Shown: positions 1 to 64,000 of the stretch, in pieces | Layout of the letters: the number at the start of each line of letters is the position of its first letter | Position numbering within the stretch: the first letter of the stretch is position 1 | IMG/VR virus record: IMGVR_UViG_3300046355_000213 | Coordinates: 61,035 to 125,034 of that record | Strand: one strand, 5' to 3' | Length of the DNA stretch: 64,000 nt | From: a virus | Translations under genes and position numbers: made by a program | The notes under the pieces: model-generated | Databases searched by the model: none | Told to the model about the DNA's origin: nothing | Seen by the model: the letters and a program-made list of their open reading frames with translations, nothing else

Positions 1-1698
1 TCCTGCTTTGGCACCGGCAGCAAGTATTTCTGTTGCCCGGTCATACATCATGTTATATAACTGGTTAGGACTGTCTCCTAACTTATAGCTCTTAGGAATA
101 ACACCTACATCCTGCAAGCGTTTGTGTTCTTTCTCCAGCTCAGGGTTTGTTAAAAACTTACCCGTTTTAATCACGCCAGATAGGTACTGCATGTAAGCAG
201 GGGATACCATCTTATCAGGACTTTGCATACCTGCTTCTGAAATGATACTGGCCCCTGTGCTTAAATATTCATCAGCCGTGCGGTTGAACTGCTCAGTCAT
301 TCGCTGGTGAGCGGCAACAGGATCTGTGCCCATGATACTTTTACCTACATAGATAGGTGTATCATTAGGATTACCTGCGTCCTTCTTATTGCCGGATGAA
401 CTGGAGCCTGAACCAGAGCCCGAAGCTCCACTGCCGTAGCGTGTCTGAAACTGTGAGTCATCCTGCAACATCTTGGCCATAGTCTTTTCCATCTCAAGGT
501 TAGCCTTGAATACCGGATCTATGTCAATCTTGTACTTGTTATTGATAGCCTGGTTGCGGGCAAAGTTTTGGATCAGTGCATTCTTGTTGGCCCTGCGGAA
601 GAAATCTTCACCACCATTAAGCATGCTGTTATATTCATCCTGATATTCTTTAGCATCAGGCTTAGAGTACTTGTCAATATTCTCCTGTAAGGAAGAAGAA
701 GAATTCTTGTAGCTTTCTAATTGAAGGGCTATGTTTTTACGCTCTGTCAATTCCTCAACAGTAAGTTCACCTTTAGCTTGTTTAGCCTTGAACTCTACGT
801 CCATGGCATCAAGCTTCTTGGTCATCTCTGTAACCTGCTCATCTAGGTCTGACTTTCTTTCTGTGTAGTATCCTCTTTGCTTAGTCATGTAGCCATCAGC
901 TACCATCTTCTTAGCAGTAGGTTCGTCATACCCTAAACCCTGGTATTGCTGTACCTGGCTGCGGTAATCTACCACACCCTGTACACGGAACATATCATCA
1001 GCCTGGGGCATACTGGCCAGTTCATTAGCCGCCCATTCTTTAAACAAAGGCACAGCACCGTCACCATTTGTGCGGGTGATCTTATACGCATTGTTGGGTC
1101 CTCCCTGGCTTTCTGTTTCAATCATCAGGCCCTGGTCTTTGGCACGCTTTTTCAACTCAGCCATTGTATCAAAGTAAGGAACATACTTGTTCACCTTGAC
1201 TTTAGATATAGAGCCGTCACCACGCTTTGCCATAGAAAGCTCATTGGCTGACAGGGCCACATAGTTAGCACCGGTCTGCCAGTATTGTTCTCTGACCTTG
1301 GGATCATTGGATTGTGCCATAGAATCAGCACGGGTACGCTCTGCGTTGATAGCAGAGGTCTTGGAGTAGTCCATCAAAAGGTCCTGGTCTTGCCAGAATG
1401 GAGCATACACTTGTTGGGCAGCATCCACATTTTGCATCTGTGAAAAGTCAACCCCTTGTAATTTCTTTAGTTGGTCCTCGGCCTGTTTGATATAGTTGTC
1501 TCTGACCACTTGATTGTCTGACACTGACAGTGCAGCATTACGGATCAAGCTGTCTGAGGATTTAACCTGGCTCAGTCCTTGCTCAAACATGGAAGATCTA
1601 CGCTGAAGCATAGAGTTCATCATACCAAAGTCCGGTGTGTATAACGGAAGCGGTGCTATAATGTCTGAGCCTGAAGGATACGGATTAATAGATGCCAT
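1..1698 (-). CDS. Large crAss-like cargo/ejected virion protein, N-terminal part (runs off the window; not in the ORF track)
   Basis: ATG at 1698 (MASINPYPSGSDIIAPLPLYTPDFGMMNSMLQRR...), just downstream of a late-promoter motif; appears to stay open to the window edge; follows the tail/cargo genes as in crAss-like phages. Confidence 0.7.
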   Translation of the reverse strand, partial: MASINPYPSGSDIIAPLPLYTPDFGMMNSMLQRRSSMFEQGLSQVKSSDSLIRNAALSVSDNQVVRDNYIKQAEDQLKKLQGVDFSQMQNVDAAQQVYAPFWQDQDLLMDYSKTSAINAERTRADSMAQSNDPKVREQYWQTGANYVALSANELSMAKRGDGSISKVKVNKYVPYFDTMAELKKRAKDQGLMIETESQGGPNNAYKITRTNGDGAVPLFKEWAANELASMPQADDMFRVQGVVDYRSQVQQYQGLGYDEPTAKKMVADGYMTKQRGYYTERKSDLDEQVTEMTKKLDAMDVEFKAKQAKGELTVEELTERKNIALQLESYKNSSSSLQENIDKYSKPDAKEYQDEYNSMLNGGEDFFRRANKNALIQNFARNQAINNKYKIDIDPVFKANLEMEKTMAKMLQDDSQFQTRYGSGASGSGSGSSSSGNKKDAGNPNDTPIYVGKSIMGTDPVAAHQRMTEQFNRTADEYLSTGASIISEAGMQSPDKMVSPAYMQYLSGVIKTGKFLTNPELEKEHKRLQDVGVIPKSYKLGDSPNQLYNMMYDRATEILAAGAKAG

Positions 1699-1700
1699 AG

Positions 1701-1716
1701 TACATTAATAATATAC
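1701..1716 (-). promoter_or_regulatory. Putative phage late promoter motif GTATATTATTAATGTA
   Basis: One of about 9 intergenic copies upstream of minus-strand genes; ATG follows 2 nt later. Confidence 0.7.
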
Positions 1717-1752
1717 AAAAAAAATCTGATAAGTTTAGTAAACCTGGGAAGT

Positions 1753-3723
1753 TTACTGTGTCATTCTCATGGCTGGAAACTGTCTGTTTTGCATACCGGC
1801 CATCATCTGCATGAATGGGTTCATCACAGAAGTAAAATCAGGGTAGCCATCATTGTCCTTATCAGTGGTAGTAGTACGGCCTTTTTGTTTCATCTGCTCG
1901 TCAGCCCATGCAGTTGCTTTGTCCATGGGCATTTTTAAGGTCTCCGTAGCATACTTGATCATCTCAGGATAAGTAGTTGCTGCTGCACCTGTACCTCTTG
2001 CACCACGGATCATGCTGTTGATGTCACGATTAGGATCTTTCTGTTTGGCAAATCCTGTACGGGAGTCAATCATGAAGTAAGGGTTGGTAGCATTGATGCC
2101 ATCCACCATTGCACGGTTGTTCCAGGCATTGTTGTATGCTGCCAGCAATTGACTGTCAGCAGCACTTTGGTTACGGAAGTTTTCTTTCAGTGCATTGTTT
2201 GCCATCTCGTTGTACATCGTACTTGCCTGGGCACGGTTAGCCAGATACTGGTTATCCATCTGTGCACCTTGTGTCTCATACTGATTGGCAATCATTACGT
2301 TTTGCTTATTTACCGCTCCTGCGTTGGCTTCATTGGCTGCCAGGTTTCTTCCTGCCACCTGTGATGCGCCTGCTAAGAATTGCTGTGGTCTTCCAAAGGT
2401 TCTCATACCCTGCATCTGCATGTTAGCCATCTCAGCATTCGCTGCATAGTCGCGGGTAGGGTCCATGAATACGGCCTTTGGTTTTACATAACCAGGTGTA
2501 GCTACAAAGGGCTTGATCGTAGGAATGGTTGCTCTGGTAGCCAGGGCCTGCATACCTGCCAGCTTATCTGGTAATAAGTAATCAGCATTAGGCATTTTAT
2601 ATGGAGCACCTGCTGTCCCTGGTTGTGGACCTGAAAGCATTTCCTCTTCAGACGTAGAACTAGTGTAAGGAGGGTAGCTGTTAGGTACAGGAGCCAAAGT
2701 AGGCAACTTCATCTGTACTGGGATAGGCATAGGAGCTCTTTGGATAGGGTCTACTTTTTCCATCAAACGCGGTGCACGGAAATCATAATAACCGTCATTG
2801 AACTGTTGCTTTAACTGCTCATCGGTTAACTGATTCACTGCTTTACCAGGATACATCTTCTTGCCCTTGTTAGTTAAAGGGACATTCTTTAGATAATTCA
2901 CAAACTGGTTGTTGAACTCAGGATCTTTTTGAGCACTCTGGATCATCCACTTCTGCCACTGGTCCACATTGTTTGGACTGCCCGTATAGCCACGGTTTCC
3001 ATAATAACTTGCCACGTCATTAAAACTGTCAAAAGAGTTCTCACGCATATCTTTCATGCCTGGTGTTCTCTTTCTGTAGTCCTCTGTTACCTGACCCTTA
3101 GTCTGGTACTGAGTTAAGCCGCCAAAAGCAGCTTGTGGCATAGCAGACTGTGCGATGTCTGGAATGCCTTGCGGGAAACCTTTCATGCTCTCCTGTAATA
3201 GGGCAAGCTGACCCAGCTTTTTTTGATTGTTGTCCATCATCATTTGAGCAGTCTGCTTTTTAAGCGGGTCTGCCAATGGATCATCAAGTACGCTCTTGTA
3301 CTTGTTCAGGTCATATTGCTTTGCCAGTTGAGCTGGAGTGTATTTTTTCTTAGAATCTGCACTTTTACCAAACATCTCCAGAGCGGCACCTCCAACCTTC
3401 ATCTTCTTTGTGTCAGAGAATATAAAGCTGCCAGGGTTCAGGTTAAGCGGCGTACCACCTTGAGAGTGACGCTTACCGCCAATCTTCATGTGTTCCTGCA
3501 TGCCGTCACCATCCAGGTCACCTACAACAGTCTCTCCTTTTTCTGCTTCCAGGTTAGCTTCTTCTCTTGGAACGGGCTGTAAGGTATCAGATACGGACTG
3601 GTAAGGACTATCCTCACGCATTTGGTTGTCTAACACCGGTTGACCTAAGTCAAGGTTGTAACCTCGCTGGCCACCATAAGCCATGTTAGGCATGTCCTTA
3701 ATACGTACTCTGTATGTTTTCAT
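1753..3723 (-). CDS. crAss-like cargo/internal virion protein
   Basis: 656 aa; EAEKGET...GKRHSQGG...FIFSD motif, Q/M/A-rich, xxxGG motifs, cargo-gene position. Confidence 0.65.
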   Translation of the reverse strand: MKTYRVRIKDMPNMAYGGQRGYNLDLGQPVLDNQMREDSPYQSVSDTLQPVPREEANLEAEKGETVVGDLDGDGMQEHMKIGGKRHSQGGTPLNLNPGSFIFSDTKKMKVGGAALEMFGKSADSKKKYTPAQLAKQYDLNKYKSVLDDPLADPLKKQTAQMMMDNNQKKLGQLALLQESMKGFPQGIPDIAQSAMPQAAFGGLTQYQTKGQVTEDYRKRTPGMKDMRENSFDSFNDVASYYGNRGYTGSPNNVDQWQKWMIQSAQKDPEFNNQFVNYLKNVPLTNKGKKMYPGKAVNQLTDEQLKQQFNDGYYDFRAPRLMEKVDPIQRAPMPIPVQMKLPTLAPVPNSYPPYTSSTSEEEMLSGPQPGTAGAPYKMPNADYLLPDKLAGMQALATRATIPTIKPFVATPGYVKPKAVFMDPTRDYAANAEMANMQMQGMRTFGRPQQFLAGASQVAGRNLAANEANAGAVNKQNVMIANQYETQGAQMDNQYLANRAQASTMYNEMANNALKENFRNQSAADSQLLAAYNNAWNNRAMVDGINATNPYFMIDSRTGFAKQKDPNRDINSMIRGARGTGAAATTYPEMIKYATETLKMPMDKATAWADEQMKQKGRTTTTDKDNDGYPDFTSVMNPFMQMMAGMQNRQFPAMRMTQ

Positions 3724-3735
3724 AGGAATATAGTC

Positions 3736-3751
3736 TACTCTTTAATATAAC
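3736..3751 (-). promoter_or_regulatory. Late promoter motif variant GTTATATTAAAGAGTA
   Basis: Degenerate copy just upstream of the ATG at 3723. Confidence 0.45.
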
Positions 3752-3788
3752 AAAATTTCTGGAGTTTAACAAGCTAAACCTAAAAGGT

Positions 3789-5234
3789 TTAAATGAACTC
3801 CACATCACCGCCCATAGCTTTGATCTGCATGATCTGGTCTGCTGTAAGCTCATACTCTCCACCTTGCTGCATCATTTCTACGTGCAGGTGATCTCCTTCA
3901 TCAATGATGTCTTCAATGCCGTAGCGCTGGCGGATCTGTGGGCTCTGGCTTAAAAGGCCTTTCAGTTGATTGTAAGCCCTTCTATCAGAAGAGTTGGCAC
4001 CAATGTCAATAGCTTTGTTCTGGTAATGCTTGGAGCCACTCATGTGCTTGCTGTCATTGCCGGAAGAAATCTTCAGGCCAGGAAACTGTGCACTCATGTC
4101 TGTAGCAAAAGCACTAAGACCTGCATCCAGGTTATTGATGTTTACTCCTGGCTTAGTATCCAGGCCGGTATAGTTTGCATTGGTTGTACCAAAAGCATCG
4201 CGGGTTATCTTACCCTTACCAAAGTAATCCATAGCTCCCTTAGGCCCTGCAAAATGAATCATCATTTTTATCTGGTCTACAGACTGCTTGGGATTGTACT
4301 GCTGTTTAATCTTCTGGGCATACGGCGTCAGGGTATTAGCATTCCAATAGTCAAAGTATTTTTCCTGGGCATCCGGAGTATCTAAGAAAGCTTGCTTGCT
4401 GTCTACTCCTGTTACCGTGCGGATAGTGTCTTTGTGTTGGTTCCATAAGAACTGATACTTACCCGCTGCAGAACTTGCCAGGGAACCGTCTTTCTTTTTA
4501 GGAAGGGCCCGGTAGTCGCCGCCACTCTCACGGGTAGCAATCTGCTCTTTTAATGATATAGAGGCAGATTTAAAGTTTGTCTCTGCAGGTTGAGCAGGCA
4601 TACTAGGCATCTCCGGCATAGTCTGTGGCATATAGTCCATAGGGTTCACCAGGGCCGTATTACTAAACGCATCAATAGAAGGCACCATGTACTGTTCTGT
4701 CTCAGCGTTAACTCCTCCTACCTGAAAGAACCGTCCACCATTGTACTGTCCTTCCGGAGACTTGACACCCATTTGATCTGGTCTGAATAAACCATAGTCA
4801 GAAGGCCCTACACCGTAGTTACCTCTATCCATGGAGTTTTCTCCTTGTTGGTTAAACTGGGCATTACGGTTACGTAATAAGGTATCACGCTCTCTTTCAG
4901 CATCACCCTTGTTGAAAGCTGCATTGTAAAGATTAGCAGCATTATATCCTGCATTCATCACATCCATGAAATTAACTGTCCTTTTAGGTAGGTCAATTTC
5001 AGGATTCTCCTTAGCAATACGTTGCTTTAGGTCATTGGCAAATACAGCATCTGCAGCAGCACCTGTAGGAGCCTGAGTAGGAAAAGCCTGATTTGTCATT
5101 TGAAAATCATTGCTGGCCTGATCAATCATTTCCTGGTCAGATAATTGAAACTGAAACTTGTTAGGAGTTATCTGAGGAAAAGTGTTCTGCCCTGCCAGCT
5201 GAAATTTCTTAAGCCCTGTTATACGGATCTTCAT
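3789..5234 (-). CDS. Virion-associated peptidoglycan hydrolase: lysozyme-like domain plus M15-like Zn peptidase domain
   Basis: IATRESGGDY...AAGKYQF lysozyme-like motif; SKHYQNKAIDI...DHLHVE (H-x6-D...HxH) peptidase motif; likely start MKIRITG at 5234, right after the upstream stop. Confidence 0.75.
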   Translation of the reverse strand: MKIRITGLKKFQLAGQNTFPQITPNKFQFQLSDQEMIDQASNDFQMTNQAFPTQAPTGAAADAVFANDLKQRIAKENPEIDLPKRTVNFMDVMNAGYNAANLYNAAFNKGDAERERDTLLRNRNAQFNQQGENSMDRGNYGVGPSDYGLFRPDQMGVKSPEGQYNGGRFFQVGGVNAETEQYMVPSIDAFSNTALVNPMDYMPQTMPEMPSMPAQPAETNFKSASISLKEQIATRESGGDYRALPKKKDGSLASSAAGKYQFLWNQHKDTIRTVTGVDSKQAFLDTPDAQEKYFDYWNANTLTPYAQKIKQQYNPKQSVDQIKMMIHFAGPKGAMDYFGKGKITRDAFGTTNANYTGLDTKPGVNINNLDAGLSAFATDMSAQFPGLKISSGNDSKHMSGSKHYQNKAIDIGANSSDRRAYNQLKGLLSQSPQIRQRYGIEDIIDEGDHLHVEMMQQGGEYELTADQIMQIKAMGGDVEFI

Positions 5235-5235
5235 G

Positions 5236-8148
5236 TTATAGTACTTCAAAAGTGTAACCAAGCCTTTTTAACTCTGCCATCTGTGCAGGAGTCACTTCCA
5301 TTTCATCACCTACTGAATGCTGTCCTCCATTTTTCATAGAGCCTCCGCATTCAAAGCATGGCATACCGCCTGCTTCATAAAAGGCATTACCTGAGAATGT
5401 AGAGCCGCCGTCTTTCCATGTCTTTCTGGCAAATGCCCTGAAAAATGGATTGTTGTCTAAGTTCTTTTTATGTCTGGCATAGAAAGCTGCTTTTCTCTCT
5501 GGGTCTTTAGGATGCTGACCTAAGTTAGAATCCCCAAAATATTTGACAGTGCCATCAGGACCTGTTACTTTATGGGTCTTTCCTTTTCTGTCATTGCTTC
5601 TGCTTACAGTGTACCCACCATTAGCCATCTGCTCCATCTGTTCCTCAGTCATCTCCTGGTTCTCCGGAGAGTACATCATGTTGTCATATACAGAACCGGC
5701 AAAGTCATCCATAAGAGTGATCTTGCTTGCCTGCCAGGGTTCCAGGTCAGAATCTGGCTTAATGAACTTACGAAGCTTATCCAGCTTATCCATCATAGCA
5801 TTGATCTGAGACAGAGCCATCTCACCATCTGGTTGACCACCATCACCCATGAACGGCATATAACCGCCGTAAGCATACCCGTAGTCATCCATCTTATCCA
5901 GGTTACCGGCAGCTGCAAAACGGGCACGAGCAATTTCTTCTGGCATTTTGCCTCCCTCTGCATATTGTGCTTTAGGTTTTTTTCCTGCAGCTTTCATTGC
6001 CATAGCAATAGCTGCTTGTTGTGCTGAACCGCCATAGGCCATGTTACTCATGATCTTTGCTTGTACAAATTCCGGTAAAGCTTTAAAGCCAGGATTATCT
6101 GTACCGCCACCATAAGCTTTCTCAGGCGTTACATACAATGAAGTATTAGCCCCCACGTTTTTAAAGTAAGGATTATCTAAAGTCTTTTTGCGGCAGTTGA
6201 TACAACCTGCACTCATGCGGTTATCAGATACTTTATTATTGTCAAATAATTTCTCCCTGTCACCTAACAAGTGAGTAGGAATACCGTGCATGGCTACACT
6301 CACTTTTCTGTTAGGGTTTGCAGGATCCGGAAGCAAACGCTTGTTAGGATCTGTATGCTGGATGTAAAAGAAGTTATCAGACCCATAGTTTTTACCATAG
6401 TCGGTTGCACTTGTGTTACCCTTACCTGCACGGTTCATGGTATATTCACCGGAAGGTGTAGTTCTTTTCTTATAAAACACCGGTTGTTCATCACCTGCAT
6501 CTTGGCCCAGCCCAACCTCATCTTGTAAAGCAAGGTTACCATTCTCATCAAAGAAATAACCACGGGCATTCTGCTTGGATACAATACCAAACTTCTTGCC
6601 TTTGTTCTTCTCTGCGTATTGATTGTAGTAGTTGTACACATCCTGAGGAAGGTCAAAAGATTGCTCTTGTACCTCATCCTCATTCATGCCAAAAGTTCTT
6701 TCAAACCAGTTACGGTTATCTACCTTGTTGTTTACACGTTGCATACCTTTAGCGGTTGCTTTAGTTTGCGTAGTAGGTACGTAGGCAGGCATAGCGGATT
6801 GAACCGCAGGAGAAGCATAGTTTATGTTTACTCGGGGTTTCTCCTGGTACTGCAGCATGTTGAGCATTTGCTTGTTCTGCTCAGCTGTACCTTTGTAATT
6901 ATTGGCAAAGTATTTATCAAATACTTTCTTACGGCTGCTAAAGTCTGCATCCATACCACGGGCCGCCATATAATCATACAAGCTGCCGCCTTTCTGCATC
7001 TCTACTTCCATACCGTACTCAGCTTTTTTCCAACCACCACCTTTGCTCTTATACCACTTAGCTGCCCATCCATTAGCGTAAGCACTTGGATACACATCAT
7101 ACTTTTGTCTGGCCATAGACTTAGCTCTTGACCATAAAGACGGGTTGGTAGGGACATTACCCCCTGATTTGAATTCTTCCATGTCGTTGTACATTTCTTC
7201 ACCCCCAAACTCACGTCTGCGGTGTTGGTAATTTATTTTATCACTTGATGTTTTCTCTCTGGTAAACTTTGCCTTCTCTGCAGATGATAACTCAGAAGAT
7301 GTCTTGGGTGTATCGTCATTAACTCTCTTGCTAGGCCTGCATGCCGGATAACCCTTGCGGGATTCTCCCTCTTGTCTGCCACAGTCTTTGCCTGTCTTTA
7401 CATCTACCCACTTCTCTGCAAACCATCTGTCCAGACCACCGTGTTGACCACCTGATGCATTCTTTGGTAATACACCAGTTCCTTTTTTATAATTTTCACC
7501 AAACCAGGTTGCTGCAGCATCATTAGGAAACTGTATATAAGTCTTAGTAGAGTCTGCATAATCAAATGCATCTTTGCCTAAATACTTTAAAGTACCGTTA
7601 GGCATTTGTACTACAGTTGGATATACACGACTATCACCACTTTGCATATAGTGAGTACTAGGTCCTTTTACTCCAGGTATCTGCATAGAAGGTGTATTCT
7701 TTGGATATAGTCTTTGCACCCAATTAAGATTCTTGTTAGCATTTAGTACAGAATCAACATAAGCTGTTCCACCACCTTGCATCTTAACAGAACCTCCACA
7801 CTTATGACATGTCATAGGATCAGATCCACCATCAACTGCTTTCCAAGAATGACCACAACTAGAGCAAGTAACAGATCGACTTAATAGTCCACCATTCTGC
7901 ATCATTGGATACTCAGTAACGTTATCTGCATCAGGAAATAGATAGTCTTGATTAGGATACATCATTTGAGCTTGTCCAATATTAGGGACCCCTAACACAG
8001 GATAACTAACACCATCCATCGTAATATTATTAGAAGGTATGTTAGTAATCTCACCAGGATGTTGCCACTGGTTACGGGGTACTTTAGGCTTAGAAGGCTT
8101 GGACATCTTCTTTTGGATATCGGCAAGTAAACTCTTATTTAGACTCAT
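5236..8148 (-). CDS. Multi-module cargo protein with an L,D-transpeptidase-like domain, Zn ribbon and several small phage modules separated by xxxGG motifs
   Basis: 970 aa; TTPSGEY...VAMHG...RMSAGCIN (YkuD-like His/Cys motif); CSSC...CHKC ribbon; about 15 GG motifs. Confidence 0.7.
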   Translation of the reverse strand: MSLNKSLLADIQKKMSKPSKPKVPRNQWQHPGEITNIPSNNITMDGVSYPVLGVPNIGQAQMMYPNQDYLFPDADNVTEYPMMQNGGLLSRSVTCSSCGHSWKAVDGGSDPMTCHKCGGSVKMQGGGTAYVDSVLNANKNLNWVQRLYPKNTPSMQIPGVKGPSTHYMQSGDSRVYPTVVQMPNGTLKYLGKDAFDYADSTKTYIQFPNDAAATWFGENYKKGTGVLPKNASGGQHGGLDRWFAEKWVDVKTGKDCGRQEGESRKGYPACRPSKRVNDDTPKTSSELSSAEKAKFTREKTSSDKINYQHRRREFGGEEMYNDMEEFKSGGNVPTNPSLWSRAKSMARQKYDVYPSAYANGWAAKWYKSKGGGWKKAEYGMEVEMQKGGSLYDYMAARGMDADFSSRKKVFDKYFANNYKGTAEQNKQMLNMLQYQEKPRVNINYASPAVQSAMPAYVPTTQTKATAKGMQRVNNKVDNRNWFERTFGMNEDEVQEQSFDLPQDVYNYYNQYAEKNKGKKFGIVSKQNARGYFFDENGNLALQDEVGLGQDAGDEQPVFYKKRTTPSGEYTMNRAGKGNTSATDYGKNYGSDNFFYIQHTDPNKRLLPDPANPNRKVSVAMHGIPTHLLGDREKLFDNNKVSDNRMSAGCINCRKKTLDNPYFKNVGANTSLYVTPEKAYGGGTDNPGFKALPEFVQAKIMSNMAYGGSAQQAAIAMAMKAAGKKPKAQYAEGGKMPEEIARARFAAAGNLDKMDDYGYAYGGYMPFMGDGGQPDGEMALSQINAMMDKLDKLRKFIKPDSDLEPWQASKITLMDDFAGSVYDNMMYSPENQEMTEEQMEQMANGGYTVSRSNDRKGKTHKVTGPDGTVKYFGDSNLGQHPKDPERKAAFYARHKKNLDNNPFFRAFARKTWKDGGSTFSGNAFYEAGGMPCFECGGSMKNGGQHSVGDEMEVTPAQMAELKRLGYTFEVL

Positions 8149-11100
8149 CGTAAACTAGGTTGCAACTTGGTGTTAATTAACTTGAACAGGAACTTCACAG
8201 GGCCGGATACATTCTTTCTGAGCAGTACCCTGTTTACATAGTGGCGGAACTTCTTACGTTCCATCACATTCTTATTGTAATCCACATACCGTGCGTTGAT
8301 CTTACGGGTGTATCCATTGCTGGACACATTGAACATAGGCTCCATATTAGTAGTAAACTCACCCCTGTCCTTGGTGATATCCCAGAACTGGTTGAACCGG
8401 TACTTGTTCTCTTCTTTTGAGTACAGGATGTCTACTCCATTAGCCTGGACCTTTGGATAGGTTAGCAGGGCTACCGGGTTGTTCTTTGGCTTGAGGTCAA
8501 GCTTTAGGTTACCGGAGATCTGCTCTGAGTTATATACAATGGCATTGTCAAAGTTCTCATCTAAAAGGTGGAACTTGTCCTGACCGTCATTGAAGTACTT
8601 GAACGTCTCCAGCACATACTCTACGTTTCTTACCGTAGCGACCTGCTGGCCTGTAGACACCACAAACTCCACTTCAAAAGGATAATCTTTTCCGTAGAAG
8701 TTACAGAACTGGTCTGTGCGTACATTGTGTCTCCATACGCCTCTATCCTTAACCGTTAGGAAGCTGCTTCTGCCCGGAATGATAAAGTTAGGATGCCAGT
8801 CATGGAAACTTAAGAAAGCTCCTTTGCCCTCAGCTGCCTTTGGATCATAGGAAATAGTCCAGCTGGCATCTTCAAAGTGAGAGGGGTCGCCCAAGGCTAT
8901 CTTGTTCTTAGTTTTCTTGATGGTCTTTGTGCCATCAGTATTGGTAACAACGAACTCTTCTCCGTCTGTGTAGAAACCATCCACACTGTTCCACTTCATT
9001 GCTTCAGTGGTAGGCTTGAAGTCACGCTTGGTGATATAGAGCAACTCATTGGTATTATCATAGGACATGTTACAGCCTACGCCTACCAGTGGGTTATCCC
9101 CCAGGTTATAATCAGGAAAGGCACGTAGTAACTGAGAAGGCAAGTGCTTGGCAAACCACCACTTGTTTCCTCTTCTAGAAACTTCATCCATCTCACCGCC
9201 ATAGCGGAATATCTTACCCTGTTCCTGGGATACCCAGTACACACCACCTGGAATACCGGCAATGGCAAATTTGCTTTGGCAAGAGCCATACTGGTACTCA
9301 TCATCCGTGTTCATGATGTTACGCAACGGTTGGTTAAACAATCCCGCATCACCAATGGTAAGCTTGATGCCTCCATCAGTCTGCAGACTGTCTACACCCT
9401 GGATCGTAATAGGAGCTTCATTCTCCAGCATGATCAGGGCTCCTGTGCCACCTACTGCCTTTAGAGCCGTCACACGAGATGACATGTCTAAGTAGTTGTT
9501 GGGTAGGAACCTCACCCAGTTATCCTGCTTCTGCTCAGTCTCCTGAGGTAGCGAGTACATAATACGGTTAGGCGAATAAGCATAGCAGTTCTCAGCAATG
9601 CGCGGATCATAGTCGCGGTTTTGCAAAGCTCCCCAGCTTACATAGTTATTGTACAGACGCGCAACACTTAAGGAGTAGTCATACTTATAGAAGTTGCTTG
9701 TCTTGATATTGTCAGAGCGAAACATGGTCTGCACATCTGTGAACCGGTCCGGATCATAGTGTCTCTTACTGGCGACATCTTCCCAGTCCCTGAAAGCCAG
9801 GTTGACCTCTGATTCTACCCAGAAGTCACGTACCCCGTTACAGGAAATATAGAAGTATCCTTTCTCCACAAAGAACCCTTTGTCTACGCGGTCATCTAAG
9901 TGACGGCCTATGCTCGGGAAATTAGTAATGTCTTTGTTGGGCTTACCATTTTCTATCCAGTAACGCGGATAGGCCACCGTGATATAATTACGGTAGTCGT
10001 AGGCAATGTTATCCGGCTGGTCATAGAGCCACTCACTAAAGAAAGTGAATGGGTTCTTCTCTGTATAACGACCAACGTACACATCCCCACCAAACATGAT
10101 GTCTGTAGAGTAACGCGTAGCTAGGTCTGTACCCACATTGTACATACAAGTGTAGACAGGAACCTGCTTAATGCTTTCCAGCTGTCCGTATTGGGAAGGA
10201 AAGTTGATCTTGAGTGCACCATAATGCGCGGAGATGTCGGTTGTAACATTCTTGTTCAGGTCAACTTGCAGCTGGCCCTTTGTCTTACGCGAGATATCAA
10301 CCCGTAACGGATTGGCAATCTCTTTGGTTGTGCTGACAAACACATAACCACTGCGGTCTACGTTATTGATCTTGTAGTTATTGTAGTTCTGCAGGTTGTT
10401 GTTTACATAGAAACTATCTGCAACACCCCTGCGACTGTTGTCTGAGGAAGCATTAAGACTGAAGTTGCTGTAGTAACCGTGAGAGTTATACTGTGCTGAG
10501 TATTGTTTTTCCGGCAGTAAGGAGACGATGACACTGATGATCTTCTCATTGTACATGTCAGCCATCAACTTAGCCGTAGAAATCAAAATAACAATGTTGG
10601 CTACGTGCTGTGCAAGAACAAGTGCGTACGCCACAGCATTTGCAGCTGCACCTACACCAAAGGCATCAGAGCCACCCGGAGGGCCGGGAAATGATGCAGG
10701 AGCACCACCCACCTCAAAAGAGAGCGGAAGGTCCTCGCTGGCAGCAAAGGTCAGTTTCTTACTGGCACCTGTAGCCAAAGCAGAGATACTGTTCATGGTT
10801 GCAAAAACCGACAACAGCTTTCCTACAATACTCAAAGAGTCTGAGATCTGTTTGAACTTAGGGTGTTTGTACACATGCTCAAAGTTTCCAAGCGCCTGGC
10901 CGTAAACTTCTGCATAAAGTTTTACCTCCTGAACACTCAGGTAAGGTTTGGAAAAAGAAGTATCCGGACTGTGAAAAGAGAACATGTCTTTTCTGTAAGC
11001 CGTAAGGGGATTAGATCTCCTGTTGCTCTTGGAACCACTCTCTATGGATTTCTCATCAGAGGTCAGGTACAGATCCGGGTTAAGGTCATTGTACGGATAG

Positions 11101-12761
11101 TTTTGGTACAAGCCCTTGGTCCCGTTACCACCGGGAATATTAAACTCCCGCATGTTGTTAAAGATACCCTTAGCTACAATGGTCTTGTTGCCTTCACGGG
11201 AACCTCTTAGGATCTCATAGCCTACAATAGAGGTAATGGCTTTACCGTAGTTATCTACCGGTATCTGGATGTTCTCAAACTTCACGCCCAGTACGCGGAT
11301 CTTGTCCCCGCCCTGAGAGTGGTGGTAGGTCTCCTCTGATAGTTTATTATCAGGAAACTTATGGTGACGGATAGGCTTGCCACACAGGTTCCCCCAGATC
11401 TCAAACTTGTTATCCGGATAACGCTCGGTGCTTTCCCAGTAACCCATCTCCCCCTCAGCCAGTACCATACCGCCATCGGCAAGTTTAGTGCCTGGTGTGT
11501 TGGTGATAGAGGCCGTGTTATTTACCTGCCAAGCCTGTGCTGTCTGATCATTGTCGAGCTCAATAGCATCTGCTGTAGCCAGGTTGATACGCTCACTGTC
11601 TAAAGCTTCCCTGCCAGGAATATGGAAAGAAGCACTCTTGTCCCCTGTGTTATATACCCAGCGGATAAAGAACGCGTACTGCTCATCTCTCATGTAGCCG
11701 GTGTTGTTTCCCCCGTTGGCATAATAGTTAGCCGGGTACTCTACACTCACCCACTTAGTGCGGATCTGGTTAGCCAGGTTCTGGTAGTTAAAGTCAAAGC
11801 GGTTATAGATACCCGTACGCACTAAATAATTATTCAGGCGGAACATGGCATCACTCTTCTCAATAGCCGGAGTGTTCAACGGGATCTGCTCCAGCGGAAT
11901 AGTGATCAGGTCAGGCTCTGCAGAGTCAATAAATAACTTGGTCTGACGGGTAGAGTATATACCCAGTCTTTTGGCCACTGTGCTTTGATTTACCACTGAG
12001 ATGAGTACTACTTCCATCTCATCAAAATCAGGGTCTGTATTGGTCACAGAAACGTCCAGGGAACCTCCCCCACCATCGTGGTCAAAGAGTCCCTGTACCT
12101 CAGACACTACTAAGTAATCTGTTACCCGAATAGAGTTGACAGTATAAGCCAGGGCAACCTGGTAAGAGCCGTTACGAAGGGTACCGGACGCCCGGCCCTT
12201 CTCAATACGTACACAAGGGATGGTCAGGATCTGGGCCAGTCTTAACTGCTCCACATCCAGTACACCTGTTGATTTCTCAATGATGCAGTCTCCCTGCATT
12301 TCTTTTGTAGTAAAATACGGCGGGCTGTCCATGGCCATCACCCGGTCAGGGTTGCGGCCATCAGACCAGTACACCTTAAAGCCACAGTCCGCGTTGCGTC
12401 TGGCAGCTCCTGTGATCAGGTTGGTCCTTCTGAAGTTTAGCTTGGGATCATTGACCACTAAACGATAAGTACCCAGGTTGGCATCAAAGACTCCAATCTC
12501 ACAATTGTTATCATCTGTGGTAAACAAAGCCCAGGTGCCGTCACTGATAGGAATAGCTCCTATAAGGGTGTACGGAAGGTCAATAGTGTGAAGATTGGCT
12601 GGCTCATTTCCCAATACGCCCATCTCACCCGTATGCGTGTTGTTCACCGCATTACGGGCATGTACCCACTGGCCCTCACCTATAAAGGTTTCATTGAGGT
12701 CCTTGAGCATACCCTTGGAAAAGGTATTGATCGCACCAGGATTTTGATTGCTCTGAGCCAT
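8145..12761 (-). CDS. Tail stabilization / muzzle protein (crAss-like, P22 gp10-like)
   Basis: 1538 aa; NTFSKGMLKD...ARNA N-terminus, GYMRDEQYAFFIRW, IRHHKFP, WTISY...FLSFHDWHP motifs; follows ring-protein genes. Confidence 0.8.
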   Translation of the reverse strand: MAQSNQNPGAINTFSKGMLKDLNETFIGEGQWVHARNAVNNTHTGEMGVLGNEPANLHTIDLPYTLIGAIPISDGTWALFTTDDNNCEIGVFDANLGTYRLVVNDPKLNFRRTNLITGAARRNADCGFKVYWSDGRNPDRVMAMDSPPYFTTKEMQGDCIIEKSTGVLDVEQLRLAQILTIPCVRIEKGRASGTLRNGSYQVALAYTVNSIRVTDYLVVSEVQGLFDHDGGGGSLDVSVTNTDPDFDEMEVVLISVVNQSTVAKRLGIYSTRQTKLFIDSAEPDLITIPLEQIPLNTPAIEKSDAMFRLNNYLVRTGIYNRFDFNYQNLANQIRTKWVSVEYPANYYANGGNNTGYMRDEQYAFFIRWVYNTGDKSASFHIPGREALDSERINLATADAIELDNDQTAQAWQVNNTASITNTPGTKLADGGMVLAEGEMGYWESTERYPDNKFEIWGNLCGKPIRHHKFPDNKLSEETYHHSQGGDKIRVLGVKFENIQIPVDNYGKAITSIVGYEILRGSREGNKTIVAKGIFNNMREFNIPGGNGTKGLYQNYPYNDLNPDLYLTSDEKSIESGSKSNRRSNPLTAYRKDMFSFHSPDTSFSKPYLSVQEVKLYAEVYGQALGNFEHVYKHPKFKQISDSLSIVGKLLSVFATMNSISALATGASKKLTFAASEDLPLSFEVGGAPASFPGPPGGSDAFGVGAAANAVAYALVLAQHVANIVILISTAKLMADMYNEKIISVIVSLLPEKQYSAQYNSHGYYSNFSLNASSDNSRRGVADSFYVNNNLQNYNNYKINNVDRSGYVFVSTTKEIANPLRVDISRKTKGQLQVDLNKNVTTDISAHYGALKINFPSQYGQLESIKQVPVYTCMYNVGTDLATRYSTDIMFGGDVYVGRYTEKNPFTFFSEWLYDQPDNIAYDYRNYITVAYPRYWIENGKPNKDITNFPSIGRHLDDRVDKGFFVEKGYFYISCNGVRDFWVESEVNLAFRDWEDVASKRHYDPDRFTDVQTMFRSDNIKTSNFYKYDYSLSVARLYNNYVSWGALQNRDYDPRIAENCYAYSPNRIMYSLPQETEQKQDNWVRFLPNNYLDMSSRVTALKAVGGTGALIMLENEAPITIQGVDSLQTDGGIKLTIGDAGLFNQPLRNIMNTDDEYQYGSCQSKFAIAGIPGGVYWVSQEQGKIFRYGGEMDEVSRRGNKWWFAKHLPSQLLRAFPDYNLGDNPLVGVGCNMSYDNTNELLYITKRDFKPTTEAMKWNSVDGFYTDGEEFVVTNTDGTKTIKKTKNKIALGDPSHFEDASWTISYDPKAAEGKGAFLSFHDWHPNFIIPGRSSFLTVKDRGVWRHNVRTDQFCNFYGKDYPFEVEFVVSTGQQVATVRNVEYVLETFKYFNDGQDKFHLLDENFDNAIVYNSEQISGNLKLDLKPKNNPVALLTYPKVQANGVDILYSKEENKYRFNQFWDITKDRGEFTTNMEPMFNVSSNGYTRKINARYVDYNKNVMERKKFRHYVNRVLLRKNVSGPVKFLFKLINTKLQPSLR

Positions 12762-13660
12762 TATTTATAAGTCTTGTAAGTAGCAGATTGGAAAGGAGTA
12801 TAGTACTTGTGGTACATGGCTTTTCTGTTCATTGCAAAGAGGTCCTGCATTTCTTTGAAGTCAGGGGTGTTGACTACCGTCAGAGCATTGTTTCTGGCAG
12901 CCCTGTATAAAGGTTCTATCAGCTGGATACGCTGGCCCACATCCTCCCCGTTCATATATAAGTTCTCCAGGATGCGCTTCTTTAGTGCGTATTCATAATA
13001 CTCATTGATCAACGGGTGATCCAGAACAAGCAGGTTTCCCTCCTCATCCTCTAAAGCTCCTTCATAGTTCACATACAATTTGCCTGTCTCCAGGTAAGTG
13101 TAGATAAACCCATTTTTAATTTCTCCCTGGCTTACATCACCATGTCCGGCAAGTCCCTGCTTTTTGGCATAGTCGCTCAGGAATTTAGAAGTGGAAAAAT
13201 GCAGCTTCTCAAAGTGGTCATAGATACGGGTCTGGTTGCGGATCTTCTCCACCACGACCCAGGTATCACCACACTCATTGGTTGTAGTGTAAGTATCCGT
13301 GCATCCGCAAGCCATAGCCTGTGAGCCACATACGCGGCAAACCTGCGGGTCTACCACAAACTTGACATCTTCTGTCTGCCTGCCTGCAATGACCGGCTCC
13401 TGGACCTTGTAAGAGTCCATGAGCAAAGCATAGTTCATCACATAGAAGTCTTCGGGAAGCCTGGCCTTGCCTTTGATAATTTCCAGTACCCTGTCCTTTG
13501 TGCCATGGATGCGCATACCCAAATCATAGCTGACGCGCTGGGCAACTTTGATCAACTGGGCAGGCTCTATCATACCCTCTGCATTATAGAGGGTGAAGTC
13601 TTGATTGACCTCATACATGAGTTCATCAAAGGTCCGGTACTTTATCTCTATCTTACCCAT
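12761..13660 (-). CDS. Tail tubular/ring protein
   Basis: 299 aa; translationally coupled upstream of the stabilization protein, typical crAss-like synteny. Confidence 0.6.
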   Translation of the reverse strand: MGKIEIKYRTFDELMYEVNQDFTLYNAEGMIEPAQLIKVAQRVSYDLGMRIHGTKDRVLEIIKGKARLPEDFYVMNYALLMDSYKVQEPVIAGRQTEDVKFVVDPQVCRVCGSQAMACGCTDTYTTTNECGDTWVVVEKIRNQTRIYDHFEKLHFSTSKFLSDYAKKQGLAGHGDVSQGEIKNGFIYTYLETGKLYVNYEGALEDEEGNLLVLDHPLINEYYEYALKKRILENLYMNGEDVGQRIQLIEPLYRAARNNALTVVNTPDFKEMQDLFAMNRKAMYHKYYTPFQSATYKTYK

Positions 13661-14337
13661 TATCTAAGGATGTTTTGCTTGTCAGGTGCAACGTCAGTTG
13701 GGATGGACAAGGTTAATTGGAAGTCTTTGAGCACGTTGCTTTCTATCTCTCCATGGATGTAGTCAGGAGCATTGAAGGGCTCCAGTTGTCTGAGCATACA
13801 GTCATCATTTGGATCACAGTTCCAGCGGCTGATAGAGTCTTCAAAAATGCCTTCTACCCGCACCGCATCCCAGTCTAAATTGGGGAAGTACAGGTAGTCA
13901 TTTAAGAAGTAGTAGTAAAGTGTCTTGTTGTATTTGCTGTTCTTGCTGCGGGCAATGTTCAGGTAGTTTACAGACGTGGTAGCCTGCAGATCCTGGGACC
14001 CGTCTAAGGAAGTGACATGGCGGATCAAAGGCCCAAAGTAGCCTTGCATAAACGTAGGCATTTTGTGCTTGGACCGTCTGAAAGTGATGCCACTTTTGAT
14101 TCCGGTACAGTGTGCCTCCACGGCATCCACTTCAATTAACTCCACAAAGTCAAGGGTCTGGAATACCGAGTTAAAGCTCATCAGCTTGTTCTTGCTGTCC
14201 TCGCGCTTCATGAGCCACTTGGCATGCTTGGATACAAGACTGTATATAAAACGGTCAGTCAGGAACGCGTCCTGGCTGACAGCTTTTAACTGGTTACGGA
14301 TTCTGGAGATAACTTCTCCAATAGTGGTTCTGGCCAT
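13660..14337 (-). CDS. Tail ring/structural protein
   Basis: 225 aa; coupled to the next gene; YYYFLNDYLYF...VEGIFED motif; synteny. Confidence 0.6.
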   Translation of the reverse strand: MARTTIGEVISRIRNQLKAVSQDAFLTDRFIYSLVSKHAKWLMKREDSKNKLMSFNSVFQTLDFVELIEVDAVEAHCTGIKSGITFRRSKHKMPTFMQGYFGPLIRHVTSLDGSQDLQATTSVNYLNIARSKNSKYNKTLYYYFLNDYLYFPNLDWDAVRVEGIFEDSISRWNCDPNDDCMLRQLEPFNAPDYIHGEIESNVLKDFQLTLSIPTDVAPDKQNILR

Positions 14338-14344
14338 AGGGTAA

Positions 14345-14929
14345 TTAGTCTAGGTCAAACTCATCATAGTCTAGTAGCTGTTGCTCTGTGTCTGCAGCAA
14401 TCATGTCCAGCTTATGTACTTTTCTAAGTAGACGGGATATTTTTTGGAAGTTGTCAATGACCGGGTACATCTTCCAGTTCTCTGGATAGGTCTTTGCAAC
14501 TGTACGCTTGAAGTCTCTTACTGCAGAAAAACCCCACATGTGGTGGAACCTAAAGCGGTACTTCACCTCATAGTTGGTGTAGAAAATCTTGGCCACATAC
14601 TGATCAGACTCCCAGTTCTGGTTCTGTATCCGCTTGCCATACATCTTACTCTTGTAGTAATCTACATTTTCAGATACTTTCCTGGGGCAGGTGCCTATAA
14701 AGACATACCCCAGTTGCTCCGGCAGCTCTACGCCATCGCGGTTATTGATTACCTCTTCCCATATCTTTCCATTAAACTCAGTGACAATTTGCTTGTACAC
14801 TGCATAGGGAATATTCTTGTACTTTGGATACCGGGTGATAAACTCCTGGTGAGTTTCCTTGGTAAGAATATTCAGTTTCCTGGGACGGAAGCGTGGGGCA
14901 GATAAGTCAGGCTCTTTAAATTCCTTCAT
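14345..14929 (-). CDS. IHF/HU-like DNA-binding protein (crAss-like conserved)
   Basis: Basic protein with VELPEQLGYVFI motif; position before tail ring genes. Confidence 0.5.
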   Translation of the reverse strand: MKEFKEPDLSAPRFRPRKLNILTKETHQEFITRYPKYKNIPYAVYKQIVTEFNGKIWEEVINNRDGVELPEQLGYVFIGTCPRKVSENVDYYKSKMYGKRIQNQNWESDQYVAKIFYTNYEVKYRFRFHHMWGFSAVRDFKRTVAKTYPENWKMYPVIDNFQKISRLLRKVHKLDMIAADTEQQLLDYDEFDLD

Positions 14930-14940
14930 GCAAGGTCTGC

Positions 14941-14955
14941 TACATTATAATTTAC
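14941..14955 (-). promoter_or_regulatory. Late promoter motif GTAAATTATAATGTA
   Basis: Repeat copy 11 nt upstream of the ATG at 14929. Confidence 0.65.
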
Positions 14956-14984
14956 AAAAAATCAAGCTCTTTTCCAATCTAAAC

Positions 14985-16319
14985 TTAAAAGGTGTACTTA
15001 CTCTCAAAGATTTGCTGACTATCACGACACACAACGTCAAAGCATATCCCAGGTTTGTTGGGTCCAAAGTTGGTACCGATCCACTTACTGCCTCCAAATA
15101 GGGAGAGTACGTTACGGTACCTAAAGCCGTAAGTATCCTGAGAGTTAGCCATGTGCAGGTCCCCTTTTACAATGGAGATGTTTGCATCCTGCGGATTAAA
15201 CCCATGGTACATCAAATACTTGCGGAAGTAGTTTTCTACCTTGTCATTGAGGTGCAGCGGCAATCCGTGCTTCATGTCCTCATCATCCTTACCGTGCGTA
15301 AATAAGAATATATGCTCACCGTATACTTCATGCTCTATGAACTTAGTCAGCATGCGTGTCTTTACCCAAGGGTACACGGCGTTCAGGTACATTTCAATAG
15401 CGCGGTTAACCATATAATCAAAGTCACCTCCGTGATTGGAGTTACAGTTCTGGTATACGTGATAGTTAGTTGCCAGGTTATCTTCTATCAGGGTATCAAA
15501 GAACCACTTCTCTACAGAGACAGCGGTTTCAAAAGCCTGCTTGTTACTCATGTTCTGTGGCAACCTGTGACCTCCACGCGTGGTCTGTCCGTTCTGCCCA
15601 TCCATCTTGTCCCCCAGGTCAATGATATACAGATCTTCAAAAGCACCAAAGGTATTGGTGTGCAGATAGATCTGATACAGCACCTCTTCCATTCTGTCTT
15701 TATACTCCTGTGCGTTGTACGTATTTTGGTACAAAGCAGTCTCCCCTACGTACGCACCAATATGGCGGTCAGAGAGATAAACAAATAAAGCTTTGGAGTT
15801 GGAGGCAGGGGCCTCAGGTCTGATCCTGGGAGTCAGGTTGACCTGGTTAAATGCTTTGATAATAATATCTTCAGCATCTTGTAAAGTAACTTCTTGTTCT
15901 TGCTTGGCAGAACACATGGCTGAGACTTCCCAGCGGTTCTTCTTTTGTTTGTTCCAGTAGGTGGATAACTTCCACTTGTTGGTGTCAATCCTTAACCTTA
16001 GGATGATCTCTTCAGGACTCATAGGTTCAGAGGTAAGCAAGGCTTTAACCTCTAATTTCTTGTTGTCAATGAAGTGGTTCATTTCCAGGATCTGGTCCTC
16101 CTCTTCTGCGTCCTCCTCCAGCTCCTCTCTTTTCTGCAGCTTGAGCCGCACCATTTCATCAATGTTTTCACCGGCATGCTCGATCATGTCTTGCTTCATG
16201 CCAATGACCTCTTGCTTTAACTCCAGGTATTCTTCTTGGGAGATACCTAGTTTGTCTGCACAGTATTCAGCGTTCTTTTTCCACTTCAAACTGTCAAACA
16301 CTCTGGTCAATAGTGTCAT
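14985..16319 (-). CDS. Calcineurin-like metallophosphoesterase with N-terminal HTH-like region
   Basis: SDRHIG, DLGD, SNHGG, FTHGK, GDLH metal-binding motifs. Confidence 0.75.
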   Translation of the reverse strand: MTLLTRVFDSLKWKKNAEYCADKLGISQEEYLELKQEVIGMKQDMIEHAGENIDEMVRLKLQKREELEEDAEEEDQILEMNHFIDNKKLEVKALLTSEPMSPEEIILRLRIDTNKWKLSTYWNKQKKNRWEVSAMCSAKQEQEVTLQDAEDIIIKAFNQVNLTPRIRPEAPASNSKALFVYLSDRHIGAYVGETALYQNTYNAQEYKDRMEEVLYQIYLHTNTFGAFEDLYIIDLGDKMDGQNGQTTRGGHRLPQNMSNKQAFETAVSVEKWFFDTLIEDNLATNYHVYQNCNSNHGGDFDYMVNRAIEMYLNAVYPWVKTRMLTKFIEHEVYGEHIFLFTHGKDDEDMKHGLPLHLNDKVENYFRKYLMYHGFNPQDANISIVKGDLHMANSQDTYGFRYRNVLSLFGGSKWIGTNFGPNKPGICFDVVCRDSQQIFESKYTF

Positions 16320-16419
16320 AGGATATTAGGTAGCCAAAAGGCCATAGTTATGGAATGTAAATGTAGGGGATGACTTTGGTTCTATGCCTTAGTTGTAAAC
16401 AGTTTGTAAACAGTCTAAC

Positions 16420-16454
16420 AAAAGTGAGCCCCTGCCATTGCTAGCGAGGGGCTC
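16420..16454 (-). terminator. Rho-independent terminator
   Basis: GAGCCCCT...AGGGGCTC stem followed by ACTTTT, downstream of the gene ending at 16496. Confidence 0.6.
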
Positions 16455-16495
16455 GGTCTGTCAGAAGAAAACCAACAAAACTTCAGACAATATCT

Positions 16496-17107
16496 TTAAC
16501 AAGAAATAGTAGCCTGCCAGTTATCTGTCAGTGTAGAACTTCCTGCATGCTCTGCGTTAATTGTAAAGAAACGGCCATCACCGGCAGTTTTACTGAATGT
16601 AAAGGAACCACTGGTAGCGGTGCTTAAAGTAGCTCCCCAAGGCCCTGACGTAGAAGACGAACCTACCCAGCCTGTTGTGGCTAAAAGGTTGTCAGCAGAG
16701 TCATACACATTGATGCGGTTAGGCACGTCACCTGATACCCAGTTTACGGTAATGGTATTACCGGAAGCAGCGGCCAGGTCAATGAGTTCTTTTGGGTAGA
16801 TATAAAATTGAGTAGAAGAGCTGGTTCTGCTCACCGTACTTCCACATACCAAAGCACTTATTTTAGTGGCAGAAAAATTAGCGGGTGCAGAAAAAGAAGT
16901 AGAGGTACATGAACTTTCAATAGTTCCCTCAATATTATCACAGGCAGGAATACCTGTCAGGGTAATAGGAGAAGAAGTAAAAGGTCCTGTAGCTGTGGTG
17001 TAGTTTGTTGTACCAACAACTCTCCACTTTACACGATATCCGTTACCCGGTGCCGGTGAAGGGGCAGTAAAGTTAAGGACAAGACTTCTGGTGATTGGAC
17101 AAGCCAT
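16496..17107 (-). CDS. FN3/Ig-like structural (decoration) protein
   Basis: GYRVKWRVVGTTNY FN3-like strand pattern; S/T/C-rich. Confidence 0.55.
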   Translation of the reverse strand: MACPITRSLVLNFTAPSPAPGNGYRVKWRVVGTTNYTTATGPFTSSPITLTGIPACDNIEGTIESSCTSTSFSAPANFSATKISALVCGSTVSRTSSSTQFYIYPKELIDLAAASGNTITVNWVSGDVPNRINVYDSADNLLATTGWVGSSSTSGPWGATLSTATSGSFTFSKTAGDGRFFTINAEHAGSSTLTDNWQATISC

Positions 17108-17111
17108 GCTG

Positions 17112-17348
17112 TTATGCGGTTATAAATGATTGTGAACTGGTATAGGTAGTGATCCCGTTGGTTACGCAAACACCTTCTACCATGCCTTCGTATTGTGCTG
17201 TTTGATCCACTCCGGTAATGACCAGGCTAGTACCAGTAAGAGAAGCCGTAGCATACGTATACGCCACCTCTCCTACCTTGCGGTATCTTACCCTGTAACC
17301 TCCTGTAAAGCTGACAGCGTTAGAAAGACTGATGGTCAGTGAACCCAT
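17112..17348 (-). CDS. Small FN3-like structural protein
   Basis: GYRVRYRKVG...ITGVDQTAQYE; paralogous to its neighbour. Confidence 0.55.
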   Translation of the reverse strand: MGSLTISLSNAVSFTGGYRVRYRKVGEVAYTYATASLTGTSLVITGVDQTAQYEGMVEGVCVTNGITTYTSSQSFITA

Positions 17349-17350
17349 AA

Positions 17351-17863
17351 TTAAGAAGCTTTAGTAGTCACTGCAATAGTGACAGAGGTGCAGTTTACGT
17401 TGCCCGAAGCTGTGCTGGCTACTTTGAACAAGTATTTAGTACTGGCAGAGAGGCTAAGTACTTCTTTTGTACTCAGGCCGTTTGATACTACGGATGTCCA
17501 TGTGCTGGCCGCCTCTGTTTTATACATCAGGGTCAAGCCTGTATTATCCAAAGGAACGTTCCAGGCTACAGTAATGGAGTTGGCTTTAACCACCGTGCTG
17601 CGAAGTGCTGTTACGCACTTGAGTGTAGGGGAGATACAACTTGTACCGCTTACCTGCGCTACAATTAATTTCTGGATGATGCTGTCTAAACGTTCTCCGC
17701 TGACAATGTTTCCCTCTACAATGGTGTCTCCGTTGTATTTTACACAGCCCAGTAAGCTAAGTTCATCACAAGGCTCACTATCCACGCAAGGCGTTAGTGC
17801 TGCCGGTGCAGGAGGACAATCAAGGCATGGGTTGCAGTTTGCTAAAGGAAGAGGATTTGACAT
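17351..17863 (-). CDS. Cys-rich FN3-containing structural protein
   Basis: CVKYNG Cys-rich N-terminus; ITVAW...LSASTKYLFKV FN3 motif. Confidence 0.6.
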   Translation of the reverse strand: MSNPLPLANCNPCLDCPPAPAALTPCVDSEPCDELSLLGCVKYNGDTIVEGNIVSGERLDSIIQKLIVAQVSGTSCISPTLKCVTALRSTVVKANSITVAWNVPLDNTGLTLMYKTEAASTWTSVVSNGLSTKEVLSLSASTKYLFKVASTASGNVNCTSVTIAVTTKAS

Positions 17864-17876
17864 GTCTGATTAGAGG

Positions 17877-19373
17877 TTAGGATAAAGTTGCACTTACAAT
17901 CGTTGGAGGCAGGCCGCATGCGTTGGTTCCACTGTTAATGGTGGTGTAAGAAGCAAATGGACATTCCTGAGCCGGTAATGTACCCACTGTAACCACTGTG
18001 CGGATCTTGTATACGTTACCTTCCACAAGGTTGATAAAGCTGTCAGATGTAACGCCCTGAGGATTAGCAAATGTTTTGCTGCCTACCTGTACGCCTGCTG
18101 CATTTTGTAACTCAACGCGGTAAGAAACATTGTTATTGATTGGTGGCTCAAAGCTGTATGAAATAACAGTTGTGCCAGGGGTAACTACCAGGTTAGGGCA
18201 AGCATTGGTTCCTGTACCCGTGTTCTTGGTAACGGTCTTGTTACAAGTTGTACCGCTGTTGGTCAGTGATGCCTCTAAGGTAAAGTTAAGGGCTGTTGCC
18301 AGGTTAAGTGGCGTGCCTTCTAATTGAATGATCAATGGAGCACTGTTGTTGGCTGCACCAATCACGTCTATATTCACCAGGTGCTTGTTACCCAGGGCAT
18401 CTGTAATAGTAAGCTTAGATCCTTGTGCCAGTGTATTAGCCCATCCTGAAGGAATAGAGCTGTAGCCAGAGAAGAATAAGTTAGCTCCTGTACCGTTGTT
18501 GATAAGCGCGACAGCAAAGTCAACAGTTACCTGTGAGCAATCTGCTTTGATCAGACCTTTAACAGTGTTAAACGCATCTCTTAAGTCACACAAAGTAAGC
18601 CAAAGGTTAGTAAGTGAATCTGCTGTTGTAGACACAGTAGTCTTCCAGCCTGGAATAGCAGCCATAGTACCTGCTTTAGATAAGGCAGGAGATGTAGATA
18701 GGTTCAAGCACTGATTGGCAGCAGCTTGAGTAAGCGCCGTAGCTGTTCCTGTTGCGTTACGTAAAGTACACAACTGGCTTTCTACGGTTAAGATAGCATT
18801 GGCTAATGTCTGAGGCGTACTTACACCTGAGCAAGTCAAGGTAACAGTGCCTGTGTTTGTAGTCGGGTTGGCAATAGCAGCTTCTAAGACAGTGATACGG
18901 TTACCGTAAGAGGTCAAAGTAGTAGTATGTGCCGTGACAGTCGTATCAATAGCACAGACCTTAAGTCCGATTACGCCTGTGTAGGCAGTGTGCTGAAGTC
19001 TGGTGATAGGATCGCCATAACTGTCTGTAGTTCTGAAGCACTGGGCAATAGTCAATAATGGATCGGGTACTGTGTCCCCGCCACCTAAGTCATTAACCAG
19101 GTCCTGGATGGTACATACTTTAGAAATCAGCAAGCTGATGATGTTCTCAACGGACATGTCAGTCACGTTGGAGGTAGTAAGGCAGCTCAAATCAACATCC
19201 AGGTCAGCCTGACCGGAGTTCACAATGTATTGAGCCAGCTTGTACACAACATCAGAAACGGAGTCCCCGGTGCATAAATTGATACTAGGCAGGTTAGGAC
19301 CTTGCCAAATAACACAATTAGATGAAACTGGAGAACACCCCTTATCTGCGGTATTGCTAAGAGTAGGTATCAT
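17877..19373 (-). CDS. Cys-rich structural protein with coiled coil and C-terminal FN3-like domain
   Basis: SSNCVIWQGPNL N-terminal motif; LVEGNVYKIR FN3-like end. Confidence 0.6.
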   Translation of the reverse strand: MIPTLSNTADKGCSPVSSNCVIWQGPNLPSINLCTGDSVSDVVYKLAQYIVNSGQADLDVDLSCLTTSNVTDMSVENIISLLISKVCTIQDLVNDLGGGDTVPDPLLTIAQCFRTTDSYGDPITRLQHTAYTGVIGLKVCAIDTTVTAHTTTLTSYGNRITVLEAAIANPTTNTGTVTLTCSGVSTPQTLANAILTVESQLCTLRNATGTATALTQAAANQCLNLSTSPALSKAGTMAAIPGWKTTVSTTADSLTNLWLTLCDLRDAFNTVKGLIKADCSQVTVDFAVALINNGTGANLFFSGYSSIPSGWANTLAQGSKLTITDALGNKHLVNIDVIGAANNSAPLIIQLEGTPLNLATALNFTLEASLTNSGTTCNKTVTKNTGTGTNACPNLVVTPGTTVISYSFEPPINNNVSYRVELQNAAGVQVGSKTFANPQGVTSDSFINLVEGNVYKIRTVVTVGTLPAQECPFASYTTINSGTNACGLPPTIVSATLS

Positions 19374-19408
19374 GGGGTAGGATAGTTAGTAACTGGACTA
19401 TTTCAGTC

Positions 19409-19423
19409 TACATTATAATATAC
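19409..19423 (-). promoter_or_regulatory. Late promoter motif GTATATTATAATGTA
   Basis: Exact consensus copy upstream of the 19373 start. Confidence 0.7.
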
Positions 19424-19461
19424 CAAAACTTGGTGGTTTTTACAAATAAATGTTGACTAAC

Positions 19462-19492
19462 AAAGAAGCCCCCAGTAAAATACCAGGGGCTT
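19462..19492 (-). terminator. Rho-independent terminator
   Basis: AAGCCCC...GGGGCTT stem plus CTTT after the gene ending at 19516. Confidence 0.55.
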
Positions 19493-19515
19493 GCTTATAG
19501 GTCACGAGGAATATT

Positions 19516-20025
19516 TTATTGAGCAGGTAGTTCTGAAACTTCCTCTTCCTTGCTTCTCAAGAGTTTGAAAAACACTGGGTATGACTCGTCAGTGTTAAAG
19601 TCAAGGTGTTCAATAGTGAAGGGATAATGTGCAATCTCTTTTTCTTCTACAAGAAGCTTGTTCATCTCATCGTTAAACTCAATGAAGTTTGGGTTAAGGA
19701 TTTTTACAGCCTCTCCCTTTTCGTTAAGCTCTGGCTGTCCTTCAGCATCCAGCTTGTCTTTGAATGTAGGAAGGCTAAAGCCATTGTCACTAGATTCTCC
19801 TAGCTTAGTAATAAGCTCATCGCGCATAGTGTCAATACTCTTCTTTTCAGCGCCTACAATCTCCACTAAATTGTTTAAGTGGTAACGTACTACCATTGGT
19901 AATGGGTGGCCCATGATACCTTTGGATACTTTCTCTCTTGTCTCCGGATTAGTAACTCCGTTGATCTCACTCTCTAGGGCATAAAGCTCACCTAGAGATA
20001 ACTTGGTTTTTACTGTTGTTGACAT
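19516..20025 (-). CDS. Hypothetical protein, possible tail assembly chaperone
   Basis: 169 aa acidic helical protein with its own promoter motif, at the end of the fibre module. Confidence 0.5.
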   Translation of the reverse strand: MSTTVKTKLSLGELYALESEINGVTNPETREKVSKGIMGHPLPMVVRYHLNNLVEIVGAEKKSIDTMRDELITKLGESSDNGFSLPTFKDKLDAEGQPELNEKGEAVKILNPNFIEFNDEMNKLLVEEKEIAHYPFTIEHLDFNTDESYPVFFKLLRSKEEEVSELPAQ

Positions 20026-20048
20026 ACGGTATGGGTTGGTTAGTTGTA

Positions 20049-20063
20049 TACATTATAATATAC
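20049..20063 (-). promoter_or_regulatory. Late promoter motif GTATATTATAATGTA
   Basis: Exact consensus copy upstream of the 20025 start. Confidence 0.7.
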
Positions 20064-20108
20064 TGAATATTTTCAAATTCTGCAAATTATAATGTGCTAG
20101 CTCCTAGC

Positions 20109-20618
20109 CTAGCAGTCTACAACGTTCTCTTCACCAAATAGATCTACAAGCTTAGTCTTCAGGTGAGTGTAGCCAAATTCAAAAATGTCCACTCCTTCTG
20201 CAGTAGAAAGATCCGGTACAGTCTTAGTGATTGTCTCTTCGTACTCTTCTTCCTGCTGCTCGTAAGTAGTTACATCAACAATAGTTGTTGTTGAGTTTCC
20301 GTCTGCATCTGGAGCACTTTGCTGCTCTGTAGGAGTAACTACTGGAACAGCAACCATGCGAGTTCTTGTAACAGTCTCTTCTACCTGCTTTGTAAGTGGC
20401 ACATAGAGATGCTCACCAATCTGCTGGTTACGTGCTATACCGGCCATCATGCCAGGCATAGAGTTTGTACCTGGAGTCGCATCTTCCTCTGATTGAAATA
20501 ATTCAATACGGAAACTAGCTGAACCATATTTGTTTAATTGGTAATCCGCAATGCGTACATACGCTTCTGACGTGATACCTTTGTCTGTCCCAATTTGGGA
20601 TGTAATCTTTAATGCCAT
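20109..20618 (-). CDS. Tail fibre-associated protein
   Basis: AYVRI...GYTHLK pattern typical of small proteins following phage fibres. Confidence 0.5.
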   Translation of the reverse strand: MALKITSQIGTDKGITSEAYVRIADYQLNKYGSASFRIELFQSEEDATPGTNSMPGMMAGIARNQQIGEHLYVPLTKQVEETVTRTRMVAVPVVTPTEQQSAPDADGNSTTTIVDVTTYEQQEEEYEETITKTVPDLSTAEGVDIFEFGYTHLKTKLVDLFGEENVVDC

Positions 20619-20660
20619 GTGTTTAGGTTGTTTATAAGGGTAATTAGATTATTTAAAATA

Positions 20661-21011
20661 TTAACAGGCTCCAAAAGGTCCATACCAGTTATCTCCTTCA
20701 CTTCCTGGTGGCGGTGTATTTCCATCTCTAACACAAATTGGACCTGATGATTCACCAGGAGATAGTTGAAAGCTTGCACCGTATCCGTCACATCCAACAT
20801 ATATAAAAGTTTCCATTGGTCCCCAAGGATCTCCAGAGTTTTGAGTTTCCCAATAGTGACAGGTTACATTAGAATATCCGTAGAACTCACTCATAGCATC
20901 AGGAGTACTCTTACCTGCTGCAGCACTAAGAGCTCGCAGAGAATTTGATGATGAACCAAGCTCTGCTTTTATTTGGGAGATGCTTATAGCACCAGAAGAT
21001 TGTAAAGCCAT
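20661..21011 (-). CDS. Small fibre-tip/adhesin-like protein
   Basis: MALQSSGAISISQIKAELG N-terminus, directly after an S74-bearing fibre; Cys-containing C-terminus. Confidence 0.55.
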   Translation of the reverse strand: MALQSSGAISISQIKAELGSSSNSLRALSAAAGKSTPDAMSEFYGYSNVTCHYWETQNSGDPWGPMETFIYVGCDGYGASFQLSPGESSGPICVRDGNTPPPGSEGDNWYGPFGAC

Positions 21012-21012
21012 A

Positions 21013-24000
21013 TTACTTTGCCAACAATTGTTTAACCAGGTCTTTTAGTTCTGCTATCTCTGACTGCTGAGCTTCAACTTGAACTTGCTGCTCTTTTATA
21101 GCCTCAATAAGAAGAGGAACAATCTTTTCATACTTTACAGTTAAGAAGTTCTGCCCTGACTTACTATAGTTCTTCCCATCTTTATCATGACCTTGATCAA
21201 AAGGAGCTAACTTAACTGCTTCAGGAAGTACGGCTTGGACGTCTTGTGCAAATACCCCTGCCTCTCTTGCTTCTGTATCTGGAGTCCATCCGTGCTGACT
21301 ACCTACTTCATTCCATTGATAGGTCATACCTGTTAATGAATTAACTTTTTCTAAAGCATTCTCAATAGGTTGTACTTTATGTTTAAGACGTCTATCAGAT
21401 GCGTATGCAATAATGTCGTAGTATCCTCTAAAGTTTTGATCACCATCATGGAAACTAGCTGTGATTGTACCCCAGTCAGAGTTGTTGTATATTCTTATAC
21501 CGCCATAGTTCCAGTAAGCTCCCATCTTAATACCGGTATGGTAACCTATACATAAGTCAGGATAAGGATAACCCCAGGCACCACCTTGTTGATATATAGC
21601 ATAACCAGGAGCACTGTTCTGTCCACTATCTCCTCCCACTCCATTAAAATATAAAGTAGTTGTATTTAAGTTAGAGCCTACAGATACATTTGTAGCTGAT
21701 AAAGTACCTGAACTTGATTGTATTTGTACCGCATTACAAGAATATAAATGTGATGGATCTCCTGCAGCCCAAACAACATTGTATGATGCTGAATCTGTTC
21801 TTCCTGAATAATGATCAGTATGAGTGGCAACATTTGCCCTTCCGGTAATACTTATTCCCCAACTACCACCATTATTCTCAACTAATCTATTACCATTAGC
21901 AAAAGCAGACCCGTTGGCAGTAATAGTACCTCTAGCCCAAATATTAGATGAAATAGCGGAATAAGTTACACCATTCACCATAACCATCATACCATGGTCA
22001 TTAAGGTATCCTGCCTGCCCCCCTGCATTAGGGTGCCCCCAAGAAATACCATATAAGTTTCCAGGAGATGTTCCATCAATGGCTAGTTTATAAGCATTAC
22101 CCATTGAGTAAACTCCTTGAAATCTAGTAGATGAATATACACCAACTATAGAGTTGCCATAATTATTATCCATAATTAAGTCACCTCCACTAGTCATTCT
22201 CATAATCCAACCTCTAGAGTTATTAAGGAAGCCTATCTCATTACTGCTATTTGCGTATACGTATCCTCTATTAGTACCATTAGTGTTTAGAACTAATGAA
22301 GAAGCCCCATCACTTCCAGAACGAACATACATATCACTAGCATCTTTTGGATAAAAATGCCAGCCGTTATTAGGCCAATGGAGACCAGTGCTGTTATCCA
22401 TGTGATAAGCCCAACCTGTATTTCTTGTACCATCAGACCCTGTATAAAGTCTTGTACTACCATTAAAAGATAATGTGTTTACATATGTTGTATAATTACT
22501 ACTATTTAAGTAATACACCCATCCACCAAAACTACCTCCAGATATACTTCTTGTAGCTAATCTATTAGGATTATCTTCCCATCCCCATGCTACTTGTACA
22601 CCCCATAAATTACTTGCATTTGTATGCCTAAAGTTTTGTTGTATCCACCAAGAACCTCCTGGACCATTAACGCTATTAGCTCCTACATCTCCACCATAAT
22701 TAGCAGTACCAGCAGGAGTAGAACTAAAGTCATTATTCCATGAACCAGTAGAACCCCTTTGATTAATATAGTTACCACTGTTTAAATATGTTGCATAACC
22801 TGAGACATTTGTCTGATCACCTGTATTTGTACCAGAAGATGATCCGCTAAAGTTTGCTGCATTCCAGTTACCAGCATCATCTGCCCAAGCTCCCCATGCT
22901 CCCGCTTGTGTTAAGAAACCAATTCGATTAGAGTTACAATGTATTTCACGTTGCCCCTCATCACTATCAGACATGTAAATAGAACTAGATGAACCAGCTC
23001 CTGTTACTGTAAGATATCCACCTACATTTAAACTACCAGGTGTACTTGTGTTACCTGATGCATCTAATAATGTAAGAGTTCTAGTAAGAGAACTAAATAC
23101 ACCAGTATACTGTCTTACATAAATAGGTTCTGTACCATCATCAGCTGTAGCTATCTCAGCCCATCCTGCATTAGATGAACCGCCAACTCTTATTCTAAAG
23201 AAGTCATTATCTGCTACAGTTGAGTATACTAAGTTTGCCTCTGAACCACCGGCAACTGTTTGGCTAATTGCTGCAGCTGTACCAGATGATGTTATATATC
23301 CACTAGGGTTAGTTGAATTATATGGGGTATATCCAAGAGCCGTTGTTACGTTAGCAGATGTAATACCGGTGATGTACCCTGAAGGATTTGTATTATTATA
23401 AGGCGTGTATCCTAGAGCTGTAGTTACATCAGCAGAACTAAGTGTAATAGCACCAGTACGAGTATTGAAGCTTGTTACACCTGCAGCAATAGACCAGGAT
23501 CTATCTGCAGATAAGTCATAGGCTGTGCCGTTGATTGTAATGGTTCTAGCATTAGTAACTGGCGTATATCCCAAAGCAGTTGTTACCTGACTAGATGTAA
23601 TACCTGTTAGATAAGTATTGCCATCAACAGATCCGTCAGCCTTTAGGAACTGAGCTGCCGTACCACCACTCTTTATGAAGGATGCTGCTGTTAGGTTATT
23701 AGTAAACTCAGCATTACCTGTAGTATAAATCTTAAATCTTCCTACAGAGTTAGTGACGTCATATACTGTAAAGGTACCATCCGTGTTACTGATGAAGTAA
23801 TCCGGGTTGTTGTCCGTATCTGTAAAGTAAAGACGCGGGTTGATGCCAGATAAAGTCAGATCTCCTGTTAGTGTGCCCCCTGTTAAAGCAAGCTTTCCTC
23901 CTATAGAGGTAGCAATAGTCGTAGCAAAGTTAGGATCATCTCCCAGGGCTGCTGCCAGTTCATTAAGGGTATCTAACGTACTCGGAGCTGCATCTACCAG

Positions 24001-24213
24001 GGCCGCTATAGCTGACGTTACAGAAGCAGAAGTAGCATAGGATAGTGATCCTACATAAGTACGAATCCACGCTGTTGTAGCCGCCTTAGCAGAGTTATCT
24101 GAGGATGCCGGTTCTGTACCCAAAGTCAATGAGCCAGGTATCACAATGTGACCATCATCATCGTAGGTGACAATGTTGTATAGGTGGGAGGTTTTCCTAC
24201 TCTTGTTCATCAT
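21013..24213 (-). CDS. Tail fibre with C-terminal peptidase S74 intramolecular chaperone
   Basis: APSTLDTLNELAAALGDDPNFATT fibre motif; ASDRRLK...ALEKVNSLTG...GVFAQDV...YEKIVPLLIEAIKE S74 motif. Confidence 0.9.
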   Translation of the reverse strand: MMNKSRKTSHLYNIVTYDDDGHIVIPGSLTLGTEPASSDNSAKAATTAWIRTYVGSLSYATSASVTSAIAALVDAAPSTLDTLNELAAALGDDPNFATTIATSIGGKLALTGGTLTGDLTLSGINPRLYFTDTDNNPDYFISNTDGTFTVYDVTNSVGRFKIYTTGNAEFTNNLTAASFIKSGGTAAQFLKADGSVDGNTYLTGITSSQVTTALGYTPVTNARTITINGTAYDLSADRSWSIAAGVTSFNTRTGAITLSSADVTTALGYTPYNNTNPSGYITGITSANVTTALGYTPYNSTNPSGYITSSGTAAAISQTVAGGSEANLVYSTVADNDFFRIRVGGSSNAGWAEIATADDGTEPIYVRQYTGVFSSLTRTLTLLDASGNTSTPGSLNVGGYLTVTGAGSSSSIYMSDSDEGQREIHCNSNRIGFLTQAGAWGAWADDAGNWNAANFSGSSSGTNTGDQTNVSGYATYLNSGNYINQRGSTGSWNNDFSSTPAGTANYGGDVGANSVNGPGGSWWIQQNFRHTNASNLWGVQVAWGWEDNPNRLATRSISGGSFGGWVYYLNSSNYTTYVNTLSFNGSTRLYTGSDGTRNTGWAYHMDNSTGLHWPNNGWHFYPKDASDMYVRSGSDGASSLVLNTNGTNRGYVYANSSNEIGFLNNSRGWIMRMTSGGDLIMDNNYGNSIVGVYSSTRFQGVYSMGNAYKLAIDGTSPGNLYGISWGHPNAGGQAGYLNDHGMMVMVNGVTYSAISSNIWARGTITANGSAFANGNRLVENNGGSWGISITGRANVATHTDHYSGRTDSASYNVVWAAGDPSHLYSCNAVQIQSSSGTLSATNVSVGSNLNTTTLYFNGVGGDSGQNSAPGYAIYQQGGAWGYPYPDLCIGYHTGIKMGAYWNYGGIRIYNNSDWGTITASFHDGDQNFRGYYDIIAYASDRRLKHKVQPIENALEKVNSLTGMTYQWNEVGSQHGWTPDTEAREAGVFAQDVQAVLPEAVKLAPFDQGHDKDGKNYSKSGQNFLTVKYEKIVPLLIEAIKEQQVQVEAQQSEIAELKDLVKQLLAK

Positions 24214-24231
24214 AACTAATTCAGTATAGGG

Positions 24232-24246
24232 TACATTATAATATAC
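24232..24246 (-). promoter_or_regulatory. Late promoter motif GTATATTATAATGTA
   Basis: Exact consensus copy upstream of the 24213 start. Confidence 0.7.
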
Positions 24247-24270
24247 CTAAAAATGTTGTACTTATCGTTA

Positions 24271-26139
24271 TTACTCTAATCTTAAGAAATAAATGGTTCC
24301 GTATGCTGTATTACCACCGCTGTAATATGAGGTACATCTTACTAATAAAGAATAAGTACCGTTAGCACTGCTAGTAGTAAACTCAAAACCACCAGTGTTC
24401 CATCCGTTATCTTGATAACTAACTACTCCAAAATTGGATACACCATAACCAGGAGAAGTCATAGCCATCATATAGTTGGCTGTATCTTTAGAAGCTGCAT
24501 CTCCAAGTGTTACCCAGAAATAGCCTTTAACATCATTGATGTTTGATAATATAGTTCGCCAGTTATTATCGCATGGAGATGTTATATTAATACTACTATA
24601 ACCTAAAGGAATACCGCCTGCAGATGGAGAACCTGCAGACACACTTGCCCATCCTTCAGGCTTTAAGTTTCTTCCAAATACAGTATCTGTAGAATAAATA
24701 TTTCCCGATACTTGGAGTCTATGAGAGGGAGATGCTGTTCCTATACCTACGTTAGCTACACCATTTACAACTAATGCAGTAGCATTTACCTGCCCTCCAC
24801 CTGGACTATAAACCTGTAAAGCTAAATAATCACTTCCGCTAGAAGTGCTTCCAGTATGCTGGAACTGATAAGCAAATCTACTAGAATCATATATTAATCC
24901 AGTTGCAACTTTTCTGTTCCAAGCAAGTGAGGCGCTACCTATTGATACTTTTTCTGTTTGGGGTCCAAATACAACCTCGCCAGCTACATCTAATTTGTCT
25001 GTTGGTGAAATTGTTCCAATACCAATATTACCACCTACTGGGTTTAAAAGTAGATTATAAGAAGTTGCTGCATCGTTACGCATTTGTTGAATCCAACCTG
25101 TTCCACTATTACCATCTAAGCCAAAATACATTCCCCACAACGTGTTTGCAGATGATAAAAGTAAATTCGAGCTTGTATTATTACTACCTAGTATTGGATA
25201 TCCACCATTTATAGCAGACTGTAATAATGTTTTTGGTGAGCTTGTTCCTATACCAACTTTACCGTCACTATGAATACGCATATGCTCAGAGCCATCAATT
25301 CCTAGTTTTATAGGTTGTCCGTATGAAGTAATTAACATAGGTCTTCCACCACTACTTTCAATTCGGTTATGAACCGTGTCCCATTGACCAAACTGCAGGT
25401 TACCTCCGGTAGAACTCTGGATTCTAAAAGCAGTCTCTGAAGTATATAGATGAAGTAACCCTGTTGGACTACTTGTTCCTATGCCTACATTGCCACCAAA
25501 AGGGTTAATAGCCGTAGTAACGTTACCAAGAGAGTTAATCCCCATGTAATTACCGCTTCTACCCCACCAGATGTCACCTTTGATGGTAGTATTATCATAG
25601 AGTCTTACAAAAGGATCTCCGCTAGTAATTGTAGAAACTCCAATACCTCTGCTACCTGTACCGCTAATCATTAACTGTTCGTTAGTTAACGACCCTAAAT
25701 AAAGATTAGTAGCAGTGACTGAACTAGAAAACGTGGCTGCACGATTAGCTGCTATAGTAAGAGCAGCACTTCCTCCATTTTCAATATGGAGATCAGAGCC
25801 GTTTGAGTAAATTGTAGCATACGTAGTAGACCCATTATTAGACTGAAAACGTAATGCAGAATAATTATCTCCACTTCTACCTCTTAAAGCTATTGCTGTA
25901 GAAGAAGAAGGAGCAATAACTGATAATGTGTCAGTAAACGTAGCACTTGTACCAGATAAAGAACCAGTTAACGTACCACCTGATAAAGGAAGCTTAGTAG
26001 CTACCTGAGTACCTACATAAGACTGTGTAGCATAGGTTGCACCACCCGGACCTATAAGAGATCCGGTTAACACAATGTTACCGCTACCATCTACTGAGAG
26101 GTAATTAATAAGAGAGGCAAGGTTTGTATTCTTTGACAT
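24271..26139 (-). CDS. Tail fibre / receptor-binding protein
   Basis: Four GxVGIGTxxP-type repeats; LPLSGGTLTG motif. Confidence 0.8.
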   Translation of the reverse strand: MSKNTNLASLINYLSVDGSGNIVLTGSLIGPGGATYATQSYVGTQVATKLPLSGGTLTGSLSGTSATFTDTLSVIAPSSSTAIALRGRSGDNYSALRFQSNNGSTTYATIYSNGSDLHIENGGSAALTIAANRAATFSSSVTATNLYLGSLTNEQLMISGTGSRGIGVSTITSGDPFVRLYDNTTIKGDIWWGRSGNYMGINSLGNVTTAINPFGGNVGIGTSSPTGLLHLYTSETAFRIQSSTGGNLQFGQWDTVHNRIESSGGRPMLITSYGQPIKLGIDGSEHMRIHSDGKVGIGTSSPKTLLQSAINGGYPILGSNNTSSNLLLSSANTLWGMYFGLDGNSGTGWIQQMRNDAATSYNLLLNPVGGNIGIGTISPTDKLDVAGEVVFGPQTEKVSIGSASLAWNRKVATGLIYDSSRFAYQFQHTGSTSSGSDYLALQVYSPGGGQVNATALVVNGVANVGIGTASPSHRLQVSGNIYSTDTVFGRNLKPEGWASVSAGSPSAGGIPLGYSSINITSPCDNNWRTILSNINDVKGYFWVTLGDAASKDTANYMMAMTSPGYGVSNFGVVSYQDNGWNTGGFEFTTSSANGTYSLLVRCTSYYSGGNTAYGTIYFLRLE

Positions 26140-26154
26140 GTGTTATTTAGCTAA

Positions 26155-27786
26155 TTATAAAAACTGTACAATGATATCATCAGGATTAATCTGATAACCG
26201 TTACCACATGAAATATCCACAGTTACTGATGGGTGTATCATATATACTCCTGAAAAAGTCCATGTTGCTCCTTGCGTTCCTCCATCTGGCGAAGCTGCAG
26301 TTAAAGACATAGATGGGCCATTACCAGCATTTATAGAATTAACATGACTACTAAACCCAGGGTTAGAATAATAAGCTCCTGCGGTATGATATGATCCACC
26401 TGCAGATGCTAACTTAATATCATAAGTAACAGAGCCCCAGTCACGTTTATTAAAGATTACTTTAACTTGATTAAAACCTCCTGCTTGTCCATGGACAGTC
26501 ATTACTTTTCTCCAAGTCTGGGAATAATTAGAAATAGCAACAGGTCCTACAACATGAAGTCTGGCAGCAGGGCTTGTAATACCTACACCTACGTTGCCTC
26601 CATTAGTAATCCGCATACGTTCGCCATTAGTAAAATTTGCTGCATTGGTAACAAAAAGAATATCAGCAGCTTGAGCTGAAGCTAAAGCAATAGCATTGTT
26701 AGAAGTGCTTATTCCATCTGTTCCCAACCAGTTAGCTTGACCTAGGTAAAGTCTAACACCTCCACTATTTGATATATTAATTCCACCACCACCCGTTCTT
26801 CCACTGTCAAAACGAGCAATAGAGCCTCCTGAAGTATAAATATCTAGGGGGAATCCTGGTGTAGTAGTTCCAATACCTACATTACCTTGACCGTTTACCG
26901 TAAAGTAAGTAACATTATTAGCTTGGTTATTTACTCTGAAAGCTACATCATTTAAGTTAGTGCCCCCTCTAACAATCATACCAAAGGAACCACTAGCAGT
27001 ACTATGGGCGGTAGCAGAAATTGCCCAGTTGTTAGCAATACCTTGAACCTCCAATCTATTGCTTGCGTCTGTTGTTGTACCTAGTAATAAATTACCTAGC
27101 CCATTAATTCTAAACCTTTCAGCAGTTGTGCCGCCTCCGTCACTTACCAGGAATCTGATATTATTGTTAACTGAACTACCATCTGAGTGAGTGTGAGCAA
27201 TTTGATGCTTTCTTACTGTAGCATAGCCAGCCTCGGTAAATGTCATATCTCCAGTAATATGAAGCTGACTTTGTGGATTAATTAGACCTATACCAACATT
27301 ATTAGCGTTAGTAATAACCATCCCAATACTGCCTGCTACATAGTTATAAAACTGTAAATACCCTGTTGAGGTGTTGTACGCTATATTAAATTTGTTTACA
27401 TCAGACTGCTGAAAAACTAAAGAAGACTGACTGGCTGAGTTAAGCCAAATCTCATTTTGAAATTTAGCTGCTCCGTTAACATCAAGCTTATATCCAGGAG
27501 AAGTTTGTCCTATACCTACATTTCCGGTGGTTCCATTAATGACAATACCTAAAGCAAGACCTCTTAGATGCAGATCATGATAGGTACCTCCTGTCTGTTT
27601 ATAGGATACTATTTGAGCAATGTTATCAGAGTCCTGTATAACCACCCCCGCTGTAGTCATGTCAAAGGCTCCTTGACCTACTGTATGTAAGGCTCTTTGT
27701 GGGGCAGTAGTACCTATACCAATCCTACCTGATGAATCTACATTCAGGAAGTTAGTCAGGCTATATAGGTTAGATATCTTTGTCAT
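26155..27786 (-). CDS. Tail fibre / receptor-binding protein
   Basis: Several GNVGIGTTxP and ERMRI repeats. Confidence 0.8.
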   Translation of the reverse strand: MTKISNLYSLTNFLNVDSSGRIGIGTTAPQRALHTVGQGAFDMTTAGVVIQDSDNIAQIVSYKQTGGTYHDLHLRGLALGIVINGTTGNVGIGQTSPGYKLDVNGAAKFQNEIWLNSASQSSLVFQQSDVNKFNIAYNTSTGYLQFYNYVAGSIGMVITNANNVGIGLINPQSQLHITGDMTFTEAGYATVRKHQIAHTHSDGSSVNNNIRFLVSDGGGTTAERFRINGLGNLLLGTTTDASNRLEVQGIANNWAISATAHSTASGSFGMIVRGGTNLNDVAFRVNNQANNVTYFTVNGQGNVGIGTTTPGFPLDIYTSGGSIARFDSGRTGGGGINISNSGGVRLYLGQANWLGTDGISTSNNAIALASAQAADILFVTNAANFTNGERMRITNGGNVGVGITSPAARLHVVGPVAISNYSQTWRKVMTVHGQAGGFNQVKVIFNKRDWGSVTYDIKLASAGGSYHTAGAYYSNPGFSSHVNSINAGNGPSMSLTAASPDGGTQGATWTFSGVYMIHPSVTVDISCGNGYQINPDDIIVQFL

Positions 27787-27789
27787 GGG

Positions 27790-28149
27790 TTATTTAGTAA
27801 ATGTTTGTGCTATCCAGGATAAAGTAGCTTCATCCCAAGTGTAAGAATTATCAACATCATCAGGACAAGGTGTTGGTGGATTCCACATACATGTTTCATC
27901 ATTCAGTATCCAAGACGGATAAGGTTGAGGAGGAATAAAAGCATCTAAAGCCTCATCATAAGAATAACCTACAGCTGCGTAATTTTTTCTTAACGGAGTT
28001 CCTCCCAAAACATGTATACCTTCTCTTGTATTATAAGATGTCTGAATCCACATAGTTGTGTCTCCAACCGCTCCTGAGTCAATAAATTCTTGATCAGCCA
28101 CAATGACTTGCGTAACTATTCCATTTTCTATTTTTGCAAAGTGTGCCAT
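27790..28149 (-). CDS. Fibre-associated small protein
   Basis: Likely start MAHFAKIENG at 28149, right after the upstream stop; WIQTSYN...AFIPPQPYPSW motif. Confidence 0.65.
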   Translation of the reverse strand: MAHFAKIENGIVTQVIVADQEFIDSGAVGDTTMWIQTSYNTREGIHVLGGTPLRKNYAAVGYSYDEALDAFIPPQPYPSWILNDETCMWNPPTPCPDDVDNSYTWDEATLSWIAQTFTK

Positions 28150-28150
28150 A

Positions 28151-31100
28151 TTATGCTGTAAATGTTCCTGATGATGTAAACGTGTGATAAGTAAATCCTC
28201 CACTAGATGTTACAGTTCCACCTGTTCCTCTTTGTGCTCCAGCGTAGCGAATAATAACTATACCTGAGCCACCATTTTGACCTCCTTGTAAATATCCAGC
28301 TCCTGCAGCACCACCACCTGTTCCTGTGTTAGGATTTCCAGCAGTAGCGTTTTCTCCACCTTCTCCAGTAGTACCGCCACCACCTGTTGATCTTGATCCA
28401 CGACCTCCGTTAACACTATTATTTCCTCCAGCAGCATTGTCTACAACACCAGCACCTCCACCGCCTCCGCCACCACAGGCGTAGACAACTCCGTTGAACC
28501 AGGATAAACCGTTTCCACCTAGACCTCCACGAGAACCAGGTACAGCTGTACCACCTGTAGTATTAGCACCTCCACCTCCGCCTCCTGAACGTGTTGATCC
28601 ATTTGATCCACCGTTGTTTCCTTGGCCTGGAGTTGCTACACCAACTGGATAACTTCCGCTGTCTCCTCCTTTACCTCCACCTGAGCCTCCATTGCTTGCA
28701 CCAGTTGTGTTAGATTCTTCACCTTGTCCTTGTCCTCCACCTATTGATACTAAACCAAAAGCTGAACTGAATGCACCATTAGATCCTGGGAGACCTCCTC
28801 CATCAGCAGCTAATCTACTTATACCACCTGCGCCACCGGCACCGATAACAACACTGTATGTAGATCCTGATGTAACTGCAGAAGCACCGGCTAAATAACC
28901 ACCAGCTCCTCCTCCTGCACCACCGCCACCATAACCATTAGACATCTCGGCTCCGCCTCCTCCTCCGCCTCCTCCAACGATAAGCATATCAATTGCGTAA
29001 AACGTATTTGGTGCATACGTTGTGCTGTCAACAGAACCATCTGCTTTTAAGAACTGTGAAGAGGTGCCGCCAGTTCTGATTATAGAGGTTGCTGTTACAG
29101 AAGATGAAAATACCCCAGCACCACTTTGAGTTATACGAAACCGCTCCACTAAACTTGCAGAAGATCCTGCTGTTCCACTGACTGCAGTTAAAAACTTAAT
29201 CTCTCCTAGTGCAGAATCCAGATGTATACGAGCAGCATACTGAGATACAATATAGTTACCAGAAGATGTTCTGTTACAATCAATGTATCCACTATTTATG
29301 TCGTGCATGAAACCAAATACTCTACCTAACTGTAAAGTGGTGTCTGGAGAAGTAGTAGCAATTCCTATTCTACCTGATGAATCAATACGCATCCGTTCAG
29401 TAGGAGTTGTTGGACCAGCACCTGTTCCTTTTGTCCAGAATGTTAATGCTGTCTGATAGTCAACTGATGAGTTAGTTCTATAAGAACGAATAGCAGACGT
29501 TGCTTTGTCAGTTCCTGATTCAAAGTTTATACCTACATAGTAATTACCATCATTTAGGTTTCTTACAGTTAGTGGAGTGTAATCAATTGGTCCTGCTAAG
29601 TTTGCAGCACCAGCTTTGATAGCACCATTTAATTGTAATAATGTTACACCATCATCTACAGGAAGGAAGCTCGGTCCACCAGGACCCATTAATATTTGTC
29701 CGTTGGATGTTATCTTAATCCCATCTCCTTGATATCCTCCAAGGGCAAGGTCTGTGTTAGCACCTATGGTGACGTTTTCATATCCATACAAAACTGTTCC
29801 ATAAGCTACGCTATGATAGAATTGCATCTTATTGACACCAGCATTTTGTAATGTAATTACTGAATTATTTGTACCATTGATTGTAATACCTCCTCCATTT
29901 GCTCCAGCATTAACTGATGTAGTATTAAATCCATAGAATCCTGTCCCGCTGTCATAAAGTCCACTATTGGCAACAGTGCCGCTTGCAGTAAACTTAGGTA
30001 CATAATTAGCTGTACCGGATCCAGATACTCCTGTAACAGAAGCATTGTACCGGATAGCTTGCACCTGGTCTCCTACTGCTGAAGCAAAGGTTAGTACAAA
30101 AGTAGTTCCGTTGGTAGCTGTAAATTCTGAGCTGGTTAGTTTAGCACCGTTGACAAAGACATCGAGTAACCCAACTGTGTAGCCTCCAGATACCGTAAAG
30201 ATTGTCTGTCCGGCTGTAGCTGTATAGTCAAGTACATCTCTGGATGTAGGCAGTGCAGCAACCGTAGCTGTATAGTTAAGAATGCTTACTATGTCTCCTG
30301 CAACACAGGCTACACCAAGGACTACTGTAGTACCATTTGTAGCTGTAAAATCTGAAGGCGGATACTTAACACCGTTTACGAATACATCTACCAGTCCTAC
30401 TACATATCCACCGGTTATAGTAAACGTAGTCTGACTAGCAGTAGCTGTGAATGTCTGTTCAACACGTGCAGCAGAAGATGGAGCAATCGTCCAGGACCGG
30501 TTAGCTGATAAATCAAAGGCAGTACCATTAATAGTAAGCGTCCGGGATGTTGGTACATACGAAGACAAATCACTTGCCAGAGCCAAAGTACCAGAGGCGT
30601 CAGGCAAAGAATATTCCCTGTATGTTGTTAATAAGTTATTCTTAAGAATAATACCTTTTGTAAATCCACCAAAGAAGAATCCGATTCCATTTGTTCCGTA
30701 AGCATTTACGCTAGTATATCCTGCTGAAGCTGCGTTAATGCTAGTCGCGTGCTCAAAATATAATCCTCCACCTATACTTCCTGTTTTAGCAAGATAAACA
30801 TAACCACCAAACACACCATAAGAACCTAGTTGAATTCCACTGGTTGCTCCGTTATAAGGAACATACGCAGTGTTGTCATAAGATATAGTCGTACCTGATA
30901 TCTTAACAAAACCAGTTCCTGATAAAGATGCCTGTTTAGCATTAAGTGCTGTCTGTAAATCAGTCTGGTTAGACAGGGTCCCTGTAATAGCCCCCCAGGT
31001 ACCGCCTACTGTAGGAGAAACCTCAATGTAGGCAGATCCGCTCCAACGGTAAATTTTATTTTCTGTTAAGTCTACATAGATCTTACCAGCCTCTCCCGTA

Positions 31101-31987
31101 CCAGGAAAACCTGCCAGGTTTGTGTACTCCAGGATATCATCTACATAAGAGGGTAGCTGAGATGCAGGTATTTTACCACCTGAGTCCAGGGAAGCATAAC
31201 CATTATTAACGCCTTTGTTAGCTGCGTTCTCAGGCGTAAACTCAAGTGCATTAGTAACATCTGTTGATGTAAGGGAGATCGCGCCTGTACGGGTGTTAAA
31301 ACTAGTTACATCGGCAGCAATAGACCATGACCGGTCTGCTGATAAATCATAAGTTACTCCATTAATTGTGAGAGTACGAGCATTTGTAACTGGAGTATAA
31401 GTTAATGCAGTAGTAACATCTGAAGAACTCAGTGTTATAGCCCCTGTGCGGGTATTAAAAGAAGTAACACCTCCTTGATACTGGGGAATGTTTAAGACCC
31501 CTGTAGTGGAGTTATAGGTAGCTGCTCCGGATGTTCCTGTAGTAGTCAGTGAGATAGCCTCACGAGCGCGCGCGTCCGTGTAATATTTATTGATTGCACC
31601 TTCTCCAATTTGATCACTGGTTACTACAAAACCCTGGCTTAGAGAAGAATAGATAATGACATCCAGAATGTCCCCTAAAGAAGCGGCATCTGTTAGAACA
31701 ACAGTTGTGCCGTTAGAAGCAGTATAAGAATCTGAGTTGAGGTAGGATCCATTGACAAAGACATCAATTAGCCCCACACCATAACCGCCTGAGACAATAA
31801 ATGTAGTCTGTCCGGCAGTAGCAGTAAATGACTGAGATGACTTAAGACTTCCGTTAGCAGTAGCTCCAACAAATGTTCTTACCCAAGAGGTTGAAGCCAT
31901 CTTAGCTGAATTGTCAGATCCTGACTCAGTAACACCTGTAATAGAACCGGACACCAGGAGGCCGTTCTTTATCTTAAATTCATTCAT
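28151..31987 (-). CDS. Long tail fibre / branching hub with three TATAGQ domains and a glycine-rich C-terminal domain
   Basis: 1278 aa; three F/YTATAxQT...DVFVNG...TAxNGTT repeats; VGGGGGGG...GGSGIVIIRY domain. Confidence 0.8.
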   Translation of the reverse strand: MNEFKIKNGLLVSGSITGVTESGSDNSAKMASTSWVRTFVGATANGSLKSSQSFTATAGQTTFIVSGGYGVGLIDVFVNGSYLNSDSYTASNGTTVVLTDAASLGDILDVIIYSSLSQGFVVTSDQIGEGAINKYYTDARAREAISLTTTGTSGAATYNSTTGVLNIPQYQGGVTSFNTRTGAITLSSSDVTTALTYTPVTNARTLTINGVTYDLSADRSWSIAADVTSFNTRTGAISLTSTDVTNALEFTPENAANKGVNNGYASLDSGGKIPASQLPSYVDDILEYTNLAGFPGTGEAGKIYVDLTENKIYRWSGSAYIEVSPTVGGTWGAITGTLSNQTDLQTALNAKQASLSGTGFVKISGTTISYDNTAYVPYNGATSGIQLGSYGVFGGYVYLAKTGSIGGGLYFEHATSINAASAGYTSVNAYGTNGIGFFFGGFTKGIILKNNLLTTYREYSLPDASGTLALASDLSSYVPTSRTLTINGTAFDLSANRSWTIAPSSAARVEQTFTATASQTTFTITGGYVVGLVDVFVNGVKYPPSDFTATNGTTVVLGVACVAGDIVSILNYTATVAALPTSRDVLDYTATAGQTIFTVSGGYTVGLLDVFVNGAKLTSSEFTATNGTTFVLTFASAVGDQVQAIRYNASVTGVSGSGTANYVPKFTASGTVANSGLYDSGTGFYGFNTTSVNAGANGGGITINGTNNSVITLQNAGVNKMQFYHSVAYGTVLYGYENVTIGANTDLALGGYQGDGIKITSNGQILMGPGGPSFLPVDDGVTLLQLNGAIKAGAANLAGPIDYTPLTVRNLNDGNYYVGINFESGTDKATSAIRSYRTNSSVDYQTALTFWTKGTGAGPTTPTERMRIDSSGRIGIATTSPDTTLQLGRVFGFMHDINSGYIDCNRTSSGNYIVSQYAARIHLDSALGEIKFLTAVSGTAGSSASLVERFRITQSGAGVFSSSVTATSIIRTGGTSSQFLKADGSVDSTTYAPNTFYAIDMLIVGGGGGGGGAEMSNGYGGGGAGGGAGGYLAGASAVTSGSTYSVVIGAGGAGGISRLAADGGGLPGSNGAFSSAFGLVSIGGGQGQGEESNTTGASNGGSGGGKGGDSGSYPVGVATPGQGNNGGSNGSTRSGGGGGGANTTGGTAVPGSRGGLGGNGLSWFNGVVYACGGGGGGGAGVVDNAAGGNNSVNGGRGSRSTGGGGTTGEGGENATAGNPNTGTGGGAAGAGYLQGGQNGGSGIVIIRYAGAQRGTGGTVTSSGGFTYHTFTSSGTFTA

Positions 31988-32027
31988 TAGTTATCTGTTT
32001 TCACTGTCCAACAGAAAAGTTTTAATG

Positions 32028-33041
32028 TTATATAGCCCTTGTAGAGACTATGACGGTAAAGCCCGTAGAAGCTGCTACCGCATTTAAACTGATGTTACCA
32101 CTTGAAAGGGTAACGGTAAAAGTCAGGTCTGTAGTAGACCCAATATCATTAGAGAGTGTCTCGTAAGACTCTACATCTGTACCGTTTGTAATGGCTACCA
32201 CTGAGCCCACACGGACATTGGTGCCTTTTTTTACCACGTAGTCAAAGAAGACTCCTGTGTAAGTTGTAGCCGATACTGCCTTGACAGACGTTGTACCTAC
32301 AGCCAGTGAGGCCGTACTGTTCTTATCTGCATCTACAGCTCCTTGTAAAGACCCTGTAGGAATAGCCTGAACACCCAGGATACCGTTACTGTCTGCAACC
32401 ATCATTCTGGTTCCTGTACCACTAAGGTTTCCAATCTTTACCAGACCTGTAACCAGGTTCATTGCATAATGCGTAAGTCCTGTTGAAGAGGTAACTGTAG
32501 GATTATAGTAAAACCCGGTAAAAGTGGACGTACTTAATGTATAGTTTAACGTAGGCATCATGTTGATACCGTATTGATTCATACCTACTGTTGGCACCGC
32601 GTTTTGTCCAAAAGCATCAGTGGTAAATAACTTCATCAGTGACATTTCGCCACCGTAGACCGTACCATTGTTACTGTACGCACCATTAAATGCAAACACC
32701 GCTTTTATAGCAGCTGATGAGGCAAATCTTAAATCCCCAACAAAAGTAAGAGCATGTGCTCCTGCTGCATTATAGGTGTTTTGTTTGGTCCATCCGTCAG
32801 CTGTATGGGATATGTACATCTGATCACGGAAGGCATGTGCACCTGTGCGTATCTCTATACCCGAAAATATACCCTGAACACGGACAGTTCCATTAACATC
32901 CAGCTTAAACCCAAAGTCTGTAGGCTGGTTTATACCAATGTTACCATTGTTCCTTACCTCAAGTAAATTAGTCGGAGTAACAGCGTTATTCTGAACAGTT
33001 AACCCACCACGAAATAAAGCACTTGAAAGAAACTTCAACAT
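32028..33041 (-). CDS. Tail fibre connector protein
   Basis: GNIGINQP...KLDVNG repeat; C-terminal beta-sandwich-like FFDYVVK region. Confidence 0.65.
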   Translation of the reverse strand: MLKFLSSALFRGGLTVQNNAVTPTNLLEVRNNGNIGINQPTDFGFKLDVNGTVRVQGIFSGIEIRTGAHAFRDQMYISHTADGWTKQNTYNAAGAHALTFVGDLRFASSAAIKAVFAFNGAYSNNGTVYGGEMSLMKLFTTDAFGQNAVPTVGMNQYGINMMPTLNYTLSTSTFTGFYYNPTVTSSTGLTHYAMNLVTGLVKIGNLSGTGTRMMVADSNGILGVQAIPTGSLQGAVDADKNSTASLAVGTTSVKAVSATTYTGVFFDYVVKKGTNVRVGSVVAITNGTDVESYETLSNDIGSTTDLTFTVTLSSGNISLNAVAASTGFTVIVSTRAI

Positions 33042-33063
33042 TTACATACACGGACAAATGAAC

Positions 33064-34269
33064 TTATTTCTTAATTACCACGCGGTACTGGTCTGAAGTA
33101 GGAGCTACTGCAAAACCTACGGTTACAACGTTCACAGATGTTCTTACCACGTCCGTGTATACAGTTTCTCCAGTTGCATTCTCATATACCTCCACTACTA
33201 CATCTTTGGTGTTCAAATTATGAGTAATGGTATAAGAGGTAGAAGAACCTGTAAGGTCTACTGCGTATCCACCTGTACGGTTATCTAGTAATGTCTTTAA
33301 CTTAAGCGGGGTAACAATGCGCGTATCGTCAATACCGTTGTTTACCTCACCCTGGTCAGCGATCTCTGCCAGACCAACTCTTGATTCAGTAGCTGTTCTG
33401 CCTGCTAATTTAGCTGGAGTAACTGCAGCTGTATCGTTTGTACCATCATTAGTCTCTGTCTGTGTGGCAATCTCTACCAGACCAAGTACAGTTTCTGTAG
33501 CCTGAGTACGATTTACTTCTAACTGAATCCAGTCAGATGCAAGTGTTTCAGAAGCATTGTCAATCTTGGCAATGATAACATCACCTACGTTAAAGGCTAC
33601 ACCACCCGTAGTACCTGCAACCGTTACATACCAGTAATCTCCTTTCTTTGTACCAGCAACAGGATCTGTGCCTACTGGAAAGTATCCGCTTGATGCAGCC
33701 CAGGCTCCTTCAAGGTTACCAAGACCACCAATAACACTATCAACATAAGTCTTGACAGCTGAAGATGTAGCAAGCGTTGTTGATGAAGAACTTGCCAAGT
33801 CTGTAATTACAGTTACCTCAGCAACGTCAGCTGTAGATCCGGAAAGGTTACCTAGTACTTTAAGACCGGCAATCTGTTGGATCTTACCTAGTGTTACTGC
33901 ATTAGCATTGATCTTTACAGTTGTTACTGCTCCATCATTAAGCTTAGATGTAGTTACACCAAAGTCTTTAATACGGACCGCGTCCCCAAAGATCTCCAGC
34001 GTAACGTTGTCAACGTTAACATCCAAGGTGATCACGTCACCAGAGGCAGAAGTGGAAGCGATAAGGGCTGCTCCACCTATTACGTCCTGAAGATCACCAG
34101 ACATGTCTACCCAGGCACTCCCGTTGTAGAAATACATACGGGAATCTGTAGTGTCATAATACACTTGTCCTGTTACAGGAGAAGAAGGAGCCGAAGCCAA
34201 GTTCTGAATAGCTACATTGAGTATCTGATTCTTGGTGAGGTCAATACTGGTTAAAAATTTCTTTGCCAT
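33064..34269 (-). CDS. Tail fibre proximal protein
   Basis: ATETxxGLxEIA repeats, AVTTxK repeats, C-terminal ITHNL domain. Confidence 0.7.
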   Translation of the reverse strand: MAKKFLTSIDLTKNQILNVAIQNLASAPSSPVTGQVYYDTTDSRMYFYNGSAWVDMSGDLQDVIGGAALIASTSASGDVITLDVNVDNVTLEIFGDAVRIKDFGVTTSKLNDGAVTTVKINANAVTLGKIQQIAGLKVLGNLSGSTADVAEVTVITDLASSSSTTLATSSAVKTYVDSVIGGLGNLEGAWAASSGYFPVGTDPVAGTKKGDYWYVTVAGTTGGVAFNVGDVIIAKIDNASETLASDWIQLEVNRTQATETVLGLVEIATQTETNDGTNDTAAVTPAKLAGRTATESRVGLAEIADQGEVNNGIDDTRIVTPLKLKTLLDNRTGGYAVDLTGSSTSYTITHNLNTKDVVVEVYENATGETVYTDVVRTSVNVVTVGFAVAPTSDQYRVVIKK

Positions 34270-34284
34270 GTTAGGTCGAGGTTA

Positions 34285-34812
34285 CTAGTTTAAGTATGCT
34301 TTACCGCTGAAAGCACTTGAGAAAGTTACTGTCAGGGTGTTAGTGTTAGTATATTGTATATCTCCAACAACTTCTGTATTAGCAGAATCTACCACTGTCA
34401 CAGAAGGATATTTGTTAAGGCTGTGGTTAATTGTCCAAAGTGTAGCAGGAACTCCCTGGTTATAGATATAAGCATGTTCCCAAGTAGCGGAAAGTGTTGT
34501 GCCATCTTCCCTGGTAAGGGTGATTACTTTTTGAGTTTCATTAGTAGTAACTGATAAAGCTCTTATAATCTGGTTATAAGCCTCAGTCCAATCTGCATAA
34601 TCAGTGTTATTAACGCCTATAAATTTCCAGTCATTACCATCCCAGGCATAAAGGTTAGCCTCTGTTGTGTCAAAGCAAATAATACCCTTGTCATTAATGT
34701 TGTAGGAGGACACAAGTGCTACCCGCTGTGATGTCGTAAGAGGAAATATCTTAGCATCCAGCAGACTGTTTTTGACCAGGTCTACATCATGGTAATACTT
34801 AACTGATGGCAT
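34285..34812 (-). CDS. Tail fibre/hub connector protein
   Basis: C-terminal WTINHSLNKYPSV...FSSAFSGKAYL domain, shared with its neighbour. Confidence 0.6.
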   Translation of the reverse strand: MPSVKYYHDVDLVKNSLLDAKIFPLTTSQRVALVSSYNINDKGIICFDTTEANLYAWDGNDWKFIGVNNTDYADWTEAYNQIIRALSVTTNETQKVITLTREDGTTLSATWEHAYIYNQGVPATLWTINHSLNKYPSVTVVDSANTEVVGDIQYTNTNTLTVTFSSAFSGKAYLN

Positions 34813-35411
34813 TAGGATAGGTATGCTTTACCGGCAACAGCCGAGCTGAATAATATGCGCAGGTTGTTACTGTCTATAACCTCAATTACGCCACTGATAT
34901 CATTGCCAGCCGTATCTTCTGCAAATACAGCAGGTACACGGCCCATGTTGTGGTTAATAACCCACATCAGTGCCGGTGTTGGCTGGTCAAATACAAATGA
35001 ACTGTTCTGGTTAATGGTAATAGAAGGGTTCAGGTTGATCCGGGTAATAGCTCCATTGGCATTTACCTGGATAATATTCTGTTCCCCTGTTGTGTATTCA
35101 AAGGACACACCTAAGTTGTCCGGACTGTTTGGGTTACCATAAGCAAAGCCATCCCCTTTGGTCTCAAACAACAGCTCTGAATTATAAAGCTGTGTAGGAA
35201 GCCAGGTACGGTACTGCACGTTAGGATCGCTCAATGCTCCTGCATCATCTTTTGCCTGCCAGTCCACTACGCTTTTCTTCACCTGTGCCATTAAAGCATA
35301 GTCATCAGGAAACGCTTTGCCTAAGCCATATCTGGCCTGGCGAAACTTAGCAAAGATGGAAGTGGCATAGTTCTTATAGATCTCCACTTTCTTAGGCAGC
35401 AGGTTCTTCAT
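34812..35411 (-). CDS. Tail hub/connector protein
   Basis: C-terminal WVINHNMGRVP...FSSAVAGKAYL domain. Confidence 0.6.
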   Translation of the reverse strand: MKNLLPKKVEIYKNYATSIFAKFRQARYGLGKAFPDDYALMAQVKKSVVDWQAKDDAGALSDPNVQYRTWLPTQLYNSELLFETKGDGFAYGNPNSPDNLGVSFEYTTGEQNIIQVNANGAITRINLNPSITINQNSSFVFDQPTPALMWVINHNMGRVPAVFAEDTAGNDISGVIEVIDSNNLRILFSSAVAGKAYLS

Positions 35412-35590
35412 TATTGTGGATTACTGGCAGTAAGCTGTTGTAATTGTTGTTGAGCGTAAAGGTTCTGCTCATATTGACCGTGGCAGCTTGAACATACATT
35501 CACTCCGTTAGAAGCTGTTCTTTGTTGGCATCCACAGGTGATGACAGCACCGCAATTAGGGCAGGTAACAGTTGGTTGTTGATTATCCAT
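35411..35590 (-). CDS. Small Cys-rich Zn-finger-like protein (59 aa, missing from the ORF track)
   Basis: MDNQQPTVTCPNCGAVITCGCQQRTASNGVNVCSSCHGQY...; its TAA overlaps the ATG of the next gene. Confidence 0.7.
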   Translation of the reverse strand: MDNQQPTVTCPNCGAVITCGCQQRTASNGVNVCSSCHGQYEQNLYAQQQLQQLTASNPQ

Positions 35591-35616
35591 GTTGGTCTTG
35601 GATTATAGGGTTAGAC

Positions 35617-36171
35617 TTAGCAAAAATCTCCGAACTGCTCGGCGTAAGCATTGAGCTTTTTCTGAGCATATATCAACAGCTCCATACCTTCTTCAGGCTG
35701 GTGGCAGTATTCTACTTTTACTTTGGCAGCGTCAATGTAGCCTTTGATGGTGTTGAGTTCTGAGAACTTCTTTCTCACATCAGCATCCGGCTCTGCACTG
35801 TTGATCTCCAGCTTGCAGAGTTCATTGAAATATTTATTCAATGTCTGAGTTACCCGCAGGTGGTTATACTCAGATAATACCTGGGTATTAGGAGCCACTG
35901 AATACCTGATTACATAAATACCGTCAGGGATGCACATAAGGCTATCTCCACACCCGGATTTTTGTAAACCCAGGGAACAACCGTTAAGAACAATGTTGAA
36001 AAAAGGCAATACTTCTATGTTCACAGGCAGGTTAAAGCCTGGAGAAGTAATCTGCAAAGTGCCGCATTCTTTATCTAAGCCCTCAGCATAGGTGCTGGTA
36101 TCAAATATCCTGAGCACTTTACAGTTGTTGGTATCAGGAGTCTCAAGGCTTAATTGATGTTTTAAGGCCAT
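35617..36171 (-). CDS. crAss-like tail hub/structural protein
   Basis: IPDGIYVIRYSVAP motif; own promoter motif; first gene of the fibre module. Confidence 0.55.
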   Translation of the reverse strand: MALKHQLSLETPDTNNCKVLRIFDTSTYAEGLDKECGTLQITSPGFNLPVNIEVLPFFNIVLNGCSLGLQKSGCGDSLMCIPDGIYVIRYSVAPNTQVLSEYNHLRVTQTLNKYFNELCKLEINSAEPDADVRKKFSELNTIKGYIDAAKVKVEYCHQPEEGMELLIYAQKKLNAYAEQFGDFC

Positions 36172-36212
36172 TGTTTTCTATAAGGTAGGTTGGAAAATAA
36201 TCAGAGTTGTAC

Positions 36213-36227
36213 TCAATAATAATATAC
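36213..36227 (-). promoter_or_regulatory. Late promoter motif variant GTATATTATTATTGA
   Basis: Repeat copy between a terminator and the 36171 start. Confidence 0.6.
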
Positions 36228-36247
36228 CAAAAATTGAGCAGGATTCC

Positions 36248-36287
36248 AAAAGAAAAAGGGTGAAGACAATGTCCCCACCCTTTTCTC
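36248..36287 (-). terminator. Rho-independent terminator
   Basis: AAAAGGGTGGGGAC-ATT-GTCTTCACCCTTTT hairpin plus T tract. Confidence 0.75.
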
Positions 36288-36303
36288 AGAGTTTCAAGTT
36301 AGC

Positions 36304-37635
36304 CTATTGAGCAGACTCCAAAGTCACAGCACCAGCTCCTTGAGCAGCAGCAGCAGCCGCAACTAAGAAATCAGTGATAGAAGTTGTAGCTGTTCCAGCA
36401 GGCACGTTGATAGTGATCAAGTACTGATCATTGTCAAATGTGCTTGATGGGTTGTTGAAACGAGGTACATTGTGAAGTACCAATACTTGATCATAAAGAC
36501 CAGCACGGTTAACTTCTTGCCATACCGGATTAGCTTCGATCTCACGCATACGTAAGAAGTCTACGTGTCCACCATCTGGGAAAGCCTCTTGACGATACTT
36601 ACCATCCAGGATTAAATCACGCAATACTGTCTCACCTACACCAGATGCCTGGTTAGCAACCTGAGTCTCAGATACTGCAATACCATTTACAGAACAAGCT
36701 TCACCTGAATCATCTACGAAAGATGCATAGATGTAGATTGGCTCTAAATCATACTTGTCAGTCTGAGTGAAAGTAGCGTTAGAGAAAGTTGTGTCTACGT
36801 ATGCACCTACTAGGTCCATGTGTGCTTTGATACCAGAGATACCAGAAGTAGCAGCTGTGTAAGTAGCACCGTCTACCAAAGCAGAGAATGTTACCGCAGC
36901 ACCGTTAGCAATCGTAGCAGTAGCTGATAATGTTACAGAAGTTCCAGATACAGCAGCTACAGTAGTTCCTACTGCAACACCGATACCTTCTACTTTCTGT
37001 CCTACAGCGATACCTGTTCCAGCAGCAACTGTCAATGCAGTTGAGTTAGATACAGCAGCAGCAGCAGTAGTTGCAGCAGCTTGCTTGTATACTTTAGCCT
37101 GGATAAAGTCTTTCAATAATGGGTAAGTGTTTACTTGTGCAGCCCATTGGTTAAGGATAGCAACCGGATCTACCGTGTTAGTAGTACCAGCAACTGCATC
37201 ACAACCAGAAAATGCATCCAGTGTGCGGTACAATTGGTGTCCTAAGAAACGTAAAGCAGGTGAACCTTTGATGTCAAGGCGTAAGCGGTACGTGTTGTCT
37301 GAAGTGAACAATTCACCGTTAGCAGTCACCTTGATGATGTTATTCTTAGCAGCTTTAGAAGCAACTTTGATAACACGTGAGATGTACTTAGGGTTGATTG
37401 TCTTAGTCTTTACAGACTCCTTGTAACCACCGTGTACAGGGCCGATCTTGTCTTGTGCAAACCAAGATCCCTGAGCAAAAATAAATGGAGCAATGCTTCC
37501 AGTTGAAAGAGCAGCAAAGCTCTTAGAGTCAAAGAAACCTACTTGACCTGCAGTCAGATCAGCCGTGCTTCCTGAAGTTCTTAAAGTGGTAGTTTTTACC
37601 AGGTAAGACTTCTTAAATGCATTAGGAAAATACAT
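36304..37635 (-). CDS. Auxiliary capsid/decoration protein (crAss-like) with an inserted Ala/Thr-rich domain
   Basis: 443 aa; in the capsid module and followed by a strong terminator. Confidence 0.6.
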   Translation of the reverse strand: MYFPNAFKKSYLVKTTTLRTSGSTADLTAGQVGFFDSKSFAALSTGSIAPFIFAQGSWFAQDKIGPVHGGYKESVKTKTINPKYISRVIKVASKAAKNNIIKVTANGELFTSDNTYRLRLDIKGSPALRFLGHQLYRTLDAFSGCDAVAGTTNTVDPVAILNQWAAQVNTYPLLKDFIQAKVYKQAAATTAAAAVSNSTALTVAAGTGIAVGQKVEGIGVAVGTTVAAVSGTSVTLSATATIANGAAVTFSALVDGATYTAATSGISGIKAHMDLVGAYVDTTFSNATFTQTDKYDLEPIYIYASFVDDSGEACSVNGIAVSETQVANQASGVGETVLRDLILDGKYRQEAFPDGGHVDFLRMREIEANPVWQEVNRAGLYDQVLVLHNVPRFNNPSSTFDNDQYLITINVPAGTATTSITDFLVAAAAAAQGAGAVTLESAQ

Positions 37636-37673
37636 AGGGTTTAAGAATTAAGGGTTATAAATAAAAAAATAAA

Positions 37674-38081
37674 TTACTTTAGGAATAGGAGCTTGTACTT
37701 GATGCTGTTGACAGTTGATTTAACCATGTCCAGGTCATTGGCAATCTCACTATGTGGCATCATACCTTGCAGGTCTGTTACCATGTTGTTGATCTCCCGG
37801 CAGTAGGCCAGGGCATCTTGTACAGAGTTCAGCACTCTGGGTGCTTCATCTGTGTAGGTTAACAGCTTTTCAGCTGCTCCCTGGAACTGTTCTGCCAGTG
37901 TATCTGCATGCCCTGGTAGAGCATCATACAATTCATTGAGGGCAGCATGTCCGGCAAAAGAACCAATACCTGTAATCTTGAGGTGCAGTTTGTGAAAACT
38001 GGTAGCTCCGTTCATAAGCTCACTAACCAGTGACGCTGTTTTGGTTTCCAGGTTGCCTCCTGGTCTTTGTAGCTTTTGCAT
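37674..38081 (-). CDS. Ferritin/Dps-like four-helix protein (DUF5856-like)
   Basis: FHKLH...SFAGHAALNELYD...DTLAEQFQG...KYKLLFL motif. Confidence 0.7.
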   Translation of the reverse strand: MQKLQRPGGNLETKTASLVSELMNGATSFHKLHLKITGIGSFAGHAALNELYDALPGHADTLAEQFQGAAEKLLTYTDEAPRVLNSVQDALAYCREINNMVTDLQGMMPHSEIANDLDMVKSTVNSIKYKLLFLK

Positions 38082-38083
38082 GT

Positions 38084-38785
38084 TTAACTATTTCGGGTGC
38101 CTGCTTGTACTTCTCTTTGGTACTGTGTAATACTCTCTATGTCTCCGGCTAAAATGGCAGCTGCTTCATCACAGATAATCTCACCAATTTCATCTTTGAG
38201 TTCACAGATCTGATTGTACTTGTAGGTTTTTCCAGTCTCAATGTCCATACACCCGGCAAACTGCACGGGGCGTGGCTTTCTGTAGTAGACAAGTTTTGGT
38301 TTAATGATGTTAAACTTACCTCCTGTGTAGATCCGGATCTTGTTCTCAGCAATGGTGGCAAAGGTTTCTCCCCACTCAAAGGAAGGACCCTTAAAATTAT
38401 CCTGCAGTAACTCATCTGCGTTGCCTTCTTCTGCCAGGTAAACACTCATGATACGCTCAGGGCAGCAGTCTGTTAAAGCTCTGGAGCTGACCAGGACAAA
38501 CTTCATATAGTCATCCGGCACCTCTGTGCTTTCAAAATAAAGTTCTCTGTCTCTGCCGCCAATGAACCGCTCTTCCATGAGCATCTGCAAGTCAGAGATG
38601 GTAGCCGTTGTCTGCTCAGGTTGTGCCTGGCGGGAGTTAAGTCCCAGCAACTGGCGTCTTACCCACTCTAACTGAGCCTTGTTAAACGCTTCCGCAATTA
38701 CCCAGCACTCCAGATTATCATAGTCAAAGGAGGCTAGTTTGTTTAATCTCTGCTTTATCTTGATCTGTAGAAGGGTGTTGTTCAT
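38084..38785 (-). CDS. Head-tail ring/structural protein (crAss capsid module)
   Basis: AFNKAQLEW, LVYYRKP motifs; synteny after the capsid gene. Confidence 0.6.
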   Translation of the reverse strand: MNNTLLQIKIKQRLNKLASFDYDNLECWVIAEAFNKAQLEWVRRQLLGLNSRQAQPEQTTATISDLQMLMEERFIGGRDRELYFESTEVPDDYMKFVLVSSRALTDCCPERIMSVYLAEEGNADELLQDNFKGPSFEWGETFATIAENKIRIYTGGKFNIIKPKLVYYRKPRPVQFAGCMDIETGKTYKYNQICELKDEIGEIICDEAAAILAGDIESITQYQREVQAGTRNS

Positions 38786-38792
38786 TGCTTGT

Positions 38793-38835
38793 AAAAAATG
38801 ACCTGGGTGCTGTTCTTACGGGAAGCAACCCAGGT
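38793..38835 (-). terminator. Rho-independent terminator
   Basis: ACCTGGGT...ACCCAGGT stem followed by CATTTTTT. Confidence 0.65.
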
Positions 38836-38847
38836 ACTGTTATATGC

Positions 38848-39864
38848 TTACTGTTGCCAGTATTGTTCTACTCTTCTTGTCAGTGAAATCAATACAGACT
38901 CATTCAAAGGGTTCTTCAGGAACTCTACTACATCAGAGACATTTCTACCCATCATGGTAGAGCTCTCCAGGTCATAGATAAATCCGTCAGACTTGTTTGC
39001 AATGAACTTGTAATAGGTAGAGTCCTTTACAATAGCACGGATCTTTAAGCTCTCCATGTCAGCATTAGCTGCCTCCAGGAATTTCTCAGCGGTTCTGCGC
39101 TTGTCCTTGTCTACGGATTCACCGTTGATGAACTTATCCATGTTGTCATAGGTCAGGTCATTTGGTGTACTCTTTCTATACTGGGCACTGTTTACGTCAA
39201 GCACTTTTGCTACGTAGAACAGTTTGTTCTGATTTTTGTCAAATAACTTCTGAAGTTCTGCCAGCGCTTTGTTACGTAGCTTCTTAACTTCTGTCTTAGT
39301 GGATGCTGTCTCCTCTAAACGGTCTAAGTAAAACTTAGGTGGCACTGCGCGGCTTCTGGCATCATCTAATGACTTTGCCACAATAGAAAACCCTCCGTTC
39401 TCAATGGCGTATAACCTGATAAGGTCATAAGGGTCTTTGTCTGGTTCTAAGAACACCGGCTCATTACCACAACGTATCTTCACCTTGTCCCAGAAATCTG
39501 AGTTGTTAGGTTTTAGCAGTTGTAACTTATTCCAGAAGTCTGCATCTGCAGGATCAACTGTGTTAGCCGCCAGTTCTTTTTCCAGCTGAGCTACAACAGC
39601 TCTGATTTGTTTAACCTTAGCTACCTGCTCTTCTCCATTTAGATCTTTAATCTCCGGAGCATATTCATTAAGACCTGTGAGGTATCTCTTGATACCGTTG
39701 ATCTCCAGACAAGCCAGTTGCTCTTCGTGAAAAGCTCCTTCAAACAGGGATAACCCGTATTTCTGAAGACCCATGTTATCTACATTGGGATCAAAGTATG
39801 GTCTGATAGAAATAGAAGACCGCTTGTTTTGTGGGTATTTCTCCACAATAGTTACTGAACTCAT
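38848..39864 (-). CDS. Conserved crAss-like capsid-module protein
   Basis: 338 aa; YLTGL motif; position downstream of the major capsid gene. Confidence 0.6.
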   Translation of the reverse strand: MSSVTIVEKYPQNKRSSISIRPYFDPNVDNMGLQKYGLSLFEGAFHEEQLACLEINGIKRYLTGLNEYAPEIKDLNGEEQVAKVKQIRAVVAQLEKELAANTVDPADADFWNKLQLLKPNNSDFWDKVKIRCGNEPVFLEPDKDPYDLIRLYAIENGGFSIVAKSLDDARSRAVPPKFYLDRLEETASTKTEVKKLRNKALAELQKLFDKNQNKLFYVAKVLDVNSAQYRKSTPNDLTYDNMDKFINGESVDKDKRRTAEKFLEAANADMESLKIRAIVKDSTYYKFIANKSDGFIYDLESSTMMGRNVSDVVEFLKNPLNESVLISLTRRVEQYWQQ

Positions 39865-39897
39865 GCTGTTGGTTGGTTTTGGTTTATATACAAGACA

Positions 39898-40125
39898 TTA
39901 GTCCACCATCAGTGAGTATAGGCTACGCTCTGTCAAGTCCTCCGGGTTCTTCTGTGCTCTGAGCTCAGCTTTAGCCAAATCTGCTTCTGTAAAGAGCAAA
40001 CACTTGGGGTTCTTTCCAGCAGCATCCTTCACCCAAATGGCGAAGTAGGCATCATTGACATTGGGATAGTTCACCTTCTTGGTGTTCTTTACCTTAACAA
40101 GTCTTCCTAGTCTGGTACTTTTCAT
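39898..40125 (-). CDS. Small basic hypothetical protein
   Basis: 75 aa, in operon orientation, fills the gap. Confidence 0.55.
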   Translation of the reverse strand: MKSTRLGRLVKVKNTKKVNYPNVNDAYFAIWVKDAAGKNPKCLLFTEADLAKAELRAQKNPEDLTERSLYSLMVD

Positions 40126-40146
40126 TGATGTTGGATTTTTCTTCTG

Positions 40147-40196
40147 TCCCTGTAAAGAGCTGCAAACTCTAGTGTTTCAGTGTGCTTACTACAGGG
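40147..40196 (-). ncRNA. tRNA-like minihelix element downstream of the capsid gene
   Basis: CCCTGTAG/TTACAGGG stem stacked on an AGAG-TTTGCAG-CTCT T-arm-like hairpin, ending ACA. Confidence 0.35.
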
Positions 40197-40278
40197 GGTC
40201 CTGGGATACTATCCACAGGAGGGGCACTTTGTTTGGTCATTCCCTGGGGAGTATTTCATCCCCAGGTAAGACCTATGA

Positions 40279-41898
40279 CTAGAATGATCCGCCAGTAACT
40301 GGGTTTCTCATTACAATCTTCAATACTTTAGTTGGATCTTTAACCCAAACAGCAGGCATTGTCTGCGTCATGAACACACGGTATCCATTGAACTGTCCAG
40401 ATGACTGGAAGCCTTGTGAACGACCCATGTAATCCATTGTACCGTTTTGGTAGAACCACTTCAATTGATTATCCCAGCTCAACTTCAATAAGTAAATATT
40501 GTCATTGTTATTATCTGTGATATCAAAGATGATGAAGTTGTAAGATGATAATGGGAAGCCATCAATGATAGGGTTCTCAATATCATTTGTGTGAATGTTG
40601 TCAAACGCAGGGTTCAATACAAACTTCACGTTAGCCAAGAATGGAATAACGTATTGAGTGTATGCAAAACCAAAGTTCAAGTCCATTCCTTTACCAGTGA
40701 TAGCACCTACTTCAGAAGCATTGATTACCAAGCCAGAGTTGATTGCCTCTTTCTTGATTGCTTCGTTGATAAGCTTCATACCACCTAAACCAGTTTGTAC
40801 AACTAGCTCACGCTTAGGATCTGGTCCTTGGAAATCAACTTTACCGTTGAAGAAGTTGAAGATCTCAGATTTGAACAAGTCAAGGTTGAATGAACCTTTG
40901 TTGTAGATACGCTTGTATGAGTTGTCAAGTTGTTTCCAAAGACCCACTGATAAGCGGATATCATCTGGTCCATCTTGCTTCACACGTCCACCTTGTCCCC
41001 ACATTAAGTAAGTCTCAATGTCAGTAGAGATTTTGCTCAAGTGAGCAGCTTCTAAAGTTGTTAAGAAAGTACGAGTCAATTGACCGTTCTCATAAGCCTT
41101 CTTCACATAGTCCTTACCCATCTTAGTCGCTAAGCCGTTAAGGTCTGTGATAGCCGGATCAATGCTCTTGTCAAATGAACGCCATAACTCAACAACTGGT
41201 ACAGTACCATCAGCCTTCATACCACCCTTCATCATCATGTCTGCACGAGATGAGATAGAGTAATGTACGTGTGCTTCAGCACCACCTACGTAGTTGTAGA
41301 ATTCACGGAATCCTGCAGATACTGTTCCTAAGTCAGAGAAACGCTCACCGTATTCACCACGAGCAGAACCCTTACGGAATACCTTTGTACCAGACTTCAA
41401 ATACTTGTTGTCTAAGAACTTAAGGTTGTCATTGTTTACCAATTGAACTGTGTAGATGAAACCGTCACCAGCAGGGATAATATCGTCTGCAGTGATGTAC
41501 ATCTCAGCACCATTGTATTTGTCATAAGTGATGATATCACCATGTCCAAACTGACGCTTGTTCAACTTGATCTTGAAAGTTTGACCATCTACACCTTTAG
41601 TGGCGTTAGCTGATTCAATATCTTCAGTGATATAAGGAAGGTCCTGTGCTACAGGAATCTGCCACTTATACTCACCACGTGCGTTATCTACCGAGATAAC
41701 ATTTTTGCCTCCGAATGATGACATCTGGTACAAAGGCATTTCTACCTTTTGTGCCATTGCCCACAGATCCACAGGACCTAAGTCCATTGGTTCTGCACTC
41801 TTCAGCAGGTTGGATAAATGGTATGAGTCTACGTGAGACGACGCTGCGTAGGTCGTGTCGCGTAAGAATATACCATTATTCAATACTGGAGTTGCCAT
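40279..41898 (-). CDS. Major capsid protein (crAss-like)
   Basis: 539 aa, MATPVLNNGIFLRDT N-terminus, GLWKQL motif; synteny portal-scaffold-capsid. Confidence 0.9.
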   Translation of the reverse strand: MATPVLNNGIFLRDTTYAASSHVDSYHLSNLLKSAEPMDLGPVDLWAMAQKVEMPLYQMSSFGGKNVISVDNARGEYKWQIPVAQDLPYITEDIESANATKGVDGQTFKIKLNKRQFGHGDIITYDKYNGAEMYITADDIIPAGDGFIYTVQLVNNDNLKFLDNKYLKSGTKVFRKGSARGEYGERFSDLGTVSAGFREFYNYVGGAEAHVHYSISSRADMMMKGGMKADGTVPVVELWRSFDKSIDPAITDLNGLATKMGKDYVKKAYENGQLTRTFLTTLEAAHLSKISTDIETYLMWGQGGRVKQDGPDDIRLSVGLWKQLDNSYKRIYNKGSFNLDLFKSEIFNFFNGKVDFQGPDPKRELVVQTGLGGMKLINEAIKKEAINSGLVINASEVGAITGKGMDLNFGFAYTQYVIPFLANVKFVLNPAFDNIHTNDIENPIIDGFPLSSYNFIIFDITDNNNDNIYLLKLSWDNQLKWFYQNGTMDYMGRSQGFQSSGQFNGYRVFMTQTMPAVWVKDPTKVLKIVMRNPVTGGSF

Positions 41899-41941
41899 GT
41901 TAATTGAAATGTTTAGGGTTAAGGATTATTATAAACTGTTA

Positions 41942-43207
41942 CTATCTTCTAAAAATGTTAGTACTGCGTGGGATCTTGCGGGCAGTGCTTCTTGATGCAG
42001 GCTCATCGCTGTCATCAAATGAAGTGGAGGTTTTACGGGCCTGCTCTGTCTTTAATTGTCTCACTGTGGCTTCAACAGCTTTGCTGCTGCCTTGCTTTCT
42101 TAATTGCTCTCTGTATGCATCCGGATCTGATAATAACCAGAGTGCTTCAGCAATAAGCGGGTAATTGGGCTCAACAAACTGATGCTTCTCTAAAAGGTGA
42201 CCTAGTTGGTTGGTTGGTCTGCCGGAGATAGATGGGTAGTTGGGTTGTACCAGGCCGGTGTATAAAGACGCTTGTGTCTTCTTGTCCAGTTTTAAGCCAT
42301 TGATTTCTGCTGCTCTTAATGCTTCAAAGACATTGTCCATATAAGCTTGTGCAGCTTGTTGCTGTTGCTGATTGCGGACCTCCTGTTCTTCAATTTGGTT
42401 CTGCACAATCTGCTCCTGCATCTGGTCAAGCTTTGGCTTGAACTGCTTGGCTTTCTTTTCCAATACACCTAAGTCTTTCCAGGTGTTAAGCTCCTCATCA
42501 ATCTCTTCCGGGGAACCAAAGTTGGTTGCCTGCAGATAAGAGCGGATGATGCCTTCCTGGTCTCCTTCAGCTGTTGGATCTAAGTCACGTACTTGTTCTA
42601 CCTGAGCCAGTGCCTGGAAAAGACCTTTTAAGTCTTGTCCGCCATCCATTACATACTTTGCAGCGTACTGCAGTTCATCAGGCAGAGATTCAAAGAATTC
42701 TTTTGGTGTGCTTGAAGCAACCTCACTCTTGAGGTTATCAACGTTAGCTTTCCAAAGCTCATCCATATCTTTCTCTGAAAGCGTGCCCAGGTAATCATCA
42801 AGTGATTGCTTAGACTCATCGTAGTCATCAAAGGCAAACATTTCCTTTGACTCAATGCGCTTCTTGAAGAACTCAACTAAGCCAGACTTTTCTGTCTTAG
42901 GTCTTCCACCTTTACCTTTAGCAGGCTCATCCTGGTCATCTGAGTTATCATCACTCAGTTTACCAAATAAGTCATCCACATCTACAGGAGCGGGAGGAGT
43001 TTTACCTGCATCATCTGAATCATCATCAGCAGCAGGTGTATCTTTTTTGTCAACAAAGCTCAAGTCAACGTCTTTGTCTTGAGAGAACATGTTAGGCTTA
43101 GGATCTTCTTGCGGAGTAACAATGCTGTCTGCTCCTGGAGCTCCTAACCAGCTATCAATATCAAGGTCTACTGTCTTTACAGTAGTATTATCAGCTGCGG
43201 TTTGCAT
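41942..43207 (-). CDS. Acidic scaffold-like protein upstream of the capsid gene
   Basis: 421 aa, D/E-rich with coiled coils; between portal and capsid genes. Confidence 0.65.
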   Translation of the reverse strand: MQTAADNTTVKTVDLDIDSWLGAPGADSIVTPQEDPKPNMFSQDKDVDLSFVDKKDTPAADDDSDDAGKTPPAPVDVDDLFGKLSDDNSDDQDEPAKGKGGRPKTEKSGLVEFFKKRIESKEMFAFDDYDESKQSLDDYLGTLSEKDMDELWKANVDNLKSEVASSTPKEFFESLPDELQYAAKYVMDGGQDLKGLFQALAQVEQVRDLDPTAEGDQEGIIRSYLQATNFGSPEEIDEELNTWKDLGVLEKKAKQFKPKLDQMQEQIVQNQIEEQEVRNQQQQQAAQAYMDNVFEALRAAEINGLKLDKKTQASLYTGLVQPNYPSISGRPTNQLGHLLEKHQFVEPNYPLIAEALWLLSDPDAYREQLRKQGSSKAVEATVRQLKTEQARKTSTSFDDSDEPASRSTARKIPRSTNIFRR

Positions 43208-43239
43208 AGGGTTGGTTGGTTTGGTTTTCTGTGTATCGC

Positions 43240-43255
43240 TACATTAATAATATAC
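43240..43255 (-). promoter_or_regulatory. Late promoter motif GTATATTATTAATGTA
   Basis: Same core as the copy at 1701; followed by an AACCAAACCAACC leader. Confidence 0.7.
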
Positions 43256-43325
43256 ACAATTAAACCTCAAAAATTTGCAGCTCAAACCCTTGCTGTACCT
43301 GACCTGCGGACTATATGGCTATAGA

Positions 43326-46064
43326 TTATTTTTCTTTTTTTGGTGCGTCATACTTGTTCTTGTTAGTACGCGCTATTTCAAGTTGTTTTTGGGCAATACT
43401 CTCTTGTGAGCGTAATTTCTCCCGGTCTATGTTCATCTTCTCCTGGGCTGTGCGGCCTTTGTTTATTTCCTGCTCGCGCTTGAAGTTCATCTGCTCCTGG
43501 TATTGACCTTGCTGACGAATGTCTTTCATGGCATCCTGGTAGTCACCTACCTGGTTTTGATTAAGGTCAACGGATGCACCGTAACCTGCAGAGCGGATCT
43601 CAGCTACTGTGATGTCCTTCTGAATCATCTTGTCATCACGGTCAGCTGCAGCCTGGATCTCCATCTGCTTAGCTTTCTCCTGAGCGGCAAGCATTTCCTG
43701 CTGCATGGTTTGCTGCTGTTGTAACTCTGCCTGTTTCTGAGACTGAGATTTCTCTTCAGCAGATTTCAATACGTGGGTGATCTCTGCAATAGAGTCTGCC
43801 TTGATCAAATTACCCAAGTCATATATGGATGCACCGGAAGTGTTGTTACTCATGGCCAGTTGCTTTAACTGTTCCATGATCTGACGCTGGTTGGTCTTAG
43901 TTGTACAGAACACATTGAGCTCTCTAAGCAATAGGTCAGTACCATTCATCTGGAAGTTTACCTTCTCATCTGAGGAAGTAACATATTGCAGTCGTAAACT
44001 TGGCTTCTGGGAGTGATAGTACTGTGACAGATCAGTTCTCATTTCATGGACACGCGGCATCAGATAGTCTGAGTGCTGCGTAAAGTAAACCTCTGTCTGT
44101 GCGTAAGAAGAGTTCACAGCCTGGTCAATGCCTGTGGCTGATTGACGGCCTATCTCCTGGCCCAGACGTTGCGGTGTTAAGCCAATGGTTTCAAAAGCCT
44201 GTTGCTTGAAATAATTGGCCAACTGGATACGCGACATCAGTCTGTTTGTCTGCTCCAGGTTAAGTACCTGGTAGTGCTGGAATGCCAGCGGATTTTCTGT
44301 ATTGGTAATGGTTGTATCCAGCGGTAACATCTGGAAGTCCTTCATGGCCACATAAGCTTTAGCCAGGTTGTTCTTGCCCCAGTCTTCGCCCATAGAGTGA
44401 CGTGGAAGCGCGTTCTGGTCAAACATGATCACTGTTCCCAGCTCGTCTACTAAGATGTCTGCAATTTGGTTATTTACCACGTTGTATCCAATCTGGAAAG
44501 GCTTCATCAGGTCTACCATAGCCACAGAACGTGTGTTACGGTCAGAGAATACAGATCCTTCTACCGGAAGCTTGCAACCATACAGGGTAGCATCCCCCTT
44601 AAACTGGAATGGTACTCTGCCTGGCTTGCCTCCGTTCATACCCAGGTACATAGGATTCAATCCCCCAGGGTTATTTTGTCCCCAGAAAGCAGGACGGTTA
44701 GGGCCGATCTTTACACCACCCCAGGTCTCATTGATCCAGATCCAGTCAATGTGCTCACCAAAGAGTAAGTTGTCTTTGCTCTTCTCCTTGTACACTACTG
44801 TGTTGTACATGGGCTTATCTGTGACTTTGTAGTCTTCACCAATGATAGCCTGGATCATGTTGCCTTCCTCATCAATTCTGGTCAGGTGGCCTACCTTGCG
44901 TTGGCTTTTCCAATAAATAGTGGATACGCGTAGCAGGTGGGTTTTACCAAAGTCTACGGTATCTTCTGAGTCTGAAAGTATCCACTCTACAATATCGCCT
45001 GTGCCAAACTGTGTGTCATACAAAGAAGTAAATTGTCTGTATGCCAAAGAAGGCATCTGTGTATTCCATTCATGTGAACGGGTTCCGTCATAGAAAGAAC
45101 CGTCATTTTGTTTACCGCCTACGGCATAACCTGCAGCACGTACCGGGTACAGGGTTTCCAAAGACTCCATTTGCTCCTGATCCATCATCCAGCCAAACTG
45201 GTCAATCACATCAGAGACACTCATAAGGTCAATCTTTCCCACCCAGTTGCCCTGAGAGATATAGCGTACATCCGGGCTCTTATGGTAGAATGTCAATAAC
45301 GGGTTCCACAGCTCCAGGTCATAGTCATTCTCATTCATCTTGAAGTGCCAGAACTCGCGGTCTGTAATCAAGCTGTCTCTAAAGGCACGCTCTTCCAGCT
45401 CCTGCATTCTGAAACGCTCCTCATCAACATTCTGCTGGTGGGTAGCCCACTCCTCAATCATGGACCGGTAGTTCTTTTTGAAGAACTGCTCAATCTCCGG
45501 CAGTGTCATCAGGTTCTCTTTGCTAAGCTGCTGCTGAGATTCTTCAGACTCCATATCAGCACCCATGGCTAAAAGCTGTTGGCTGATCTTTTGCTGAGCC
45601 TGTTGTAGTAATACCTGCTCAATCATTTCCCGTTTCTCCTCCATCATCTCATTGTATGAAAGGTCATCTACGGCTCTGAAAGTAATCTTGCTGGCACGCT
45701 TGGAAAACTCCCCACACAGTACGTTAATTACGTTGGGAATGATAGGATAAAACTTAAGTTCAAATGCACTGGCATCTTCCTTTGTCAATACGTCAATGAG
45801 GTCACTCATCTCATTGTTCTCATCGGGCAGATAATCACTCTTGTCAATAATACCTTTAGCCAGGTTATAGTTCTTCATCAACCTGCGAGCATTTCTGCGC
45901 AGCTGCTTCATACCCTGGAATTCCAGCCAGTCTAAACAATGAGCTTTCCACTCATCATCTTTCTGCTTCTCTGGTAAGAACTGAACGGGCTGGGTGAGTG
46001 ATCCCATCTTATTCAGCTCGGTCTTTGTACCAGCTTTGGCCTGCATTGCATTAAAAACCTGCAT
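43326..46064 (-). CDS. Portal protein
   Basis: 912 aa; FYPIIPNVINVLCGE, MVDLMKPFQIGYN, IGLTPQRLGQ motifs and C-terminal coiled coil. Confidence 0.9.
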   Translation of the reverse strand: MQVFNAMQAKAGTKTELNKMGSLTQPVQFLPEKQKDDEWKAHCLDWLEFQGMKQLRRNARRLMKNYNLAKGIIDKSDYLPDENNEMSDLIDVLTKEDASAFELKFYPIIPNVINVLCGEFSKRASKITFRAVDDLSYNEMMEEKREMIEQVLLQQAQQKISQQLLAMGADMESEESQQQLSKENLMTLPEIEQFFKKNYRSMIEEWATHQQNVDEERFRMQELEERAFRDSLITDREFWHFKMNENDYDLELWNPLLTFYHKSPDVRYISQGNWVGKIDLMSVSDVIDQFGWMMDQEQMESLETLYPVRAAGYAVGGKQNDGSFYDGTRSHEWNTQMPSLAYRQFTSLYDTQFGTGDIVEWILSDSEDTVDFGKTHLLRVSTIYWKSQRKVGHLTRIDEEGNMIQAIIGEDYKVTDKPMYNTVVYKEKSKDNLLFGEHIDWIWINETWGGVKIGPNRPAFWGQNNPGGLNPMYLGMNGGKPGRVPFQFKGDATLYGCKLPVEGSVFSDRNTRSVAMVDLMKPFQIGYNVVNNQIADILVDELGTVIMFDQNALPRHSMGEDWGKNNLAKAYVAMKDFQMLPLDTTITNTENPLAFQHYQVLNLEQTNRLMSRIQLANYFKQQAFETIGLTPQRLGQEIGRQSATGIDQAVNSSYAQTEVYFTQHSDYLMPRVHEMRTDLSQYYHSQKPSLRLQYVTSSDEKVNFQMNGTDLLLRELNVFCTTKTNQRQIMEQLKQLAMSNNTSGASIYDLGNLIKADSIAEITHVLKSAEEKSQSQKQAELQQQQTMQQEMLAAQEKAKQMEIQAAADRDDKMIQKDITVAEIRSAGYGASVDLNQNQVGDYQDAMKDIRQQGQYQEQMNFKREQEINKGRTAQEKMNIDREKLRSQESIAQKQLEIARTNKNKYDAPKKEK

Positions 46065-46077
46065 TTATTCTTATAGT

Positions 46078-46404
46078 TTAGTCAGTGTTCTCATTGATTG
46101 AGCCAACTGTATTTGTTAAAGTAGCTCCCTGGGGAAGAGTTGTTGTAGTTGTTGTACCGCCAGTACTTGTCCCGAATGTAAGGTTGGGTACAGTTATAGT
46201 GCCTGTCCCTGGATAATTGTATGTTCTTGGTGGGTAATTTAGTCCGCCCCATTGTGTGCTTGAAGAAGAAATATTAATCTCAGGCTGCACAATGTCTGCG
46301 TCTAGCAACATCAACGCTTCCTGAAGTGTGATTACATGGGCATCAATGCACTTGGCAAGGATGTCAATTTTTTGCTTATGCCTTTCTTGATTTTCCATTT
46401 GCAT
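46078..46404 (-). CDS. Hypothetical protein with Thr-rich C-terminus
   Basis: Fills the gap between phoH and portal in operon orientation. Confidence 0.5.
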   Translation of the reverse strand: MQMENQERHKQKIDILAKCIDAHVITLQEALMLLDADIVQPEINISSSSTQWGGLNYPPRTYNYPGTGTITVPNLTFGTSTGGTTTTTTLPQGATLTNTVGSINENTD

Positions 46405-47110
46405 TGTGTTCTAAGAGTTCATCATATTTATCAAGCATTGCTTCCACAACAGGATGTCTGTGGTTGGTTGCAAGTACTACTGATTCACAGTCTTTGACCT
46501 TGTTGGCAATAGACAACAGGGCTTTAAAACCACTGTCACCCCGGGACTTTAAATCTACCTGGGCAGTGTCTCCGCAGATAATCATCTTACTGCGAATACC
46601 CAGGCGGGAGATGATCATAATCATGTTCTCATTGGTGCAGTTCTGCGCCTCATCAACAATGACCACGCTATCAAGGAATGTTCTACCACGCATGAAGGCA
46701 AGGGGTACAATCTCTACCAGTTCATCCTTGATGACTGCATTGACTTTCTCCTTGTTGTATAGTTGGTAGAAGTTAGAATAGATGGGCTGCATCCAGGGCT
46801 CCATCTTTTGATTCAGGTCACCAGGCAAAAAGCCAATCTCTTCTTTAGAGACTGTAGGACGGGTAATCACAATCTTCTTCACCTGCTTCTTAAATAGAAG
46901 ATCCAGCGCTACCTGACATGCCAGTAATGTTTTACCACTACCTGCCTGCCCTGATAGCACCGTAAGGGTGTTATTGAGTATGACCTCCTTTGCTGCTTTC
47001 TGTTCCTCGTTAAGCTGAAGTTGAAACTTGATAGGGCCTTTCTTATCAGCCTTTTCGTCCTCAATCTGCCGAGTTATCTCAGCATGCTTGGCACTTCTGT
47101 TTTCTCCCAT
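46376..47110 (-). CDS. phoH: PhoH-family ATPase
   Basis: GQAGSGKT Walker A, GFLPGD, AFMRGRT, DEAQN, GDTAQVD motifs. Confidence 0.95.
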   Translation of the reverse strand: MGENRSAKHAEITRQIEDEKADKKGPIKFQLQLNEEQKAAKEVILNNTLTVLSGQAGSGKTLLACQVALDLLFKKQVKKIVITRPTVSKEEIGFLPGDLNQKMEPWMQPIYSNFYQLYNKEKVNAVIKDELVEIVPLAFMRGRTFLDSVVIVDEAQNCTNENMIMIISRLGIRSKMIICGDTAQVDLKSRGDSGFKALLSIANKVKDCESVVLATNHRHPVVEAMLDKYDELLEHNANGKSRKA

Positions 47111-47117
47111 AGGGGGC

Positions 47118-49322
47118 TTATCTTATATTTCTAAAAGGATTTCGGGACGGTCTGGCAGTAGTAGAATTGCCATTGTTTGTACCCATGTGTCTAAAAGGAG
47201 ACCTCATAGATAATTTACTCATTTTTTGCGAGTTCTCCAATTTATCATTGACGACTTCCACTCTTTTTGCTATACCCCTGTTACTTTTTTGCACGTTCAC
47301 AAAAGCTACAAGAGCACAAAATGTTACAAGCCGGTCAACGTTGAGCCCAGGTATATACACTGACATTTCTTTTAAGAGCATTGGGTCAGGTATTCTCTCC
47401 ACTCCGTAGGTTATTTTGGTGACGTTGCCGTCATCATCAGCATCTACGTGCAGCTCTTCCTGCAGGAATTCAATCCCGTAGTTTAACAAGTGCTGCTTAA
47501 ATAGAGTTCCCGTATTCTTCCACCCGTATTCTGAATACACAGAGCGGTTAGCACCCAGGTCTTTGAGGTACAGGATCTGGTCTTTAGGAACCATGTACTT
47601 CTGTTTTCTACGTGATATCATGTACTGGATAAACAAAGACACGTTGTTCTCTATCAGGGTCCAGGCATTGTAGGTCTCAATGATCATTTCCAACCGCTCG
47701 TGGGTTTTCTTTAAGTCATCATAGCGACCTGTCCAGGTACACACAATGCCATCTTTTTCCACATAGGTGCTGACCTTCCCATTACCCTCATCCCGTGTTA
47801 CCTGTATCTCGTTCTTATAAACTATGATTGAACACAAAGAGTCTGAAGTAGTAGTCTTGCCTTCACCCACGGGGTCAATGCTGGCGTAATAGGTTCCCCA
47901 GGGCACATTAGGTATGGGCCTTTCCCACATACAGATCACCCCTTCTTTGTTCTCCGTCTTCATACTGATGGGAAACTCCATAATGGGCAGCTTGTTAGAG
48001 TGCTTGATGACAATCTTGTCATTACCATCACGGGTCATATCCACGTACTCTACCGGGTACTCTTTTTCCTGGATACGTTGTAGCTGTTTGGATACAAGGT
48101 GGGTAGGGAACTTGGCCTCTTTGCGGGATGCAAAAGCCTCTTCAATGTTTCTGGGATGCTGTGAAATTTCCAGCTGGTAGTCCTTGGGATCAAGGTCTTT
48201 TTTCTTTTTGGCAAAGTATTCATCCAGGGCAATTAACGCTTCTTTGACCAGGGAGTTACCATGAGTGTCAATGTACGGAGGCATACTCCACTGCTCGGGA
48301 ATAAATAGTCCTGTTTTACCTAGTGTGCCGTCTTTGTCAATAATGTCTGAGTCTACCGCATAGAAACTATTGGCAGAGGGCTCCAGGATGTATTTCTTTA
48401 AAGGTTCACATTGGTCCAAATCACCGACAGATCCTGCACAGATAAACATACCTGTGGTAAGGAAACCGGATTGTAAGGCTGGTTTAATGAAACCGTAGGT
48501 ATCATCCATCTTTGGGGCAATACCGGCCTCCTCGTGAAAGAAGTAAGTTACCGGTCCACCGACACCGTTAGTAGGGTCTTTCTCAAAAGAGTATGAGTTA
48601 ATGGTTGACTTGAGTCCCTTGTAGGTATTTCTGCCATTGACACGTACCTGAATACGCTGTTGCCAGGCTCCTACTTTTTCCGGTTCCAGCGGTCTGTACC
48701 AGGCAGTGTGTTCGTTCAAGAAGTTCTTGTACTCATCCAGGAATTTCCAGGTTCCTTTTTCATTGATGTAGTCTTTTAGACTAGCTCCCATTTTAAGCAC
48801 CGCTCCTTCTTCAAACCAAAAGGTGTTGATGAGTTTAGCGGCATGGAAATAAGAAGAGGCTATCTGACGTTTTTTTAAGATAACAGCGTGCTCATAATGT
48901 AGCTCGGCCAATTGCTCGTATAGAGCCATGTGATACTGAGCGTCACGGATCTTGGCAAAGTCAAACTTCTTCTCTTCTTTGTCATAAATGGGTAGAAAAT
49001 TAAGCCACATGTAATAGTCCCGGCTGACATACCAGGACTTGTTGCCACTTTTTACAATTACACCGTTACGGCATTTTTCTTTTTGGTCATTCCAGTAGAA
49101 CACAAAGTCCTTGCTCTTAAAAGGAGCGTTGCAGAAATATCCCTGCTGTTGGAATAAGATGGACTGCTCCTTAAAAATAGCAGAAGACACATCATCAAAC
49201 TCATACTTACCAGGTTCTTTGAAGCAGGACTTTACAAAGTCCCTGAACTCTTCCCTGCTTTGAAACAAGGTGGTTGTCCAGTGGCCGCTATCATAGGTTG
49301 GTACTTCTTTATAAAAACTCAT
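47118..49322 (-). CDS. terL: Terminase large subunit
   Basis: LKKRQIASSY Walker-A variant, FFHEEAG Walker B, ASIDPV and NVDR RNase H-like nuclease motifs. Confidence 0.9.
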   Translation of the reverse strand: MSFYKEVPTYDSGHWTTTLFQSREEFRDFVKSCFKEPGKYEFDDVSSAIFKEQSILFQQQGYFCNAPFKSKDFVFYWNDQKEKCRNGVIVKSGNKSWYVSRDYYMWLNFLPIYDKEEKKFDFAKIRDAQYHMALYEQLAELHYEHAVILKKRQIASSYFHAAKLINTFWFEEGAVLKMGASLKDYINEKGTWKFLDEYKNFLNEHTAWYRPLEPEKVGAWQQRIQVRVNGRNTYKGLKSTINSYSFEKDPTNGVGGPVTYFFHEEAGIAPKMDDTYGFIKPALQSGFLTTGMFICAGSVGDLDQCEPLKKYILEPSANSFYAVDSDIIDKDGTLGKTGLFIPEQWSMPPYIDTHGNSLVKEALIALDEYFAKKKKDLDPKDYQLEISQHPRNIEEAFASRKEAKFPTHLVSKQLQRIQEKEYPVEYVDMTRDGNDKIVIKHSNKLPIMEFPISMKTENKEGVICMWERPIPNVPWGTYYASIDPVGEGKTTTSDSLCSIIVYKNEIQVTRDEGNGKVSTYVEKDGIVCTWTGRYDDLKKTHERLEMIIETYNAWTLIENNVSLFIQYMISRRKQKYMVPKDQILYLKDLGANRSVYSEYGWKNTGTLFKQHLLNYGIEFLQEELHVDADDDGNVTKITYGVERIPDPMLLKEMSVYIPGLNVDRLVTFCALVAFVNVQKSNRGIAKRVEVVNDKLENSQKMSKLSMRSPFRHMGTNNGNSTTARPSRNPFRNIR

Positions 49323-49741
49323 AGGTATGCTTCCATAGTTTTTTCCATCAGGTAGCCTATCAGGTAAGCATAAGCTTCATCTGATCCGTCCACCAATGTT
49401 AACCCCCGGTAATCCAGGATAAAGTCTGTAGCATGAAAGAGTTCATGTACCAGGGTGTTATAATCTCTGGGATCTTTGAGGTCGCTGTACATGCGGATAA
49501 TTACATTACCCTGGATATGTGCGGTCTTGCCTTGTTCCTGGACAATCTGCTGGGCTACAAGATCACATGCTGACTGTGCAGCCTGTTTGTCTGCCCTGTC
49601 CCATATTTTCATGTAGGACCGGATAAACTCTGCATCTGTCTGGTTTATGGAGACTGTTACATAGCCCCCGTAAATAGGTAAACCAATAACAGTGAAGCAT
49701 TTTTTAGCTCTTCTCTGTACTTTCTTTTTGCGAACCGTCAT
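49319..49741 (-). CDS. Small HExxH zincin-like metalloprotein
   Basis: LVHELFH...DEAYAYL motif. Confidence 0.6.
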   Translation of the reverse strand: MTVRKKKVQRRAKKCFTVIGLPIYGGYVTVSINQTDAEFIRSYMKIWDRADKQAAQSACDLVAQQIVQEQGKTAHIQGNVIIRMYSDLKDPRDYNTLVHELFHATDFILDYRGLTLVDGSDEAYAYLIGYLMEKTMEAYL

Positions 49742-49919
49742 CAGTAAACATGGACAAGAGTGGATTTATAGTTTTGGCGTAGACTACACTGTCATACGGG
49801 GCATTACCATTGAGGTATTGCATGTAAAAATCCCGGTGTACACAAGCCCATTGTTTGGTGTACGGGTTAAAGTGAAAGACATGTTGTTGGATTTCTTCAT
49901 TCATAAATTTCCCAGTCAT
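49704..49919 (-). CDS. Hypothetical protein
   Basis: VFHFNPYTKQW motif; fits operon spacing. Confidence 0.55.
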   Translation of the reverse strand: MTGKFMNEEIQQHVFHFNPYTKQWACVHRDFYMQYLNGNAPYDSVVYAKTINPLLSMFTDDGSQKESTEKS

Positions 49920-50109
49920 TAGCTAAAAGGTCATCGTCAGCATTCACATAAATACTCTTGGAATACTGGTCGCACTTGTAAATTTTCTTTTCAAATCCCA
50001 CCCCATTTACTGGAGTGATATAAAGCTTGATGTAAGTATCAGGCTTCCAATCTGGTCTTCGCATTTTATGCCCAAAAAGCATCTGCTCCAGCACTTCTCC
50101 AAAATTCAT
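49897..50109 (-). CDS. DUF2829 / Tad2-like protein (putative cyclic-nucleotide sponge)
   Basis: MNFGEVLE...GHKMRRPDW...DDLLANDW signature. Confidence 0.65.
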   Translation of the reverse strand: MNFGEVLEQMLFGHKMRRPDWKPDTYIKLYITPVNGVGFEKKIYKCDQYSKSIYVNADDDLLANDWEIYE

Positions 50110-50375
50110 TACTCCTTCAAAGTCAGGATTTTCACTACATTCATTTGTGCATTGAGGATCTCTCCGTAAGTGTGGTGAAGTAGGTGATGCTTTACTGAGT
50201 TATTAAGTACCAGATTTTCGTTGCCCTCGTATACCAGGTCAGCTAGTTCAGCACATAATTCTTTTGCCCTGGCTACTTTAGGATCCCCCGAAGGATTGAA
50301 GGTGTATCCTACTAACTTTTGACCAAAGGTTGGTTGTGGTAAAGGTTCTAAATCAGTGTAAACTTGGTTTGTCAT
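50109..50375 (-). CDS. Acb2/Tad1-like helical hairpin protein
   Basis: TFGQKLVGYTFNPSGD...AKELCAELAD...EILNAQMNVVK; start moved to 50375 because the upstream extension overlaps tRNA-Cys. Confidence 0.5.
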   Translation of the reverse strand: MTNQVYTDLEPLPQPTFGQKLVGYTFNPSGDPKVARAKELCAELADLVYEGNENLVLNNSVKHHLLHHTYGEILNAQMNVVKILTLKE

Positions 50376-50404
50376 AGTGTTGGTGTTTAGTATATGGCAC
50401 TTAG

Positions 50405-50477
50405 AGTAGGAAGACGGATTCGAACCGCCGTGCACCTGTTTTGCAAACAGAGGGCTAAACCGCTCACCCATTCCTAC
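50405..50477 (-). tRNA. tRNA-Cys(GCA)
   Basis: GTAGGAA/TTCCTAC acceptor, loop TTGCAAA, T-loop TTCGAAT, discriminator U. Confidence 0.9.
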
Positions 50478-50482
50478 TTGTG

Positions 50483-50565
50483 TTGAAAGAGAGGGATTCG
50501 AACCCCCGTACCCCGAAGAGAGCAGATTTACAGTCTGCCGGTTTTAGCCACTCACCCACCTTTCA
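50483..50565 (-). tRNA. tRNA-Tyr(GTA)
   Basis: GCAGA-CTGTAAA-TCTGC anticodon arm, long variable arm. Confidence 0.9.
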
Positions 50566-50600
50566 GTATCAAAACTTGCAGCTTTTACAAGTTTTGCTAG

Positions 50601-50682
50601 TACTCCCAGTCAGACTCGAACTGACACATCTTGCGACACCAGATCCTAAGTCTGGCGTGTCTACCAATTCCACCACGGGAGC
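50601..50682 (-). tRNA. tRNA-Leu(TAG)
   Basis: CCAGA-CTTAGGA-TCTGG anticodon arm, Leu-type D loop and variable arm. Confidence 0.9.
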
Positions 50683-50685
50683 AGT

Positions 50686-50811
50686 TAAAGAGACTGCGGG
50701 TCTTTCAAGGTTTCTGATTAGCCTGATTTTACTTACACTTACTATAAACCTTTTTTCAGTGTAATCACCATTATCAGAGGTGTGCTAACTACAGCTTCAA
50801 CCATCTCTTTA
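50686..50811 (-). ncRNA. Candidate 6S-like rod-shaped ncRNA between tRNA-Thr and tRNA-Leu
   Basis: Nested pairings TAAAGAGA/TCTCTTTA, TCTGAT/ATCAGA, TTACACT/AGTGTAA around a large internal bubble. Confidence 0.35.
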
Positions 50812-50812
50812 G

Positions 50813-50886
50813 AGCTTCCTGTAGGATTCGAACCTACGACCACTTGATTACAAATCAGGAGCTCTGGCCAGCTGAGCTAAGGAAGC
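50813..50886 (-). tRNA. tRNA-Thr(TGT)
   Basis: CCTGA-TTTGTAA-TCAAG anticodon arm; canonical cloverleaf. Confidence 0.9.
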
Positions 50887-50951
50887 TTATGTCGCATATA
50901 TTAGACATTATGCCCAAAAACAGGGGTTAATGGCTAATATATTAATCATTG

Positions 50952-51022
50952 CACGTCCTAAAGGATTCGAACCTCTACCAACGGTTTTGGAGACCGCTAT
51001 GCTACCATTGCACCAAAGACGC
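50952..51022 (-). tRNA. tRNA-Trp(CCA)
   Basis: GCGGT-CTCCAAA-ACCGT anticodon arm. Confidence 0.9.
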
Positions 51023-51083
51023 GTACTCCAGTCTATTCCTGGATGTCAACTGCCTGCCTACTTTCGCGCTTGGACAGATTCAG

Positions 51084-51157
51084 TAGAGATAATAGGACTC
51101 GAACCTATGGCCACTGACGTATCAGATCAGTGCTCTAACCAACTGAGCTATATCTCT
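51084..51157 (-). tRNA. tRNA-Ile(GAT)
   Basis: CTGAT-CTGATAC-GTCAG anticodon arm. Confidence 0.9.
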
Positions 51158-51162
51158 ATTTG

Positions 51163-51248
51163 TAGAGAGTGAGAGGCTCGAACTCTCGCGGCTGTAACAC
51201 CCTACCTCGTTAGCAGTGAGGCCCCTTCACCAACTTGGGTAACTCTCT
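51163..51248 (-). tRNA. tRNA-Ser(GCT)
   Basis: CCTCA-CTGCTAA-CGAGG anticodon arm, long variable arm. Confidence 0.9.
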
Positions 51249-51254
51249 ATTTTG

Positions 51255-51329
51255 TGGAGACGGTGGGAGTCGAACCCACGTTACCGTGCTACCCGGTTTT
51301 AATCAGAAGCACCAAAACCCGTCATCCCC
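51255..51329 (-). ncRNA. Mini tmRNA-like RNA (tRNA-like domain only, G3:U70)
   Basis: GGGGATG/CGTCTCC-A acceptor, GTGGG-TTCGACT-CCCAC T arm, no D stem or anticodon arm. Confidence 0.6.
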
Positions 51330-51510
51330 TTAATTCAAACTTATAAGCCGGAGTATTAGTTCCTGTACCTACATTACCTGTTGTAGATATGGTTAATTTT
51401 CCACTGGCAGTAATGCGCATACGCTCTTCAGGCATCTGCCTTTTTTGCTCGGGTAATACACTCAAGGCTGCTAAAGCCCCCAGGTTTGATAAAAAGTTTC
51501 TTCTCTTCAT
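51322..51510 (-). CDS. Small protein: twin-arginine-like signal plus one tail-fibre repeat
   Basis: MKRRNFLSNLGALAAL; ERMRITASG...GNVGTGTNTPAYKFE resembles the repeats of the fibre genes. Confidence 0.5.
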   Translation of the reverse strand: MKRRNFLSNLGALAALSVLPEQKRQMPEERMRITASGKLTISTTGNVGTGTNTPAYKFELRG

Positions 51511-51526
51511 TGTTTACTACTTTTTG

Positions 51527-51671
51527 CTGTAGCGGAAGGATTCGAACCTCCAAGTGGACTTTAGCTATAGGACATTGCGCGCTATTTGTGGTCAACCCTT
51601 TATCCTACGTTTATCAGTAGCTCCACACCCCCGAGACAGGAGGGCACGTCTGCCAATTTCATCACACTACA
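51527..51671 (-). tRNA. Atypical tRNA-Asp(GTC) with 76-nt structured variable arm
   Basis: TGTAGTG/CGCTACA-G acceptor, CCCTC-CTGTCTC-GGGGG arm, GGAGG-TTCGAAT-CCTTC T arm. Confidence 0.75.
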
Positions 51672-51676
51672 GTATA

Positions 51677-52192
51677 CTAGGTATCGTACGCTAAATTCTG
51701 TCCTCCTCGAACCTGTGAGGACTGTTCTTCTTCTAAGTCTCTTAGTGTACCCTTGAAGCTTTGTCTGATCTGTTCAAACTTGGAAGCAGCATTTACAATA
51801 GCAGTAATATTTCCATCACGTCCATGCTCAATAGGTGTAATCTCCATATAGTGAGCCAAACGGTCAAGCATACTCTTCATACCAATATAAGCCCTGTATG
51901 TAGGCGTTTCATAGAGCTGTCTGCATCTCTTTAGTGCATAGATGATCATTTCATCCTCTGTAGAAAACTCAGCGGCAATATCCCTTAATATAAGGTCTTC
52001 CTTGTCCTGCTCTGGGGTGTCAAAGTATGGATTGAGATCCGGGCTAGGGCAGCTCATGTAAAACAGGTAGGTCATGATCTTTGTGGCCTCCTCTTTGTCG
52101 TAAGATTCCAGAATAGTATTTAGGAAGCTTAGCGTATAGCAATGCTCAGATGGCACTACTTTGCCACTAGCTATGTCAAATAATCTTACCAT
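51677..52192 (-). CDS. Conserved crAss-like protein (possible terminase small subunit)
   Basis: 171 aa helical, ends QVRGG; upstream of the terminase region. Confidence 0.5.
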   Translation of the reverse strand: MVRLFDIASGKVVPSEHCYTLSFLNTILESYDKEEATKIMTYLFYMSCPSPDLNPYFDTPEQDKEDLILRDIAAEFSTEDEMIIYALKRCRQLYETPTYRAYIGMKSMLDRLAHYMEITPIEHGRDGNITAIVNAASKFEQIRQSFKGTLRDLEEEQSSQVRGGQNLAYDT

Positions 52193-52701
52193 TAGTCCCA
52201 GTGCTTGTTATACTCCTCAAAGTAAAAAGTCAAATCCTGTGTCTGATCATCGTAATAATGCCCAACCACGTCACTTTTAAAATTACTTCCCAGATTTTCA
52301 CATAACGCTGTGGTGATTACCTGAGTTCCTTCTGGTAATAATTCTTTTAGCACTTGTGTAATCCACATGTAGTTAAATCCACGGATGATTCCTGCCTCAC
52401 AGAGCACCACATGCTTGTAGTTCTTTCTTGCTTCCTGAAACTTGACTCTAAGCCTGTATTCAAATGGAGAGAAATCCTGTTTAGGATAAGGAACCTCTAC
52501 GTGTTCTAAATCACACATCTCCCCTTCATGAGAAAGCTGATGGGCCATAAACATAGACACCATAGAGCTGTAATCAGGCGACACGTTGATCACCAGGGTA
52601 TTTGAAGCATTGACTTCCGGGTATTTTTTGTGGAGTTCCCCTGCTAATTTTTTTAGCAAGGTATATTCAAAATCACGGTCAATTAAATAGGGCTTTCTCA
52701 T
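52192..52701 (-). CDS. Phosphoribosyltransferase-fold protein
   Basis: HVVLCEAGIIRGFNY resembles a divergent PRPP-binding loop. Confidence 0.5.
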   Translation of the reverse strand: MRKPYLIDRDFEYTLLKKLAGELHKKYPEVNASNTLVINVSPDYSSMVSMFMAHQLSHEGEMCDLEHVEVPYPKQDFSPFEYRLRVKFQEARKNYKHVVLCEAGIIRGFNYMWITQVLKELLPEGTQVITTALCENLGSNFKSDVVGHYYDDQTQDLTFYFEEYNKHWD

Positions 52702-53534
52702 TTTTTGCTTTTCACAATCTTTTCTCTGAAGTCATGCAGGTAACTAATCATGTTAATCACCTCACTTTTCAGATATGGAACATCATACGGAATAACATCA
52801 GCCACAATAGGATCACCGTTGCAATCACGGGCGGCTATGGGGTTGTCGTACTTATCTTTACCGGCTTCTTCAAACTTGACGTGGTGCAAAGTCATTTGAC
52901 CTGGGTCCAGTTTATGGTTATGCTTTTGGATAATGTACATGTACGTAGAGAGCTGTAAGGCGTAGTGCATAAAATTACAGTCATCTAAATGAGCCAGGGG
53001 CCCCTTCATTTTCTGTGAAATACCTTCCCAGTTCTTAAAGCTCTCTGTTTTAATCTCTTTGTTGGTCTTGTAGTCCAGGATATTGATTTTGGAATTAACC
53101 ACATCCACGTAGTCACTCTGACCACAGATACCGGCAGACTTTAAAAACACCATGTGCTCAGGATAAACGCCATCTACAAGCTTCTGTGCAGGAGCATACT
53201 TGATGCCGTCAATCTCCACAGGTTTGAACACCGGTACTTCAATACCGTCTTTGGTCATCGTGCTTAGCTCACAGATATCACTCTCACGTTGATTGTGGTA
53301 CCAGGTACCCAATGTAGTGGCTCTAAGCGCTTCTGACTTCCAGGCATCCCGGATATCGCCAGGGGTCATACCGTACCATTTGCTTCGCTTGTTCTTGGCA
53401 CTCTTCTCAGACATGCTCTGTGCATCAAAAGGCTGCTTAAAATAACCTACCAGCGTAGTTACGCTTAGCCAGTTTATAGGCTCTTCATCAATGCTCTTAT
53501 ACTCGTGTTTGTCAGGTATGAAAATTATTGCCAT
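52698..53534 (-). CDS. PD-(D/E)XK exonuclease
   Basis: LSVTT, GTWYH, GQSD...ILDYKT, YALQLSTY motifs. Confidence 0.85.
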   Translation of the reverse strand: MAIIFIPDKHEYKSIDEEPINWLSVTTLVGYFKQPFDAQSMSEKSAKNKRSKWYGMTPGDIRDAWKSEALRATTLGTWYHNQRESDICELSTMTKDGIEVPVFKPVEIDGIKYAPAQKLVDGVYPEHMVFLKSAGICGQSDYVDVVNSKINILDYKTNKEIKTESFKNWEGISQKMKGPLAHLDDCNFMHYALQLSTYMYIIQKHNHKLDPGQMTLHHVKFEEAGKDKYDNPIAARDCNGDPIVADVIPYDVPYLKSEVINMISYLHDFREKIVKSKK

Positions 53535-53835
53535 GACTAAAACCTATTTGTTGTTTTGGTTTATCTATCCTCGTTAGTAATTCATCTATAGAATGAAAGG
53601 TTACATAAAACCGGGAGCTGAAGCGGTCATAGACCATGCTGCGCTTTTTATTTACCCGGTTATTCTTACCTACATATTCCTCTATAGAGGTAATGGCGTC
53701 TCTGTGAAACCATTTGCGTATGGAGATTTCTCTCACCAATACCTGACGCTCCTCAGGGAACTCATCCTCTCCATGTTTCTCATAGACCGTTTTGGTCTTG
53801 TAGATAGGATGTGATATGATGAGTTCAATCATCAT
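53512..53835 (-). CDS. Hypothetical protein
   Basis: Tightly coupled minus-strand operon gene. Confidence 0.6.
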   Translation of the reverse strand: MMIELIISHPIYKTKTVYEKHGEDEFPEERQVLVREISIRKWFHRDAITSIEEYVGKNNRVNKKRSMVYDRFSSRFYVTFHSIDELLTRIDKPKQQIGFSHGNNFHT

Positions 53836-54164
53836 TACATACCCAGTTTAATGTTTAAAGCATCTTCCTGTTCCTGGGTCATAACGGCCTCCCATTTTCC
53901 TTTGGGACAATCACTGGACAGTGATCTGGTCTTAAAACTCAGAGAGCATCCACATCCACCCCTGGTCTGGTCACAGCAAGGCTGCGTTCCAGGAGCCATG
54001 CAACCGGTACCTACAAAATCATAGAGGGTACAACCCTGGCAGATATTCATACGTACCTGAGCCACTGCTTCCACATCTTCTTTTCTGAAGATATTGTTGG
54101 TGATCCCTTCCAGGATCTGGCCTTTATTTTTCCAGATGGTTATCAGGTTCTCCTTGAGACTCAT
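53835..54164 (-). CDS. Cys-rich hypothetical protein
   Basis: RMNICQGC...CC...GCGC...CPKGKW. Confidence 0.65.
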   Translation of the reverse strand: MSLKENLITIWKNKGQILEGITNNIFRKEDVEAVAQVRMNICQGCTLYDFVGTGCMAPGTQPCCDQTRGGCGCSLSFKTRSLSSDCPKGKWEAVMTQEQEDALNIKLGM

Positions 54165-54531
54165 GTCGGTGGGTTTTAATAAACTCTTTTCGTTGCATCT
54201 CTACCTCAGCCAGCTTCTTGAGTTGCTTGAGGTCATAGATCTTCTCGGCATTCTTGTACCTGGCTGATATCTTCTGGAAACCCTGTTGCTGGTTCTTTTC
54301 TTCAAAGGTCTCCAGCCGTTCAATTTCTTTATCTATCAACCAGTGCTTGCAGGTAAAGTCGCCTAAGTTGGCCACATGGACCCTTATGTTCTTCATCCTG
54401 CTCAGGGATTCTCTCACAGTACTCCAATAGTGGGATGTGACATCCTCTATCAGCGTCTGGGATACCTGCAGCTGTAAAGCCAGTTGAGGTATCAGTTCTT
54501 TGGATTTTTTAGGACGTAGCAAGGGCGACAA
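54124..54531 (-). CDS. HU/IHF-like DNA-binding protein
   Basis: KELIPQLALQL...RVHVANLGDF resembles the HU fold. Confidence 0.55.
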   Translation of the reverse strand: MSPLLRPKKSKELIPQLALQLQVSQTLIEDVTSHYWSTVRESLSRMKNIRVHVANLGDFTCKHWLIDKEIERLETFEEKNQQQGFQKISARYKNAEKIYDLKQLKKLAEVEMQRKEFIKTHRHESQGEPDNHLEK

Positions 54532-54874
54532 ACTTGTAGTCTAACAATATATTCCCTTGGGTCACCATCTGGATAATAGGGTTTAGCATGATCCGTTTCT
54601 TGGTCTTACCATCCTTTACCACCAGGCTCTTACGCTCCGCTTTGTTGACGGCATTTCTAACCGTCTGTGGAGAGGAGAAGATACCTGCATCTGCACACTT
54701 GTTGCAGAACTCGGTAAGCTCTTGTTCTCCTTCCTGTGCAAGCATGGACAAGCATTCCAAATCTGATTCACTCACAGCAATCTTCTGCAGGTAACAGTGT
54801 GTCAGGATCTGGAACTTGATGCAGTCCCAGTATTCCATCCTGACCTTCTTTTCTACCTGGTTGAACGTTGCCAT
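54509..54874 (-). CDS. Putative winged-helix DNA-binding protein
   Basis: SPQTVRNAVNKAERKSLVVK HTH-like segment. Confidence 0.5.
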   Translation of the reverse strand: MATFNQVEKKVRMEYWDCIKFQILTHCYLQKIAVSESDLECLSMLAQEGEQELTEFCNKCADAGIFSSPQTVRNAVNKAERKSLVVKDGKTKKRIMLNPIIQMVTQGNILLDYKFVALATS

Positions 54875-55116
54875 TATCCTCGTTTCAATTTCTTACTGGA
54901 CTCTTCGGTCTCTGTAAGGGTATCGTCTTCCTTTGGTGGCTCCATCATCTGCGTTAAGAAAGCAATAGCTTTCACTTCCTCAGCTCTGGCACGTGCATAG
55001 TTCATGTTTAGCTCCTGGAGCTTTACACGCTTTTCCATGATTTCAATTTGCTCTTCTAAATGAGCCATCATCTGCTCCTTTGAGGGCATCTCTTGTTGTT
55101 GTTCTTCTTGGGACAT
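54874..55116 (-). CDS. Small coiled-coil protein
   Basis: 80 aa, coupled to the next gene. Confidence 0.6.
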   Translation of the reverse strand: MSQEEQQQEMPSKEQMMAHLEEQIEIMEKRVKLQELNMNYARARAEEVKAIAFLTQMMEPPKEDDTLTETEESSKKLKRG

Positions 55117-55128
55117 TGGATTGTTGGT

Positions 55129-55422
55129 TTATAGTTCTAAATCTTTATCAGTGTGGGTGGTGATCTTTAAACCCTTTGCTTTGGTCCAAAGATTAAACAC
55201 GCTATCATAGGGTACATCCACGGTGTATGTATCGCCTACTTTGGTGTATATCGTGGTACAGTAGTACAAAGGATCCAGGATCTCATCAATGGTCTGTTTA
55301 ATGGCACATACCTCCGTAAGGTCAATGGCAAACTTGATCCAACTGCCTGGATCCGGTAGGTTCAAATCCTCAGATTCTTCCTGGGAAATGGCATAGCAGT
55401 GTACGTTACATTGTAGTATCAT
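55129..55422 (-). CDS. Hypothetical protein
   Basis: First gene after the promoter motif at 55434-55448. Confidence 0.6.
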   Translation of the reverse strand: MILQCNVHCYAISQEESEDLNLPDPGSWIKFAIDLTEVCAIKQTIDEILDPLYYCTTIYTKVGDTYTVDVPYDSVFNLWTKAKGLKITTHTDKDLEL

Positions 55423-55433
55423 AGGATAGGCCC

Positions 55434-55448
55434 TCAGTAATAATATAC
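55434..55448 (-). promoter_or_regulatory. Late promoter motif variant GTATATTATTACTGA
   Basis: Repeat copy at the head of the late block. Confidence 0.6.
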
Positions 55449-55612
55449 TTAAAAAGTTTAAACTCTACAAATTTACTCACATTTATTGTAGAGGTGCAAG
55501 CATTACTTTTGCACAGGTGTTCATATTAACACCGCAGGTATATAATATATTTTACTGTAAAGGGAGGGAATAATAGAAAGGTAAGAGAGTAACTATCAAG
55601 TAACTAAATGTG

Positions 55613-55993
55613 CTACTCTCCCTGGGCCTCATCCTGGATAGCTTCATGGAGGTATTCAGCTACTTCTGGAGATATTTCGTAGACGTCCTGATTTATGTAG
55701 ATATGGCCTTTAAGGAATTTTATATAGTCGGCAATCAGGTACACGTAATTCATAACATGCCCACTGAGCTCATAGGTCACCTTAACCGGGATGGTATTGT
55801 ATTGCTTGCGTAGAATAATGCGGTGGTACTCTAACTGTTGCAAAGATTCTGAAAGCACCTTCACAGAACAATCCGGCAACCCTGCCTTTATCTGGGAGAA
55901 CCTCATAGGACCATCCTTTAAACTGTGTAGTATAATCACTCTCCATTTCCTACCAAATATATCAGCTCCATAGTGGGTAATTGCAGCATTCAT
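55613..55993 (-). CDS. HxlR-family winged-helix transcriptional regulator
   Basis: GRKWRVIIL...GPMRFSQIK...SVKVLSESLQQLE...IPVKVTYELS. Confidence 0.85.
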   Translation of the reverse strand: MNAAITHYGADIFGRKWRVIILHSLKDGPMRFSQIKAGLPDCSVKVLSESLQQLEYHRIILRKQYNTIPVKVTYELSGHVMNYVYLIADYIKFLKGHIYINQDVYEISPEVAEYLHEAIQDEAQGE

Positions 55994-56402
55994 TCTTATA
56001 AATTATAATAGTATCAACTGACAAAGTAATTGCATACAACTTGTATAGCTTATTGCATACGTTTACTTTTTTTTGTCTTAATACTAAGTGAGTAAGAAGT
56101 AACCTAGTTACCGTTTAGGGATTGGGTATCCAGGTGTTAGTGAGGTTAAACAGAAAGGAGTAGTTCTTGGTAGATGTAATGTACAACTATTCCTGGTATA
56201 AACACGCCCCCCTATGTATAACTTGTGCAGACACCCCCCCGGTAGTTCTCTAAATGGACCTGGTGTGTGTGGGAAGGGAATGGGCATGTTGCATATAGTA
56301 GGTTATGTAGGAGGCCACCTCCAACGACCCCTCCCTGTGATTGATGTGTAAGGTACCCCCTAGCGGTTGTGGGGTCACTAAACATACACATCACCCACTA
56401 CT

Positions 56403-56678
56403 ATGCTAAAATTCGTAGCAAGCAATGTAAAGAAAGTTGTTGCTCTGGAAGAGTCAACTTCACCTGTAACAGGTATCGCAGTATTCCAGGATGGTACGCA
56501 AGCTATGTTCTCTGTGGTAAAGCACCTCGAAGAAGATGGCACTCCCAAGTTCTTAACGGCTGATGACACGCTCAAAGCTGGCTGGAAGGTGGAGGGTGAC
56601 TGGTTGCGCGACCCTAACGCAGCACGTGGCGGCTTAACGCTGGCTACTGCTAAGCGCAGAACTATTGCGGACGAGTAA
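56403..56678 (+). CDS. Hypothetical early protein (first plus-strand gene)
   Basis: 91 aa followed by a hairpin and T tract. Confidence 0.65.
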   Translation: MLKFVASNVKKVVALEESTSPVTGIAVFQDGTQAMFSVVKHLEEDGTPKFLTADDTLKAGWKVEGDWLRDPNAARGGLTLATAKRRTIADE

Positions 56679-57072
56679 GCCCTAAGGGGCTTCTCGCCCT
56701 TTTAGCTCATTTAGCCTCAGCTTCCGTCAGCATATTACAAGTCCTTCAGGGCAGGTGTAGTACAGACTATGTCTGCCCTTTTACAAAGCTAATGTCAGGT
56801 GTGATTAGTGTCAATCACGGAATAGTACAACACATTTTAGTATAATCCCTGGGATTTCTCTTCCGGGTTCTTAAAATAGTACAAGAGTGTGTGTGTTAGT
56901 AAGAGTGTGAGACACCATCAACACCACTATCCTTTAACTCTCAGTACTCCTCTCAACATATCCCTCAAAAGCGGATTAGATAGCTATACACTGCATCTAA
57001 GCCCTTCATTGCATACAAACCTTAGTTTCACCCAACACCTCTGACAGTAGGTCCTCACTGTTCTCAGTCATT

Positions 57073-57294
57073 ATGGTAATCTCATACACCATGTCACTTG
57101 TTAATCATCATGCTATTCCTCAGATAGTAGATAACCTCTCTTTGCTTAAAGACAAGATATCTAATATCAAGGTTATAGAGTATTATTCTACAAGCCTTAC
57201 CATTAAGATGGCGCTCACTCGTGAGTTCACTCATGAAGAGCTTATTAGCCTTGGTGTTCTTATAGGTAATATAGAGAAACAAGCGGTTTCTTAA
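57073..57294 (+). CDS. Hypothetical protein
   Basis: Preceded by a repeated leader element, followed by a hairpin. Confidence 0.5.
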   Translation: MVISYTMSLVNHHAIPQIVDNLSLLKDKISNIKVIEYYSTSLTIKMALTREFTHEELISLGVLIGNIEKQAVS

Positions 57295-57365
57295 ATCATT
57301 CACCGGGCCCTTAGTGGCTCGGTTTCACCCAATCTCTGACTGTAGACAACAGTCGCAATCTATGT

Positions 57366-57818
57366 ATGGAAAAGATACTAGAACTGGCGCTCAAAAGTGC
57401 GCCGATTAATACCAAAAACCTGATGCGTATCTTCAAGGCTACCGGTAATGCTCAAGTAGCAACAGAAATTGCCCTGGGCATCTTTGAAGAACCTGAAGTT
57501 CCTTATCACTGCTCTCTTTATATCGACAGCATGTATCATGATGCTAAGCTTGTAGAGTATAATCCTTTTACAGATGAGGTGAGGTTCAGCTACACCCCTT
57601 GTGAAATGAAAAGAGGGTGGGTACCAAAAGGAACAAAAAATCCCACAACAGATGACTTCGCATCTACCTCAACCTACTCTAATAGTGCAGCTGGTGATCT
57701 GGGTATAACAACCGAAGAGCTGGAAGAGCAGTATGATAAGGTGAGTATTGTAACAAACCTTAGAGACTATCGTAACGAAACCACTACCTCTCTTTCCTCT
57801 TGGACAAGACGAGAGTAA
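57366..57818 (+). CDS. Hypothetical protein
   Basis: 150 aa, preceded by the repeated leader element. Confidence 0.65.
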   Translation: MEKILELALKSAPINTKNLMRIFKATGNAQVATEIALGIFEEPEVPYHCSLYIDSMYHDAKLVEYNPFTDEVRFSYTPCEMKRGWVPKGTKNPTTDDFASTSTYSNSAAGDLGITTEELEEQYDKVSIVTNLRDYRNETTTSLSSWTRRE

Positions 57819-58033
57819 AATACGTACAAAAGGGTCTCTTTCGTGCCGGTGTGTTGCTTACACCGGATTGCTCTTACAAGCAAAGACAGGCAGACTATCC
57901 TGGGTAATTACCAGGCATCAGTGGCAGGATTGATGCACAATGTCATGGAGGACCTGCTTTCCTCTACTGTTTCACCTGGGTGGAGTGATGCTAGGCAATA
58001 TGTCCTGGCGAATCCACCCATTTTTTTATCCCA

Positions 58034-58273
58034 ATGAGTAAATTCAAAGTATTCAACACGCTCAAGAAAGCTAAGCACTATGTCAAGTATTACAATACCA
58101 TGATGGCTAATGAGATAAACACCGACCCATACTACGGTGGTGACTATCATCATGACTATCTGAGTATTGATGGCGACAGAGTGCTTAATCATTCTGGTTG
58201 GCGGTGTGGCTGCGGCTGTGACCGTGGACACAACAATCTGACCGTAATAGGCAGAATTAAATCAATTGTATAA
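58034..58273 (+). CDS. Hypothetical protein with CGCGC motif
   Basis: 79 aa, plus-strand operon. Confidence 0.55.
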   Translation: MSKFKVFNTLKKAKHYVKYYNTMMANEINTDPYYGGDYHHDYLSIDGDRVLNHSGWRCGCGCDRGHNNLTVIGRIKSIV

Positions 58274-58290
58274 CCCATAACAAAAAAACA

Positions 58291-58584
58291 ATGAAAAAAG
58301 TAATCCTTGCCCTGGCATTATCAGGGCTTCTGTTGAGCTGTTCAGATAGAAACAAAACAGTAAAAGTAAAAAGTGGTGCCTTGATCTCAGTATTTGATCC
58401 GGGAAGAGTTGATCTTCCTAGAGGTACTAAAGTATGCGCACTTGGTTACACCCAAAGTGGTGGAATCCGCTGGACAATGTGTACTGATGGTGAGTTCCTG
58501 GATACAACCTATGTTATCAAACACAACATCAAGGGTATATCTAAGAACGTAGCTATCATCCACAAAACCGGATACGTACAGTAG
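58291..58584 (+). CDS. Putative lipoprotein
   Basis: MKKVILALALSGLLLSC lipobox signal. Confidence 0.65.
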   Translation: MKKVILALALSGLLLSCSDRNKTVKVKSGALISVFDPGRVDLPRGTKVCALGYTQSGGIRWTMCTDGEFLDTTYVIKHNIKGISKNVAIIHKTGYVQ

Positions 58585-58586
58585 TC

Positions 58587-58772
58587 ATGAAAGTAGGTAA
58601 CTACGTTGCATTAGTGCTGGCAAGTGCCGGACTAATGATCATGCTCCTGGCTTTATTTATCTTTGGCCAGAATAGTAACAGCCTGAATGAAATCTCAGTG
58701 CACCTTTTATTTTTTCTTGGATCTGTGATAGCTGCTTTTGGTATCTTCTCTTTGAAGCCAACCAAGCAGTGA
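58587..58772 (+). CDS. Small two-TM membrane protein
   Basis: Two hydrophobic stretches. Confidence 0.6.
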   Translation: MKVGNYVALVLASAGLMIMLLALFIFGQNSNSLNEISVHLLFFLGSVIAAFGIFSLKPTKQ

Positions 58773-58793
58773 TCACGCAAACTCTAATCTAAC

Positions 58794-59051
58794 ATGAAGA
58801 CTTATCATATTTTTCATGCAGTGATGCCTCAGTTTGAGGAAATCATTGAACAAGAACGTAAGTACGTAGGTTCTGTACTTGCTGAATCTTTAGAACACGC
58901 ATTTGTGCGTAGTCAGAATCTTGAACGTCACTGGAACCAACAGAGTCCGTGTCGTAGCACCAGTGTAGGTGATGTTATTCAGTCAGAAGACAATAACATT
59001 GACTATTTGGTAGCAGGTATTGGTTTTAAGGCTCTTATCCAGTTTGGGTAA
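58794..59051 (+). CDS. YodL-like protein
   Basis: RSTSVGDVI...YLVAGIGF motif. Confidence 0.55.
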   Translation: MKTYHIFHAVMPQFEEIIEQERKYVGSVLAESLEHAFVRSQNLERHWNQQSPCRSTSVGDVIQSEDNNIDYLVAGIGFKALIQFG

Positions 59052-59063
59052 GAGCTTTTAACT

Positions 59064-59160
59064 GGTCAGGTGGCGGAATTGGTAAGACGTGCTTAAAACA
59101 GGCGGTTATAGAGTGTAGCTATGTATATAACTTTTGCAGGTTCGAATCCTGTCCTGACTA
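59064..59160 (+). ncRNA. tRNA-Leu-like element with degenerate anticodon arm
   Basis: GGTCAGG/CCTGACT-A acceptor, GCGGAATTGGTAAGACGT D arm, GCAGG-TTCGAAT-CCTGT T arm; no 5-bp/7-nt anticodon arm. Confidence 0.65.
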
Positions 59161-59246
59161 CAGTGGTGTCATTACCATAGTTTACGAACTGAAATAAAAA
59201 TGTGACAGCTGGAAAGACAGCATTTTTTTCAACCAAACAAAATAGT

Positions 59247-59843
59247 ATGAAAGCAATATTGCTCTTATTACTCGGGTTTAGTGACGCGGACACCAAGATG
59301 ATTAAGAAAGAAGTAGAATCTTTCTATCATGTCAAGGTAACAAGCGTGCAACAGGCAGATCTTCCAGAGATTGCCTATGAACCCATTCGCAAGAGGTACA
59401 AAGCAAATGAGATTCTTGACTACCTGGTCCACGCTTATCCGGAATACACTGTACTGGCTATAACTTCCAAAGACATTGCCATGAGCAAGCACGGAAGCTA
59501 TGACTGGGGTATCCTGGGTTACAGCATTGTGGGGCGCGGAGTTTCAGTAGTCTCCACGCATCGTATCAAATCACGGGACTTACTCGTGAAGGTGGTCTTA
59601 CATGAGTTTGGCCACGGGCAGGGTTTACCGCACTGTAGTAGTGCAGATCCTTGCATAATGAAAGACGCAAAGGGCAAAGGCAAGACTATCAGTCAGCAAC
59701 CTAAGGCTCTATGCAAGAAATGTAATCTTCAACTTAAAATCTCAAGACATGAAAGTAATTATCATGGTAACAATCTACCTGAGCACGTTTGCTCTGTTTT
59801 TCTTAATGCTGTCCGCCTTTGGCATCCTATGGGGATCTTATAA
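59247..59843 (+). CDS. Archaemetzincin-like (M54) Zn metalloprotease
   Basis: HEFGHGQGLPHC...CIM...CKKC; likely start MKAILL at 59247. Confidence 0.85.
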   Translation: MKAILLLLLGFSDADTKMIKKEVESFYHVKVTSVQQADLPEIAYEPIRKRYKANEILDYLVHAYPEYTVLAITSKDIAMSKHGSYDWGILGYSIVGRGVSVVSTHRIKSRDLLVKVVLHEFGHGQGLPHCSSADPCIMKDAKGKGKTISQQPKALCKKCNLQLKISRHESNYHGNNLPEHVCSVFLNAVRLWHPMGIL

Positions 59844-59967
59844 GGACGTGATCACCAGTTCTAGCTGGTTTATGTGCTACAGTCTATTCATTGGCTGGTG
59901 GTTGGCTATATTCCCTACCAGGGAGTACTACCTGACACAAGAAAAATATTTTGACAGAGTATTCTAA
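59749..59967 (+). CDS. Small membrane protein
   Basis: Two hydrophobic helices; overlaps the tail of the protease ORF. Confidence 0.55.
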   Translation: MKVIIMVTIYLSTFALFFLMLSAFGILWGSYKDVITSSSWFMCYSLFIGWWLAIFPTREYYLTQEKYFDRVF

Positions 59968-60132
59968 GACATTGTTTGGGTAAACAAGAAGCAAGTGGGG
60001 GCTGGTGTAGCAATACATTAGCCCTTTTACTTGTCTAAGATCCAAACTACATAGTATTTAACACGGATGGAAGCCTGGGTGTCGTATGATGCCTGGGCTT
60101 TATCTATTTTTTTTCACCCCAAACAAACGAAC

Positions 60133-60561
60133 ATGAAAGAATTCACTTTCACAACCAAAAGTGGTGGGTCCTACCAGGTAATTATCCAGCTGGGTAAGTA
60201 CAAAAACGGACAAACATCTATGCAGCTTATTGATGCAGCAGATGGAACGCCTGTGGCAGTGGCTAGTATAGCTGTGCCAGAACTTTCTATCAGTGATCAC
60301 CAGATCATTGTGAAAGACTACAGTGAGAATCTCGGCATGCTTGAGTTCTTACTGGACAATAACATTGCAGAAGAAACCAACGAGTACGTAGAGACTGGTT
60401 ATCACCTGTCTTCTGTAGTGAACCTGTTACCAGAATCAGAATGGACACCGGCAGTACCTGAAAACAGACAGTTTCTCATCAACGGAATGACTGTTTGGGC
60501 CAAAGATTACTTCTCGGCACTGGACATTTATGAGTTGGCTTTACAGGCTGAACAAGAGTAA
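60133..60561 (+). CDS. DUF4313-like protein
   Basis: YKNG...VASIAVP...KDYSENLGMLEFL motif; start MKEF after an A-rich leader. Confidence 0.55.
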   Translation: MKEFTFTTKSGGSYQVIIQLGKYKNGQTSMQLIDAADGTPVAVASIAVPELSISDHQIIVKDYSENLGMLEFLLDNNIAEETNEYVETGYHLSSVVNLLPESEWTPAVPENRQFLINGMTVWAKDYFSALDIYELALQAEQE

Positions 60562-60574
60562 TTTAGAAGAGGGT

Positions 60575-60650
60575 TGTATCACAGCTGTGACACACAAATA
60601 GAAGTACTATATTATTAGTATATATATTAGTGTGTCACAGCTGTGATACA
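60575..60650. repeat. 21-bp perfect inverted repeat of internally palindromic arms around a 34-bp AT-rich spacer
   Basis: TGTATCACAGCTGTGACACAC (60575-60595) / GTGTGTCACAGCTGTGATACA (60630-60650). Confidence 0.9.
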
Positions 60651-60689
60651 CCCTTGTTTTTTTCCCACCACCATTATCCCCTTTATTTT

Positions 60690-61283
60690 ATGTTAAACAT
60701 CACTTTTAACCATGATGTCGTTAGTTTGATTGACTCCATTTCAGCTGACGATGATGCCCTAGATAAGGCAAGATCCATCATACATTTTCACGCACTCTCT
60801 CAACCGTATATTATCAAGGACCTTTACGGCATTGATCTTACAACGGAAGCCATTGATGATGATGATCCTTTGTGGAACTCAATACCACCTGATTTACGCA
60901 CTAAGTCTTCTGTGCTGGAGAAATGTTTTAGAACCTGCACAACAGATGAGGAGCAGTTTATAATGCTTTTTCTGTTTGAGTCACAACGTAAAACTGCTAT
61001 TGAAATCTTCCGCGCGTATGAAACTTACTCCAGGGTTGATGAAATCATTAAAAAAATAGCTGACGAGCAAGGCTCTGAGCTTAATTCTATGCAACAGATC
61101 AAAGTTTTACTGCTTAAAGAAAAGCTAAAGCACCTTAAGGAGCTTGACGAGTTCTTTAAGTTTGTTAAAGCCTCCTCAGGTAGCTATGATATTTTCAAAG
61201 CTCTGGTGCCAGATAACAATCCTGTACAGTATCTGCTGGGTAAACTTTCTGTTATTATGGATTCCTTAGGAGAAGAAGAGTAA
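60690..61283 (+). CDS. Hypothetical protein
   Basis: Likely start MLNITF at 60690. Confidence 0.6.
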   Translation: MLNITFNHDVVSLIDSISADDDALDKARSIIHFHALSQPYIIKDLYGIDLTTEAIDDDDPLWNSIPPDLRTKSSVLEKCFRTCTTDEEQFIMLFLFESQRKTAIEIFRAYETYSRVDEIIKKIADEQGSELNSMQQIKVLLLKEKLKHLKELDEFFKFVKASSGSYDIFKALVPDNNPVQYLLGKLSVIMDSLGEEE

Positions 61284-61387
61284 AGTAAAGGGTATCAAGG
61301 CCGGGTTACTGTTTAGTAACCTGGTCACTTGATTTATACCCAATACTTGTAGAACTCAACAAACTTCTCTAATTTAGTCTTCAAATA

Positions 61388-61666
61388 ATGAAACTGAAAG
61401 GATATGGCAAATACGCGCGATCTGTGGGTATGGACCCAAGCTACACTCTCTTGGAGAAAGCTGTGTTTGCGGTGCTTTGCTGTAGTATAAACAGTTCATT
61501 GGGCTATGCCTGGATAACTGTTGGAGAAATAGCTAACAGAGTACCATGCTCTACAGCTTCTGTAAACAGGGCCCTGAAATCTTTAGAGAACTCAGGAGTC
61601 ATACAAAGAGAAGGATACCACTATTCCCATGGAAAGTCCACCCGGATCACCAAGATAGTGGTATAA
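61388..61666 (+). CDS. Helix-turn-helix protein (HTH_36 / replication-initiator N-terminus-like)
   Basis: AWITVGEIANRVPCSTASVNRALKSLENSGVIQR. Confidence 0.7.
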   Translation: MKLKGYGKYARSVGMDPSYTLLEKAVFAVLCCSINSSLGYAWITVGEIANRVPCSTASVNRALKSLENSGVIQREGYHYSHGKSTRITKIVV

Positions 61667-61895
61667 AGATAATCTAGTTGGAAGCCAGGGCAGAGATGAC
61701 CCGTATACCTGGTAAAATACAAGGATAAAAATGCAATATGTGAACTGGTCTTGGTCCCTGCGACGGATCACAGCACCAGATGGCTCTGACCATAATCCAA
61801 CCCTTGTCTAGAGGTTAAGGTGTGCAAGGCAGGCTTCGTGCTTGTCTTGCTAACCTTTAAATGTTTAATAAACCAAACAAGTTTAATTCATCCTT

Positions 61896-62114
61896 ATGAA
61901 AAAAGTGTATTACCCGGACTATGCTCCTAAGAATGTCAGTTACTCTGACTGGATAGCAAGCATACACAAACAAGTTGCGGCTGACAAAGCCAAGATTTCA
62001 ACGGAGAGAGACAAACTCCACCTCCATGAAGTAAACACACACGCTGTGATAAAATGGGACACCAGCGCAGCCTTAAACAGATTCAGACATGAAACAGGTC
62101 GAGTTAAGAAATAG
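61896..62114 (+). CDS. Hypothetical protein
   Basis: 72 aa, heads an overlapping gene run. Confidence 0.55.
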   Translation: MKKVYYPDYAPKNVSYSDWIASIHKQVAADKAKISTERDKLHLHEVNTHAVIKWDTSAALNRFRHETGRVKK

Positions 62115-62475
62115 CCCGAAGTATAACCTCTTGGTTTTTCACGGGCTCTGTGGTATGCTGGCAAATTTCATGGAAGAACATCCATTGCCTAAATACATAG
62201 AAAAGCACAAGATTAAATATCTCTCTAAGCAGCTCTTTGAAGCTTTACAGCAACCAGCAGACAAACTGCTGACAAGTTTAAAAAATGAACACGCAGAAGA
62301 TGCAGAAATAACGGGCTTGTTGCACCTCAGTGCGGTAGGTATGGAACACTTCTTCAGGCTGAATATGCAAATCAGTGACCTTGATGAAGTCAGAAAGAAC
62401 ACATTGATTGCACAACTAAATAGTTTACTCATCTCCTATGGTATTGAAACCATGGACATAAAAATCTACGAGTAA
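62089..62475 (+). CDS. Hypothetical protein
   Basis: 128 aa, coupled to the next gene. Confidence 0.6.
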   Translation: MKQVELRNSPKYNLLVFHGLCGMLANFMEEHPLPKYIEKHKIKYLSKQLFEALQQPADKLLTSLKNEHAEDAEITGLLHLSAVGMEHFFRLNMQISDLDEVRKNTLIAQLNSLLISYGIETMDIKIYE

Positions 62476-62900
62476 TGAAGAAAGAACACTTACCTAAAGT
62501 ATTTGATGCAGTTGTCATCATCACGCTCTGTATTGCCATTGGACACAATGTATCCTTGGTAATAAAATGCATTGAGCCTCTAAATCAAATGGGGTTATAT
62601 GCCCACGGATTAGTTGTTGTTTTGTATCTGTTTATTCTTATAGGTTACTTGTGGATACGCAACCTGCAAATGAACATTGATAGTCTCAAAAGAGTTCGTG
62701 AAGTAGATCTAAGAATGATCATCTTTCTGCAAGAAAACGTAGAGTTCTACAAAAGGCAAGGTGAAAAAGACAGAGGCACTGTAATCGAGCTGAAAAGAGA
62801 GCGAATGCACCTTATTGAAAAGTTGTCTATATATCAGGCAGCTGAAAAAAAAGTAATCAAAAAGAAAAATGTCACATCAAAAGATAAAGCTGCAGAATAA
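62475..62900 (+). CDS. Membrane protein with C-terminal coiled coil
   Basis: Two N-terminal TM segments. Confidence 0.6.
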   Translation: MKKEHLPKVFDAVVIITLCIAIGHNVSLVIKCIEPLNQMGLYAHGLVVVLYLFILIGYLWIRNLQMNIDSLKRVREVDLRMIIFLQENVEFYKRQGEKDRGTVIELKRERMHLIEKLSIYQAAEKKVIKKKNVTSKDKAAE

Positions 62901-63504
62901 CACCACTGTATGGTTTACTTCTGACACCCATTATGGACACAAGAATATCTGCAGAGGTGTGAGTAACTGGTCTAATCCAGAACTAGGCACACGTGACTTT
63001 GCGGATCTCAGCAAGATGAACCAGGCTATTGTAGACAACATCAATAACCATGTTGCCCAGGATGATATATTCTATCACCTGGGAGACTGGTCTTTTGGTG
63101 GCGTGGAAAACATAGCAAGGTTCAGGGAGCAAATCATCTGTAAAAACATTCACCTGGTACTAGGCAATCATGATACGCATATTGCCCAAGATAGAGAGAA
63201 CACGCATTCTTTGTTTAGTTCGGTTAATCATTACAGTGAGCTGACTATTCAGTTGGCTGATGGTGACAAACTGGACCTGGTGCTTATGCACTATCCTATC
63301 CAAAGCTGGAACGGTTTGAGCAGAGATGCTATTCACCTACATGGTCATGTGCATTTGCCTGCTGATAAAAAGCTGGGTAAAGGCAAGATGATGGATGTAG
63401 GGGTGGATGGTAATGACCTTGTGCCTTACAGTATCCAGGATATCTGTAGAATCATGGCTAAGCAGCCTGTAAAATCCAACTTTAACTTTGATCATCATGA
63501 GTAA
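62869..63504 (+). CDS. Calcineurin-like metallophosphoesterase
   Basis: FTSDTHYGH, HLGD, GNHD, MHYP, HGHVH motifs. Confidence 0.9.
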   Translation: MSHQKIKLQNNTTVWFTSDTHYGHKNICRGVSNWSNPELGTRDFADLSKMNQAIVDNINNHVAQDDIFYHLGDWSFGGVENIARFREQIICKNIHLVLGNHDTHIAQDRENTHSLFSSVNHYSELTIQLADGDKLDLVLMHYPIQSWNGLSRDAIHLHGHVHLPADKKLGKGKMMDVGVDGNDLVPYSIQDICRIMAKQPVKSNFNFDHHE

Positions 63505-63513
63505 CCTATAGCA

Positions 63514-63903
63514 ATGGAAAAAGAATTTGTAACATACAAGGTTTCATTAGCCTTAAAGGAATTAGGGTTTGATGATATGTGTTTTGCGTTTTATCGAAGC
63601 CCAATCGTTGAGTTAATGCGTTGTAGAAATAGTGAGCCTTGGATGGGTAATGCTACTGTTGCTGCCCCACTTAAACAACAAGTTTTGCGATGGTTTAGGG
63701 AGAAGTATAATATGTTAGCTTGTGTCTACTCTAATGCTTCAGGTTTTCTATATGAATACCACGACACAATTGGTGGAACCCACAGATTTGATTCAGGTTT
63801 TACTGGAGATTGTGAGTATAGTGGAGCTTTTACCACTTATGAAAAAGCAGAGAATGCTTGTATAGATAAATTAATTGAACTAGCTAAACAACAAGACAAA
63901 TGA
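63514..63903 (+). CDS. Phage hypothetical protein
   Basis: ALKELGFD...APLKQQVLRWFREK...TYEKAE pattern common in Bacteroidota phages. Confidence 0.65.
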   Translation: MEKEFVTYKVSLALKELGFDDMCFAFYRSPIVELMRCRNSEPWMGNATVAAPLKQQVLRWFREKYNMLACVYSNASGFLYEYHDTIGGTHRFDSGFTGDCEYSGAFTTYEKAENACIDKLIELAKQQDK

Positions 63904-64000
63904 GTAAAGAAGAAGAGTGCCCCGAAGACGTTATAGACGGCAGAGGTGAAGATGATGGTTTTCTGTCAGCTGTTATAGAAAAAGCACAAGTTTTTTCACA

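Follow-up and report, generated by a model that had tools for sequence, protein, structure and literature searches.

In polyketide synthases and nonribosomal peptide synthetases (PKS/NRPS), docking domains, which are matched short elements at the C and N termini of consecutive gene products, set the collinear order of the proteins. Some classes of these domains act by beta-strand addition together with charge complementarity. In chaperone-usher pili, an alternating-hydrophobic N-terminal extension of subunit n+1 completes the fold of subunit n, and an ordered chain is formed. Podovirus-like phages have to pack several large proteins and pass them in order through a narrow tail. The loosely connected domains of the N4 virion RNA polymerase are described in PMC13434306 as "beads-on-a-string" that translocate through a tail channel of ~35 Å. 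The N4 polymerase is one covalent chain, whereas the string that we propose here would span several gene products. For crAss001, the passages on the cargo proteins gp45 (C1) and gp46 (C2) in PMC10172136 describe cargo that is stored partly unfolded and propose that it exits N to C. According to the same passages, the order of ejection is likely governed by the way the cargo is packed and by interactions among its proteins; they do not name the interaction, and they do not describe inter-protein docking.

Here we analyzed a 64-kb stretch of DNA (the window) from the complete 125-kb genome of an uncultured crAss-like phage (CheckV completeness, 100%). The window resembles crAss001 in that the genes in question directly follow the muzzle gene, and crAss001 gp45 likewise opens with basic residues and then GG and shares the hydrophobic-x-x-GG punctuation. 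It differs in that crAss001 gp45, gp46, and gp47 do not carry the C-terminal motif found here (best HMM score, 3.3 bits).

Genes downstream of the muzzle gene

On the minus strand of the window, a muzzle-like gene is followed by genes for proteins of 970, 481, and 656 aa.

8145..12761, minus strand: muzzle-like tail gene, 1538 aa (Pfam crAss_MUZ, E 1.2e-40; phrog_37948, virion structural protein, E 6.6e-68)
5236..8148, minus strand: first cargo-type protein, 970 aa by translation, without an N-terminal strand (N-strand) and with the C-terminal motif (C-motif) at its end
3789..5234, minus strand: second cargo-type protein, 481 aa, with an N-strand, a lytic-transglycosylase-like domain, an LAS/M15-like peptidase domain, and a terminal C-motif
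3724..3788, minus strand: 65-nt spacer separating the third gene from the second (7 aligned spacers, 58-67 nt)
1753..3723, minus strand: third cargo-type protein, 656 aa, with an N-strand and no C-motif
1..1698, minus strand: following gene, with a product of 952 aa on the complete contig, extending past the window edge; without either motif and outside the chain

The muzzle-like gene at 8145..12761 serves as the landmark for where the cargo gene block starts. All three genes lie directly downstream of it on one strand, the arrangement by which we recognized a cargo block, and the gene order in crAss001 is alike (gp44, then gp45 and gp46). From the synteny with crAss001 and the domain content, we infer that the three genes encode virion cargo (ejection) proteins. 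In the sole pair compared by BLASTP, the 656-aa protein against crAss001 gp45, the best E value was 0.44, which gives no indication of homology.

The 970-aa protein starts MSLNKSLL..., in agreement with the consensus N terminus of 20 "first cargo" proteins, and ends ...GDEMEVTPAQMAELKRLGYTFEVL. It matches Pfam DUF5872 (E 8.1e-18) and YkuD (E 1.9e-7) and consists of small modules with Gly-Gly punctuation between them (23 GG dipeptides versus 9.7 expected). The 481-aa protein starts MKIRITGLKKFQLAG and ends ...GGEYELTADQIMQIKAMGGDVEFI. The mechanical open reading frame used a TTG at 5261; we accepted the ATG at 5234 as the true start because it sits 1 nt past the upstream stop and because the start MKIRITG is common to 9 of the 44 homologues found. 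Pfam PF01464 (SLT) is present in more distant homologues of this protein. Its AF2 model contains blocks within residues 231-450 at pLDDT 72-97, and a fold search with the model gave no match at E<=0.001. Weaker matches were to hedgehog/LAS peptidases (E 6e-3) and phiKZ gp144 (E 0.11), and these LAS-peptidase-like and lysozyme-like matches fit the enzyme domains only. The best explanation is that the cargo-type proteins carry cell-wall-degrading domains. The 656-aa protein starts MKTYRVRIKDMPNMAYGG and showed no match in Pfam or PHROG and no C-motif by HMM; because the N-strand is present and the C-motif is absent, we consider it the chain end. The DNA sequence of the 65-nt spacer upstream of its gene is conserved even in distant relatives, and the spacer possibly holds a promoter.

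Two terminal motifs of opposite charge

The initial annotation of this DNA had described a shared motif of about 24 aa at the C termini of the 970-aa protein and the next protein, as well as a basic strand with a GG-type motif at the start of the second and third proteins. The translations agree with both descriptions and place the motifs as follows.

5239..5310, minus strand: C-motif 1, C-terminal 24 aa of the 970-aa protein (HMM 43.8 bits, match reaching the final residue; BLOSUM62 test)
3792..3863, minus strand: C-motif 2, last 24 aa of the 481-aa protein (HMM 37.5 bits, terminal)
5596..5667, minus strand: weak, degenerate internal C-motif copy, residues 828-851 of the 970-aa protein (score 29), uncertain because the HMM gives just 5.8 bits (i-E 0.24)
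5190..5234, minus strand: N-motif 1, first 15 aa of the 481-aa protein, a basic alternating strand and then hydrophobic-x-x-A-G
3670..3723, minus strand: N-motif 2, first 18 aa of the 656-aa protein, a basic alternating strand and then M-A-Y-G-G

The two C-motif 24-mers share 8/24 identities and have an ungapped BLOSUM62 score of 39. When the whole 125-kb genome was translated in six frames and its 60,701 24-mers were taken as background (mean, -21.8; sd, 10.0), this score was reached only by the two C-motifs mutually; the next best score was 29 genome-wide and 14 among 185 ORF C termini. In a BLASTP comparison of the whole 970-aa and 481-aa proteins, the C-terminal pair was absent among the segments listed (best E listed, 0.055). 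The motif is acidic and ~24-25 aa long. Gly-Gly stands before it, and its approximate consensus is h-h-E-L-T-x-x-E-I-x-x-L-x-x-x-G-Y-x-h-E-x-h, followed by the stop. Its predicted secondary structure is strand-helix-strand. In the AF2 model of the 481-aa protein, the C-motif is modelled as a helix only (465-473), residues 1-32 have a pLDDT of about 34, and the protein's own two ends show no pairing. The AF2 model of a natural 130-aa protein with two C-motif copies had a mean pLDDT of 38.6 and was unusable. Strand-helix-strand should therefore be read as a secondary-structure tendency only.

Score ranking and an HMM took the place of a first regular expression for C-motif seeds, which was too narrow (5 matches). 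The profile matches 1118 cluster representatives, and the C-motif is a widespread, apparently uncurated repeat. The family was not found in Pfam or in the literature searched. In 4 of the 10 representatives scanned, Pfam DUF7210 (PF23843, 38 positions) weakly matches the C-motif over its helix and final strand, at 12.9-17 bits, all under the gathering cut-off of 27, and the window proteins gave no match to it at E 0.01. A PDB profile search with the C-motif had its best match, at E 0.015, to designed TIM-barrel helix-strand units; this is not significant, and we do not consider it homology. The motif is absent from the cultured phages phi17:2, Fpv1, crAss001, and csAssE-Sib.

The exact C terminus carries the C-motif in 124 of the top 150 representatives, and these 150 proteins also contain 203 internal copies. 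A basic strand within 20 aa was found after none of the 203 internal copies, indicating that the strand is seen only where the chain is broken. Since the internal copies have no partner strand in cis, the C-motif must have some role that is independent of an adjacent N-strand. The classes of linker are shared, as they occur after 153/203 internal copies and after 21/29 N-strands.

In the first locus set, the K/R-hydrophobic-K/R-hydrophobic core of the N-strand lies within the first 10 residues of 22 of 306 ORFs. Twenty-one of these 22 are exactly the genes that come after a terminal C-motif, and only 1 of the 285 other ORFs has the core. The mean charge of the C-motif is -4.2, versus +0.79 for other C termini (sd, 2.65; n=256), and that of residues 2-11 in N-strand genes is +3.6, versus +0.65 elsewhere (sd, 1.68; n=278). 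The codons of the N-strand (AAG ATC CGT) are not the most A/U-rich synonyms, which argues for selection on the strand at the amino-acid level; a purely nucleotide-level start context was judged unlikely from this codon choice.

Pairing of the motifs in related phages

All of the terminal C-motifs examined in relatives are followed by a gene that starts with an N-strand. This was the case at 21/21 boundaries from 13 sources, 17 of these boundaries being distinct, and at 13/13 boundaries in an independent set picked by an unrelated degenerate DNA pattern (11 with the strict strand pattern and 2 with the variants MKSVRIRK... and MRVQITKLP...). One further boundary, with the proteins XAI97385 and XAI97384, is present in the cultured Leptolyngbya phage Lbo-JY46 (host, Leptolyngbya boryana), for which our literature search found no paper. 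There are at least three apparent cognate pair types, namely, ...GYTFE.. with K-I/Y-R/K-I-T, ...GYIVEE.. with R-V-R-I-Y-K, and ...GG.hE[FY]h with R-V-R-I-K. The boundaries fall into a few types, within each of which they are orthologous. The many instances are not independent events, and cognate-type matching is inseparable from shared descent; independent pairs are too few, and too confounded by orthology, for covariation between C-strand and N-strand to be informative. The gaps between the C-motif gene and the N-strand gene fall into two ranges, -1 to 10 nt and 56 to 67 nt. Read-through or frameshifting across the boundaries was rejected, as both gaps and frames vary among loci.

The absence of the N-motif from the first protein and of the C-motif from the last, which the initial annotation had pointed out, is confirmed by the translations and the HMM, and the same logic is found in chains of two (locus L002), three (the window and L074), and four (L095) proteins. 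The first protein of a chain has a different, conserved N terminus, the middle proteins bear both motifs, and the last one is without the C-motif; the gene after it lacks an N-strand in 9/9 loci where it is visible. Across 9 homologues of the 481-aa protein, identity is 0.87 in the first 15 aa and 0.93 in the last 16 aa, compared to 0.49 overall. The two termini, which are of opposite charge, are thus the best-conserved parts of this protein. In one family, conserved termini and motif copies flank a hypervariable middle.

The initial annotation had named occurrence of the C-motif independently of N-motif genes as evidence against docking. The pairing holds for the terminal C-motifs examined, which all have an N-strand follower. 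It does not hold for the internal copies, nor for several N-strand genes without an upstream terminal C-motif (in L001, L004/L005, L015, L047/L067, L082, and csAssE-Sib). In L047/L067 the protein upstream of the N-strand gene has a ...KLKKF.. tail, and in L082 a C-motif and then a 32-aa tail lie upstream. Split and fused cargo forms alternate among relatives. In L019, where proteins 1 and 2 are fused, homology to protein 2 begins at residue 7, which means that the strand is missing, and no C-motif match precedes it. The natural fusions of L002 and L018 retain the strand, as an internal N-motif 2 segment, and have no C-motif upstream of it. Independent occurrence was therefore partly what we found. 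In L020, small modules are separate genes, each starting M-x-K-h-K-h-K. The boundaries fall at varying points of one linker, either before a GLKKF-type segment or after a ...KLKKFI tail.

Proposed head-to-tail docking and its alternatives

The best reading, which we hold tentatively and would stop short of calling probable, is that the C-motif of protein n docks head to tail with the N-strand of protein n+1 and in this way orders the cargo chain. A conserved junction code would then join the three cargo proteins encoded after the muzzle gene. The C-motif stands at the extreme C terminus of protein n, and the N-strand, followed by a linker ending in Gly-Gly, opens protein n+1. The basic strand of protein n+1 may add to the acidic module of protein n by beta-strand addition and charge complementarity. 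Separately translated cargo proteins would become one non-covalent head-to-tail chain in gene order, like beads on a string. Such a chain might act as the fused polyproteins of relatives do, and its packing and its passage through the tail could follow a fixed order. We infer here that the motifs bind each other and that packaging or ejection takes its order from this binding. Docking is favored because all terminal C-motifs and no internal copies have a strand after them, and also because of the chain logic, the conserved termini, their opposite charge, the fusion and fission among relatives, the amino-acid-level selection on the strand, and the statement on cargo interactions in the crAss001 paper. 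Strict pairing is weakened by the internal C-motifs, the N-strand genes without a C-motif, and the L002 and L018 fusions. Complex prediction with the C-terminal 45 aa and the N-terminal 40 aa gave scores of 0.19 and 0.21, where the mark was 0.32; it had no controls and counts neither way.

The likeness to PKS/NRPS docking lies in the matched C- and N-terminal elements on consecutive gene products at all of the boundaries above. The differences are that virion cargo and not an enzyme assembly line is concerned, that the C-terminal element is also an internal repeat, and that binding is putative. Moreover, the Pfam matches of the window proteins are only to DUF5872, YkuD, and crAss_MUZ, and no docking-domain family is among them. 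The alternating core in the first 10 aa of 21/21 follower genes resembles donor-strand complementation. However, no incomplete Ig-like fold is seen here, and the putative acceptor, a strand-helix-strand module of ~25 aa, has low predicted order and is rendered by AF2 as a helix with low-confidence flanks.

A close rival to docking is that the motifs are independent polarity signals. The N-strand would be a leader for the portal, tail channel, or muzzle, the C-motif would be an anchor or spacer for another virion component or for itself, and the pairing would reflect conserved gene adjacency. We regard this as a serious possibility, if not the one that we would choose. The N-strand with its GG predates the C-motif and occurs more widely (crAss001 gp45-like starts, csAssE-Sib, L001, L004/L005, and L015), and both the internal C-motifs without a strand and the L002 and L018 fusions, which keep the strand without a C-motif, agree with separate roles. 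The gp45 passages of PMC10172136 fit as well, as they assign binding of the portal, of the tail barrel, and probably of the muzzle to separate segments of this protein, with ejection proposed to run N to C. However, independent signals leave unexplained why a strand follows each terminal copy and none of the 203 internal ones, why the N terminus of the first cargo protein differs, and why the last chain member needs no C-motif. With 12 copies of each protein, a narrow channel would probably also be too small to hold the leaders of several proteins.

It is less likely that the junctions are a by-product of cassette boundaries, where the motifs would be conserved linkers around variable payloads, serving as points of recombination or fission, and the strand a workable new start (Met and Lys-rich codons, with translational coupling). 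The hypervariable middle between conserved termini and motif copies, the frequent fusion and fission, the differing breakpoints within one linker, the separate small modules of L020, and the gaps of -1 to 10 nt, which suit translational coupling, would all be explained. What such an origin does not account for is the specific alternation of K/R and I/V, with just 1/285 in other ORFs, in a strand that is among the most conserved protein segments and is written in non-optimal A/U codons. The strand is also equally present behind the 56-67-nt spacer, which may hold a promoter. Proteolytic processing, with hydrophobic-x-x-G-G as the cleavage site and the N-strand and C-motif as pro-peptides or spacers lost in maturation, seems very unlikely to us, even though GG bounds both motifs, M, Y, or F stands three residues before GG at 99/228 GG sites of the cargo proteins, and the 970-aa protein has an excess of GG. 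No C39 or C48 protease family was found in the complete genome (no match to PF03412, PF00770, or PF02902); the PF00770 (adenain, C5) search is uninformative, as its control matched nowhere, and a host or other protease could act. The hydrophobic residue is one position farther from GG than in the adenain consensus, and strong conservation of discarded peptides would be unusual, though targeting pro-peptides exist. A preprint proposes cleavage of fused crAss-like virion polyproteins; no word starting with "cleav" or "proteoly" occurs in the main text of the crAss001 paper (PMC10172136).

In its broadest form, the docking proposal would describe a widespread and so far undescribed junction code, by which crAss-like phages split an injected polyprotein into genes and keep the order. 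The acidic module would capture the next basic strand, and the internal copies would be extra docking or bundling points. This form is possible, and we put it forward with greater reserve. As 1118 representatives match the profile, docking would cover a large clade of environmental crAss-like phages. The motif pair is present in a cultured phage, Lbo-JY46 (host, Leptolyngbya boryana), so that experiments are feasible, and a short, conserved, position-specific pair of motifs on consecutive gene products makes a concrete hypothesis that can be tested with peptides. Even without docking, the C-motif defines a large repeat family that marks cargo proteins and module boundaries and aids the annotation of virion genes.

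Putative cargo genes behind a muzzle-like gene

The parent contig of the window, a virus contig, has 125,034 bases and a CheckV completeness of 100%; the window covers its bases 61035-125034. In the window, three genes follow a muzzle-like gene, and in the full contig three more (952, 4560, and 1928 aa) come after them.

8145-12761 (-): muzzle-like gene, 1538 aa; Pfam crassvirus muzzle family (E 1.2e-40), PHROG virion structural family (E 6.6e-68)
5236-8148 (-): protein 1, 970 aa; first gene after the muzzle-like gene
3789-5234 (-): protein 2, 481 aa; second gene after it
1753-3723 (-): protein 3, 656 aa; third gene after it

According to excerpts of PMC10172136, the crAss001 muzzle gene gp44 is followed by the cargo genes gp45 and gp46 and then by RNA-polymerase-associated proteins, and all of these post-muzzle gene products were detected in virions. 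Because the three window genes have the same post-muzzle position, we infer by synteny that they encode cargo or ejection proteins. The domains of proteins 1 and 2 fit this reading. Protein 1 carries DUF5872 and a YkuD L,D-transpeptidase domain (Pfam), and protein 2 has a lytic-transglycosylase-like part (Pfam SLT in its more distant homologues) and a LAS/M15-like peptidase part, which AF2 modeled in blocks (residues 231-450, pLDDT 72-97). Fold matches of this model were to hedgehog/LAS peptidases and phiKZ gp144, all weak (none at E<=0.001). Judged by position, the virion RNA polymerase is probably encoded among the giant 4560- and 1928-aa genes (contig bases 40335-59822, - strand, outside the window). 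For the muzzle protein, identity is 25-28% to its counterparts in Leptolyngbya phage Lbo-JY46, csAssE-Sib, and phages of Cellulophaga and Flavobacterium, and by this sequence measure the cultured relatives are distant.

The 65-nt spacer ahead of the third cargo gene (3724-3788, -) shows DNA-level conservation in seven distant phages, with the shared blocks ..GTTTA.., ..TTAAA.., and ..TTT(A/T)GT(A/T)TATTA.., and is possibly a phage promoter. Four other structural genes have a word resembling TTTT.G.TATATTA shortly ahead of them on the coding strand (1709-1722, 19416-19429, 24239-24252, and 36220-36233, all -); the window total is 11 vs 11.9 expected by chance.

A paired motif at the gene junctions

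The initial annotation had proposed that proteins 1 and 2 end in the same motif of about 24 aa (here the C-motif) and that the protein encoded after each begins with a K/R-(I/V)-R-I strand followed by a GG-type motif (here the N-strand). The C-motif is an acidic module, and the N-strand is a basic strand of alternating K/R and I/V ahead of a Gly-Gly-type linker. Translation of the three genes returned the quoted termini exactly, and the two C-termini are the same motif, with 8/24 identical residues and an ungapped BLOSUM62 score of 39. The 60,701 six-frame 24-mers of the genome gave a mean of -21.8 (sd 10.0) and a runner-up of 29, and the next-best score against the C-motif among the C-termini of 185 ORFs was 14. 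The true start of protein 2 is the ATG at 5234, 1 nt past the upstream stop, and its MKIRITG start is common to 9 of the 44 homologues found; the upstream TTG is an ORF-finder call only.

Related loci (L001-L026) were collected by searches with the muzzle and cargo proteins. Ranking of their C-termini set 21 ORFs clearly apart (score at least 17 vs at most 15 for the rest), a split that an HMM trained on 17 of these ORFs confirmed. The 21 termini represent 13 sources and 17 distinct sequences, those of L007/L009 and L012/L013 being identical. Every one of the 21 is followed by a gene with a K/R-hydrophobic-K/R-hydrophobic core in its first 10 residues, a core found in 22 of 306 ORFs; the one non-follower is a small module gene in L020. 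The gap from C-motif stop to N-strand start is -1 to 10 nt or 58 to 67 nt at these boundaries. For an independent sample, viral contigs were scanned for DNA coding a 7-residue signature that typifies internal copies, which gave 80 loci with 21 terminal C-motifs, 14 of them unique, 13 with downstream sequence and 1 without. A strict-pattern N-strand gene follows 11 of the 13, and the other two are followed by obvious variants (MKSVRIRK... and MRVQITKLP...); three of the 13 are on contigs sampled before, one of these being a new boundary. Lbo-JY46, a cultured phage of Leptolyngbya, encodes a 674-aa protein with the C-motif at its end (HMM, 29.8 bits), and 11 nt further on a 484-aa protein starts MKIRIIGLPKAQIG. 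The succession predicted from the window thus holds in both samples, counting the two variants, and in this phage. Lbo-JY46 (PP438436.1, 16452-19942) is the closest cultured relative with the motif pair, and its host is the cyanobacterium Leptolyngbya boryana; the usual hosts of crAss-like phages are Bacteroidota.

The two termini are also set apart by conservation and charge. Nine homologues of protein 2 have a mean identity of 0.49, with 0.87 over the first 15 residues and 0.93 over the last 16, both higher than in the catalytic regions. Mean net charge over the final 24 residues is -4.2 in 17 C-motif proteins vs +0.79 for other C-termini (sd 2.65, n=256), and over residues 2-11 it is +3.6 in the follower genes vs +0.65 (sd 1.68, n=278). 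At boundary 1, the strand codons (AAG ATC CGT ATA ACA) are not the most A/U-rich options, which argues for selection at the peptide level.

Chain layout, internal copies, and fusions

Also as proposed, the first protein has no N-strand and the last no C-motif, both in the window and in chains of two (L002), three (L074), and four (L095) proteins. The first post-muzzle protein never carries the N-strand and has a conserved N-terminus of its own (consensus of 20 proteins), shared by protein 1; middle members carry both motifs. The gene after the last member starts differently (MATY... or MAS...) in 9/9 loci showing it. Last members (L006, L074, L067, L095, L019, L016, and window 1753-1830, -) have a hydrophobic tail with N-P-F or P-F-M-F-like residues (...NVFPFMF., ...NPFIM; in the window, ...NPFMQMM...), which possibly serves as a C-terminal signal of its own. 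L025 (9827-12283) and L026 (9410-10270), from another crAss-like group, have a cargo protein with one short motif at both ends (start M..WLDKY..GG, end ..GWLDKY.), and this may be a different junction code.

At E<=0.001, a C-motif profile matched 1118 of 1.84 billion cluster representatives, of which 101 reached E<=1e-10. Among the top 150, 149 have at least one copy (327 in total); in 124 of the proteins a copy stops no more than 3 residues short of the C-terminus, and 203 copies are internal. Pfam scans of 10 proteins gave only sub-threshold DUF7210 matches, in 4 of them (12.9-17 bits; cut-off 27), a PDB search with the C-motif gave nothing meaningful, and searches of a limited literature collection found no match for the C-motif, the phage-cargo docking idea, or Lbo-JY46. 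The family and its genomic rule appear undescribed. One family (P0035, P0044, P0046, P0063, P0064, P0087, P0091, and P0099) has a near-identical N-terminus and one internal and one terminal C-motif; the middle varies fully, from 0 to about 800 aa, and looks like a payload cassette with C-motif flanks. A small GG-bounded zinc-ribbon-like module (Cys-x2-Cys...Cys-x2-Cys) lies at residues ~95-120 of protein 1 (7800-7870, -), and in several representatives internal C-motifs are followed by modules of a similar kind (KKVTCKKCGW...DGG). On the unrelated small contig L020 (4021-4683, +), protein 1 modules are encoded separately by small genes (54, 115, and 53 aa), all starting M-(A)-K-h-K-h-K and none with a C-motif.

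The claim that the C-motif goes with N-strand genes stood for terminal copies and failed for internal ones, as a basic strand occurs within 20 residues after 0 of the 203 internal copies. These are directly followed by short linkers ending Gly-Gly or x-Gly; three classes (PKAQ-type, S-I-P-x-L-type, and short ..GG) cover 153 of the 203, and 21 of the 29 follower genes show the same classes behind their N-strand. A split junction therefore amounts to an internal one in which a stop, a start, and 6-9 basic-strand residues are inserted between module and linker. The cut point in the linker varies, one family ending in the C-motif plus a ...KLKKFI. tail. Natural fusions give mixed evidence for pairing. 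In L019, proteins 1 and 2 are fused (1376 aa) with homology to protein 2 from its residue 7, so the N-strand is absent, and no C-motif match precedes the protein 2 part. L002 and L018 each have a fusion of protein 2 parts with protein 3, whose strand is retained internally; the M15 part and C-motif are missing. This internal strand keeps its Met (L002, 18553-21834, residue ~436; L018, 12099-14963, residue ~153), so internal initiation of a separate downstream protein is possible.

A loose N-strand pattern found 45 unique ORFs, 29 after a terminal C-motif (30 with L075, by inspection). The other 15 include several unrelated or shadow ORFs and clear cargo-type starts in L047/L067, which have a KLKKF tail on the upstream protein, and L082, where 32 further residues follow the upstream C-motif. 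Cases seen by eye and missed by the pattern are L004/L005, L015, and a downstream Met of an L001 ORF (MSSKIKLK...). A csAssE-Sib protein starts MKLRIIKNRPIFAPGG with no C-motif nearby, and crAss001 gp45 starts with a basic run and then GG, with no C-motif in gp45, gp46, or gp47. As N-strand starts thus occur without the C-motif, strand plus GG looks older and commoner.

Readings of the junction

Of four readings, we rank first, tentatively, head-to-tail docking, in which the C-motif of one protein and the N-strand of the next would pair by strand addition. Docking would explain why the strand occurs only where the chain is broken, why the first protein is strandless and the last lacks the C-motif, and why fused and split forms interchange; the other three readings leave all of this unexplained. 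Pairing during translation would also be best served by genes that are adjacent and often translationally coupled, as these are. The arrangement works like PKS/NRPS docking domains or pilus donor-strand complementation, but the window proteins belong to neither, having no Pfam homology to the former and no incomplete Ig fold in AF2 models as in the latter.

A close second is the reading that the N-strand is a leader and the C-motif an anchor, acting independently; the internal C-motif copies and the N-strands without C-motifs speak for it, as does the binding of crAss001 cargo segments to portal, tail barrel, and probably muzzle (excerpts of PMC10172136). That the pair is a by-product of cassette boundaries or start context we consider unlikely. 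Proteolytic processing at Gly-Gly ranks last and is very improbable. Searches of the genome found no C39 or C48 protease family; an adenain search matched nothing there, and its control likewise matched nowhere. Cargo proteins of L002-L019 have M, Y, or F three residues ahead of GG at 99 of 228 sites, protein 1 has 23 GG vs 9.7 expected, and crAss001 gp45 has the same punctuation; from sequence, hinge and cleavage site are both candidate roles.

AF2 gave confident structure for neither motif, and in these models both resemble short linear motifs of disordered regions. This fits cargo stored partly unfolded, as excerpts of PMC10172136 describe for crAss001. The junction between consecutive cargo gene products is strict, conserved, and strongly selected; the mechanism behind it we offer as a hypothesis. 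A beads-on-a-string idea was proposed for the N4 virion polymerase (excerpts of PMC13434306), whose string is one chain, whereas with head-to-tail docking the idea would extend to several gene products.

What the first reader, a model, noticed from the sequence alone, without database searches (positions are those of the whole stretch)
51255..51329. 75-nt tmRNA mimic: alanine-identity tRNA-like domain with no mRNA domain
Seen: the minus strand reads GGGGATG ACGGGTTTTGGTGCTTCTGATTAAAACCGGGTAGCACGGTAAC GTGGG TTCGACT CCCAC CGTCTCC A. It has a G3:U70 wobble, A73, a perfect T arm, A rather than U at position 8, and no D stem or anticodon arm. Established: G3:U70 is the AlaRS identity element, and these 5' and 3' ends resemble those of tmRNA, which normally encloses about 250-300 nt including a tag ORF. 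Here only 43 nt lie between; they can pair as GTGCT/AGCAC (helix-2a-like) and GGTTTTGG/TTAAAACC (alternative fold or pseudoknot). Inference: a phage tmRNA reduced to its tRNA-like domain. It could bind SmpB/EF-Tu to block trans-translation, rescue ribosomes without degradation tagging, or decoy RNA-cleaving defences.
Basis: partly seen in the sequence, partly recalled or inferred. Interest (0 to 1): 0.85.

Follow-up and report, generated by a model that had tools for sequence, protein, structure and literature searches.

The report
Phage tmRNA reduced to tRNA-like domain
A freshwater phage carries a 75-base RNA gene that keeps only the alanine-accepting, tRNA-like end of the bacterial ribosome-rescue RNA (tmRNA); this stripped-down form is known from one mycobacteriophage but appears to be common in uncultured phages.

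Summary
Window 51255-51329(-) has a 7-bp acceptor stem with G3:U70 and A73, a perfect T arm, no D or anticodon arm, and 43 nt in between. Rfam's tmRNA model matches it end to end (43.3 bits, cut-off 47), with 326 model positions replaced by 31 nt. It heads a seven-tRNA operon in a complete 125-kb phage distantly related to crAss-like phages. That phage has no full tmRNA and no SmpB.

The kind is not new. Mycobacteriophage DS6A's published "TLD only" tmRNA scores 60.7 bits on a model I built from 32 metagenomic minis; the window's element, left out of that model, scores 47.3. The family has at least 91 viral loci (67 unique sequences), a strongly covarying central helix and invariant G3:U70.

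0 of 80 terminase-anchored relatives carry the element. Two other syntenic contigs carry orthologues at 96-99% identity, while flanking genes are about 70% identical.

The most likely function is engaging host AlaRS and SmpB and competing with host tmRNA. Tag-less ribosome rescue is the main rival. No function was tested here and no RNA data exist.

Verdict: a real, divergent new member of a known but barely documented kind.

The parts
51255..51329 (-). TLD-only tmRNA gene (mini-tmRNA), 75 nt
   Evidence: Sequence. RF00023 43.3 bits, E 1.4e-15. Model R1 47.3 bits. Orthologues in L201 and L197 with 1 and 2 substitutions.
51323..51329 (-). Acceptor stem, 5' strand (GGGGAUG), with G3 of the G3:U70 wobble
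   Evidence: G3:U70 is invariant in all 67 unique family members, and no G3:C70 mini appeared when position 70 was left free.
51313..51322 (-). Single-stranded 5' linker (ACGGGUUUUG), the tmRNA D-loop analogue
   Evidence: Aligns to the tmRNA consensus GAucuGGaUUCG. Unpaired in the MFE of both orthologues. The T13C substitution falls here.
51286..51312 (-). Central hairpin: GUGCU/AGCAC plus UCUG/CGGG with one bulged U, 8-nt loop containing AAAAC (helix-2-like)
   Evidence: Corresponds to the family helix in which 8 of 8 pairs show double compensatory changes. The model aligned it out of register.
51280..51285 (-). 3' linker GGUAAC (canonical members have 3 nt: GAC, AAC or UAC)
   Evidence: The G46T substitution in L197 falls here.
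51263..51279 (-). T arm (GUGGG UUCGACU CCCAC)
51255..51262 (-). Acceptor stem 3' strand (CGUCUCC) plus discriminator A. CCA is not encoded; the trailer is CAAAAU.
50404..51248 (-). Seven tRNA genes (Ser, Ile, Trp, Thr, Leu, Tyr, Cys) downstream on the same strand. tRNA-Ser starts 6 nt after the element.
   Evidence: All seven and the element share the trailer form 'discriminator, then C, then A or T'.
51322..51510 (-). 62-aa ORF whose TGA stop lies inside the element's first 8 nt. Weak tail-fibre PHROG hit. Absent in L201 and L197, which have a different small ORF there.
51526..51672 (-). Upstream long tRNA-like gene (GUC anticodon-like loop, about 75-nt extra arm); probable first gene of the same operon
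   Evidence: 93% identical to L201. No Rfam match at E up to 10.

Best explanation
The element is a phage-encoded tmRNA that has lost the whole mRNA-like part (tag reading frame and pseudoknots). It keeps only the tRNA-like domain (TLD): an alanine-identity acceptor stem, a D-loop analogue, one short helix-2-like hairpin and the T arm. My confidence in this identity is about 0.9.

Proposed mechanism, all of it inferred. The element is transcribed with the tRNA operon and cut out by the host tRNA-processing enzymes. RNase P cleavage at the tRNA-Ser 5' end, 6 nt downstream, defines its 3' trailer. The host CCA-adding enzyme completes the CCA end, because the phage encodes neither a CCA end nor that enzyme. 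The mature RNA then engages the host factors that recognise the tmRNA TLD. These are AlaRS, through G3:U70 and A73, and above all SmpB, which the phage does not encode. With no template to resume translation on, it competes with host tmRNA for SmpB and for stalled ribosomes, which lowers trans-translation and degradation tagging during infection. The 0.45 below refers to this inhibitory, SmpB-titrating function.
For: Identity:
- RF00023 aligns end to end, with nearly every conserved TLD nucleotide kept and 326 internal model positions replaced by 31 nt.
- Model R1, built from 32 metagenomic minis without the window, scores the window 47.3 bits and the published DS6A TLD-only tmRNA 60.7 bits.
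- The family has real structure: 93.8% of cells pair against 45-58% in slid controls, the covariation score is 0.527 against about 0.05, and 8 of 8 central-helix pairs show double changes.
- G3:U70 is invariant. All 12 non-T hits in the 80 listed loci of the position-70-free scan are ordinary tRNAs out of register.

Selection: the orthologues in L201 and L197 are 98.8% and 96.3% identical, against about 70-71% for terminase and portal DNA and 87.5-89.4% for shared tRNAs. Both substitutions fall in predicted single-stranded linkers.

Dependence on the host:
- No SmpB, no full tmRNA and no CCA-adding enzyme in the CheckV-100%-complete genome.
- SmpB in 0 of 50 mini-bearing records, and in 0 of the 13 that are at least 90% complete.
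- Only 1 of those 50 records also has a full tmRNA.

Co-processing: the element shares the strand, the short spacers and the trailer form of the seven tRNAs.

[quoted passage not shown] PMC11915505 says the same (passage).
Against: - No expression, processing, charging or binding data exist for this element. No RNA run holds the stretch.
- The published inhibition was measured with 'a similar molecule' over-expressed in E. coli. I could not read the primary paper.
- The window's element is a divergent member. It ranks 66th of 68 matches on R1, lacks the inner small hairpin, has a 6-nt rather than 3-nt 3' linker, and falls below Rfam's gathering score.
- 0 of 80 terminase-anchored relatives carry it, so it is dispensable for this phage lineage.
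- The very high identity to L201 and L197 could reflect recent exchange between phages rather than selection.
- Strict conservation of G3:U70 suggests that charging matters. A pure SmpB sponge would not need charging, since the cited molecule inhibited 'whether or not chargeable'. This favours the rescue rival.
- It is unclear why blocking trans-translation would help a phage.
Confidence: 0.45

Rival explanations
1. Tag-less ribosome rescue. The alanyl-mini-tmRNA, with host SmpB and EF-Tu, enters the empty A site of ribosomes stalled on broken mRNAs and accepts the nascent chain. With no reading frame to resume on, the peptidyl-RNA is released and hydrolysed by host peptidyl-tRNA hydrolase. 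Ribosomes are freed for phage translation without proteins being marked for degradation. This would help a phage that degrades host mRNA or faces mRNA-cleaving defences.
For: G3:U70 and A73 are invariant in 67 of 67 unique family members, and no G3:C70 mini appeared when position 70 was left free. That argues that aminoacylation is under selection. CCA is encoded in 19 of 67 members. The placement within a tRNA operon fits a translation-supporting role. Mitochondrial tmRNAs without a tag frame are conserved together with SmpB and are thought to help with incomplete mRNAs (PMC11915505, passage).
Against: The only experiment in print, on a similar molecule, reports inhibition of tmRNA rather than rescue. 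The phage encodes no peptidyl-tRNA hydrolase and no RF-1/ArfB-type domain, so the release step would depend wholly on the host. Release of a peptidyl-TLD from the ribosome has not been shown in any paper I read.
Confidence: 0.3
2. Decoy for another host factor that recognises tRNA or tmRNA shapes. Examples are defence nucleases that cut tRNAs or tmRNA, or RNase R, which is controlled through tmRNA-SmpB. The RNA would absorb or misdirect that factor during infection.
For: The RNA is small, highly structured and tRNA-shaped but has no decoding function. Fragments of tRNA and tmRNA are used in a protein-RNA anti-CRISPR that binds RNase R (PMC11662646, passages). One group of mini-bearing contigs has an ArdA anti-restriction gene about 0.85 kb away.
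Against: No defence or counter-defence gene is consistently linked. The largest neighbour cluster covers 10 of 91 loci. The conserved features are exactly the AlaRS and SmpB determinants. There is no anticodon loop, which is the usual target of tRNA-cleaving defences.
Confidence: 0.1
3. A non-functional remnant: a decaying tRNA or tmRNA pseudogene, or an attP-type fragment left by integration into a host tmRNA gene.
For: 0 of 80 relatives carry it. It scores below Rfam's gathering score. The phage genome does encode a tyrosine recombinase, at G000:C1:5172-5708, 70.9 bits.
Against: It shows 96-99% identity across phages whose flanking genes are about 70% identical. The acceptor and T arm are perfect. 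An attP fragment would carry only the 3' part of tmRNA, not a matching 5' acceptor strand. The recombinase gene is at least 17.8 kb away even if the genome is circular. Integrase is found in only 7 of 50 mini-bearing records. The family's central helix covaries.
Confidence: 0.05

Closest known systems
Mycobacteriophage DS6A 'TLD only' tmRNA (tmRNA Website tmID 11587; Mao et al. 2009; Hudson, Lau & Williams 2014; Nawrocki, Petrov & Williams 2025)
   Same: Phage-encoded and about 75-80 nt. It has an acceptor stem with G3:U70, a tmRNA-type 5' segment without a D stem, one central hairpin and a T arm, with no tag frame or pseudoknots. I located it at JN698994.1 28478-28557(+), where it scores 60.7 bits on the same model that scores the window 47.3.
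   Different: DS6A's element stands alone between two protein genes in a temperate actinophage. It has the canonical inner GAAAACCGCACGCGG hairpin and a 3-nt 3' linker. The window's element heads a tRNA operon in a phage distantly related to crAss-like phages, lacks the inner hairpin and has a 6-nt linker.
Bacterial one-piece tmRNA (Rfam RF00023)
   Same: The 5' and 3' ends align to the model's TLD with nearly all conserved nucleotides kept. It has alanine identity and a T arm.
   Different: About 300 nt are missing: the tag reading frame, pseudoknots PK1-PK4 and most of helix 2. It cannot serve as a template. It scores 43.3 bits against a gathering score of 47. CCA is not encoded.
CDS-less organellar tmRNAs (jakobid and other mitochondria, Rfam RF02544; about 65-bp plastid forms in Mallomonadaceae)
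   Same: Natural tmRNAs reduced to roughly the TLD and thought to act with SmpB (PMC11915505, passage).
   Different: They are organellar, mostly circularly permuted (two-piece) genes of separate origin, not phage genes. I made no direct comparison. Jacob et al. 2004 is not held.
tRNA-Ala
   Same: The acceptor stem identity set (G3:U70, A73) and the T arm. ARAGORN labels five of the pattern hits tRNA-Ala, three of which are minis kept in the family.
   Different: The element has no D arm and no anticodon arm, so it cannot decode. Neither ARAGORN nor the Rfam tRNA model at gathering score calls the window's element.

Membership tests
tmRNA (Rfam RF00023), tRNA-like domain | 7-bp acceptor stem with G3:U70 wobble and A73 discriminator (alanine identity) | tested here: met
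   Read directly from the sequence. Aligned to the model's acceptor positions.
tmRNA (Rfam RF00023), tRNA-like domain | T arm (5-bp stem, 7-nt GGUUCGAnUCC-type loop) preceded by ACG, and a 5' segment GA..GG..UU.G without a D stem | tested here: met
   cmscan alignment: GGGGAUGA-CGGGUUUUG ... ACGUGGGUUCGACUCCCACCGUCUCCA against the consensus.
tmRNA (Rfam RF00023), whole molecule | Score at or above Rfam's gathering score (47 bits) | tested here: not met
   43.3 bits. 35 of 50 other minis do pass, ranging from 39.1 to 79.5 bits.
tmRNA (Rfam RF00023), whole molecule | mRNA-like domain with a tag reading frame, and pseudoknots | tested here: not met
   Only 43 nt lie between the acceptor 5' strand and the T arm. 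326 model positions are replaced by 31 nt. ARAGORN finds no tmRNA or tag peptide.
TLD-only tmRNA (DS6A type) | Significant match to a covariance model of the class built without the query | tested here: met
   R1: window 47.3 bits, E 4e-7; DS6A 60.7 bits; true tRNAs in the window 22.4 bits or less. The window ranks 66th of 68.
TLD-only tmRNA (DS6A type) | Single central helix (helix-2-like) between a single-stranded 5' linker and a short 3' linker | tested here: met
   GUGCU/AGCAC plus 4 more pairs. The family-type fold is the MFE in both orthologues. The family helix covaries at 8 of 8 pairs. The window's 3' linker is 6 nt, not 3, so the model aligned it out of register.
TLD-only tmRNA (DS6A type) | Inner AAAnCC motif followed by a 3-4-bp hairpin, seen in canonical members | tested here: inconclusive
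   AAAACC is present in the loop, but the small hairpin is not. Several other family members also lack it.
TLD-only tmRNA (DS6A type) | Binds SmpB and inhibits trans-translation; chargeable with alanine | not testable with these tools
   Known only from citing passages about 'a similar molecule'. There are no RNA-protein tools here and no RNA-seq data.
tRNA (Rfam RF00005) | Cloverleaf with D arm and anticodon arm | tested here: not met
   Not called by ARAGORN or by Rfam at gathering score. The folds show no such arms.
attP remnant of a tmRNA-integrating phage | Only the 3' part of tmRNA, next to an integrase gene | tested here: not met
   Both acceptor strands are present. The recombinase gene is at least 17.8 kb away. 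The element lies within a tRNA operon.

The most novel reading that the evidence does not exclude
TLD-only tmRNAs are not a DS6A curiosity. They are a widespread and largely unrecognised class of phage non-coding RNA. A strict pattern finds at least 91 loci in IMG/VR, and roughly 200 by extrapolation, in phages from 34 kb to 340 kb. Almost none of these phages has its own SmpB or a full tmRNA. The class would act as a general host-takeover device that reprogrammes ribosome rescue, either by sponging SmpB or by tag-less rescue. The window's form, which lacks the inner hairpin and is embedded in a tRNA operon, would be a distinct subtype co-expressed with the phage's translation module.
Probability: 0.35. 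Interest if true: 0.7.

Novelty: new member of a known kind. Interest (0 to 1): 0.5.

Why it matters
Trans-translation is the main ribosome-rescue pathway of bacteria and a drug target. How phages handle it is poorly known. The published record I could find amounts to one phage example (DS6A) and nine 'standard, no CDS' sequences among 97,179 in the 2025 tmRNA database. This window adds a well-supported member in a very different phage and context, at the head of a tRNA operon. The follow-up shows the class is common in uncultured phages, is structurally constrained and always keeps alanine identity. That makes a concrete question testable: do phages switch off, or hijack, host ribosome rescue with a 75-nt RNA? 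It also matters for annotation. Such genes are missed or mislabelled. The window's scores below Rfam's cut-off, DS6A's is unannotated in the part of the GenBank record I viewed (bases 1-50000), and ARAGORN calls others tRNA-Ala, tRNA-Glu or tRNA-Asp.

Tried and rejected
- **BLAST of the region and of the element against deposited phages**. Only tRNA and 3'-end hits came back, and 0 records covered 80% or more of the query. BLAST cannot see this class.
- **blastn-short inside the script box**. It returned nothing even at E 10. I treated this as a tool quirk and replaced it with regex, ARAGORN and the covariance model.
- **Loose regex on the 80 relatives**. No candidates; confirmed with model R1.
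- **Weak R1 hits in L151 and L168**. These are a different element, the long tRNA-Asp-like gene.
- **MAFFT on all 68 sequences**. It scrambled the variable middle. Four rows shifted at the 5' end were dropped before the model was built.
- **Conserved protein partner**. None was found; the largest neighbour cluster covers 10 of 91 loci, and none of the 10 representatives is an integrase.
- **Promoter and terminator scan**. 4 promoter-like sites against 3.7 expected, and 2 terminator-like sites against 2.0 expected. Nothing usable, and Bacteroidota-type promoters are not covered.
- **Pseudoknot GG(U):(R)CC between the D-loop analogue and the inner AAAnCC**. Both motifs are near-invariant, there is no consistent compensation, and the pairing competes with a covarying hairpin. 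Rejected as unsupported.
- **RNA evidence**. No RNA holder is listed.
- **Reads laid from four freshwater DNA runs**. Contigs match 51145-51563 with 0 differences. This is the same strain, so it says nothing about selection. The joint 50597 to 51525 has only 31 nt on one side and is weak.
- **Papers not held**: Mao et al. 2009 and Jacob et al. 2004.
- **Supplementary tables of the tmRNA database paper** were closed. They list the 79 phage and 9 'standard, no CDS' sequences and may name further phage minis.

Full report
**The observation**

Its features are:
- a 7-bp acceptor stem (G1-C, G2-C, G3-U, G4-C, A5-U, U6-G, G7-C) followed by an unpaired A
- a 5-bp T stem with the loop UUCGACU
- A at position 8
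- 43 nt in between that form no D arm or anticodon arm

ARAGORN and Rfam at gathering score call seven tRNAs (Ser, Ile, Trp, Thr, Leu, Tyr, Cys; 50404-51248) directly downstream on the same strand, but not this element. With permissive thresholds, Rfam's tmRNA model RF00023 matches 51252-51329(-) from model position 1 to 374 at 43.3 bits (E 1.4e-15, gathering score 47). The two ends align to the tRNA-like domain and 326 internal model positions are replaced by 31 nt. Folding energy alone is a weak signal (z -2.05).

**Context**

The window is the 3' half of a 125,034-bp IMG/VR virus record that CheckV rates 100% complete. The genome has 43% GC and eight ARAGORN tRNA calls, none of them tRNA-Ala. 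It has no full-length tmRNA, no SmpB, no CCA-adding enzyme, no peptidyl-tRNA hydrolase and no RF-1-type domain. It does have one tyrosine recombinase gene, far from the element.

The large terminase is about 25% identical to those of crAss-like and Flavobacterium phages. Portal, PhoH and an exonuclease lie nearby. A Bacteroidota host is therefore likely, by inference. The stretch recurs in freshwater metagenomes from five further studies.

The element is followed by CAAAAU and then tRNA-Ser. All seven tRNAs and the element have a single C after the discriminator, followed by A or T. They therefore look like one operon with one maturation route, with CCA completed by the host enzyme (inference). 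Upstream lie a 62-aa ORF whose stop codon overlaps the element's first 8 nt and, beyond it, a long tRNA-like gene (see 'Noticed in passing').

**It belongs to a family**

I dropped 21 of them:
- 13 that ARAGORN calls as the 3' ends of full tmRNAs
- 5 more of the same 86-nt sequence family at contig ends
- 3 that are tRNA-like (L048, L056, L077)

That leaves 91 loci with 67 unique sequences of 63-87 nt, median 77. Most share one layout: acceptor stem, single-stranded GA..GGUUUnGAC, a 6-9-bp helix of variable sequence, an inner AAAnCC with a small hairpin, a 3-nt linker, and the T arm.

I built covariance model R1 from 32 canonical members without the window. It scores the window's element 47.3 bits (E 4e-7), against 22.4 bits or less for the window's true tRNAs.

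On the model-guided alignment of 68 matches, 93.8% of cells pair, against 45-58% when partners are slid. The covariation score is 0.527 against about 0.05. All 8 pairs of the central helix change on both sides. There are two caveats. The alignment was fitted to the model's structure. The invariant acceptor and T-arm pairs were fixed by my search pattern, so they carry no information.

To test G3:U70 without that bias, I rescanned with position 70 left free. Of the 80 listed loci, 68 were the earlier T70 hits. All 12 non-T hits were ordinary tRNAs matched out of register: nine tRNA-Met, one tRNA-Lys and two unassigned. No mini has G3:C70.

**The kind is already in print**

Hudson, Lau & Williams 2014 list 'Mycobacterium phage DS6A (TLD only)'. 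[quoted passage not shown] Nawrocki, Petrov & Williams 2025 repeat this. They count 9 'Standard, no CDS' among 97,179 sequences and 79 phage tmRNAs in all from RefSeq viruses, and they report CDS-less plastid forms of about 65 bp and CDS-less mitochondrial forms (PMC11915505, passages).

I located DS6A's element at JN698994.1 28478-28557(+). It is 80 nt long and lies between gp33 and gp34, and the part of the GenBank record I viewed (bases 1-50000) shows no RNA feature there. It scores 60.7 bits on R1 and has the canonical inner hairpin. DS6A, the metagenomic minis and the window's element are therefore one family.

My searches found no paper that describes the class as widespread. Two phage genome papers cite Mao 2009 only in passing. 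I could not read Mao et al. 2009 or Jacob et al. 2004, and supplements were closed.

**How the window's copy differs, and its relatives**

It ranks 66th of 68 on R1. It lacks the inner hairpin and has a 6-nt 3' linker (GGUAAC) instead of 3 nt, so the model placed its helix out of register.

Among 80 syntenic relatives found through the terminase (69-80% amino-acid identity; the best 80 of 136 matches), none has the element or a full tmRNA within the fetched flanks. This holds by ARAGORN plus regex and by R1 over 883 kb, where the best hit was 25.8 bits at E 0.08 and was a different element. Their tRNA sets at this position vary from 0 to 3 genes.

A complete narrower scan returned 15 stretches and found two further syntenic contigs, L201 and L197. 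In both, the element again heads a tRNA cluster (Thr, Tyr, Cys), with 1 and 2 substitutions in 75 nt. Against the window:

| Feature | Identity to window |
|---|---|
| Terminase and portal DNA | about 70-71% |
| Shared tRNAs | 87.5-89.4% |
| The element | 98.8% (L201), 96.3% (L197) |

The two substitutions (T13C and G46T) fall in the two linkers. They remove the extra pairs of the window's own MFE, and the MFE of both orthologues is the family-type fold. The high identity fits purifying selection, but recent exchange between phages cannot be excluded.

**What travels with the class**

I searched the 50 whole records behind 50 of the 67 unique minis.
- **SmpB:** 0 of 50, and 0 of the 13 records that are at least 90% complete.
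- **Tyrosine integrase:** 7 of 50, and 3 of those 13.
- **Full tmRNA alongside the mini:** 1 of 50, a 340-kb phage.
- **Rfam detection:** RF00023 finds the mini in 50 of 50, and 35 of the minis exceed the gathering score.
- **Nearby tRNAs:** a tRNA lies within 300 nt in only 16 of all 112 pattern hits.
- **Protein neighbours:** no neighbour family spans more than 10 of the 91 loci.
- **Cellular genomes:** in one genome each of 185,579 prokaryotic species, a tightened pattern found just 71 stretches. 23 are full tmRNA ends, and only a few of the other 48 are canonical minis.

The class is essentially viral, depends on host SmpB, and is not an attP by-product.

For a rough size estimate, 7 of the 15 loci from the complete narrow scan had appeared in the truncated first scan. 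The first scan therefore saw about half of the collection, which implies roughly 240 pattern matches, about 80% of them minis. The pattern itself is strict, and DS6A's own copy would not match it.

**Mechanism**

What is shown: identity as a TLD-only tmRNA, structural constraint, invariant alanine identity, host dependence for SmpB and CCA, and an operon position with tRNAs.

What is inferred: co-transcription and processing with the tRNAs, CCA addition, charging by host AlaRS (G3:U70 as the AlaRS identity element is established knowledge, recalled rather than taken from a call), and SmpB binding.

My best reading, at 0.45, is competition with host tmRNA for SmpB and for stalled ribosomes, which lowers trans-translation. 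It rests on the one cited experiment.

The main rival, at 0.3, is tag-less rescue. The strict conservation of G3:U70 fits it better, because a pure sponge would not need charging. A decoy for other tRNA-shape-binding factors gets 0.1, and a dead remnant 0.05. No RNA data exist for this phage.

**Verdict**

The finding is real and correctly read. It is a new, divergent member of a known but barely documented kind, not a new kind. The added value is the evidence that the kind is common and constrained in uncultured phages, and that this copy sits inside a tRNA operon.

Noticed in passing
window 51526-51672 (-); also L201 1-126, L197, L168 about 5925-6027, L151, L190, L149, L124 about 1850-1980: A long tRNA-like gene with an acceptor stem, a T arm, an anticodon-like loop CUGUCUC (GUC, with U at position 37) and a structured extra arm of about 75 nt (35 to about 90 nt in relatives). 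It sits at the head of the tRNA region. It is 93% identical between the window and L201, where flanking genes are about 70% identical. ARAGORN calls it a 96-nt tRNA-Asp in six relatives but misses it in the window. No Rfam match at E up to 10.
   Followed up: partly
window 59064-59161 (+): A 98-nt 'tRNA-Pro (agg)' by ARAGORN, scoring only 34.3 bits on Rfam's tRNA model. It is unusually long and lies on the opposite strand from the cluster.
   Followed up: no
window 51322-51510 (-): A 62-aa ORF with a weak tail-fibre PHROG hit (E 1e-3) lies between the long tRNA-like gene and the mini-tmRNA. L201 and L197 have an unrelated small ORF at the same place, so this slot is a swap site.
   Followed up: partly
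L105 4110-4225 and 4228-4309 (+): Two mini-tmRNAs in tandem, 116 nt and 82 nt, separated by 2 nt, in one viral contig.
   Followed up: no
record behind L017 (G013, 340,433 bp): 309390-309751 (-) and 117191-117270 (-): A jumbo phage with both a full-length tmRNA (87.8 bits) and a mini (39.8 bits). It is the only one of 50 records with both.
   Followed up: no
L231, L233, L249, L261-L263, L285, L296 (Poribacteria MAGs); L241, L248, L252, L286 and others: A separate class of tRNA-like sequences of about 67-70 nt in bacterial MAGs. They have GGGG..GA at the 5' end, G3:U70 and a T arm, with several copies per Poribacteria genome, often followed by TAAGG. They do not have the canonical mini layout.
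   Followed up: no
JN698994.1 28478-28557 (+) (L225): DS6A's TLD-only tmRNA lies between gp33 and gp34. The part of the GenBank record I viewed (bases 1-50000) shows no RNA feature there. The same phage encodes an RtcB-like RNA ligase, gp76.
   Followed up: partly
L026, L027, L100 (tRNA-Ala); L198 (tRNA-Glu); L243, L293 (tRNA-Asp): ARAGORN labels several mini-type elements as ordinary tRNAs, so such genes may sit mislabelled in public annotations.
   Followed up: no
window 50597 to 51525: In all four freshwater runs laid, one contig joins 50597 to 51525, skipping the mini and five tRNAs. The flank is only 31 nt. This probably reflects co-occurring relatives that lack the block.
   Followed up: no
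G000:C1:5172-5708 (-) (outside the window): A tyrosine recombinase gene (303-aa frame, 70.9 bits) in a phage distantly related to crAss-like phages.
   Followed up: no

What the first reader, a model, noticed from the sequence alone, without database searches (positions are those of the whole stretch)
51527..51671. 145-nt tRNA-Asp(GUC) with a giant 76-nt structured variable arm
Seen: intact acceptor, D, anticodon (GTC) and T arms and a G73 discriminator, which fit Asp identity. The variable region (51552-51627) is 76 nt and folds as nested stems GTGGA/TCCAC, GCTA/TAGC and TAGGATA/TGTCCTA. The D loop (AAATTGGCAGA) is of the Leu-like class II type, and position 37 is U instead of a purine. Established: tRNA-Asp is class I with a 4-5 nt variable loop, and class II arms are about 10-25 nt. 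Inference: a tRNA scaffold displaying an extra RNA domain (aptamer or protein-binding site), a nuclease-resistant or decoy tRNA, or an unusual excised insert.
Basis: partly seen in the sequence, partly recalled or inferred. Interest (0 to 1): 0.8.

Follow-up and report, generated by a model that had tools for sequence, protein, structure and literature searches.

The report
Phage copy of giant-armed tRNA-like RNA
This phage carries a real, conserved 145-base RNA gene shaped like an aspartate tRNA with a large folded extra arm; it belongs to a big unannotated RNA family of Bacteroidota bacteria and their phages whose job is still unknown.

Summary
On the minus strand at 51671-51527 lies a 145-nt cloverleaf with a Leu-type class II D arm, loop CUGUCUC (GUC, U37, C38), G73 and a 76-nt variable arm. 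ARAGORN and Rfam miss it.

It is no decayed tRNA. I recovered 235 distinct relatives, 88-192 nt long with a median near 144. They come from IMG/VR phage contigs and from Bacteroidota chromosomes. Five of five such bacteria checked also keep an ordinary tRNA-Asp.

Covariation supports the body and three arm helices: 95.5% of cells paired, 29 of 41 pairs compensatory, 0 of 500 shuffles as good.

The RNA combines all five strong aspartate determinants with the U1:A72 pair of tRNA-Asn. My best guess, at about 0.35, is a non-decoding aspartate carrier, possibly amidated by GatCAB. The co-occurrence tests were weak.

New here: phage copies carry a GC-rich perfect palindrome (GCGCGC in this window) at the arm tip, which suggests RNA dimerisation.

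This scan had already found the family on other DNA. I found no paper or Rfam model describing it.

The parts
51527..51671 (-). Whole 145-nt tRNA-like RNA gene (mature-form coordinates, through discriminator G73). The next base, 51526, is the C that follows G73 in every relative.
   Evidence: Sequence. 235 distinct relatives, with G73 in 235/235 and the following C in 235/235. Not called by ARAGORN or Rfam.
51665..51671 (-). Acceptor stem 5' strand, TGTAGTG (U1, G2, U3...).
   Evidence: Helix 1 is 100% paired and 6 of 7 pairs are compensatory. U1:A72 229/235, G2:C71 235/235, U3:A70 228/235.
51646..51662 (-). D arm with a 3-bp stem and a Leu-type class II loop, AAAUUGGCAGA.
   Evidence: Helix 2 is 93.8% paired and 2 of 3 pairs are compensatory. 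The loop resembles that of the window's own tRNA-Leu (alignment).
51628..51644 (-). Anticodon arm, CCCUC/GGGGG with loop CUGUCUC. GUC lies at 51635-51637, with U at position 37 and C at 38.
   Evidence: Helix 3 is 97.6% paired. The loop is YUGUCUC in all copies retrieved without using the loop: 32/32 distinct blastn hits and 46/46 tRNA-like hits of the arm-motif scan.
51552..51627 (-). 76-nt variable arm. Helices: V1 GUGG (51623-51626) with CCAC (51554-51557); V2 ACU (51616-51618) with AGU (51558-51560); V3 GUAGGAUA (51601-51608) with UGUCCUAU (51567-51574). Internal loop: GAUAAAC (51609-51615) opposite AGCUAA (51561-51566).
   Evidence: Helices 4-6 are 99.8, 92.2 and 91.3% paired, with 3/4, 3/3 and 6/8 pairs compensatory. 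Coordinates.
51588..51598 (-). Conserved apical motif GGGUUGACCAC. It reads as a mini-hairpin GG-UUGA-CC with a bulged A.
   Evidence: Invariant or nearly invariant columns in A1. GGNTWGACCA occurs in 51/89 viral and 72/146 bacterial distinct copies. Pairs 124-134 and 125-132 never vary, so the hairpin itself is not proven.
51577..51582 (-). Perfect palindrome GCGCGC in the A-flanked single-stranded stretch of the arm tip. Candidate RNA-RNA dimerisation site.
   Evidence: Viral copies: 40/47 have a palindrome of 6 nt or more here, with 15 distinct cores; 35/47 have shuffle p <= 0.05. Bacterial copies: 15/70, none significant. Unpaired probability >= 0.88 under the consensus fold; self-duplex -13.9 kcal/mol.
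51535..51551 (-). T arm, GGAGG UUCGAAU CCUUC.
   Evidence: Helix 8 is 99.8% paired and 4 of 5 pairs are compensatory.
51527..51534 (-). Acceptor stem 3' strand CGCUACA plus discriminator G73.
51677..52192 (-). Conserved 171-aa helical phage protein, ending 5 nt upstream of the RNA gene. Probably a neighbour by synteny (possibly the small terminase), not a shown partner.
   Evidence: Homologues occur in 116 viral loci. 85 of those hold the element, and the 40 smallest gaps listed run from 7 to 336 nt, upstream and on the same strand; 31 lack the element. No Pfam or PHROG family. Nearest named Atlas cluster is T5 small terminase at 0.75, a lead only. No PDB fold match at E <= 0.001.

Best explanation
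SHOWN. This is a genuine RNA gene. It is the phage-borne copy of a large, uncatalogued family of tRNA-shaped RNAs found in Bacteroidota chromosomes and in their phages. The family has:
- a tRNA-Leu-type (class II) body;
- an aspartate-type anticodon loop, YUGUCUC (G34, U35, C36, C38, but U37);
- an invariant acceptor end: U1:A72, G2:C71, U3:A70, G73, then C;
- a long variable arm with covarying helices, typically 70-80 nt.

INFERRED. Host AspRS probably charges the RNA with aspartate, because all five strong Asp determinants are present. U37 and the bulky arm probably keep it from reading codons. It would then act as an aminoacyl carrier away from the ribosome. The one concrete route on offer is amidation of the bound Asp to Asn by GatCAB, which recognises U1:A72. 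The phage would bring its own copy, at the head of its tRNA array, to keep or raise this activity during infection. In phage copies, a palindromic loop at the arm tip would let two molecules pair.

My odds: real family member about 0.95; aspartylated about 0.5; GatCAB carrier about 0.25. The confidence given here (0.35) is for the non-decoding carrier reading as a whole.
For: Family and structure:
- 235 distinct relatives. 118 of them align over the full length, 95.5% paired, 29/41 pairs compensatory, 0/500 shuffles as good.
- Bacterial copies lie in Pedobacter, Chitinophaga, Cyclobacterium, Spirosoma, Algoriphagus, Aquirufa, Saprospiraceae and others. There are up to 5 tandem copies.
- They sit beside canonical tRNA-Asp genes in 5/5 genomes checked.

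Identity elements:
- G73, G34, U35, C36 and C38 are the five strong Asp determinants. G2-C71 is a minor one (review PMC9976931, section 29 read). All are present.
- U1-A72 confers GatCAB amidation, and G1-C72 blocks it (same review, section 48 read).
- In holder genomes tRNA-Asn has U1:A72 and tRNA-Asp has G1:C72. The element has U1:A72 in 229/235.
- U37 replaces the A37 of the hosts' tRNA-Asp.

Context:
- A divergent Lrp/AsnC-type regulator lies upstream in 4/4 bacterial loci tested.
- All 22 of 22 holder genomes in a 401-genome sample have GatB.

Expression:
- Contigs of RNA libraries cover the conserved core at word depth 358 and 536.
- One runs through this arm without a joint (116 nt, 2 differences and 3 gaps).
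- One continues into an Aquirufa-type arm.

Phage retention:
- 38/80 terminase-related loci hold it, all on the terminase strand and 33-1583 nt upstream of the terminase gene.
Against: - GatB is in 343/401 sampled genomes, so 22/22 has a chance probability of about 0.03 and is confounded by phylogeny. 321 genomes have GatB without the element.
- AsnA is too rare (18/401 over the cut-off) for 0/22 to mean anything.
- An AsnB-type Asn_synthase domain is present in 4/5 holder genomes. The element is therefore not obviously their only route to asparagine.
- G1-C72 helps place the 3' end in E. coli AspRS, and it is absent here.
- AspRS approaches tRNA from the variable-loop side (recalled, not tested), so a large arm might hinder charging.
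- Engineered tRNAs with aptamers at the tip of a long V-arm remain translationally active in E. coli (Mukai 2020, abstract read). The arm alone does not prove exclusion from the ribosome.
- The phage encodes no GatB, Asn_synthase or class IIb synthetase.
- The RNA evidence comes from assembled contigs only. DNA carry-over cannot be excluded, and no ends, CCA or charging state are known.
Confidence: 0.35

Rival explanations
1. A working, defence-proof tRNA-Asp. The RNA is aspartylated and does read GAC/GAU. Its altered loop (U37) and odd body make it invisible to host or competitor tRNA-targeting nucleases or modifiers. Phages carry it to keep translating when the normal tRNA-Asp is attacked, and bacteria keep it as a backup.
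For: - It heads the phage's array of seven ordinary tRNAs.
- It lies about 1.4 kb from a Tad2-like anti-defence gene (PF11195, E 1.1e-10).
- Half of this phage clade retains it (38/80).
- Phage tRNAs are reported to evade tRNA-targeting defences through anticodon-loop mutations (PMC10264068, title and start of abstract seen in the listing). Phage tRNAs are also reported to evade retron and other defence systems (PMC11555353, listing only).
- Long aptamer-tipped V-arms are compatible with translation in E. coli (Mukai 2020, abstract).
- The phage has no other tRNA-Asp.
Against: - A pyrimidine at 37 is strictly kept. That is unfavourable for codon reading (established knowledge, recalled).
- U1:A72 is kept in 229/235, although bacterial tRNA-Asp strictly keeps G1-C72.
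- If GatCAB accepts U1:A72, a decoding RNA would put Asn at Asp codons.
- No tRNA-Asp-specific nuclease is known to me in these hosts, and none was searched for.
Confidence: 0.25
2. A protein-binding decoy or regulator. The tRNA-like body and the conserved arm motif sequester or regulate a tRNA-binding protein (AspRS, GatCAB, Tgt, a defence sensor or an Lrp/AsnC-linked circuit). The RNA serves neither as carrier nor as decoder. Phage copies, dimerised through their palindrome, would act as a bivalent sponge.
For: - Near-invariant apical motif GGNUWGACCAC in about half the family.
- Extreme conservation of the D and anticodon arms across classes of Bacteroidota.
- Tandem multi-copy arrays and high depth of the core in RNA-library contigs.
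- Phage-specific palindromes: 40/47 viral against 15/70 bacterial copies.
- High-affinity aptamer-protein pairs sequester V-arm-tagged tRNAs (Mukai 2020, abstract).
Against: - An invariant G73 followed by C, and a fully paired 7-bp acceptor stem, suggest a normal CCA end that is used.
- About half the family lacks the apical motif, so the motif cannot be the core function.
- No partner protein has been identified. The conserved upstream phage protein also occurs without the RNA (31 of 116 loci).
Confidence: 0.2
3. A serine-accepting class II tRNA with an Asp anticodon. SerRS would charge it through the long arm and G73, so that Asp codons are sometimes read as Ser. This would work like an allo-tRNA.
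For: - Long variable arm, G73 and G2:C71.
- Allo-tRNAs with mismatched anticodons exist in bacteria and phages (PMC5389517, start of abstract seen in the listing).
Against: - The D arm and the two unpaired bases 3' of the arm are Leu-type, not Ser-type (my reading; recalled rules).
- The arm base has bulges. A single bulge in the V-arm stem stopped SerRS charging of allo-tRNAs (Mukai 2020, abstract).
- Arm length and shape vary from 19 to 123 nt.
- The acceptor/T branch is 7/5, not 8/4 or 9/3.
- This reading does not explain the strict conservation of C38, GUC and U1:A72.
Confidence: 0.05
4. A decayed tRNA with a random insertion, or a tRNA whose 76-nt insert is spliced out.
For: - The fold is no more stable than shuffles (z = -0.36).
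- tRNA finders reject it.
Against: - 235 distinct relatives in two kinds of genome, with compensatory changes in every helix of the insert.
- The median family length equals this element's length.
- RNA-library contigs run through the arm, and no joint skips it.
Confidence: 0.02

Closest known systems
Bacterial class II tRNA-Leu (Rfam RF00005 tRNA)
   Same: - 7/5 acceptor/T branch and T loop UUCGAAU.
- 3-bp D stem with loop AAUUGGCAGA, almost that of the window's own tRNA-Leu.
- The variable arm leaves the core with one unpaired base on the 5' side and two on the 3' side.
   Different: - G73, not A73.
- U1:A72.
- Asp-type anticodon loop with U37.
- An arm of 76 nt with three helices and an internal loop, in place of a 10-20-nt hairpin.
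- Below the detection limits of ARAGORN and Rfam.
Bacterial tRNA-Asp
   Same: All five strong determinants (G73, G34, U35, C36, C38) and the minor G2-C71.
   Different: - Class II body.
- U1:A72 in place of the strictly conserved G1-C72.
- U37 in place of A37.
- It coexists with a normal tRNA-Asp in host genomes.
tRNA-Asn of the indirect pathway (non-discriminating AspRS plus GatCAB; transamidosome)
   Same: - U1:A72 and G73.
- An RNA on which Asp could be made into Asn.
- Holder bacteria have GatB (22/22).
   Different: - Anticodon GUC, not GUU, so even a discriminating AspRS should accept it.
- Not evidently used for decoding.
- The GatCAB link rests on identity elements and a weak co-occurrence only.
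Allo-tRNAs and engineered aptamer-tagged V-arm tRNAs (Mukai et al. 2017, PMC5389517; Mukai 2020, PMC7590224)
   Same: - Non-canonical tRNAs of bacteria and phages with long V-arms and unexpected anticodons.
- The V-arm tip tolerates added RNA modules that bind proteins (abstract).
   Different: - Allo-tRNAs have 8/4 or 9/3 branches; this RNA has 7/5.
- This is a natural arm of up to 123 nt with its own conserved motif.
Phage tRNAs with anticodon-loop changes that escape host tRNA-targeting defences (PMC10264068)
   Same: A phage-encoded tRNA-like gene in a tRNA array near an anti-defence gene, with a loop deviating from the host tRNA at one position (37).
   Different: - The same deviant loop is also fixed in host chromosomes.
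- The body and the acceptor end are remodelled as well.
HIV-1 dimerisation initiation site (kissing loop). Comparison recalled, not from a call.
   Same: A 6-nt GC-rich perfect palindrome (GCGCGC or GUGCAC type) flanked by adenines in an unpaired loop. Several phage copies read AAGCGCGCA in that stretch.
   Different: - Sits on a tRNA-like arm, not a viral genome leader.
- Dimerisation is untested.

Membership tests
Canonical bacterial tRNA (RF00005 / ARAGORN) | Cloverleaf with a 7-bp acceptor, D arm, 5-bp anticodon stem with a 7-nt loop and U33, and a 5-bp T stem with a UUCRANY loop | tested here: met
   Sequence. All four helices covary.
Canonical bacterial tRNA (RF00005 / ARAGORN) | Recognised by the standard models | tested here: not met
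   No ARAGORN call. No RF00005 hit at the gathering score, nor at E <= 10. Only the 95-nt relatives are called, as tRNA-Asp(gtc) (L082).
Canonical bacterial tRNA (RF00005 / ARAGORN) | Purine at position 37 | tested here: not met
   U37 here. Also U37 in every relative retrieved without using the loop: 32/32 and 46/46.
Bacterial tRNA-Asp | Strong determinants G73, G34, U35, C36, C38 (review section 29) | tested here: met
   All present. G73 in 235/235 when left unconstrained.
Bacterial tRNA-Asp | G1-C72 strictly conserved; class I body with a short variable loop | tested here: not met
   U1:A72 in 229/235. 76-nt arm. Host tRNA-Asp has G1:C72.
Bacterial tRNA-Asp | Aspartylation by AspRS and decoding of GAY | not testable with these tools
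   Needs biochemistry.
Class II tRNAs (Leu, Ser, Tyr) | Long base-paired variable arm and a 3-bp D stem | tested here: met
   Helices 2 and 4-6.
Class II tRNAs (Leu, Ser, Tyr) | Matching anticodon, and A73 for Leu and Tyr (identity table passage) | tested here: not met
   GUC anticodon and G73.
GatCAB substrates (tRNA-Asn / tRNA-Gln type) | U1-A72 determinant; no G1-C72 antideterminant (review section 48) | tested here: met
   U1:A72 in 229/235. Same first pair as the hosts' tRNA-Asn.
GatCAB substrates (tRNA-Asn / tRNA-Gln type) | No U20a antideterminant in the D loop | tested here: inconclusive
   The bases after G18 G19 read C-A-G-A, so no U. However, standard numbering is uncertain in this class II loop.
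GatCAB substrates (tRNA-Asn / tRNA-Gln type) | Occurs with GatCAB; amidation of the bound Asp | tested here: inconclusive
   GatB in 22/22 holders but in 343/401 of all genomes sampled. Amidation itself is not testable here.
Uncatalogued giant-armed tRNA-like family of Bacteroidota and phages (seen before by this scan) | Leu-type body, loop YUGUCUC, U1:A72 / G2:C71 / U3:A70 / G73 then C, and a long arm with V1, V2, an AUAAA/CUAA internal loop and V3 | tested here: met
   The window sequence is row 1 of alignment A1 and fits every helix. It is 80% identical to the nearest bacterial copies.
Allo-tRNA | 8/4 or 9/3 acceptor/T branch (start of abstract in the listing) | tested here: not met
   7/5 branch.
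Intron-containing tRNA | The insert is removed from the RNA | tested here: not met
   No joint skips the arm. A 116-nt RNA-library contig is colinear with it. This is contig-level evidence only.
Kissing-loop dimerisation sites (HIV-1 DIS type; works-like comparison) | Self-complementary hexamer or longer in an accessible loop, kept palindromic through sequence change | tested here: met
   15 distinct palindromic cores in 40/47 viral copies. Accessible in the consensus fold. Actual dimer formation is not testable here.

The most novel reading that the evidence does not exclude
The family is a ribosome-independent aminoacyl carrier. It would be a dedicated 'workbench' RNA: AspRS loads it, and GatCAB or an unknown transferase works on it away from translation. 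The phage versions would be two-headed particles, joined tip to tip by a DIS-like palindromic kissing loop. That shape would match the dimeric AspRS or transamidosome, and it would let the phage capture or boost this host pathway during infection.
Probability: 0.15. Interest if true: 0.9.

Novelty: new variant of a known kind. Interest (0 to 1): 0.75.

Why it matters
If the reading is right, a major bacterial phylum and many of its phages carry a tRNA-shaped RNA that standard annotation misses. RNA-library contigs suggest it is abundant, and it probably does not decode.

Several questions would then become directly testable:
- whether cells use dedicated tRNA-like carriers for amino-acid chemistry off the ribosome;
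- why phages so often keep one particular 'tRNA';
- how far the variable arm can grow as a platform for extra RNA modules, including a possible natural dimerisation module.

It also shows a blind spot of ARAGORN, and of the Rfam tRNA model, for arms above about 30 nt.

Tried and rejected
- **Annotated phages.** A distant blastn of 50300-52300 against GenBank phages found only the ordinary tRNAs. Nothing matched over the element.
- **Folding energy.** No signal.
- **Promoter and terminator scan.** At chance level: 4 found against 3.1 expected, and 2 against 1.5. Nothing useful on the minus strand next to the gene. The scan uses a sigma-70 consensus, which does not suit Bacteroidota.
Rejected.
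- **Element as the hosts' only tRNA-Asp.** Rejected: 5/5 genomes have the canonical gene.
- **Co-occurrence.** GatB 22/22 against 343/401 is weak. AsnA 0/22 against 18/401 has no power. Asn_synthase in 4/5 holders is ambiguous, because AsnB paralogues have other roles.
- **Phage genes.** No Asn_synthase, class IIb synthetase or GatB in the phage.
- **The 171-aa upstream protein as a partner.**
  - It has no family.
  - The Atlas gives only a 0.75 lead to T5 small terminase.
  - The AF2 model (pLDDT 81) has no PDB match at E <= 0.001.
  - It occurs without the RNA in 31/116 loci.
  - I therefore treat the adjacency as synteny.
- **Anticodon pairing with the arm.** The GAC inside GACCAC could pair with the GUC anticodon. 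Both are invariant, so covariation cannot test this idea.
- **RNA runs.** Five runs held only small shares (0.04-0.11) of the sampled words. Laid contigs mostly cover the conserved 5' core and come from relatives. The parts without cover mean nothing.
- **Literature.** Full-text searches found no description of such an RNA.
- **Not built.** I did not build a covariance model and did not run R-scape.
- **First submission.** One search was returned because one schema field (the confidence of the best explanation) was missing. This report is the same with that field added.
Full report
**1. What is at the coordinates**

The window is the last 64 kb of a 125,034-bp IMG/VR virus record rated complete by CheckV. 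It encodes a portal protein, PhoH and a large terminase on the minus strand.

The minus strand at 51671-51527 reads as a 145-nt cloverleaf:
- Acceptor: UGUAGUG with CGCUACA.
- D arm: 3-bp stem and the loop AAAUUGGCAGA.
- Anticodon stem: CCCUC/GGGGG with loop CUGUCUC (GUC, then U37 and C38).
- Variable region: 76 nt.
- T arm: GGAGG-UUCGAAU-CCUUC.
- Discriminator: G.

The element sits 5 nt after the stop codon of a 171-aa gene. It heads a run of seven ordinary tRNA genes: Ser, Ile, Trp, Thr, Leu, Tyr and Cys.

ARAGORN does not call it. The Rfam tRNA model does not match it even at E <= 10. Its minimum free energy is no better than that of shuffled sequence (z = -0.36). On the single sequence alone it could be taken for a wreck.

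**2. It belongs to a large family**

*Retrieval from phage contigs.*
- A 33-base exact search and a terminase-based search of IMG/VR brought relatives of 95 to 158 nt. Their anticodon loop is invariant, YUGUCUC, and their stems covary.

*Retrieval from bacterial genomes.*
- Every title listed names a Bacteroidota organism. They include Pedobacter, Chitinophaga, Cyclobacterium, Algoriphagus, Spirosoma, Aquirufa, Marinoscillum and Saprospiraceae.
- Persicobacter holds five tandem copies.
- ARAGORN called none of the 104 bacterial matches in loci L203-L282.

*Family-wide counts.* A finder that leaves the discriminator free gives 235 distinct full elements:

| Feature | Count |
|---|---|
| G73 | 235/235 |
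| Next base C | 235/235 |
| U1:A72 | 229/235 |
| G2:C71 | 235/235 |
| U3:A70 | 228/235 |

With the stricter finder, lengths run from 88 to 192 nt. The median is 143 nt for viral copies and 144 nt for bacterial copies. The window's 'giant' arm is therefore the normal state of the family.

*Bias to declare.* Most loci were retrieved with a pattern that fixes the loop, so its invariance in them is by construction. Two sets were retrieved without it. The blastn set has the loop in 32/32 distinct copies. A scan for the arm motif alone found 58 stretches:
- 46 are tRNA-like, and all 46 have YUGUCUC.
- The other 12 lack the loop within 75 nt upstream. By my reading of the printed flanks, most are chance matches inside unrelated sequence.
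- L358 is a 5'-truncated copy. L367, counted among the 46, is 5'-truncated too.

**3. Structure**

I aligned the 118 members that carry the apical motif (A1) and counted pairs for a structure read off the alignment.

| Measure | Result |
|---|---|
| Cells paired | 95.5% |
| Pairs changing on both sides | 29 of 41 |
| Shuffles reaching any measure | 0 of 500 |
| Pairing when partners are slid by 1-3 columns | 44-55% |

The arm consists of these parts:
- **V1**: 4 bp, 99.8% paired.
- **5' bulge**.
- **V2**: 3 bp, 92.2% paired, with all three pairs compensatory. In the window this is ACU with AGU.
- **Internal loop**: GAUAAAC opposite GCUAA(C/A).
- **V3**: 8 bp, 91.3% paired, with 6 pairs compensatory. 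It is closed by a nearly invariant U-G and A-U.
- **Tip**: holds GGNUWGACCAC and a variable linker.

On the window sequence the consensus fold costs -26.9 kcal/mol, against -40.7 for the non-tRNA MFE.

The apical motif occurs in 51/89 viral and 72/146 bacterial distinct copies. The rest have other tips, often a plain long hairpin. The tip is therefore modular. It is not the core of the function.

**4. It is an extra RNA, not the cell's tRNA-Asp**

All five holder genomes that I searched also have canonical class I tRNA-Asp genes, in 8, 3, 1, 1 and 1 copies. In those genomes:
- tRNA-Asp has G1:C72 and the loop CCUGUCACG.
- tRNA-Asn has U1:A72 and G73.

The element thus joins the Asp anticodon loop, with A37 changed to U, to the first base pair of tRNA-Asn, on a tRNA-Leu-like body.

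According to Giege and Eriani 2023 (PMC9976931, sections 29 and 48 read in full):
- Aspartate identity rests on G73, G34, U35, C36 and C38. G2-C71 is a minor element.
- G1-C72 helps to seat the 3' end in E. coli AspRS.
- GatCAB amidation is conferred by U1-A72.
- G1-C72 and U20a prevent that amidation.

That is the logical basis for the carrier hypothesis. Earlier notes of this scan had already proposed it on other genomes.

**5. Tests of the GatCAB/asparagine idea**

*Sample of 401 Bacteroidota genomes.*
- 22 hold the element.
- GatB_N is in 343 genomes, including all 22 holders. The chance of 22/22 is about 0.03 before any correction for phylogeny. 321 genomes have GatB without the element.
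- AsnA passes its cut-off in only 18 genomes, none of them holders. That has no power.

*Five named holders.*
- AsnA: 0/5.
- An AsnB-type domain: 4/5.

*Bacterial gene context.*
- A divergent Lrp/AsnC-type regulator lies upstream in 4 of 4 loci tested by Pfam. I found this before reading the notes.
- Downstream genes differ between lineages.

The hypothesis therefore keeps its sequence logic and the AsnC neighbour. It gains little from phyletic patterns.

**6. Expression**

Only assembled contigs of public runs were available. Three freshwater metatranscriptome libraries and one run of uncertain kind were laid on the window.
- The conserved 5' core has summed word depths of 358 and 536 in two RNA libraries.
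- One 116-nt contig (depth 2) is colinear with 51534-51651 of this very element, with 2 differences and 3 gaps. It runs through the arm.
- One 371-nt contig links the neighbouring mini-RNA (0 differences) to a diverged copy of the element.
- One loose end continues into the arm sequence of the Aquirufa-type bacterial copy.
- No joint skips the arm.

This fits an unspliced RNA. It cannot exclude DNA carry-over, and it says nothing about ends or charging.

**7. The phage side**

*Retention in the clade.*
- Among 80 loci retrieved through the terminase (69-80% identical), 38 hold the element.
- All 38 are on the terminase strand, 33-1583 nt upstream of the terminase gene.
- Among the 49 loci with at least 2.5 kb upstream, 26 hold it.

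*The upstream protein.*
- A conserved 171-aa helical protein lies upstream on the same strand in 85 element-holding viral loci. The 40 smallest gaps listed run from 7 to 336 nt, and 35 of them are 7-39 nt.
- It also occurs in 31 loci without the element.
- It has no Pfam or PHROG family and no PDB fold match.
- A weak Atlas lead (0.75) points to small terminase.
- I read the adjacency as synteny.

*Other context.*
- The phage has no other tRNA-Asp.
- It has no GatB, Asn_synthase or class IIb synthetase.
- A Tad2-like anti-defence gene lies just beyond the tRNA array.
- The nearest bacterial copies are 80% identical. They include a Cytophagaceae MAG and Aquirufa.

**8. A phage-specific feature: palindromes at the arm tip**

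The short linker after GACCAC differs sharply between viral and bacterial copies.

| Copies | Perfect palindrome of 6-12 nt | Per-sequence shuffle p <= 0.05 |
|---|---|---|
| Viral | 40 of 47 | 35 of 47 |
| Bacterial | 15 of 70 | 0 of 70 |

- The viral palindromes have 15 distinct cores. Among them are GCGCGC, GCAUGC, GUGCAC, UGCAUGCA, GUUGCAAC, UUGUGCACAA, GCCGGCCGGC and ACUGUGCACAGU.
- The window has GCGCGC, with p = 0.052 on its own.
- Of the 15 bacterial cases, 13 are an AT-only Pedobacter-type core.

Six-base palindromes cannot fold on themselves. In the longer ones, even the would-be tetraloop stays self-complementary, which a hairpin does not require. Self-complementarity kept through sequence change points to pairing between two molecules.

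In the consensus fold the window's hexamer is unpaired (P >= 0.88). Its self-duplex is worth -13.9 kcal/mol. The likeness to the HIV-1 dimerisation loop is recalled, not tested. The copies are related, so the counts are not independent events.

**9. Verdict**

The interpretation 'tRNA scaffold displaying an extra structured domain' is right in spirit. 'Excised insert' and 'decayed tRNA' are not supported.

The function is open. I rank the readings as follows:
- Non-decoding aspartate carrier, possibly a GatCAB substrate: about 0.35.
- Decoding, defence-proof tRNA-Asp: 0.25.
- Protein decoy or regulator: 0.2.

The family is absent from Rfam 15, and I found no paper on it. This scan had met it before on other DNA.

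Noticed in passing
window 51252-51329 (-): A 78-nt mini-RNA that looks like the tRNA-like domain of tmRNA without the mRNA part. It matches Rfam tmRNA at 43.3 bits (gathering score 47, E 2e-15). It has a G3:U70 pair in its acceptor stem, which is the alanine identity mark as I recall it. Near-identical copies lie in L374 and L098, and in one RNA-library contig with 0 differences.
   Followed up: partly
window 51322-51510 (-): A 62-aa ORF between the two odd RNAs. It has an N-terminal RRNFL twin-arginine-like signal and a C-terminal stretch that weakly resembles tail-fibre repeats (phrog_9942, E 0.00097). Its stop codon lies inside the mini-RNA. It has no homologue in the viral loci held, so it may not be a real gene.
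   Followed up: partly
window 59064-59161 (+): ARAGORN calls a 98-nt 'tRNA-Pro(agg)', and Rfam tRNA scores it only 34.3 bits. It has a Leu-type D arm (GGAATTGGTAAGA), no convincing anticodon arm, and a long AT-rich insert. It may be another aberrant class II tRNA-like gene or a pseudogene.
   Followed up: no
window 49897-50109 (-): A 70-aa protein with a Tad2-like (Thoeris anti-defence 2) domain, PF11195, E 1.1e-10. It lies just downstream of the tRNA array.
   Followed up: partly
L358 and L367 (viral loci, arm-motif scan): Two copies keep the arm and the 3' half of the element, but unrelated sequence replaces the 5' part. They share their 3' half with the intact copy in L355. This could be a rearrangement, or use of the gene as an insertion or integration site.
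   Followed up: no
L228 (Persicobacter diffluens chromosome), about 6515-7234: Five tandem copies of the element at a 172-nt period. The same genome has eight tandem canonical tRNA-Asp genes and seven tandem tRNA-Asn genes elsewhere.
   Followed up: no
L212, L214, L215, L221, L234, L277 (Cyclobacterium, Belliella, Mariniradius loci): The roughly 45 nt directly downstream of the element are almost identical across these genera. This suggests a conserved trailer, terminator or start of a neighbouring gene.
   Followed up: no
L204 (Chitinophaga pinensis locus) 3391-4098 (+): The gene just downstream of the element has a Methyltransf_4 domain, PF02390, E 1.3e-27. As I recall, this is the TrmB-type tRNA m7G46 methyltransferase family, which acts on the variable loop. 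I saw it in one lineage only.
   Followed up: no
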